Positions 1 to 31,141 are shown, counted from the stretch's first letter. The stretch is DNA of 31,141 bases from Oligoflexales bacterium (GCA_045106415.1 JBGCEP010000023.1:1-31141), one strand, 5' to 3'. Notes: generated by a model from the letters alone, not told the origin. A program made the numbers and translations.

Positions 1-207
1 TTTTTCGATTCTTTAAAGTGTGAATTTGTATTTGATTGTGAGTTCAAAGACTTGAGCGATGCAAGGCATCAACTTTTTGATTGGATAGAACTATTTTATA
101 ACAGAAAAAGAATTCATTCTTCAATTGGCTACAAAACACCACCTTGCTTTCATGAAGTAGCTATGGCACATAGTGCATGAAATGTCCGATTTAAGCGGGG
201 AAGCTCA
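1..207 (+). mobile_element. IS3-family insertion sequence, 3' end (partial transposase plus right terminal repeat)
   Basis: Frame 1 of 1..180 reads FFDSLKCEFV...WIELFYNRKRIHSSIGYKTP...*, the typical IS3 OrfB C-terminus (FFxSLKxE; YNxxRxHSxxGYxTP). It is followed by TGTCCGATTTAAGCGGGGAAGCTCA (183-207), an IS3-type end finishing in CA. Confidence 0.9.
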
Positions 208-261
208 GTTTTTAGAAGTGGGCTTGATGGGACTCAAAAATAGCCAGCCTTTTAAACATCT

Positions 262-2124
262 TTAAATCTCAGATAAAGAACTCTGCCAATGCCCTGCAGA
301 AGCGATCTCTACTTTCTTATACCCTGATTGAACTAATCGCTCTCGGCTTTCTCTATCTTGTAAAATAAAACTAACAGCCTGAGGGATTTGAGATGTTTTC
401 ACAACCCAACTATTCAGACGTCTTTGACTATCTTCTTCATGATTTTCGCTGGAAAAAACAATAGGGACTCCCATTGCTTGAAGATCGCTTACATCATCTT
501 GGCACATACAATCGACAACAGCTAAATCCAGAGACAGCAGAAATAACGGATCTCGCCTTCTTAAATCTTGAGCTGAGAACGCATCAATAAAACACTTAGA
601 AACTATATGATAAAAATCTTCGTTATCACTCACAATCATAACCCTTGGAGTCTTTTCACCAGTAACTTTTTTCTGAACGCATTTCAACGCTGAATCACCA
701 AAAAGATCAAAAACATGCCCAACAATTTCCTGAGGGCTTTGCAGCACCCAACCTCTTTTAGAGTCTGTCTCATTGGTGACGAATATTTTGGCATCAAAAT
801 TTTTATCTAAATCAGAATGACCTGTTTCAAAAATTTTATGCTTAGTTCCACGTAAAGCTCTCCAAAAACGAGCTTTTTCCTGCTGATCACAATCTGGGTA
901 CACAATTGCAACCACCTGATTTTGAAAAGGTGGAGGTGTCTGGAAAACATGAAGTAATCTGTCTATCACTCCATCCCATTGAGCCGTTTTTTTAGCCCAT
1001 TTTTCACCTTGTAAACCTGCCTGAACAAGCTCTGACGGCTGTACACTATTTATGAACTCAAAAATCTTTTGAAATCCAGACACACTTCCATCAGTACTCC
1101 ACCCCCCGCCTTCAGACCCGAGCACAGCATAATGGGTCGCTAGACAATCTTTATTCACAACCACTGGCTTCTTTTCAAACCAAGCTTCATACAAGACTCT
1201 TGAGAAACTTTCTTGAGGACTCGGATTGACAAGAACTTCACAATTTTGAAGTAAAGAAATCTTGTGCTCATGAGAAACTTGACCCAAGTTCAAAACTCCT
1301 TCAATCCCAGCACCATCAATTTCACCAGGGCCAGCAAGAACCAGCTGCAAATCAGAGGATGTCGATTCTTTGAAAGATTGAAATGCTGAAACTAAGTCAG
1401 CAACTCCTTTTTCACGCAAACGCCTCCCTAAGTAAAAAACATACCGACCCTCCACCACTGGTTTCATGACAGATGTTTCTTCCCACTCAACCCCTAAACC
1501 AACGACTGAACTCTTTTTTTCAATCCACTCTCCAAAACGTTGCTTAGCAAGTTGCTTCTCTCCTTCTGAGTTAAAGACAAGCCACCCTGCATCAAGTATA
1601 AGTGTTTGAACACGACGAAGTCTTGCATAGCACTCATCATGCAAACAAGGTTGAACAACAGACTTTGCACCTACAATTTGAGCCACATCTGTTGTTAACG
1701 AAAAAAGATAAGGCAAAATAAGAAATCGATCATATTCACCTTGATGCTTTTCAACATACTCCAACAAATCAGGACAACGTAACTGCTGTTCCCAGTAGAT
1801 ATCTTCATCTTCACTTCTTAAAATAGGCCCACGAATTTCCATCTCATCTGGGCGAATTGATAAAAGTCTACGCACAACACGGTCAAATTGCTCTTTTTGC
1901 CGACCAAGAACAGCAAACCTTCGGACAAAAACTCCATCTTCTTGGCGAAGGCCTGGGGGATGTTCATTCAAATCCCAAGGATCAAAAAAAGATCTACAGC
2001 ATGTTGTTAACACTTCAACTTCAATTCCTTGAAGAGTCATTTTTTTTGCCATTTGAAAGGCAACCTGCTCTGCGCCACCGTTCAAATCTTTACCAAACCA
2101 CGGAATGACTATCGCTATTTTCAC
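262..2124 (-). CDS. Glycosyltransferase family 4 (GT-B fold) with an extra ~220-aa C-terminal region
   Basis: N-terminal KIAIVIPWFG...GGAE; YLGR...KG; donor-binding motif NPSPQESFSRVLYEAW (E-x7-E). Last gene of the wzm-wzt operon. Confidence 0.88.
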   Translation of the reverse strand: MKIAIVIPWFGKDLNGGAEQVAFQMAKKMTLQGIEVEVLTTCCRSFFDPWDLNEHPPGLRQEDGVFVRRFAVLGRQKEQFDRVVRRLLSIRPDEMEIRGPILRSEDEDIYWEQQLRCPDLLEYVEKHQGEYDRFLILPYLFSLTTDVAQIVGAKSVVQPCLHDECYARLRRVQTLILDAGWLVFNSEGEKQLAKQRFGEWIEKKSSVVGLGVEWEETSVMKPVVEGRYVFYLGRRLREKGVADLVSAFQSFKESTSSDLQLVLAGPGEIDGAGIEGVLNLGQVSHEHKISLLQNCEVLVNPSPQESFSRVLYEAWFEKKPVVVNKDCLATHYAVLGSEGGGWSTDGSVSGFQKIFEFINSVQPSELVQAGLQGEKWAKKTAQWDGVIDRLLHVFQTPPPFQNQVVAIVYPDCDQQEKARFWRALRGTKHKIFETGHSDLDKNFDAKIFVTNETDSKRGWVLQSPQEIVGHVFDLFGDSALKCVQKKVTGEKTPRVMIVSDNEDFYHIVSKCFIDAFSAQDLRRRDPLFLLSLDLAVVDCMCQDDVSDLQAMGVPIVFSSENHEEDSQRRLNSWVVKTSQIPQAVSFILQDRESRERLVQSGYKKVEIASAGHWQSSLSEI

Positions 2125-2133
2125 AGCTTGCTC

Positions 2134-2595
2134 CTAGTTCACCATTTTTGGTTTTCGAACATCCCAAAGAGTCTTTTTTTTCACCTTAAAACGAAATCGT
2201 ATTCTTTGAACAATGGGAAGCCAACGCCAAAGCTTTTTACATCGCCACATCATAGAAATATAATCAGGCCATACGTCACAAATTTCTGCATTCCAAACAA
2301 CACCTTCTGGAGACGATCTCAATTCAAAAAACAGGTCTTCTTTTTGAATTTGTTGAGTTTGAAGACGTTGAAAATAAGAATCAAACCCTCCAGGGTCGGG
2401 ATTACGGCCAAGCAATGTGCGATATGCATATACAACTGCTTGGTCATCAGACAAAGCTAAGAACTGCTGAATCGAACAAGGCCTTTGTTCTAAAAACCAC
2501 ATTTTATCCCATCGTTGCCAGCCGTCAACACATGGGGCGTCCTTTCCAACCCACGATTCAAATCGTTGTTGGACTTTCTCTATATTTGGATCCAT
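2134..2595 (-). CDS. DUF4214-like domain protein (start probably MDPNIEK at 2595; ORF track start 2625)
   Basis: LSDDQAVVYAYRTLLGRNPDPGGFDSY...LRSSPEG matches the DUF4214 pattern (Y..lLGR.pD..G...w...S.E). Overlaps the wzt end and lies 9 bp from the GT start. Confidence 0.7.
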   Translation of the reverse strand: MDPNIEKVQQRFESWVGKDAPCVDGWQRWDKMWFLEQRPCSIQQFLALSDDQAVVYAYRTLLGRNPDPGGFDSYFQRLQTQQIQKEDLFFELRSSPEGVVWNAEICDVWPDYISMMWRCKKLWRWLPIVQRIRFRFKVKKKTLWDVRKPKMVN

Positions 2596-3844
2596 AAAAA
2601 CGCTCCATTGTGACATGAGGTTCAAGGTAAGAAAGACCTAAAAAATGACAGTCTGTTTTCGGAAGAACCTTAAAAGTCAACACTCGATCAATCCACTGAT
2701 AACAATCATCCTGATGAGTCCGACCTGAATGAACAGCCACGGTCACGGTATATTCACCAGGCCCCATATTTGTCACTAAATCAAAATCCACACGGATTTT
2801 TTCATGCGCCTTACAAACACCCATGTCTAAGCCCATCTCATGGGTATTCGTTCCAAACACGTCAATCCCGAGGTGATTTCGAATCATAATCCCAACAGTT
2901 GGGCTTTCAATATTCTCATGGATATCAATAGTCAAACTCACCTGTGCGGGTTGTCCCACAACTAAGGCTTCGGCTTTTAACCAAGTTTCACCATGAAGTT
3001 CTTTTCTTTGCAAACGTACATGATCTACCGTTGCTTTTTGATTACCACTCGAGAAAGCGCCCTCTTTAGTGGTAGTAGCTCGTTCTATTTTATACTCTTT
3101 AGCATTGCCATCTTTTTGCGCTAAAAGAGCATTATAATGCTCTAATAAATCTATCGGCTTGCCCACATCATGAAGTGACCCTTTATGCAGTAGAGCCACT
3201 CTCTGGCACAAGAGCTTCACAGAGGCAGCATCGTGAGAAACAAACAATACAGTTGTTCCGTCATCGCAAAATTGGCGAATTCTTTTTAAGCATTTCTGTG
3301 AAAAATAAGCATCACCAACACTCAGCGCTTCATCAATAATAAGAACGTCAGGATTTACGTTTGCAACCATAGAAAACGCAAGCCTAACATACATACCGCT
3401 GCTATAAGTTCGAACAGGTTGATCTATAAAATCTCCAAGCTCGCTAAATTCAATCATAGAAGGAAGACGTTCATTCACTTCTTCACGACTTAGGCCAAGC
3501 AGTTGGCCATTTAACAAAAGGTTATCCCTACCATTTAAATCAGGATGAAACCCTGCCCCTAATTCCAATAAAGCTGCAACACGCCCAGGAATATGAAAAG
3601 ACCCTGCTGTCGGCGCTAAGGTCCCAGTTAAGACTTTTAAAAGCGTACTCTTTCCAGCTCCGTTCATTCCAATAATTCCAAAAGTTTCCCCTTTAGGAAT
3701 TTCTAAAGAAATATCTTTTAAAGCCCAATATTCTTTATGGTAACGATGCCCACTCACCCATTCTTTAAAACGATCAGACGGTTTAGAGTAAACACGAAAA
3801 CACTTCGACAAACCTTCTAAACGAATATTATTAGAGTTCATCAA
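2558..3844 (-). CDS. wzt: Polysaccharide ABC exporter ATP-binding protein with C-terminal Wzt_C carbohydrate-binding domain
   Basis: Walker A GMNGAGKST, LLELGAGFHPDLNGRDN, signature YSSGMYVRLAF, Walker B LIIDEALSVGD; C-terminal GIDVFGTNT...GEYTVTVAVH. Confidence 0.93.
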   Translation of the reverse strand: MMNSNNIRLEGLSKCFRVYSKPSDRFKEWVSGHRYHKEYWALKDISLEIPKGETFGIIGMNGAGKSTLLKVLTGTLAPTAGSFHIPGRVAALLELGAGFHPDLNGRDNLLLNGQLLGLSREEVNERLPSMIEFSELGDFIDQPVRTYSSGMYVRLAFSMVANVNPDVLIIDEALSVGDAYFSQKCLKRIRQFCDDGTTVLFVSHDAASVKLLCQRVALLHKGSLHDVGKPIDLLEHYNALLAQKDGNAKEYKIERATTTKEGAFSSGNQKATVDHVRLQRKELHGETWLKAEALVVGQPAQVSLTIDIHENIESPTVGIMIRNHLGIDVFGTNTHEMGLDMGVCKAHEKIRVDFDLVTNMGPGEYTVTVAVHSGRTHQDDCYQWIDRVLTFKVLPKTDCHFLGLSYLEPHVTMERFYGSKYRESPTTI

Positions 3845-4637
3845 TCACATCATCCTTAAATCGAGAGAGCATAACACAGCCCAGAAGAGTTAAAACAGCG
3901 CACCCTCCTGCCATCATAAGCATATGATCAAACTGTGGAGTTTTTTTCCAAAACAAGACATCTTGAAACATTGTAATACTATAATACATTGGGTTGATTC
4001 GAATGAGCCATTGAAAATGCTCAGGAATATGATCAAAACGATAAACAATAGGTGTTAACCAAAACCAGACCTGTAAAACAATTTGTACAGCTTGGGCCGT
4101 ATCTCTAAAAAAAACATTAAGAATCGATAAAATCACACCCAAAGAAGAAGCAAACATAAGATGTAAAACCACAATCACAGGAAAATATACCAAAGAGAAA
4201 CCAACCCCATAATCAAAGACGATCATTGTACACAATAGTAAAGCGACGCTAATAAAAAATGTAACACTTGCTGAACCCGTCACAATAGTTTGAAGAATCT
4301 CTCTAGGGAAAGAAACCTTCTTCAATAGGTTTGCTTGATCATAAAAGGTTGTAGTCCCTCGACTCATAATCTCTAGAAAAGCATTCCAGGGAAGAAGACC
4401 TGCACATAAAAAGAAAGGAAATGCATAAGGAACATCACTCATACCTCCTAGTTTTGCTGACATCACTTTAGAGAAAACAAGAGTGTAGATAGCAATCATT
4501 GCCATCGGGTGCAGAAGGTTCCAATACCCGCCTAGCGCTGAACCAAGGTAACGCAGACGAAACTCCCGCCATATCATATTTTGAACAAGATCTTTGTGTT
4601 GCCAGTGAACGCGAGCAACGTGCAGGACTGAACGCAT
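3831..4637 (-). CDS. wzm: Polysaccharide ABC exporter permease (ABC-2 type)
   Basis: REFRLRYLGSALG..W, FRDTAQ, WFWLTPIVY, INPMY; about six hydrophobic segments; overlaps the wzt start. Confidence 0.93.
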   Translation of the reverse strand: MRSVLHVARVHWQHKDLVQNMIWREFRLRYLGSALGGYWNLLHPMAMIAIYTLVFSKVMSAKLGGMSDVPYAFPFFLCAGLLPWNAFLEIMSRGTTTFYDQANLLKKVSFPREILQTIVTGSASVTFFISVALLLCTMIVFDYGVGFSLVYFPVIVVLHLMFASSLGVILSILNVFFRDTAQAVQIVLQVWFWLTPIVYRFDHIPEHFQWLIRINPMYYSITMFQDVLFWKKTPQFDHMLMMAGGCAVLTLLGCVMLSRFKDDVIDEL

Positions 4638-4705
4638 AAAACTCTCCCAAAACGCATGTGCTCACTCTACTACAGTCTTATTGACTGAGACAATCTCTGT
4701 CTTAC

Positions 4706-4745
4706 AAAAAAAACCCTGAATCTTTAAGTAAGATTCAGGGTTTTT
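4706..4745 (-). terminator. Intrinsic terminator downstream of the OPT gene
   Basis: AAAAACCCTGAATCT-ttaagta-AGATTCAGGGTTTTT perfect stem; 8-T tail on the minus strand, about 30 bp after the OPT stop. Confidence 0.85.
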
Positions 4746-4776
4746 AAGAGAAAAATCAAACAAAATATAGTAATAT

Positions 4777-6600
4777 TTATTCTTTTGAGCACCATAAAAA
4801 CATACTAATAGCTGCACAGAATGAACCTACAGTTAGCGTTTGCATCATGATTTCAGACACAGAGACGCTCACATCAAAACCGAGCCCCATTAAAACGGCC
4901 TCACCGATACCAAATAAAGCTTCACCAGCAATCAAACCTGAACCCAAAAGCACCCCTGGATGATGTTCACTTTTTTGTCCTTTTCGAATGGCTAGCTCTC
5001 TTAAAAAGCCACCTATCAGAATAGGGAGTGAAAGCATCATGGGGAGGTACAATCCTACAGCCACAGGCATAACGTGCAAACGAAAGCCTTGCCGCCGCTT
5101 TAACATTAACTGATCAATAAAAAGTATGCTCAAAGCAAGACATGCTCCAATTCCCAATAAATCCCACTGTAAGGACCCACCAAACAGCCCTGAAGCCACA
5201 CTCGCAAACAAAGTTGCCTGTGGCGCTAGCAATCCCTCACCAAGCCCAAACTGCTCATGCAAAAGCGTTAAAGTTGGGGCTATAATAAGAGCTGGGATGA
5301 CGACACCAACCATTTGTGCCCACTGTTGATACTTTGGAGTCGCTCCGATAAGTTGTCCTGTTTTTAAATCTTGAGAGCAATCAGCAGCTGTACAAACAGC
5401 GCAACACACAACTGCTGCTACACCTAAAGTCGCAGCAATTCCTGATTCAGCCTCAAGACCTAAAGCTAAGAAAAAGCCGCCCGTAACCACTAAGATAGCA
5501 ATGGTCACACCAGACACAGGATTATTCGAGCTTCCCACAAGGCCACAAATATAACTCCCCACAGCGACTGCTGGGAAACCTATCAATAGGCTCATCATGA
5601 CCGTCCCTAAAGCTAGCCCTAAACTTTGCAACATCGACTGAAAAAGAAAAGTCGCTGAAAGTAAGCAAAAGCAAAGAACAATTCCCATGCTCATAAGCGA
5701 CATATCCTGCCCATCAGATTGACCACCCCAGGATTTACGAACTTCACGAGCTCCATCTGCAATTCCTTTGCGGACCGCAAACACAGACCACAGGCCTCCG
5801 ACAAGCATAGCGCCGACTCCAACATAGCGAACTTTCGTACTCCAAACAGCCCATGACTCTCCTAAAAGATCTTGCCCCAGCATACCTTCTGATAAGTACG
5901 GCAATAAAATCCACCAAGCTATCACACCACCAGAAAAGATTTGAACTGCTACCTCAACACCCACTATGTAACCCACAGCAAGAAGAGCTGGGGACACTGT
6001 CACACCACCATAAATGGGGTAGCCCACACCCGTCCAAATCACTTCCAACTGAGACTTCACAAGCTTCATCATGCCTAAGACCTTTAGGACTCCCCCTCCG
6101 AGAACTCCCAACATCATAGCCTTCACGCCTTGCTCTGCCTCATCACCATCAGACACTGCTGACTCTAGTACGCGAGCACAAGCGACACCCTCTGGGTACG
6201 TAAGTTCAGGCCCTCCATCAACAATCAGTGCCTTGCGCAACGGAATCATAAAAACAATTCCTAACAAACCACCACAAATAACAATCAACGTGGTCGTGAT
6301 ATATTCAAACTCTTTCCAAGCTCCAACAAGAAGAAGTGCTGGAATCGTAAAAATTACTCCTGCAGCCAATGATTCTCCTGCAGACACCATTGTTTGCACA
6401 ATATTACTCTGATGAAGACCTTTCACTCTTAAAATCTTAAAAACCGCTGTTGCCATAACCGCAGCTGGTATAGAAGCGGAAACTGTCATACCAATCTTTA
6501 AACCTAAATAAATATTAGCGGCCGTCATGACTAACCCAATCACAATACCTGTGCATATGGCTAGCGGGGTCCATTCTTCTTGTTTATGCTCGTGAGTCAT
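4777..6600 (-). CDS. OPT-family oligopeptide transporter
   Basis: ANIYLGLKIGMTVSASIPAAV, YPEGVACA, GSSNNPVSG, QDLKTG, APQATL and SGLIAGE are typical of bacterial OPT proteins; highly hydrophobic; RBS AGGAG. Confidence 0.93.
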   Translation of the reverse strand: MTHEHKQEEWTPLAICTGIVIGLVMTAANIYLGLKIGMTVSASIPAAVMATAVFKILRVKGLHQSNIVQTMVSAGESLAAGVIFTIPALLLVGAWKEFEYITTTLIVICGGLLGIVFMIPLRKALIVDGGPELTYPEGVACARVLESAVSDGDEAEQGVKAMMLGVLGGGVLKVLGMMKLVKSQLEVIWTGVGYPIYGGVTVSPALLAVGYIVGVEVAVQIFSGGVIAWWILLPYLSEGMLGQDLLGESWAVWSTKVRYVGVGAMLVGGLWSVFAVRKGIADGAREVRKSWGGQSDGQDMSLMSMGIVLCFCLLSATFLFQSMLQSLGLALGTVMMSLLIGFPAVAVGSYICGLVGSSNNPVSGVTIAILVVTGGFFLALGLEAESGIAATLGVAAVVCCAVCTAADCSQDLKTGQLIGATPKYQQWAQMVGVVIPALIIAPTLTLLHEQFGLGEGLLAPQATLFASVASGLFGGSLQWDLLGIGACLALSILFIDQLMLKRRQGFRLHVMPVAVGLYLPMMLSLPILIGGFLRELAIRKGQKSEHHPGVLLGSGLIAGEALFGIGEAVLMGLGFDVSVSVSEIMMQTLTVGSFCAAISMFLWCSKE

Positions 6601-6788
6601 TGCTATCTCCTTTTGACCAGACGGCCAATTTTATAGGTTTTAGCTAACATAGCGCCTTTAAAATCACAAGATGTACTTTTGTTATGAGGAAAATTCAAAA
6701 AAGATTATAAACTAGAAGACAACACCAAAACGCATTAAACAATTCTCATTCTTTGCCTCAGCACTTTTTAGAGTATGAAAGAAAATTT

Positions 6789-7901
6789 ATGCTTTACCTT
6801 ATTCTTATTTTTGTGGTGTCATGCTCTTCTCTTGGTGAAAACCCTAGTAAAAAAGAACAAGAGCGATTTACAGATTCTGCACAGTTTTCAACAACGACGT
6901 CCAGTTTTCAAACGACCCCCCCTCAGTTGATGAAAATCATGAATGAAAGAAATTTTCGCTGGGAGCTTATCAAAAAATGGTTCTCACAATCAGATAACGA
7001 AAAATACCCTGGAAATACAATTCCGTACGCATCATCAGAATTATCTTTATTTGAAGCTTCATCCACTCAAGATGCCTTCATTTGGTTCGGTCACTCGACT
7101 CTCCTTTTGCATCTCAACCAAAAAAATATCCTATTCGACCCTATTTTTTCATGTTGTGCATCCCCTGTACCTTTTTTTGTAAAAAGGTTTCAAGAACCAG
7201 TTCTCAGCCTTGATCAGCTCCCAAATATTGACTTCATTGTAATTTCACACGATCACTACGATCATCTTGATATGGAAACTATTCAATATTTTATTGAAAA
7301 AGACACTCAATTTTTAGTTCCTCTTGGAGTAGGATCACACCTAAAAAGCTGGGGTGTACCCTCTGATAAAATCACCGAACTTGATTGGTGGGAAGGTAAA
7401 CACTTTGATAGTGTTCACTTCATCGCAACTCCAGCTCAGCACTTTTCAGGCCGTACTTTAAAATCAAATCAAACCCTCTGGGCTTCCTGGACCTTGAAAA
7501 CCACAAATCGAAGCATATTTTTTAGCGGTGATAGCGGCTATACACCACTTTTCAAAAAAATTGGTGATATTCACGGCCCTTTTGATACCGCTTTTATTGA
7601 AAACGGCCAATACAGCGAAGCATGGCCTGAAGTCCATCTTCTTCCAGAGGAAAGTATTCAAGTGCATAAAGATTTAAAATCTCGACATCTCGTACCCATT
7701 CATTGGTCTATGTTTGCTCTTTCTTTTCATTCCTGGTTTGAACCTGCCGAAAGAATTTTTCAAGAGGCAATAAAAGAAAAAGTATCTCTTCTCATTCCAA
7801 AAATTGGCGAAACAGTTCTATTCGACCAAATTAAATCCAATAACTCTCAAGAGACTTGGTGGCGAACTCAAAAATCAAATAAAATCAATCTTTTTAAATA
7901 A
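6789..7901 (+). CDS. MBL-fold metallo-hydrolase (RomA/NAPE-PLD-like), probable lipoprotein
   Basis: WFGHST, DPIF, SHDHYDHLD, HFSGR, FSGDSGY, PIHW. ATG 6789 gives a lipoprotein-like leader MLYLILIFVVS-C (ORF track uses TTG 6753). Confidence 0.88.
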   Translation: MLYLILIFVVSCSSLGENPSKKEQERFTDSAQFSTTTSSFQTTPPQLMKIMNERNFRWELIKKWFSQSDNEKYPGNTIPYASSELSLFEASSTQDAFIWFGHSTLLLHLNQKNILFDPIFSCCASPVPFFVKRFQEPVLSLDQLPNIDFIVISHDHYDHLDMETIQYFIEKDTQFLVPLGVGSHLKSWGVPSDKITELDWWEGKHFDSVHFIATPAQHFSGRTLKSNQTLWASWTLKTTNRSIFFSGDSGYTPLFKKIGDIHGPFDTAFIENGQYSEAWPEVHLLPEESIQVHKDLKSRHLVPIHWSMFALSFHSWFEPAERIFQEAIKEKVSLLIPKIGETVLFDQIKSNNSQETWWRTQKSNKINLFK

Positions 7902-8071
7902 AGTAGAGGCACATCACCGCGATGCTCACGCACATAAATTATGAGCAACAGCTAAGAAATCATTCTTGAAAAATCATAACTCAATAAAATATTTTTATTC
8001 TCTCTATTTTTCATTTTATAAAAAAGATCACCTCTCAGATCTCTCAAAACATGAACACACAATCGATTCAG

Positions 8072-8080
8072 TGCTATAAT
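8072..8080 (+). promoter_or_regulatory. Extended -10 sigma70 promoter element for the neuB operon
   Basis: TGCTATAAT (TGn-TATAAT). Its position argues against the TTG start at 8085. Confidence 0.55.
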
Positions 8081-8156
8081 CCTCTTGCAAGTTCTCAAAG
8101 CTCGAAAACATCAAGACCAGGCCCATGTTCTGGAAGTGCAATTGAAGGGGATTACT

Positions 8157-9032
8157 GTGGAAGAGACAAAAATCATTGCTGAAATTGGCTGCAATCACAA
8201 AGGTGATATGGAAATTGCACGTGAACTGATACAGGTTGCTGCTCTTTATTGCAAAGTAGACTATGTTAAGTTTCAAAAACGATGCAACAAAACTCTTTTG
8301 ACTCCAGACGAATACATAACACCTCACCCGAACCCTGGTAACTCCTATGGTGATACATATGGAGAACATAGAGAGTTCTTAGAATTTAATACAGAACAAC
8401 ACCAGCAGCTCAAAACATGGTGTGCCGAATTTGGAATTGGCTACTCTTGCTCTGTGTGGGATATCAACTCCACAAAAGACATCATCAGCCTCAACCCTGA
8501 CTTCATTAAGGTTCCCTCAGCCACAAATCTGAACTTTCCTGTACTAGCTTATCTTGCTGAACACTATAGTGGGGACATTCATATTTCTCTGGGTATGACA
8601 TCTCGCAAAGAACAAGACGAGATTGTCAATTTTATGAAAGAAAGAAATGCCTCCAAAAGAGTTGTTCTTTATTCATGTACTTCTGGCTACCCTGTCCCCT
8701 TTGAAGATATTTGTTTGCTTGAAATCAAAGATCTTCAAGAACGTTTCTCTGATAAAGTCAAAGCGATTGGATTTTCTGGGCATCACCTCGGAATTTCTGC
8801 CGACGTTGCAGCCCTTGCTCTTGGCGCGGAGTGGATTGAAAGGCACTACACCTTAGACCGCACTTGGAAAGGAACAGATCACGCAGCATCTCTGGAGCCA
8901 ACAGGGATGATGAAACTCGGCCGTGATGTTCGGCATGTCTCTCAAGCTCTGAGCCGAAAAAACACAGAAGTTCTTCCGATTGAAGAAGTTCAAAGAAACA
9001 AACTTAAAAAACGTATTGAAATCAACGCTTAA
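8157..9032 (+). CDS. neuB: N-acetylneuraminate/nonulosonate(-9-phosphate) synthase family protein, short form without the C-terminal SAF/AFP-like domain
   Basis: IIAEIGCNHKGD, VKFQKR, KVPSA, CTSGYP, GFSGH, IERHYTLDR..KGTDHAASLEP. GTG 8157 follows RBS GAAGGGGA; 291 aa. Confidence 0.9.
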   Translation: MEETKIIAEIGCNHKGDMEIARELIQVAALYCKVDYVKFQKRCNKTLLTPDEYITPHPNPGNSYGDTYGEHREFLEFNTEQHQQLKTWCAEFGIGYSCSVWDINSTKDIISLNPDFIKVPSATNLNFPVLAYLAEHYSGDIHISLGMTSRKEQDEIVNFMKERNASKRVVLYSCTSGYPVPFEDICLLEIKDLQERFSDKVKAIGFSGHHLGISADVAALALGAEWIERHYTLDRTWKGTDHAASLEPTGMMKLGRDVRHVSQALSRKNTEVLPIEEVQRNKLKKRIEINA

Positions 9033-9075
9033 TCCAATAGCCAACTTCAATTGAAGTTGGCTATTCTCTCCACAC

Positions 9076-10242
9076 ATGGAGTTTTTTATGCGCATCGCCC
9101 TCATACCCCTTCGTTTGGGTTCGAAGTCTATTATCAAGAAAAACATCAAGCCCATCCATGGAAAACCTCTTTTTTACTGGACATGCAAAGCAGCTCTTGA
9201 CGCTCGAAATGTCGACGAGGTGTGGGTATCGACAGAAAGCGATGAAATTGCTGCAGAAGTTCACAAATGGCTCCCTGAAATCTATATTCATAAAAGACCC
9301 ATAGAATTAGCGGACGACACGGAAAGTACAGAAAACGTGATGATCGATTTTGCAAAGTCTCACCCGTTTGATTATTTTTTCTTGTTACAAGCGACTAGCC
9401 CACTCACAACCTCTCTAGACATCGACGCTTGCTACAGCACTTTAAAAGAAGAAAAATCAGACTCCGTACTCACAGTCACTGAATTCAAGCGGTTTCTTTG
9501 GACACAAGAGCAGAAACCTCTCAACTACAATCCTCACGATCGGCCTCGCCGCCAAGATTTTCAAGGTTATGCTATGGAAAATGGTGCAATTTATCTCACC
9601 ACATCTCAAGCCTTTCAACAATCTCAAACACGAATAAGTGGGAGGATTTCTCTGCACTATATGCACCCAAATACCGCTTTTGAAATTGATGAACCCGAAG
9701 ATTGGTTTATTGTTGAAAACTTATTGCAAAGACAAGAAAAAAACAAAGAAAACCACACAAAAGTCCAAGCAATTGTATGCGATGTCGACGGAACCTTAAC
9801 TGATGGAATGATGATATACAGTGGACAAGGGGAATTGGGTAAAAGCTTTTACAGTCGTGACTGGAGAGGTCTTTCTCAATTACGCCAAGCAGGTATCAAG
9901 GTTATGATTCTTACCGGTGAAGAAAGTCCAGCAGTAAGAGCACGCGTTGAAAAACTTGGGTATCAAGAGCTTTATTTTTCTGGAATTGATAACAAAAAAC
10001 CTTTTCTCGAAGAAAAACTTCAAGCCATGGGTCTCGGATTTCAAGACATTGCTTATATTGGTGACGACGATAATGATTTAGAATGTTTGCAAAAAGCAGG
10101 GTGGAGCGCGTGCCCTCGTGATGCACACCCGTCAGTACAAAAAAGTGTACATTATGTGTGCAAGCAAAAAGGTGGATTTGGAGCTGTTCGCGAATTTTGT
10201 GACCACATCCTCCAAAATTTAACTAAAAACGTGAAGCCATAA
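9076..10242 (+). CDS. neuA: Acylneuraminate cytidylyltransferase fused to a KdsC-like HAD phosphatase
   Basis: N-domain IPLRLGSKSIIKKN, QATSPL, ENGAIY, EIDEPED; C-domain DVDGTLTDG, ILTG, AYIGDDDND, GGFGAVRE. Confidence 0.9.
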   Translation: MEFFMRIALIPLRLGSKSIIKKNIKPIHGKPLFYWTCKAALDARNVDEVWVSTESDEIAAEVHKWLPEIYIHKRPIELADDTESTENVMIDFAKSHPFDYFFLLQATSPLTTSLDIDACYSTLKEEKSDSVLTVTEFKRFLWTQEQKPLNYNPHDRPRRQDFQGYAMENGAIYLTTSQAFQQSQTRISGRISLHYMHPNTAFEIDEPEDWFIVENLLQRQEKNKENHTKVQAIVCDVDGTLTDGMMIYSGQGELGKSFYSRDWRGLSQLRQAGIKVMILTGEESPAVRARVEKLGYQELYFSGIDNKKPFLEEKLQAMGLGFQDIAYIGDDDNDLECLQKAGWSACPRDAHPSVQKSVHYVCKQKGGFGAVREFCDHILQNLTKNVKP

Positions 10243-10687
10243 TACAAGCACGGTTAAGATCATGATCTGTTGTTCTTGAGTACGACCGGTGACGACCTGT
10301 CTTTTTACCACACCAATTCAACACAGCCATTGCAGTACCAATCAAACCAAAATCTTTTAATTGAGATCCTAACGAATCTTCACATTTTTGAGCATCAAAA
10401 GTGGCAAAATTATTGATATCAAATGAGGTGTCTTCACACATTGAAAACATATATGCGCCCACAGCAGTACCTGCTAAGCCTGCTGCTGTAATAAACATAA
10501 AGGTTTTATGCATTTAACAGATTTTTCTTGTTCGACGACACCTTCACCCTGCTTGTTTTCATGAGTAACATTTTCAACAACCCGCAGTGTCTCTAAATCA
10601 ATGTAAACAACATCATCTTGAGTAGCAAAAACACTACAACTAAATAAAATAAGTTAATAAACCCACAAAAATATTTGACCTCAACAT
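10223..10687 (-). pseudogene. Probable frameshifted secreted/membrane protein gene; ORF 10223..10513 is its 3' part
   Basis: Strong RBS AAGAGGAG, then ATG 10687 (MLRSNIFVGLL). A shifted frame continues LILFSCSVFATQDDVVYIDLETLR...EKSV and shifts back into MHKTFMFITAAG. Confidence 0.5.
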
Positions 10688-10816
10688 ATCCACTCCTCTT
10701 ATTTTAAAAGTAAAACCCAACAATTTACACTGTTAACTCTTACAGAATAACGCTTCAAGAATTCTTAGATAACAAGAATTAATTCTAATGATAACAAATA
10801 TTTAGATATCAGAACC

Positions 10817-11545
10817 GGCATTGCTGCATAAATCAATTCAAGAATTGAATTCCATCAATGATGAGGTTATTCAAGCTATTTTGGCATACCTAAATGGGTC
10901 ATACGATTCAGAATTTGTGCACCAACCCTAAGTTCAGTACATTGGTTGCTAAAATTCCTAGCTCGCAGTTTTGCGGCCTAATATCGTTTTGTAACGAAAG
11001 AATGTATTTCCAGCTAAACTTCGATCATGATACCCAACTTCTTTTTTCCATTGTTTTCCCCCAAGTTTCCAGACGTTTCTGATATTATTATTGCAAAGCA
11101 TCTGCCCCATATTGTTTTTTTTGTGAGTGCAGCCCCACTACGAGGAGGAGTGCCAGACCAGGCTTTAATCTGTGCAATTGCATCATAGGCATGCTTGTTA
11201 TCGTAAGCCTTGTCCCCTGTTACAGTCTCAATTTCTCTTGATGTGTTCTGGATAAGATTGTCAGTTTCTAAACTGTCATGAACATTAGACTCAGTCATAG
11301 TAAGAGCGGTGATGTGCCTCGTCTCAACATCAACACCGACATGAAGCTGTAGAAACTTGTTCAAACGCTGGGAATTCATTTTGCGATAACGATAAAAGTT
11401 GTGTTCAGGGTCATGGGCCTGAAACCTATCTTTAATTAACGTAATTGGTATGAATCTCTCTGTTAGCTTAATAGCCTTTGAGTGTCTTTATATACAGGTT
11501 CAAACAGTTACGCTTTCACCTCTTATATTTTAATACAACAAAGCC
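10817..11545 (-). mobile_element. Internally deleted, inactive IS5-family (IS903-group) element
   Basis: Terminal repeats GGCATTGCTGCATAAATC (10817-10834) and GGCTTTGTTGTATTAAAA (minus strand, 11545-11528) resemble the IS903 IR GGCTTTGTTGAATAAATC. Transposase remnant LHVGVD...HD...GDKAYD...PPR / WKKEVGYHDRSLA / LRAR...LNRMTHLGMPK* is split over three frames (stop 10876-10878). Confidence 0.88.
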
Positions 11546-11653
11546 ACTTAGAAACCATAAATCCTGCGATGATCTTTATTATTTTTTAAAACTTACTCAT
11601 AAAATAAGAGTTGTCTTTTTTGCGTTGAATTTTTTAAATCGGAAATATTTTTG

Positions 11654-11701
11654 AAAAAAAGTCTGCACACTATGCTTCAGAATACAGCGCGCAGACTTTT
11701 T
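11654..11701 (-). terminator. Intrinsic terminator of glnS
   Basis: Minus strand AGTCTGCGCGCTGT...ATAGTGTGCAGACT then a T run. The mismatches are G-U pairs only on the minus strand. Confidence 0.8.
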
Positions 11702-11748
11702 AAACACCATTTACAACAAGGATGAGGCCTCAATTTTATTACGGTTTT

Positions 11749-13410
11749 TTACTTTTTATCCTGCACTTTTGCCCACGTGTCCCTTAAAGTGACACAACGG
11801 TTATAACGATCTTCTTTTTCATCACGAGAAAAATAACCAAGTCTTTCAAATTGAAATTTTGTACCAGGAGCCACATTCTGTAGTGACGGTTCACCATAAG
11901 CTTTTTCAATAATCTCCAAACTCGAATCATTTAAAGATTCCGTAATTTCACCTTTTGATGGATTCTCATTCTCAAAAAGCCGGTCATATAATCGGACCTC
12001 AAAAGACTTACCTTCAGTTGCTGAGACCCAGTGGATAATCCCTTTAACTTTACGACCTTCCGGTGCTTTTCCTAAAGTATCTTCATCACAGGAGCAAAGG
12101 AGCTCTAAAACATTGCCTTCCGCATCTTTAACGACTTCATCACAACGAATCACATAGCCGTAACGCAAGCGCACTTCTTTACCTGGCCCTAGGCGAAAAA
12201 ACTTCTTTGGAGGTTCTTCTAAAAAGTCATCTTGTTCAATATAAACATCTCTTGTCAAAGGTATCAAACGTGTGCCCATTTCAGGGTTCTGAGGGTGATT
12301 CGGGGCTTCAACCCAACGTATATCCCCTTCAGGGATATTTGTGAGAGTCACCTTCAATGGATGCAGCACAGCCATTGCACGCGCCGCCGTCTCGTTAAGA
12401 TCGTCTCGCAAACAATCTTCAAGAATTGTTGTATCAATAGTTGTTTCTTTTTTCGAAACTCCAATTCTTTCACAAAAACGACGAATAGAGGCTGGCGTAT
12501 AACCCCTCCGGCGCAAGCCCACCAATGTTGGCATCCGAGGATCATCCCAACCGTCAACATGCTTTTCTTCAACAAGACGCCGTAAATGCCTTTTACTCAA
12601 AACAGTATAAGTCATATTCAAACGCGCAAACTCTGTTTGTCGTGGATGAATAGGTCGCTCTAAAGCTTCAAGAAACCAATCGTACAAGGGCCTGTGATCT
12701 TGAAACTCTAAAGTACATAAAGAGTTTGTAATTCTTTCAATCGAGTCTGACATACAATGCGTATAGTCATACATTGGATAAATACACCACTGACTCCCTG
12801 TTCTGTGGTGATGAGCATGTAAAATCCGATACATCACCGGGTCTCGCATATTAATATTCCCAGAACTCATATCAATTTTAGCCCGAAGAACAGCTTTTCC
12901 TTCGGGGATATTCCCTTGCTTCATCTCTTCAAAAAGTCGTAAATTTTCTTCGATAGATCTATCTCGATATGGGCTTGGCTGACCGACTTCAGTCAGCGTT
13001 CCTCGGTGCTCTTTCATCTGCTCAAAACTCAACTCACAAACAAAGGCTTTTCCGCGGCGTATAAGCTCCACAGCAGACTCATACAATTCTTGAAAATAAT
13101 CAGATGAATAATGAAGCAGGTCACCCCAATCATAACCTAACCATTTAACATCATTAAGAATCGCTTCTGCAAACTCAACACTTTCTTTTGTCGGGTTTGT
13201 ATCATCAAAGCGCATATGGCAAACGCCTTGGTATTTATTTGCCATCTCGAAATTCAGGCATATAGATTTTGCATGGCCAATATGAAGATAACCATTCGGC
13301 TCAGGGGGAAAACGAGTGGTCACTTGACGGCCCCATTTCTGGGATTTAATATCGTCTTCTATCAGAGATTTGATAAAGTGATGATGGCCTTTTGTGTCTT
13401 CTGTTTCCAC
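11749..13410 (-). CDS. glnS: Glutamine--tRNA ligase
   Basis: TRFPPEPNGYLHIGHAKSICLNF, RFDDTNP, WCIYPMYD, LSKR, GWDDPRMPT, FQFERLGYF. Confidence 0.97.
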   Translation of the reverse strand: METEDTKGHHHFIKSLIEDDIKSQKWGRQVTTRFPPEPNGYLHIGHAKSICLNFEMANKYQGVCHMRFDDTNPTKESVEFAEAILNDVKWLGYDWGDLLHYSSDYFQELYESAVELIRRGKAFVCELSFEQMKEHRGTLTEVGQPSPYRDRSIEENLRLFEEMKQGNIPEGKAVLRAKIDMSSGNINMRDPVMYRILHAHHHRTGSQWCIYPMYDYTHCMSDSIERITNSLCTLEFQDHRPLYDWFLEALERPIHPRQTEFARLNMTYTVLSKRHLRRLVEEKHVDGWDDPRMPTLVGLRRRGYTPASIRRFCERIGVSKKETTIDTTILEDCLRDDLNETAARAMAVLHPLKVTLTNIPEGDIRWVEAPNHPQNPEMGTRLIPLTRDVYIEQDDFLEEPPKKFFRLGPGKEVRLRYGYVIRCDEVVKDAEGNVLELLCSCDEDTLGKAPEGRKVKGIIHWVSATEGKSFEVRLYDRLFENENPSKGEITESLNDSSLEIIEKAYGEPSLQNVAPGTKFQFERLGYFSRDEKEDRYNRCVTLRDTWAKVQDKK

Positions 13411-13560
13411 GCCGAAACCTTTCTTTTAACTTTGATCTTATGCGCCAAACTCGATATAGCACAGAGTGCTCTGATATATCACTTCCTATGCGAATTCAAA
13501 AATAAAAAAAAGAAACACTCAAAAAAGCGCTTCCTTTTTTATCAAATGTATCACCTAATC

Positions 13561-15402
13561 TTAAATTTTTGATTTCTTCAAGGGCTGCGTCACAAGGCCA
13601 TGACCAAACGGGAATAACGTACGCCCCTCTGGAATGGGTGCCCCTTGATAATGAGACATGGTTGATGGCCACGCATAGGACAAACGCCCTGTAAATCCAT
13701 GCTTCCCATAAAAAACATCAGCAATACCAGATCCTTCACTTCCCGGAAGAAATGCGGCGACAACAGCATCGACTTGATCTAAGACATCTGTAATAACAAG
13801 AGGCCTCCCTGACAAAACAACTAGAATAGTTTTTTGAGAGACTTCCGCAGTTCGTGCAATCATTTCTTTCTGAGCATGATTCAACCTTAAATCATAGCGG
13901 TCTCCACGGCCTTCAGCGTAAGGATCTTCAGCAATCACAACGATGCCATAGTCTGCAGCAGGAAGGGCCGATTTAAGATCTGGACGATGAGTAAGGCTCC
14001 AGCCTTCAGGCAGCTGCTGTTGGAAGGCTTCGTATAAGCTTGTTCCTTCCATCGCGTTACCGGATTGACCTTGCCACTTAATTGTCCATCCGCCCGACTG
14101 CAGCCCTAGATTATGTGCCCCACGCCCTGTCATAAGAATACTGCGCCTTTTCCCAACAAGTGGAAGGACACTCTGTTTGTTCTGAAGTAAAACCACAGAT
14201 TCACGTACAGCTTGCCGAGCGATATCTTTATGCTCTTGGGAGCCAAAACGATCATCTGGAAAAACCCGATACGGTGTCTCAAAAAGCCCCATACGATACT
14301 TCACGGTTAAGATCCGACGAACAGCATCATCAATGCGGCTCATACTGATATCTCCACGACTGACTAGAGTCGTGAGGGCTTCCATGAATTCTTCATACTT
14401 ATCAACAGCCATAACAATATCAATACCTGCATGGATGCTTTTACGGACCTGTTCAATAAACGGCCCAGGTTGCATAAACACACCTAACCAGTCTGATACG
14501 ACCAAACCATCAAATCCCATCTCACCTTTCAAAACATCTTGAATCAAACGACGGTGAGCATGCATATGAAGACCTTGCCAACTGCTGTAAGAAACCATGA
14601 CAGTTTGAGCTCCTGCTTCGATTGCATCAAAATAAGGACGTAGATGGATCCTTCTTAACGTTGCTTCATCAACAGGAGTATCCCCCTGATCAATCATATA
14701 ATCTTTGTTATGAGAACTTCCCCAAGTTGTCCCACCATCACCAACAAAGTGTTTCACTGTTCCCATAACAGTCGGATACCATTCCCCAGAAAGAGGGGTT
14801 TGCAAACCTCTTAAATAGGCAGTAGCAAGCTCACGCACCACCTCTGGGTTTTCACTATAACCTTCATAGGTTCTTCCCCAGCGAATATTTTGAGGCACAG
14901 AAACCGCTGGAGCAAAGTTCCAGTGAATCCCAGTCGCTGCGACTTCTCGAGCTGTAACTTCTGCTATTTTTTTCAGCAAGTCAGGGTTTCTTGTTGCACC
15001 AAGGCCTATATTGTGAGGAAAAATCACAGCACCTTCGACATTATTATGCCCATGAACAGCGTCGATGGCATAAAACATTGGAATCTTCAAACGACTTGAA
15101 AGAGCCCTCTTTTGATAGCTCCGAACCATAGAAGCCCACGACTCTGGCTGATTTGGTGATGGAGCCTCTCCACCACCACTCAAAATCGAACCAATTCCAT
15201 AGATTTCAACATGTTCTGGATGCTGATCCATACTCAACTTATTAGGTTGAGTCATCTGACCAATTTTCTCTTGTAAAGTCATCCGACTTAAAAGTAACTC
15301 TACTTTTCTAGAAATTTCTTGCTCAGACGGTCGGGCTTGGCCCCATGTTGACAGGCTCGACAACACACATAAAGCAACCCAACGCATAAAGCTGACTACC
15401 AT
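13561..15402 (-). CDS. Secreted glycoside hydrolase family 3 beta-glucosidase/beta-glucan exohydrolase
   Basis: Signal peptide; MTLQEKIGQM, DAVHGHNN, IFPHNIGLGA, RWGRTYE, KHFVGDG, nucleophile motif VVSDW, PYAEG, LFPFGHGL. Confidence 0.93.
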   Translation of the reverse strand: MVVSFMRWVALCVLSSLSTWGQARPSEQEISRKVELLLSRMTLQEKIGQMTQPNKLSMDQHPEHVEIYGIGSILSGGGEAPSPNQPESWASMVRSYQKRALSSRLKIPMFYAIDAVHGHNNVEGAVIFPHNIGLGATRNPDLLKKIAEVTAREVAATGIHWNFAPAVSVPQNIRWGRTYEGYSENPEVVRELATAYLRGLQTPLSGEWYPTVMGTVKHFVGDGGTTWGSSHNKDYMIDQGDTPVDEATLRRIHLRPYFDAIEAGAQTVMVSYSSWQGLHMHAHRRLIQDVLKGEMGFDGLVVSDWLGVFMQPGPFIEQVRKSIHAGIDIVMAVDKYEEFMEALTTLVSRGDISMSRIDDAVRRILTVKYRMGLFETPYRVFPDDRFGSQEHKDIARQAVRESVVLLQNKQSVLPLVGKRRSILMTGRGAHNLGLQSGGWTIKWQGQSGNAMEGTSLYEAFQQQLPEGWSLTHRPDLKSALPAADYGIVVIAEDPYAEGRGDRYDLRLNHAQKEMIARTAEVSQKTILVVLSGRPLVITDVLDQVDAVVAAFLPGSEGSGIADVFYGKHGFTGRLSYAWPSTMSHYQGAPIPEGRTLFPFGHGLVTQPLKKSKI

Positions 15403-15663
15403 CGCTCCCCCTTACATTCCCTACGCTGCAGAGATGCCAATCTAGTGATAAAATGACCTTGAATAACTTAATCTTAGCACAAGATTTTCAGTGATGGGAG
15501 CCTTTTCAACACACGAGTTGCTCGAGCTTCTCTTACAAGAGTAAAAAGATGAGAACTTTATTACGATAGACTTGCATCCCAGGCCATAATCGCCTAGGTA
15601 TGGCATAACAGGCGAGCTCAACTTGATCGCTAAGACACACACGCACAAGAAATAGGAGCCTCC

Positions 15664-16653
15664 ATGCGTTTCACTATTATTCTTATTTTCACAAATTTGA
15701 TTCTAGGTTCATCCTGTTTCGCTTTTGAAATGACTGAGCAAGAAGAGTGGACGGCCATGTGCATACGAGACCGGAAAAAGCCCCAAACAGTAGCGTGGTG
15801 CAGACTTCAACCTCGCTCAAGCATGCCAAGTCAAGTTACTGAGGCCATGACAGGACCTCTACTCTGGTCAACCAATTCTGCTATTCAAATCACAGCACTC
15901 AGCCCTAACGACGGTGCGTATCATGCTCGGATAGAAACAAAGGATCCTCACTTCCCTAAAGACCTTGAAGTTCGAGTTCAAACCTCAGAGCCGTCCCTTG
16001 TAAAAACCACAACACTAGAATCTTTCGGGGAAAGCGATCTATTACTCCGACTTGTTGAATTTCTCATGCCCTACGGGAACCTCACTTACACACTCCAATT
16101 CGCAGTTTTAGTCGCTTGCGGATTTGGTTTTCCCATGCCCGAAGATATCGTCTTAGTCTCTGGGGGGATTCTTGCCTCACAAGGAATTACCGATTTTTGG
16201 ACCACTGTCCTTATCTGTATGCTTGGCGTCTTTGTTGGCGATGGCATTGTTTTTTTCATTGGTCGCTCTATGGGCCCTCGCATCAAAGAAACTCGTCTTT
16301 TTCAAGCCGGAATGACCCCTGAAAGAGAAAAAAAAGTCGCTCATTGGTTTAATAAGTACGGTGGAGCCGTTGTTTTTCTTGGACGCTTTGCCCCAGGGCT
16401 TCGAATGCCTCTTTTTCTCACTGCTGGCACCTATGGCGTGAGCCCTTTCAAGTTTTTTATGCTCGACGGTGCAGCAGCTATCATTTCTGTCCCCGTTTGG
16501 ATTTGGGTTGGCGAATTTTTCGGCTCAAACCTAGACGCCCTTAGAGATGTGATCCAACAACTCCAAGTAGGGCTTTACTCCGTTCTGGCTTGCACTCTGG
16601 CATTGGTAGCAATTGTTATATGGATCAAAAAAAGAATACATAAGTCGATATAA
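15664..16653 (+). CDS. DedA/VTT-family membrane protein with an N-terminal exported domain
   Basis: GFPMPEDIVL, GDGIVFFIGR, KYG...FLGRFAPGLR...AG motifs; about 125-aa N-terminal extension with a signal peptide; RBS AGGAG. Confidence 0.88.
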   Translation: MRFTIILIFTNLILGSSCFAFEMTEQEEWTAMCIRDRKKPQTVAWCRLQPRSSMPSQVTEAMTGPLLWSTNSAIQITALSPNDGAYHARIETKDPHFPKDLEVRVQTSEPSLVKTTTLESFGESDLLLRLVEFLMPYGNLTYTLQFAVLVACGFGFPMPEDIVLVSGGILASQGITDFWTTVLICMLGVFVGDGIVFFIGRSMGPRIKETRLFQAGMTPEREKKVAHWFNKYGGAVVFLGRFAPGLRMPLFLTAGTYGVSPFKFFMLDGAAAIISVPVWIWVGEFFGSNLDALRDVIQQLQVGLYSVLACTLALVAIVIWIKKRIHKSI

Positions 16654-16737
16654 AGTTAAGGTAAAATTTGCCTTAAAAGCATTTTTTACCTCTATCACTG
16701 CACCTTCTAAGTTTTAAAACATTTAATTTCAACACGT

Positions 16738-16764
16738 TAAAGATCATGCATATCCCGCCGACAC
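16738..16764 (+). promoter_or_regulatory. Sigma28 (FliA)-like promoter upstream of the HD-GYP gene
   Basis: TAAA-N15-GCCGACAC versus consensus TAAA-N15-GCCGATAA. Confidence 0.6.
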
Positions 16765-16805
16765 CCGTATTTTTATTCCATGATTAAAATAAAATTAAGA
16801 AAATT

Positions 16806-18764
16806 GTGGGGCAAAGCATGGGTGAAGCGGCAACAAAACTATCTGATGTCATGAATCATCTTCTTGAGGACTTAGAGGCCAGCAGTCGTTTTCAGGTGAC
16901 AGTTAACGGCTCAGTCATTGAAGTTGAAAGAGATGGACTCATTCAGATCTATGTTGACTGCCATCATATGCCGCGTTTTGCACCCAATTATCTTAAAGAA
17001 GAAAATAAAGATCGCCTCTGCGTTATTGCTGTTGGCCACCCAGACGAACTCGAAGCCCTCCCACCGCATTGTTTAAACCGATGGATTCAACAACTTCCCT
17101 ACCCGTGTGAGCGAACGAGCATAGCGTCCTTTGCTGAGAATAATCACAACCTTTTAGCCCGTTATCATGATGCCATCGAATCAACAAATGATAGCAGTTT
17201 GCATAATTCAGATGAGTTAAGACACGTTTTATCAATTTCTCGAGAACTCAACGGTGTTCGCAATATCCCCAAGCTTCTCAACCTCATTCTTAAAAAAGCA
17301 AGAGAGATTACTCAGGCCGACGCAGGGTCCATCTATACAGTCAATGCTCCTGAAAATGATTTAATGAAAGGCAAAATAGCTTTTCGATTTACACAAAACA
17401 ACTCTGTTGAATTAAGCCTCAGCCACTTTGAACTTCCAATTAATGAAAAATCTGTTGTTGGAAACGCTGTGATTCACAGACAAGCTATTAACATACAAGA
17501 TCTTTATAAACTCAGCCCTGATCCTGCTAAAAACCCCTTTCATACCGTTCATGACCGTTCATGGGATGAACGCACAGGATATGAATCTCATTCCATGCTT
17601 ACAGTCCCGATGTTTGACATTTCACACAAAGTCATTGGCGTCATTCAGCTTATCAACTCCAAAAAAATACCTCATATAAAACTTCAATCTTCACAAGATT
17701 TTATTGATTACGTCCAATCATTTTCCCCTGAAGCTGTTGAAGTTGCAAAAATGGTGGGCCAGCAAGCTGGTATTGCCCTTGAAAATGCAAAAATGCAAAC
17801 AGATATTGAAAATCTTTTCAAAAGTTTTGTAAATGCTTCTGTCACAGCAATTGAAATTCGGGATCCAACCACAAGCGGTCACTCTCACCGAGTTGCAACT
17901 CTGACAACATCACTTGCAAAAGCGTTAAACCGCATCGATAGTGGCCCTCACCAGCACACACAATTTGATGAAGATGAAATGCGTGAGATTGAGTATGCCT
18001 CTCTACTGCATGACTTCGGAAAAGTTGGAGTTCGGGAAGATGTCTTGCTCAAAGCTAAAAAGCTATACGGTTGGCAAGAAAATATGATTAAGGAACGCTT
18101 TGCACGTATTGCGTCTAGTATTGAAATTGAATACCTAAGACAAGTCATTGATTTCCGTTCACACGCTATGGCTCCTATGGGTTTTACTGATGATTATATA
18201 CGTCAGCAACGCGACGATAAATTAGAAGAACTCAACGAGTTTATGGCATTCATCATGAAGGCAAATGAGCCAACGATTCTAGAACAAGAAGGATTTGAGT
18301 TTTTAAAAGAAATTGCAAACCGCACCTTTGAGGACCTCGAAAAAAAATCTCATCCTTACCTTAAATCTGATGAATTAAGAGCTCTATCAATATCGAGAGG
18401 GTCTTTAACCGCAGAAGAGTTCGGAGAGATTCAAAGCCACGTATCCCACACCTATGAATTTTTAAGAAAAATACCGTGGGGTGAACGACTTGCAAATGTT
18501 CCTCAAATTGCTGCAAAACACCATGAAAAACTAGACGGAACAGGCTACCCTCATAGTTCTTCAGCAAATGATATCCCGATTCAATCACGGATGATGACAA
18601 TTGCTGATATTTTTGATGCTCTCACAGCAGCAGACCGGCCTTATAAAAAAGCAGCTCCAAAAGAAAAAGCTCTCGATATTTTAAATATGGAAGTCAGAGC
18701 AGGAAAGATTGACAAAGACCTCTTTAGCGTGTTTCTTGAATCAGGTGTTTATAAAATGGTTTAG
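16806..18764 (+). CDS. GAF-domain HD-GYP cyclic di-GMP phosphodiesterase
   Basis: GAF (ADAGSIY...GYESHSMLTVPM...VIGVIQLIN); RDPTTSGHSHRVA, LLHDFGK, helical insert, HHEKLDGTGYP, IADIFDALTAADRPYK. Confidence 0.92.
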   Translation: MGQSMGEAATKLSDVMNHLLEDLEASSRFQVTVNGSVIEVERDGLIQIYVDCHHMPRFAPNYLKEENKDRLCVIAVGHPDELEALPPHCLNRWIQQLPYPCERTSIASFAENNHNLLARYHDAIESTNDSSLHNSDELRHVLSISRELNGVRNIPKLLNLILKKAREITQADAGSIYTVNAPENDLMKGKIAFRFTQNNSVELSLSHFELPINEKSVVGNAVIHRQAINIQDLYKLSPDPAKNPFHTVHDRSWDERTGYESHSMLTVPMFDISHKVIGVIQLINSKKIPHIKLQSSQDFIDYVQSFSPEAVEVAKMVGQQAGIALENAKMQTDIENLFKSFVNASVTAIEIRDPTTSGHSHRVATLTTSLAKALNRIDSGPHQHTQFDEDEMREIEYASLLHDFGKVGVREDVLLKAKKLYGWQENMIKERFARIASSIEIEYLRQVIDFRSHAMAPMGFTDDYIRQQRDDKLEELNEFMAFIMKANEPTILEQEGFEFLKEIANRTFEDLEKKSHPYLKSDELRALSISRGSLTAEEFGEIQSHVSHTYEFLRKIPWGERLANVPQIAAKHHEKLDGTGYPHSSSANDIPIQSRMMTIADIFDALTAADRPYKKAAPKEKALDILNMEVRAGKIDKDLFSVFLESGVYKMV

Positions 18765-18772
18765 AGATCATC

Positions 18773-19360
18773 ATGCAAGCAAGTGAACTTTCACCACATC
18801 TTCTTTTGACCGCGTATTCGAACGGGTATTTTCCCATGCCTGAAAACGATGGTGAAATTTTATGGTACCGGCCTGATCCCCGAGCCATAATTCCTCTAGA
18901 GAAATTCCATGTTTCGAAGTCCCTCCAAAAGCATATGCGAAAACATCAAGATACAATCACAATCAACACCGCATTTCAGAGTGTCATGAAAGCTTGTGGG
19001 GACAGAGAAGAAACTTGGATACAAAATGATATAATCCGGGTCTATACTGAAATGTATCAACTCGGACACGCTCACTCTCTGGAAGTTTGGCGCAATGAAC
19101 ATCTCATTGGAGGAACCTATGGCCTTCAAATCGGAGGGGCTTTCTTTGCTGAATCAATGTTCCACTACGAAACTAACGCATCTAAAGTTGCTTTATATCA
19201 CCTAACACAAACACTTACTGCTCATCGCTTCAAACTTTTGGAATGCCAGTTCCTTACTCCACACCTTGCTTCACTTGGTGCCATAGAGGTCAGCGATGAA
19301 ACTTATATCAACGATTTGGAGAAAGCACTGCAGCATCAAGAGTACACTCCACTTTCTTAG
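18773..19360 (+). CDS. aat: Leucyl/phenylalanyl-tRNA--protein transferase
   Basis: AYSNGYFPM, WYRPDPRA, TWI, AHSLEVW, GGTYG...FFAESMF...NASKVAL, HLASLGA. Confidence 0.93.
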   Translation: MQASELSPHLLLTAYSNGYFPMPENDGEILWYRPDPRAIIPLEKFHVSKSLQKHMRKHQDTITINTAFQSVMKACGDREETWIQNDIIRVYTEMYQLGHAHSLEVWRNEHLIGGTYGLQIGGAFFAESMFHYETNASKVALYHLTQTLTAHRFKLLECQFLTPHLASLGAIEVSDETYINDLEKALQHQEYTPLS

Positions 19361-19416
19361 CAACCCAACCATAAAACCCATAAAGACTTATCATATAAGT
19401 AATATAGAAAAAAAAC

Positions 19417-19443
19417 TTTAGATTTAAGCCTCAAAACCGATAA
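19417..19443 (+). promoter_or_regulatory. Sigma28-like promoter (unit 1)
   Basis: TTTA(G)-N15-ACCGATAA. Confidence 0.55.
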
Positions 19444-19571
19444 GTTTATTAAAGCAGATCACTACCTATAGGAGCAGACGAGGTTGCACGGCTTATACGG
19501 CCAGATGCTCTTCACATGATTCTGGTATCCAGATGCAAAATATTTTTCGTTTTAATATCTTTGAAAAAAAC

Positions 19572-19599
19572 TTAAGATTTTCATCGTGAGATCCGATAA
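19572..19599 (+). promoter_or_regulatory. Sigma28-like promoter (unit 2)
   Basis: TTAA(G)-N16-TCCGATAA. Confidence 0.55.
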
Positions 19600-19843
19600 G
19601 GACATCATACGAAAACATAGCTATAAGACAGACGAGGCTGCAAAAATTTCGCTCTGATATAACTAAATCTTAGACAGATAAAAGCAAATCTTTCAAATCT
19701 TAAAACACTCTTCCCACAAAACAATTCTTACAATATTCATATAAAAACCCTAGTTTTATCTACATAAAACACTCATTGCTCGAACTCCTTAAATCTGATA
19801 TTTTTCATCACGTACACAAGACAGAATATAAAGGGTCTTCAAT

Positions 19844-20395
19844 ATGAATAAAACTTCCTTTTTAAAAACTTTAGAAAGTACTTCTTTTATTTCATTTGCT
19901 GCAGGATACTTCTGGGGTAACCTGCAAATCGCCACAATGGCTCTTATGGCGCACCTTTCTTTATTCACTCTTCTCGCGGTCATTATGCGACATTCTCTTA
20001 ATAACTTACAAAAAGGGTCATGGGTAGCGGTTATGGTTCTCGGTGGAGGAGGAGTCATGCTTCAAGATGATAATCTCATCAAATTAAAAATTACGATTAT
20101 CAATTTTGCTTTATCTTTAAGTCTTTTAGCCAGTCATTTTTATGGAAAGCTCTCTCTCATAGAAAGAGTCTTAAAAGAACACATTGCTGCGCCCACAAAT
20201 CTTCTTAGAAAAATCAACCTTGCAGCAGCGCTTTATTTTTTTCTTACAGGTTTAAGTAACCTCTGGGTCAAAAATTATCTAAGTAATGATGCCTGGGTAC
20301 AATTTAAGCTTTTCGTTCTACCTGGAACAAACATTATATTCCTCATTCTATGCCTGATCGCACTTAAAGAGTGGCTTCCTACTGATAAAAGTTAA
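19844..20395 (+). CDS. yciB: Inner-membrane septation protein A family (YciB/IspZ)
   Basis: 183-aa multi-pass membrane protein; DDNLIKLKITIIN (cf. D..FIKWKPTII) and WVQFKLF (cf. WVNFKVF). Confidence 0.78.
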   Translation: MNKTSFLKTLESTSFISFAAGYFWGNLQIATMALMAHLSLFTLLAVIMRHSLNNLQKGSWVAVMVLGGGGVMLQDDNLIKLKITIINFALSLSLLASHFYGKLSLIERVLKEHIAAPTNLLRKINLAAALYFFLTGLSNLWVKNYLSNDAWVQFKLFVLPGTNIIFLILCLIALKEWLPTDKS

Positions 20396-20427
20396 TTAAT
20401 ATTTAATGCTCAATACTCACATTCATA

Positions 20428-20628
20428 TTAATAATCAGTGAGTATTCGGTTTAATTCTTGACTAGCAAGAGATATTTTACTCAGAATATTCTGTGAAGCC
20501 TCTGTATCCATTCCCATTCCTCTATGTTTTTTCTGCTCACTTAAAAGGTCGAGTTTTAAACCTCTAATCTCTTCTTCTAAAACTGAAACTGCGATTTCAC
20601 AATTTTGCAATACAATCAAAGCAACCAT
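20428..20628 (-). CDS. Small hypothetical helical/coiled-coil protein (66 aa)
   Basis: RBS-like GAGGGA upstream, heptad-like sequence, and a near-consensus sigma28 promoter 55 bp upstream. Confidence 0.55.
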   Translation of the reverse strand: MVALIVLQNCEIAVSVLEEEIRGLKLDLLSEQKKHRGMGMDTEASQNILSKISLASQELNRILTDY

Positions 20629-20683
20629 TCACAACATCCCTCACATACAACATGAAATACGGCAAAATCTTCTGATAATAGAC

Positions 20684-20710
20684 TTATCGGCTCAGCTCTC
20701 TAAGACTTAA
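20684..20710 (-). promoter_or_regulatory. Sigma28-like promoter for ORF 20428..20628
   Basis: Minus strand TTAA(G)-N15-GCCGATAA, with a perfect -10 element. Confidence 0.7.
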
Positions 20711-20909
20711 GAGTTTCTGAAAACTTCAATTATCACAGGAGGTCTCAGTGATCTTTGAAGACTTGACCTTAAAAATTAAAACACGAAGTAGGCAAGGTTC
20801 ATTTTTATTTTTTGAAAAATCGTCAAGAAAAAAGACAAAAGTATTATAATATTGACGAATGTTTCATATCAACTTACCGAATATATGGAATATTTAAACT
20901 CCACTATTT

Positions 20910-20926
20910 TTGGCACTCTTTGTGCA
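20910..20926 (+). promoter_or_regulatory. Sigma54 (RpoN) -24/-12 promoter candidate for the ABC1 kinase gene
   Basis: TTGGCACTCTTTGTGCA has GG-N10-GC with the TGGCAC core and lies about 63 bp before ATG 20989 (RBS AGGAG). Confidence 0.6.
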
Positions 20927-20988
20927 TGATGATAGCACATCATTGTAGAATCAAACTGTAGCCGATGTTATCTTGACCAGGAGCCTGA

Positions 20989-23589
20989 ATGATACATTTA
21001 TCATCAAAACTATTTCTACCTCTTCTCTTATTGGTCTCATGTACCCCTAGAGAAAAAAACAAAACAAGCCGCCTAGAGCTGTCTGAAGAAACTCAACAAT
21101 TAGGCCTGCAGCTTACAGCAAAAGACTTTATAGCAGATGTTGTTGAAGAACTCGGTTCTGATAAAAAAGATGCCGAACTTAAAGTATCATTTGAAAAAGT
21201 TTTACGAAAACACGAAAACACGATTGGGAAAATTTTCGGTCCAAACGACAAATCATACAGCATACAAGATGTGTTAAAGGAGTTTGGCCTCAATGAGGGA
21301 GCTGCTTATCTTAAAGGGAATAAAACGGTTCAAGAAGCCTTAAATGGCGACCTTTCCATCGCTAAAATTATAAAAAACCCAAAACTTGGGATGACTCGTT
21401 TCCAACTCATAATTGCTGACTTTATCCTTGCTGTAAGAAACTTTTTTCAAAAAATAGGATTCACCTTTGCAATTGACCGCATTGATCACCGTATTTTTCA
21501 CGGCGTTGCAAAAAGAGCTCCAGAAATCCGTACAACTTTCAAAAACAAACTTGAATATATACGTAATATTGACAATCTTTCAGAAAACTTAAGTGTCAAA
21601 GAAGAAATATTTGGCATGTTTGATGCAAAACTCATTCCTGAATCCACTTTAAACACACTTGAAAAATTTAGTGTTGGCTACTTTCAATACCTTCCTGATT
21701 CTGAAAAAATCCGCATAGCTTCTTCTTTCTTACGAGCAGATCGCTTAAATGACAAATTTGACTATATGGAAATCGCTCTTAAAAACAGCGGTCCGACACT
21801 CCAAAAAGTTTTCCAATTCATAGGTGACTATATCCCAAAAGATTTAGAAAAAGAACGATCTCGACTTATTGCTGAAGGCATTTCCGAACAAGATATTGAT
21901 AAAAAAATAAAAGATGTTGAACGTCTCAGAGGTGTCATTGAACGTGTGAAATCAGACAAAATGTATCACATCGACAATACCAACCTTGAAGAGATTGTTA
22001 GACTTGCAACCTCAACAGGAAAAACCAGCTATACAGAAAAAGAAACTCGCGATGCTCTCTCATCTCAATCCGCAGATGATTTTATCCGTAAAATTAGTGA
22101 CGAACAGGCCACAAAAAACAAAGTCGATGCTTGGACCGTAAAAGAAATCAAAAGAGTTGCTCAACGTTCCGCAAACTACGATACAAAAGTTCTTATAGGG
22201 AAAGCCCTTTTAGGTACTCAAAACCAAACGTATGAAACAATTGAAGCAGACGAAGAAAGCCAGAAAAATGCTATTACAGCTTACAGTTCTGCTTTTGATG
22301 GTGACCCTATTCTTATTGGTCAAGCCTCTATTGGTCGCACAGCAGGTATTAAAACAAAAGATGGAAACAGCGCAGTTATCAAAATAAAAAGACCTGGTGC
22401 TGACAATAGCTTTAAAAATGAACTCATAGGTTTTGAGAAATCTTTTCCAGCAGCAGACACATCTGCTGAAACAGCTCGAAGATTCATGGGTAAAATCACG
22501 ACTGATGTTGAATTAGAGCTTGATTTCAAAAATGAATCAACAAACTTTCTTGTCGTTGATAAAATCTACAAAAATAAAGGATCCTCAGGAACATTTGAAG
22601 TCACAGACCTCCTCTCTTTCAACACAGAAACAAACCGTTTCGATAAAATAAATGCAGTAGATAAAATCCCAGCACAAAACTCGTCACTTATTGTTATGTC
22701 TAGAGCTTCCGGAGCTGAAATTAATACCTTTGACGGACGTGAATACACCAACTCTAAAGGCGAGACGTTTAAAGGCGCTGAAATCATCGAACTCCGAAAA
22801 CAAGCTGTATCTCAACTCTATGAAACTTGGCTTAAAGAATCTCTTTTTAAAGGCGGAGATTTTCACGCTGATCTACATTCCGGAAATATCTTCTTTGACC
22901 TTGAAAAAGACAAAGAAGGAAAGTCTAAATTCATCCTCACCCTTATTGATTACGGCGCAATGGGCAAGCTCTCTCAAGAACTCCAAGGGCATGCTAAAAT
23001 ATTTGGTCTTGGGTTAAAAAACAACGACACACGCCTTATTCTTTCTGGCCTTTTAAATATCTCTGAAGATCCCATGACAGATAAAGACCTCGATGCTCTC
23101 ACTCAAGACATAAAAACAGCTATGGACAATAAAAATCTTACCCCTATAGCTCGCCAAGAAGAAATCTTAAGAGCTGTAGGAGCCCGCAACGTACAAGTTC
23201 CTTCTGGGTTTCTTCAATTCTTTCGAGGGAGTTCTTTCCTTGAAAAAGAGCTTCAAAACATCAATGGGATCATCAGTGATGATAAAAACGGATATACAAA
23301 TGTGAAGCCTGTTAATATTGCCAACATCCACGCAAATGTTGGTGTTAGCGCAGACAGTCTTTTAAATGTTAATAATTTAAAAACACTCATCGGTCCTGCG
23401 ACAATATCAGGATTTCGATCTTTAAAAAATGCTTTCACAACAGAAAGTCCAGAAAACTTAAAAAATTCTCTACAAAAACTTCGAAACGATATCTATAAAT
23501 CTCGAATCGAAAAAGGTAAAGATAATCAAGACACACGGAACAGATTCAATCAATTTATGGAATCTCAATCAAAAAAAGCAAAACGTTAA
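20989..23589 (+). CDS. ABC1/AarF/UbiB-family atypical kinase with a lipoprotein signal peptide
   Basis: Leader MIHLSSKLFLPLLLLVS-C; motifs GPTLQKVFQ, ASIG, VIKIKRPG, ELDFKNE, FHADLHSGNI, LIDYGAMG in canonical ABC1 order. Confidence 0.85.
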   Translation: MIHLSSKLFLPLLLLVSCTPREKNKTSRLELSEETQQLGLQLTAKDFIADVVEELGSDKKDAELKVSFEKVLRKHENTIGKIFGPNDKSYSIQDVLKEFGLNEGAAYLKGNKTVQEALNGDLSIAKIIKNPKLGMTRFQLIIADFILAVRNFFQKIGFTFAIDRIDHRIFHGVAKRAPEIRTTFKNKLEYIRNIDNLSENLSVKEEIFGMFDAKLIPESTLNTLEKFSVGYFQYLPDSEKIRIASSFLRADRLNDKFDYMEIALKNSGPTLQKVFQFIGDYIPKDLEKERSRLIAEGISEQDIDKKIKDVERLRGVIERVKSDKMYHIDNTNLEEIVRLATSTGKTSYTEKETRDALSSQSADDFIRKISDEQATKNKVDAWTVKEIKRVAQRSANYDTKVLIGKALLGTQNQTYETIEADEESQKNAITAYSSAFDGDPILIGQASIGRTAGIKTKDGNSAVIKIKRPGADNSFKNELIGFEKSFPAADTSAETARRFMGKITTDVELELDFKNESTNFLVVDKIYKNKGSSGTFEVTDLLSFNTETNRFDKINAVDKIPAQNSSLIVMSRASGAEINTFDGREYTNSKGETFKGAEIIELRKQAVSQLYETWLKESLFKGGDFHADLHSGNIFFDLEKDKEGKSKFILTLIDYGAMGKLSQELQGHAKIFGLGLKNNDTRLILSGLLNISEDPMTDKDLDALTQDIKTAMDNKNLTPIARQEEILRAVGARNVQVPSGFLQFFRGSSFLEKELQNINGIISDDKNGYTNVKPVNIANIHANVGVSADSLLNVNNLKTLIGPATISGFRSLKNAFTTESPENLKNSLQKLRNDIYKSRIEKGKDNQDTRNRFNQFMESQSKKAKR

Positions 23590-23646
23590 TCACCCTTTTT
23601 AGAGGATAATAAACCATCACACCCGAATTAAGATGACTCGCAATCT

Positions 23647-23699
23647 AAAAACATGTTTCTTCCTTATGCTAATTCATCATAAGGAAGAAACATGTTTTT
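23647..23699. repeat. Perfect 22-bp inverted repeat with a 9-nt loop; possible terminator or translation-sequestering hairpin
   Basis: AAAAACATGTTTCTTCCTTATG (23647-23668) / CATAAGGAAGAAACATGTTTTT (23678-23699). Confidence 0.85.
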
Positions 23700-23712
23700 T
23701 TAAATTTATAAC

Positions 23713-24228
23713 TTGTACTTTTTCTACTTCTTCAACCTACCTTCGACAATAATCATTCACACCTCTGATCGAGATATTTTCGCAGATCAAAATACACTTG
23801 AAAAGTATGATTATTTTAAAGCGCTGCTTTCTTCTCAAATAACAGAATCGCACACTCTCGAAATCGATTGGCGGACAGATAGTGGAAGCTGTGTCGAAAT
23901 AATCATAAATTATATAAAATACGGATTTATACAAAAAATAGATTTACACACACTTCACATCTGTAGCTTTATTGAGCATAGAAGTTGCTTAGATGGATTT
24001 CTTAACGATTACAAAAAACAATTTCTTATTCACCAACCTATGTTTAAAAACACAACCGAAATAACATTTTTTACAGGGAAATGCATGATGTTCTTAAATC
24101 CTATCTCAAGCCGTCTATTTCACCTTCATTATCATCACCATCTTGATACTGAGATACAAAATGCTGATATTTTTATTCAACACAGCAAACTTAACGATTT
24201 TTTCACAGCAAATCTTTATCAACAATGA
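23713..24228 (+). CDS. BTB/POZ-like domain protein (5' end uncertain, possibly disrupted)
   Basis: TIIIHTSDRDIFADQNTLEKYDYFKALLSSQITESHTLEIDW...VEIIINYIKYG follows the BTB pattern (f.ah...L...S.YF.al.s....Es....I.l......f..il.yiY.G). Confidence 0.62.
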   Translation: MYFFYFFNLPSTIIIHTSDRDIFADQNTLEKYDYFKALLSSQITESHTLEIDWRTDSGSCVEIIINYIKYGFIQKIDLHTLHICSFIEHRSCLDGFLNDYKKQFLIHQPMFKNTTEITFFTGKCMMFLNPISSRLFHLHYHHHLDTEIQNADIFIQHSKLNDFFTANLYQQ

Positions 24229-24407
24229 TCAAATAAAAACTAAAAAGTATCATTTCTTTAAAAGTTCCATTATCAGAATATAAAGTTCGACACACTGAAA
24301 AAACATCATTAACTATACTCATTATGACAATGATAACGCATGACTTTTTCCTAACAGATCACGTTAAAGGCACTTCACGTCACAGCTGGAATATCATAAA
24401 AAAATGC

Positions 24408-26252
24408 TTAACATGTCATCTTTGAAAATAGTTGTGGGAATTTTTTTTGAATCCCATCGAGAACATTAGCGTCTTCAATAAGAAGGGGTGCATGGTGAGG
24501 CTTTACACGCGCATCAATCATCAGTGGGGCTTGACACTCCCAGTGCTTAAAAGACATTTTTGCTTGAAAACCGTAAACATCATGCGATGGATTGGAGCGA
24601 GTAAAAGCAACCCATAAAAAATTGCAAAAATTTCTACTTAAAAAGCACGGGTCTTCCGTAAGAATAATTAAAGGATATGACTCTAGTTTCTCTTGATACA
24701 TAGCAAGCTTCTTGCACAACTCGTCAACATGACCTTGAGCAGAATTATAGTTCACAAAATCTGGAGACTTTACAGCTAAAATACCTGCGCTTACTACTGT
24801 GATCTCAGAGAATTCCTCTCCTAAATCCCACTCCGGTTTTTCTGAGCTCAGCTCTCTTTTCACTGTACCGCTACTTGCTATGATTAATTTTGAGCCACAA
24901 TTTAAACCTTCACCTGAATAATCCAAAGTATCCATTGTTGTTTTAGTATGAAAATGCAAATCTCGACTAAAATCTAAACGCACCAAACAGTCTTGAATGA
25001 AAGCTTCACAATTTTCAATATCAACATTATTTTGTTCGTCACCAATCCATAAATATTTTGCGAGCGAACACTGGTTAAAACCTAAGACAGCACTTGCTTG
25101 AGTAAGAAGCTCTTGGGGCCTTTCTGTTTTGCGGTAAGGAGTATAACGTTCACTTCCTTGTGCAAACAAAAGAGGATGCACACCAGCAGCATCTACAGCA
25201 TGAAGGGCTTTCACCCCAGGCAGTTCTTTTGAAACCATTGGCTTTGTAATGTCATGAATCAGCTCACCAAAAGATGTGTCTTCTTGAGGAGGTCGCCCAA
25301 CAACAGTAAAAGGCCAAATAGCATTCTCTCGAGCGTAAACTTTTTTAACTTTTATCAAAGGAAAATCATGAGTTAAACTATAATAGCCAAGGTGATCACC
25401 AAACGGGCCTTCAGGCTTTTGTTCGTCCCCATGAATTTCACCAAGGATGCAATAATCTGCATCAGCAGAGACAATCCAGCCATCATCTAAAACATATCGA
25501 AACCTTCTATTCGCTAGCATACCCGCAAAAATGAGTTCACTCATTCCTTCTGGCATTGGCATCACAGCTGCAACACTGTGAGCAGGTGGACCACCGACAG
25601 CTATCGTCACTTTCAAGGAGTGTCCGGCTCGAAGAGCTTCTTGGTGGTGAATTCCTATTCCTCGATGAATTTGATAGTGCAGGCCAATTTCTGAATCTTG
25701 AACATAGTCATTTCCTGAGAGTTGGACACGATACATACCCACATTGCACTGCATAGGAGACGCTGTATTTGGCGGTAAACTCATGACTTGTGGCAAAGTC
25801 ACAAAGGCACCTCCATCTAAAGGCCAAGACTTTATTTGAGGAAGATCTGAAATCTGTATCTCATGAGCCATCACAGGTGCTTTTCGGGCTGAAACCTTCT
25901 TGGGTAAAGAGCACAGCCCAGTCACAGGAAGCTTCATAGCTTCAAACGGGTGCTTCCAGGCGTGACGCAAGAAAAAATCTTTAGGATCAGCCTTAAGATG
26001 CACAGCCAACTTTGTTTGTTCAAGACTCTGACGGAATAGATATTGCCAGCGTTTTTTTGTTCCATATAGGTTAGAGACCGCAGAATAACGACTCCCTTTT
26101 ATATTACGAAACCACAAAGCAGGGCCTTGTTGAGCATAAACCTGCCGATGAATAGCAGCCATTTCAAGGTTTGCATCCACTTCTTCAGTAATTTCGAGAA
26201 CCTCCCCTTGAGACTTAAGGTCTTCCAAAACTTGCTGAGTTGACTGATACAA
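24408..26252 (-). CDS. UbiD-family (prFMN-dependent) decarboxylase
   Basis: LPQIKSWPLDGGAFVTLP, NVGMYRVQ, EGPFGDHLGYYS, TVVGRPPQED, DTLDYS; RBS AGGAG before TTG. Confidence 0.92.
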   Translation of the reverse strand: MYQSTQQVLEDLKSQGEVLEITEEVDANLEMAAIHRQVYAQQGPALWFRNIKGSRYSAVSNLYGTKKRWQYLFRQSLEQTKLAVHLKADPKDFFLRHAWKHPFEAMKLPVTGLCSLPKKVSARKAPVMAHEIQISDLPQIKSWPLDGGAFVTLPQVMSLPPNTASPMQCNVGMYRVQLSGNDYVQDSEIGLHYQIHRGIGIHHQEALRAGHSLKVTIAVGGPPAHSVAAVMPMPEGMSELIFAGMLANRRFRYVLDDGWIVSADADYCILGEIHGDEQKPEGPFGDHLGYYSLTHDFPLIKVKKVYARENAIWPFTVVGRPPQEDTSFGELIHDITKPMVSKELPGVKALHAVDAAGVHPLLFAQGSERYTPYRKTERPQELLTQASAVLGFNQCSLAKYLWIGDEQNNVDIENCEAFIQDCLVRLDFSRDLHFHTKTTMDTLDYSGEGLNCGSKLIIASSGTVKRELSSEKPEWDLGEEFSEITVVSAGILAVKSPDFVNYNSAQGHVDELCKKLAMYQEKLESYPLIILTEDPCFLSRNFCNFLWVAFTRSNPSHDVYGFQAKMSFKHWECQAPLMIDARVKPHHAPLLIEDANVLDGIQKKFPQLFSKMTC

Positions 26253-26587
26253 AATGAGTTACTCCTATTCAATATTGAGAGCTTAAACACTCACAGCTCT
26301 CAATGATTTATTCAACACGTCACACCTGAATCTTCTTTAATATTCAGATGATGAACTCTATATCAGACATCAATATGAAGCTAGTTCAAAGCAAAAACAT
26401 CAAAAACACAAAAACTTGCAAATCAACAGCACCACACCTCTCTCAGATAATTTCTAAAACATTATTTACTGATAACAAAAGATGCCAACTTCACACCTTT
26501 GTTTATCACCTTGATTCAAATGTGAAGACGATCAAAACAAACCTTATAAAAAACTGAGCCAAACAGCTCTTACACTCGAATCTTCGT

Positions 26588-26616
26588 TTGACGAGTGCAG
26601 GCTTCATCGCCATAAT
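26588..26616 (+). promoter_or_regulatory. Sigma70 promoter of prfC
   Basis: TTGACG-N17-CATAAT, then RBS AAGGGAGG and ATG 26639. Confidence 0.75.
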
Positions 26617-26638
26617 ACGGACTCGATAAGGAGGCTCC

Positions 26639-28237
26639 ATGGTCACGCAACATACTGCAGCAATACAAAAACGACGAACTTTTGCTATTATTTCCCATCC
26701 TGACTCCGGGAAAACAACAATGACAGAAAAACTCCTCCTCTACGGTGGGGCAATCCAGATGGCTGGTTCAGTCAAAGCAAAACGGTCAAAAAAGTTTGCA
26801 ACCTCTGACTGGATGGAGCTAGAAAAACAAAGAGGGATTTCAGTCACAAGTTCTGTCATGCATTTTCCTTATCAAGATCATGCGATGAATTTAATAGATA
26901 CACCGGGACACGCCGACTTTTCAGAAGATACTTATCGAACGCTAACAGCCGTTGACTCAGCTCTCATGCTTATTGACGCGGCTGCCGGCGTTGAATCACA
27001 AACTCGGAAACTTTTTGAAGTGTGTGCTTTGCGCAAAGTTCCTATTATGACATTCATCAATAAAATGGACCGCGAGGGGCGCGACCCCTTTGAACTCATG
27101 GAAGAAATAGAACAAGTACTAGGAATAGCTACATTTCCAGTGACTTGGCCAGTAGGTATGGGAGACCGATTCAGAGGTGTCTATCATCGCCTACGTCAAG
27201 AGTTCTTTTTATTCGATAGCAAATCAGACAAATCAAAAAAAATAGGTGTCAGCCAACACGGACTGCATGACCCTGCTCTAATTGAAATGATTGGTGAGGA
27301 ACAAGTTGCACAACTGACTGAAGAGCTGGAACTTTTAGATGGAGCTGGAGACGCTTTTAACCGGCAAGCTTACCTTGATGGAAAACTTGCACCTGTTTTT
27401 TTTGGGAGTGCATTAAATAGCTTTGGCGTTGAATCTCTTTTGCAGTGCCTTATTGACATCGCTCCATCTCCACGACCTCGACCAGCTGTGGAAAGAGTCG
27501 TAGAAGCCACAGAATCCAAATTCACTGCTTTTATATTTAAAATTCAAGCCAACATGGATCCATCACACCGAGACCGAGTTGCATTTTTAAGAATTTGTTC
27601 AGGTCGATTTGAACGAGGAATGAAGGCTCACCACGTCCGTGAGGGACGATCCATGAGACTCGGCCGCCCGACTCATTTCTTAGCACAAGACAGAAGCCTC
27701 GTTGATGAGGCCTATGCTGGTGATATCGTTGGGATTCATGACCCAGGACTTTTTCGAATTGGAGATAGTCTTTCTGAAGGTGAAACCATTACATATACAG
27801 GAATACCTGTTTTCGCTCCTGAGCATTTTGTACGAGTTGAACTTGAAGACCCCCTCAAATCAAAACAACTCCACAAAGCTCTCAATCAGCTCTCTGAAGA
27901 GGGCGCTGTTCAGGTCTTTCGTCCTATGCATACAAATAATCAGTACTTAGGCGTTGTCGGCAGCCTACAGATTGACATTGTTCAATATCGTATTCAAGCT
28001 GAGTACGGAGTCAAAGTTAGAATGACCCCTCTACCATACCAAGCCGCTCGCTGGGTACAAGGCAGCGATGAGAAAATCCTCAAAGATTTTGAGAGAAAAA
28101 ACGAACAAAACATATGCTTAGATTCACATGGAAACCCAACACTTCTTCTCGACCACGAGTGGAGGCTTAGATACTACGAAGAGCGCAATCCTGGGATATC
28201 TTTTTCAAGCACTTCTCTTGCTGTCGGGCCAGGATAA
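26639..28237 (+). CDS. prfC: Peptide chain release factor 3
   Basis: RRTFAIISHPDSGKTT, SDWMELEKQRGISV, DTPGHADFSEDTYR, NKMDR, FKIQANMDPSHRDR. Confidence 0.97.
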   Translation: MVTQHTAAIQKRRTFAIISHPDSGKTTMTEKLLLYGGAIQMAGSVKAKRSKKFATSDWMELEKQRGISVTSSVMHFPYQDHAMNLIDTPGHADFSEDTYRTLTAVDSALMLIDAAAGVESQTRKLFEVCALRKVPIMTFINKMDREGRDPFELMEEIEQVLGIATFPVTWPVGMGDRFRGVYHRLRQEFFLFDSKSDKSKKIGVSQHGLHDPALIEMIGEEQVAQLTEELELLDGAGDAFNRQAYLDGKLAPVFFGSALNSFGVESLLQCLIDIAPSPRPRPAVERVVEATESKFTAFIFKIQANMDPSHRDRVAFLRICSGRFERGMKAHHVREGRSMRLGRPTHFLAQDRSLVDEAYAGDIVGIHDPGLFRIGDSLSEGETITYTGIPVFAPEHFVRVELEDPLKSKQLHKALNQLSEEGAVQVFRPMHTNNQYLGVVGSLQIDIVQYRIQAEYGVKVRMTPLPYQAARWVQGSDEKILKDFERKNEQNICLDSHGNPTLLLDHEWRLRYYEERNPGISFSSTSLAVGPG

Positions 28238-28239
28238 TC

Positions 28240-28551
28240 TTAATGGCTGACTTTCTTCATCCTAAGAAGAGAGTCATCAAACCCCCCTTCATACCCACTC
28301 GCTGCTATATTACTTTGTGGAAAAGAGCCGACAGCTTCATCAAAATCCTCAGAAGAAATCATCCCTTTATCATCAAGAATCTGCCGAAGTCCACGCATAG
28401 CTTTACTTAAAGACTCGCTAGCTTCTCTATATGCGCTCATTTCATTGCCTAACCGAAAGACTTCTGTTCCCAGCTCAAGAAGTGTTCTTTCCATTCTCGA
28501 CATCTGCTCATCCATTGACATAGGGTCTCCTGCGACATCTGTGTATTTCAC
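28240..28551 (-). CDS. Hypothetical coiled-coil protein (103 aa)
   Basis: Heptad-rich N-terminal half, then LRQILDDKGMISSEDFDEAV; convergent with prfC with stops 2 bp apart; sigma28-like promoter just upstream. Confidence 0.7.
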   Translation of the reverse strand: MKYTDVAGDPMSMDEQMSRMERTLLELGTEVFRLGNEMSAYREASESLSKAMRGLRQILDDKGMISSEDFDEAVGSFPQSNIAASGYEGGFDDSLLRMKKVSH

Positions 28552-28567
28552 GATTCTCTTATCACTT

Positions 28568-28594
28568 CTATCGGGGAAGGCATCAGAATCTTCA
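28568..28594 (-). promoter_or_regulatory. Sigma28-like promoter for ORF 28240..28551
   Basis: Minus strand TGAA(G)-N15-CCCGATAG. Confidence 0.5.
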
Positions 28595-28936
28595 ATACCA
28601 CTTAGTGTGCCAATTTTCCTGTAAACTCTATGCCTGCTTTAACGTGATAAACTTCATTGAAAGAATCCTCACATTACCAAGAATTTTCATATAGATTTCA
28701 CGAATAAAATTAAATTGTTAAAAATAAAAATACCTATTTTCATATGAAATAAAAACTTTCTCCCGCAGCCTAAGCCTCGGATCATAAAAATAAGAATCAC
28801 CGCAAAAACCCAGTCTTTCTATAACTATTTGTTTTCAAGATGATTATTTTTTTTCACAAAATAATTTAAAAATGTTTTTAACCGCACCCTAAAAAGCCAT
28901 GTAACTATTTATATTTCATATAAAAAATAGATTCAT

Positions 28937-28964
28937 TAAAGCTTCATGATAATTTCCCCGATCA
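28937..28964 (+). promoter_or_regulatory. Sigma28-like promoter for the Vps62-like gene
   Basis: TAAA(G)-N16-CCCGATCA, 40 bp before ATG 29004. Confidence 0.45.
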
Positions 28965-29003
28965 GATGGCCGTGAGATCTAACTACCTCTACCTGGAGTT
29001 TTC

Positions 29004-30089
29004 ATGGCCCGTTATTTTTTGATTTTCTTTCTTTTCTCCTGTGGTCACACAAACAACAAGCCTAAGCAAAAACAATCACAAAATATTGCAAAACCTCATA
29101 CCCATCCCTCTGGTGCCAACTCAACATCCCCTTCCCCCCCCACAACCGCAAACGCAGAGTTCCAATCTAAAGCAACAACTCATGATATATCTCCAGAAAT
29201 CATTCTTGAGGAGCGTGACATTTTAAAAGAGTACGCACCTCGTTTAATTTTTCATAAAAATGAAGAATACCTCCCATCTTCTGTGCAATTTTTTCTAGAG
29301 AGAACAAAAGAAGAAGAAGGGCATTATGTATCAAAAGAAGAACTAAATTGCCCTGATTGCCAAAACCTAGACTTTTTAAAAGGTATGAAGCCTGAAGACA
29401 AGCCAGAAATTTATGGCTTTATTCGAGAAAGATCACCAACAGAAAAAGAGCTTATTTATTTCATATTTTATCCTTACAACCTAGGAAAAGAAGTTTGTAT
29501 TGGCGTCGATGGGTTATTTTTAGATGGTGTTTTTGATGAAATTATTTCTGGAGCAGGCGACCTGGTCGATACAGTCACAGATACTGTTCAAGGATGTTTA
29601 GGGTCCAAAATTCGTTTTGGCAATCATATCGGCGACTGGGAACACATCACTATCCGACTCGAAAATCAGGCTCCTCAAGAAGTTTTTCTTAGTGCACATG
29701 GCCACGGGGAAGCAGTTCTATGGGATGATATTGCAAAAAAAGGAAACCACCTAGAAGCTTATGTTGCTCTTGGTTCACATGGGATGTACTCAAAAGCTGA
29801 AGAACACATCTACCTAGAGCTTCCAAATGGCGCTCAACTTATTGATAGCACAAACGAAGGAAAATCTTGGGACAGCCATGAAAACCTTATTTTTATTCCA
29901 GAATATGATATTGGAGCCTACCCTCAAGAGTTCGAATGGATGAACTTTCTTGGCCGATGGGGCAATCCTAAGGAAGGGTGTGAGGTTATTGAGTCTCTTT
30001 CTGGTGAGTGCCAGTTAAACGCAGGGCCAACCGGGCCTGCCCTCAAAGGCGTCCTAGAATCACAAAATCTCCATCTTTTGCACCTGTAA
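29004..30089 (+). CDS. Vps62-related (DUF946-like) lipoprotein
   Basis: Leader MARYFLIFFLFS-C and a P/S/T linker; YAPRLIFHKNEEYLPSSV, YFIFYPYN, GNHIGDWEH, FLSAHG, YVALGSHG, FLGRWG, GPTGP. Confidence 0.8.
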   Translation: MARYFLIFFLFSCGHTNNKPKQKQSQNIAKPHTHPSGANSTSPSPPTTANAEFQSKATTHDISPEIILEERDILKEYAPRLIFHKNEEYLPSSVQFFLERTKEEEGHYVSKEELNCPDCQNLDFLKGMKPEDKPEIYGFIRERSPTEKELIYFIFYPYNLGKEVCIGVDGLFLDGVFDEIISGAGDLVDTVTDTVQGCLGSKIRFGNHIGDWEHITIRLENQAPQEVFLSAHGHGEAVLWDDIAKKGNHLEAYVALGSHGMYSKAEEHIYLELPNGAQLIDSTNEGKSWDSHENLIFIPEYDIGAYPQEFEWMNFLGRWGNPKEGCEVIESLSGECQLNAGPTGPALKGVLESQNLHLLHL

Positions 30090-30214
30090 AAGATGGAGAC
30101 ACATTCACTTCTCTTCATTGAATAAAAAATCCACTTTCTTGAAAAAATATGCAAGAAACACATGAGCTCATGCTAATGTAGCACCCTAATGACATACAAA
30201 TTGAGGCAAAAAGC

Positions 30215-30634
30215 ATGAAATTTCTTCATACCATGATTCGCATTACCGACGTGGATAAAAATTTAGATTTTTTTTGTAAAGGACTTGGGCTGAAAGAAAT
30301 TCGACGCCACGATTATCCAAAAGGTGAATTTACGTTGATTTTTCTGGCTACAGTCGCAGGGGCTCCAGAAATCGAACTCACCTATAATTGGGGCAGCAAA
30401 CAAGAGTATGTAAGTGGAAGAAATTTTGGACACATCGCCTTTGAGGTTGAAAACATCTACACCACCTGCCAACACCTTATCAACCAAGGAATCGATATTC
30501 TTAGGCCTCCACGTGATGGCTATATGGCTTTCATAAAAAGCCCTGACAATATTTCAATTGAACTTTTGCAAAAAGGCGGCCGTTTAGTTCCTTCTGAACC
30601 TTGGGTGTCTATGCCTAACAAAGGTGAATGGTAA
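30215..30634 (+). CDS. gloA: Lactoylglutathione lyase (glyoxalase I, VOC family)
   Basis: [46 protein letters not shown]. Confidence 0.9.
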
Positions 30635-30780
30635 GCGTCACGGTTATTATAGCATTGGCTGGTTTTATTTACTCACCCAGACTGAGTCTATCCCACTTAT
30701 AAAATTGAATTCGAGATATGTGATTTTATCTTATAAATTTAGTATGTTGTTCCTAGTTTTATCAAATATTTGGAATTGAC

Positions 30781-31141
30781 ATGCCTAAGTTATACTCATT
30801 AGACCTGAAGAATAAAGTGATTGATGCGACAGAATCTGGCTATACCGATAGCTCTATCAGTGAGACTTTCAATATCGCTCGTAAAACAATATATAATTGG
30901 AAAAAGAAACTGACAGAGACTGGTTCTCTGAAACCACGGAAACGTGAACAGGGACCAGGTAAGATTCAAGACTTGGAAAAATTTAGAAAATTTGTAGAAG
31001 AAAAACCTGATAGAAGCTCCGAAGAAATGGCTCAAGATTGGGGGATATTTCTCCACGGAGTATTCGTCGATACTTGCGGCTTATCGGTTTTACAAATAAA
31101 AAAAACATTTGGATACAAAAATCGCTGCGATAAAAATCGGA
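30781..31141 (+). mobile_element. IS630-family transposase, N-terminal HTH part (runs off the window; left end probably near 30680-30720)
   Basis: ATG 30781: MPKLYSLDLKNKVID...FNIARKTIYNWKK...TGSLKP...FVEEKPD...EMAQDW. An alternate frame reads ISPRSIRRYLRLIGFTNKK, followed by an A8 run and KKTFGY. Confidence 0.88.

Follow-up and report, generated by a model that had tools for sequence, protein, structure and literature searches.

OmrA/OmrB of E. coli and PrrF1/PrrF2 of Pseudomonas are adjacent, co-oriented paralogous sRNAs that have their own promoters, share a short 5′ region and are otherwise divergent; the known sibling sRNA pairs have intrinsic terminators, depend on Hfq, and are conserved across species. 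Reliance on Hfq is also a property of the sigma-28-dependent sRNAs of E. coli. Small RNAs that depend on sigma-28 are known in E. coli (PMC10578931) and in C. jejuni (PMC11187230), and three of eight attack-phase sRNAs of Bdellovibrio bacteriovorus were reported to have FliA promoters (PMC3627812). The promoter sequence is given in the same report: TTAAG-N16-CCGATA is the consensus at 92 of the 140 mapped attack-phase promoters of B. bacteriovorus, and was assigned to FliA (PMC3627812).

We identified two co-oriented units, each with a predicted promoter of this type, in the 483-bp gap (19361-19843) between aat and yciB in the genome of an Oligoflexales bacterium (Table 1); both flanking genes are on the + strand. 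The window (the whole stretch of DNA that was analysed, 31,141 nucleotides) is contig C23 of this genome, which comprises 2,949,388 bp (2.95 Mb) in 89 contigs, is 93.8% complete, and has a composition unlike that of B. bacteriovorus HD100 (GC 39.8%, versus mostly 0.43-0.54 in the HD100 genes reported). Each unit contains, in this order, an A-run, the -35 block CTTWAGATTT, the -10 block CCGATAAG, and then, 20-21 nt downstream, the shared motif CTATA(G/A)GA(G)CAGACGAGG(T/C)TGCA. The initial annotation had described two units about 156 bp apart with three conserved blocks, the last of them starting 22 (unit 1) and 21 (unit 2) nt past CCGATAA; the blocks and the two offsets are present in the sequence as described, and the start-to-start distance is refined to 155/154 nt.

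Table 1. Features of the aat-yciB region; positions are counted from the first letter of the window.
Feature	Position	Strand	Basis or remark
aat (leucyl/phenylalanyl-tRNA-protein transferase), upstream flank	18773..19360	+	PF03588, 4.7e-67
Unit 1 A-run	19408-19415	+	sequence
Unit 1 -35 block CTTTAGATTT	19416-19425	+	TTTAG pentamer at 19417-19421; 4/5 match to TTAAG, N15 spacing
Unit 1 -10 block CCGATAAG	19437-19444	+	sequence
Unit 1 shared motif CTATAGGAGCAGACGAGGTTGCA	19466-19488	+	carries one of the genome's two exact 14-nt cores
Unit 1 in-register mini-frame, TTG + 10 codons + TGA (MHGLYGQMLFT)	19484..19519	+	probably no gene
Unit 2 A-run	19564-19570	+	an extra A in one run X1 contig would extend the A-run
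Unit 2 -35 block CTTAAGATTT	19571-19580	+	TTAAG at 19572-19576; with the -10 block, exact TTAAG-N16-CCGATA
Unit 2 -10 block CCGATAAG	19593-19600	+	sequence
Unit 2 shared motif CTATAAGACAGACGAGGCTGCA	19621-19642	+	sequence
Unit 2 in-register mini-frame, CTG + 10 codons + TAG (QKFRSDITKS after the first codon)	19638..19673	+	probably no gene
AT-rich stretch from the unit 2 motif to the yciB start	19643..19843	+	leader if read-through; without terminator-like site or sigma-70-like promoter
yciB/ispA (intracellular septation protein A family), possible downstream cistron of both promoters	19844..20395	+	PF04279, 1.9e-31

The neighbourhood of aat and yciB includes, according to profile searches, an unknown 66-aa ORF, a GAF/HD protein and an ABC1-like kinase. 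The 66-aa ORF matched no Pfam family, and an Atlas search with it returned only generic helical look-alikes below the score thresholds; a tRNA/tmRNA search of the window found none. No RNA run was listed as carrying the locus, only DNA contigs of one study. These contigs come from the same organism, and none represents a related strain; minor variation is seen at two places, T>G at 19512 and one additional A following 19563 (the latter in one contig of run X1).

The prediction that both units carry sigma-28/FliA-type promoters is well supported. FliA is encoded in the genome (on contig C67; TIGR02479, FliA_WhiG, 282.4 bits against a cut-off of 189.6 bits), which also has eight Flagellin_N matches. 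Of the 312 CCGATAA words in the genome, intergenic DNA contains 105 (34%), and for 68 (22%) a co-oriented gene starts no more than 300 nt downstream; for seven scrambled control words, the corresponding fractions are 11-16% and 3-6% (these counts use a crude gene set of 2406 ORFs, 86.7% coding). The full promoter pattern is found six times as TTAAG-N16-CCGATA and five times as TTAAG-N15-CCGATA, and all 11 sites are intergenic, whereas four control patterns gave 0-3 matches each, none of them intergenic. Unit 2 has the exact TTAAG-N16-CCGATA, and unit 1 has TTTAG-N15-CCGATA. The proposal that the first two blocks fit the FliA consensus is thus borne out by the presence of fliA, by the intergenic enrichment, and by the consensus known from B. 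bacteriovorus.

Several observations on this promoter class are worth recording on their own. A third exact TTAAG-N15/16-CCGATA site in the window is on the minus strand (20685-20710), ahead of the 66-aa ORF. Most of the genes that follow these promoters encode signal peptides or otherwise have no connection with flagella, and in seven of the eight genes with a flagellin domain, the 260 nt upstream contain no CGATA[AT] word. Other kinds of promoter were considered inside the motif: a sigma-54 or ECF-type promoter was ruled out by eye, the spacing being wrong, and for a T7/SP6-like promoter (suggested by a likeness to CTATAGG) no phage-type RNA polymerase was matched, in a search that is uninformative because it matched none in any control genome either.

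Neither promoter is followed by a recognisable gene inside its unit. With a relaxed -35 box and CCGATA[AG], we collected 55 FliA-like sites in the genome, and counted a site as gene-bearing if both an SD-like sequence and an ORF of 30 aa or longer followed within 150 nt. By this rule 36 of the 55 sites have an SD and an ORF, with a median distance of 33.5 nt from the -10 box to the start (range 12-110 nt). The remaining 19 sites include both units; among the other 17, several are intragenic chance matches or have ORFs that were missed by the SD rule. In agreement with the initial annotation, which saw no meaningful ORF in either unit, no + strand ORF of at least 20 aa starts downstream of either promoter inside the units.

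What ties the two units together is the motif. Its 14-nt core, CAGACGAGGYTGCA, has two exact copies in the 2.95-Mb genome, both in this gap and both in direct orientation; with up to one mismatch there are four matches in the whole genome, and with up to two mismatches there are 39. Within the window, three matches with up to two mismatches are found, versus 0.21 expected, and none of 100 shuffles reached three. Over the whole motif, 21 of 23 positions are kept between the units, with one 1-nt indel and a fixed offset from the -10 box, which speaks for selection on the motif as a transcribed element. Among the 148 intergenic CCGATA[AG] sites of the genome, scanned over 80 nt downstream, none of the 146 sites other than the two units exceeds 10 of 14 core matches, a level reached about 2.1 times per set in the shuffle control.

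The rest of the two units is not alike. The spacers between the -35 and -10 blocks (11 versus 12 nt) and between the -10 block and the motif (21 versus 20 nt) are no more similar to each other than shuffles, and the likeness of the upstream flanks, of the 40-nt tails and of the 75-nt tails equals that of shuffled sequence: depending on the segment, the observed alignment score was matched by 10-100% of 2000 shuffles. The conservation is truly block-wise, because all other segments are as dissimilar as shuffles, and the earlier claim that the spacers had diverged while the blocks were kept holds under this test. Other CCGATA sites of the genome also have A-runs and -35 boxes of the form CTTAAG/CTAAAG; since everything that the units share from the A-run to the -10 block is generic to promoters of this class in this genome, only the third block argues for paralogy or a common function.

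We also looked for the pair elsewhere. No other genome of the same genus is present among the species representatives. A BLAST search of the gap against 60 relatives matched the promoter-like parts only (best E 4.8e-4), and for core matches with up to one mismatch in these relatives, 0 of 29 foreign loci inspected among the matches listed had CCGATA or TCGATA within 60 nt upstream. Homologues of yciB are found in 11 of 15 family genomes (32-44% identity), where they do not adjoin aat and lack the motif. The pattern CCGATA-N15-40-ACGAGGYTGC has no match in the 15 family genomes and 13 matches in 94 other genomes of the order, against 11 control matches, which is chance level; a stricter pattern searched in all species-representative genomes gave two matches, one each in MAGs of Clostridiales and Mycobacterium, both of them attributed to chance. 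The search for the motif downstream of CCGATAA, put forward in the initial annotation, thus returned only these two copies in the genome and chance-level matches in relatives. The full motif was found in none of the metagenome contigs and none of the viral contigs searched, a YciB-based metagenome scan gave 76 stretches that matched a pattern, none of them confirmed as a relative, and BLAST against phage and plasmid records gave no match. Because no copy was found in relatives or in the metagenome, viral, phage or plasmid collections, the pair is an orphan, seen in one genome only. An IS or MITE end was considered as well and ruled out: there are two copies only, with no inverted partner and no viral, phage or plasmid match.

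From the sequence we infer how the two promoters would fire, where their RNAs would start and end, and how these would act; the reading that we favour, tentatively, takes the products as non-coding RNAs with the shared 5′-proximal element as their working part. The two tandem FliA-type promoters, with no gene of their own, would fire together with the large FliA regulon, i.e., as part of a motile or ‘attack-like’ programme. The predicted starts lie about 7-9 nt past CCGATAAG, near 19451 and 19607, so that the shared motif would span about +15 to +38 of the predicted unit 1 transcript. The first 40 nt or so of each RNA would carry an unstructured, purine-rich, Shine-Dalgarno-like element (GGAG...GACGAGG), which may serve as a single-stranded platform for pairing or binding, for example with CCUC-containing (anti-SD) stretches of mRNA leaders, or may instead occupy an RNA-binding factor; outside this element, the RNAs could drift freely. 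Because no terminator is visible, transcription may run into yciB, in part or entirely.

The reading of the putative RNAs as sibling sRNAs is plausible, with little positive support from their properties. When the putative RNAs and their first 50 nt were folded and compared with dinucleotide shuffles (200 per sequence), the z values were -0.06, -0.35, +0.75 and -0.07; no stable fold or shared structure was found beyond that of the shuffles, and the minimum-free-energy structures of the two units show no common features. An Infernal/Rfam scan, suggested for the units beforehand, matched them to no family: with E up to 10 over 18500-20500 nothing was found in the gap, the weak matches elsewhere being snoRNA-type chance matches, and nothing was found over the whole window at the gathering score. 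Profile searches of the genome, 93.8% complete, found neither of the RNA chaperones Hfq (PF17209) and ProQ (PF04352). CsrA and FliW genes adjoin each other on another contig (C78); a CsrA site is unlikely because the unit 2 motif lacks GGA, and a role of the units as a CsrA sponge was ruled out, with one GGA in unit 1 and none in the unit 2 motif.

Target prediction with the motif as the seed, also proposed earlier, did no better than with shuffled motifs: among 2389 gene-start regions the minimum duplex energy of the motifs was -26.6, compared with -22.4 to -29.2 for 12 shuffled motifs, and no target enrichment above the shuffled motifs was seen. Self-sequestering leaders do exist in the genome, in genes on contigs C16 and C27. 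Two arrangements are noted, purely as leads: a tyrS-like gene on contig C27 has in its leader a 10-nt uninterrupted complement of the unit 2 core, within an SD-sequestering hairpin, and a comparable anti-SD arrangement is found in the leader of a secreted-protein gene on contig C16 that has a FliA promoter. A more specific form of the non-coding RNA reading would make the pair motile-phase Shine-Dalgarno-mimic sibling RNAs that pair with CCUCG anti-SD segments, free the ribosome binding sites of target leaders and thereby turn on their translation, i.e., a chaperone-independent activation circuit governed by FliA; we regard this form as speculative and very unlikely.

The rival that survives best takes the two units as tandem sigma-28 promoters (P1 and P2) for yciB, serving its transcription in the motile phase, with leaders of about 390 and 235 nt in which the motif would be a cis-acting element. 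We consider this possible but doubtful, and hold the same view of the roles that the motif may have in such a leader, where a translational regulator might bind to it, the RNA might be processed at it, or ribosomes might use it as a stand-by or decoy site. The units are co-oriented with yciB, their RNAs are without sRNA-like structure, and neither a terminator-like site in 19361-19843 nor a + strand sigma-70-like promoter in the gap was found; there is no visible terminator after aat either. The missing terminator in the gap says little, because terminator-like sites are not enriched in the window anyway (19 in 20 kb of the window, versus 16.2 +/- 4.5 in shuffles). Against this reading, the distance from the -10 block to the ATG of yciB is 400 nt for unit 1 and 244 nt for unit 2, whereas in the regulon it is 33.5 nt at the median and never above 110 nt over the 36 sites, so that the leaders would have 6-12 times the regulon median. 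Furthermore, none of the yciB homologues from the 11 of 15 family genomes is preceded within 1.5 kb by a co-oriented CCGATA[AT], and a need for yciB transcription alone would leave unexplained why the motif was duplicated with the promoter.

Expression in B. bacteriovorus, as far as given in Table S1 of PMC3627812, points in the same direction: the yciB homologue Bd2689 is growth-phase specific, with an RPKM of 5.2 in attack phase versus 64.7 in growth phase, and so is the aat gene Bd0990, with 13.2 versus 97.3 (PMC3627812, S1). Because B. bacteriovorus may be only distantly related, this is an argument by analogy; with the absence of upstream CCGATA[AT] at the yciB homologues of the family, it makes yciB an unlikely FliA target. 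The sRNA and leader readings are compatible with each other, since a read-through transcript could release a 5′ fragment.

The motif might instead act as DNA, as an operator located about +15 to +38 in each promoter; a sequence-specific regulator bound there would be a repressor or roadblock and add a level of control to the two FliA promoters, regardless of their product. The fixed offset from the -10 box (21 and 20 nt intervening), the conservation at the sequence level without RNA structure, and the restriction of the motif to these two promoters are all consistent with such a site. However, the motif is no palindrome and contains no clear direct repeat and no inverted repeat, there is no adjacent candidate regulator gene, and a regulator with two sites only, both in one gap, would be unusual; we judge an operator to be improbable.

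Slightly less probable still is that the units are relics, i.e., stubs (promoter, leader and SD) of a duplicated small gene that has lost its coding part, so that the motif would now be without function. Counted from CCGATAA, the GAGG of the motif occupies nt 37-40 in unit 1 and nt 35-38 in unit 2, which is late but within the start-codon range of the regulon (12-110), and a one-mismatch copy of the core, CACACGAGGTTGCA, forms the SD region 2 nt ahead of the ATG of a gene on contig C30. That match is at chance level, given that about two one-mismatch matches are estimated for 5.9 Mb of two-strand sequence and two were seen; and neutral decay would not spare 21 of 23 positions amid randomised surroundings.

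Least probable of all is that an 11-codon micro-ORF in each unit, from the TTG (19484) or CTG (19638) in the motif, functions through its peptide or its translation: each frame has exactly 11 codons between the same point of the motif and its stop, an equality that would arise by chance in about 4% of cases by our rough estimate and an oddity that is not fully dismissible, and AGGAG lies 9 nt upstream of the TTG in unit 1, but the two 11-aa peptides are without any similarity, the putative start codon contains the sole substituted base of the 14-nt core and is CTG in unit 2, unit 2 has AAGAC at the place of the unit 1 AGGAG, and the conserved GAGG directly abuts the start codon with zero spacer. 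Conserved micro-peptides starting with TTG/CTG after GAGG, which the initial annotation had offered as an alternative to sRNAs, are rejected on these grounds: unrelated peptides, a variable start base and no SD spacer.

If the two units are transcribed as predicted, they would add a lineage-specific pair of non-coding RNAs to the FliA regulon, which in this genome appears widened far beyond flagella, as in Bdellovibrio. The pair would then be a compact test case in which a short 5′ element is selected and the rest drifts, in an organism where neither Hfq nor ProQ was found. Its present standing is that of a well-defined annotation candidate rather than a discovery.

In layout, the pair resembles OmrA/OmrB and PrrF1/PrrF2, but a terminator, Hfq, and a homologue elsewhere were all not found for it. 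It is like a plain pair of tandem P1/P2 promoters in that two promoters of the same sigma class stand in series ahead of yciB with nothing recognisable to stop transcription, and unlike such a pair in that the initial transcribed motif was duplicated with the promoter and the leaders would have 6-12 times the regulon median. The likeness to the sigma-28 sRNAs of E. coli and C. jejuni would be that of small RNAs under the flagellar sigma factor (PMC10578931, PMC11187230); the E. coli sRNAs, as described there, are UTR-derived (PMC10578931), unlike the present units, and their setting also differs from the present genome, in which Hfq was not found. In promoter and content, the pair resembles APsRNA3, APsRNA6 and APsRNA7 of HD100, which are likewise ORF-less units under a promoter of the TTAAG-N16-CCGATA type (PMC3627812). 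The HD100 RNAs were seen by RNA-seq, with mapped transcription start sites, and most are reported to have strong secondary-structure potential, whereas the present pair is predicted from sequence and has no fold signal; the present pair is in tandem and has a common motif, a feature that the portions of PMC3627812 used here do not mention for the HD100 RNAs. In both HD100 and the present genome, this type of promoter governs far more than flagellar genes (PMC3627812). The locus contains a credible, orphan pair of ORF-less sigma-28-type units, found in one genome, of which the kind is known and the instance is new.

We found a third exact copy of the FliA-type promoter pattern (TTAAG-N15-CCGATA) on the minus strand of the window, and about 55 nt downstream of it starts a 66-aa ORF (Table), which matched no Pfam family and for which an Atlas search returned only generic helical-hairpin look-alikes, all below the score bars. 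A transcript from this promoter, if it meets no terminator, would run antisense into yciB and into the gap between aat and yciB that holds units 1 and 2 (the tandem ORF-less promoters sharing a motif). Among the neighboring genes, one encodes an ABC1 kinase-like protein, and another encodes a protein whose GAF and HD/HD_5 domains point to a possible role in signalling, as a phosphodiesterase of the cyclic-nucleotide or c-di-GMP type.

Contigs of sequencing run X1 that cover the locus carry two variants in the gap, both outside the shared motif. One, at 19512, is a T>G change (depth 3.6 of 7); the other inserts one more A after 19563 (depth 3.8 of 14.3). This insertion would bring the A-run of unit 2 to eight A's, as in unit 1.

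CCGATA words are also found in repeats. The last ~300 bp of the window (30845-31141) belong to two repeated sequence families, each carrying the word; further copies lie near contig ends on C8, C12, C25, C31, and C49 of the same genome, as would be expected if an IS-like repeat interrupted the assembly. A separate four-copy repeat that contains CCGATAAGGAATATGGAGGAACTGTCAGATG (C5:14806, C13:14561, C36:514, and C82:501; two copies at contig ends) looks like the start of a mobile-element gene with a FliA-like -10 element.

Two leaders, one belonging to a tyrS-like gene and the other to a secreted-protein gene with a FliA-type promoter, are each among the best duplex matches of the unit motifs, in a scan that overall scored the same as shuffled motifs. 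In both, the SD (CGAGG) is predicted to fold against a CCUCG lying upstream, and the tyrS-like leader contains a 10-nt perfect complement to the 14-nt core of the unit 2 motif. Elsewhere, a FliA-like site (CTCAAG...CCGATAA) on C88 has directly behind it a hairpin rich in GC (CCCCTAG...CTAGGGG), then a T-run; this may represent a very short transcript, or a terminator belonging to the upstream gene.

Table. Coordinates of the features (positions in the window, or contig:position in the genome)
Feature	Location	Strand	Basis or remark
Third exact promoter	TTAAG 20710-20706; CCGATAA 20690-20684	-	sequence pattern
66-aa ORF	20628-20428	-	SD GAGGGA
CCGATA, first window-end family	~30845	+	within repeat
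CCGATA, second window-end family	~31087	-	within repeat
652-aa GAF/HD protein	16806-18764	+	directly upstream of aat
866-aa ABC1 kinase-like protein	20989-23589		domain match
tyrS-like gene leader	C27:85417-85507	-	predicted SD pairing
Secreted-protein gene leader	C16:3850-3940	-	predicted SD pairing
FliA-like site	C88:10427	+	no ORF behind
Flagellin_N genes without upstream CGATA[AT]	C4:63786, C44:839, C10:122732, C35:41591, C74:1237, C10:24518, C78:11783		

The word CGATA[AT] is absent from the 260 nt upstream of seven of the eight Flagellin_N genes, and the eighth (C35:42501) has only TTCGATAA in that interval; two Flagellin_N genes have CATATATGT in common, ~50 nt before the start. Because the flagellin genes mostly lack the upstream word, the classical sigma-28 targets of this genome may use a different signal, with CCGATA promoters mostly serving non-flagellar genes.
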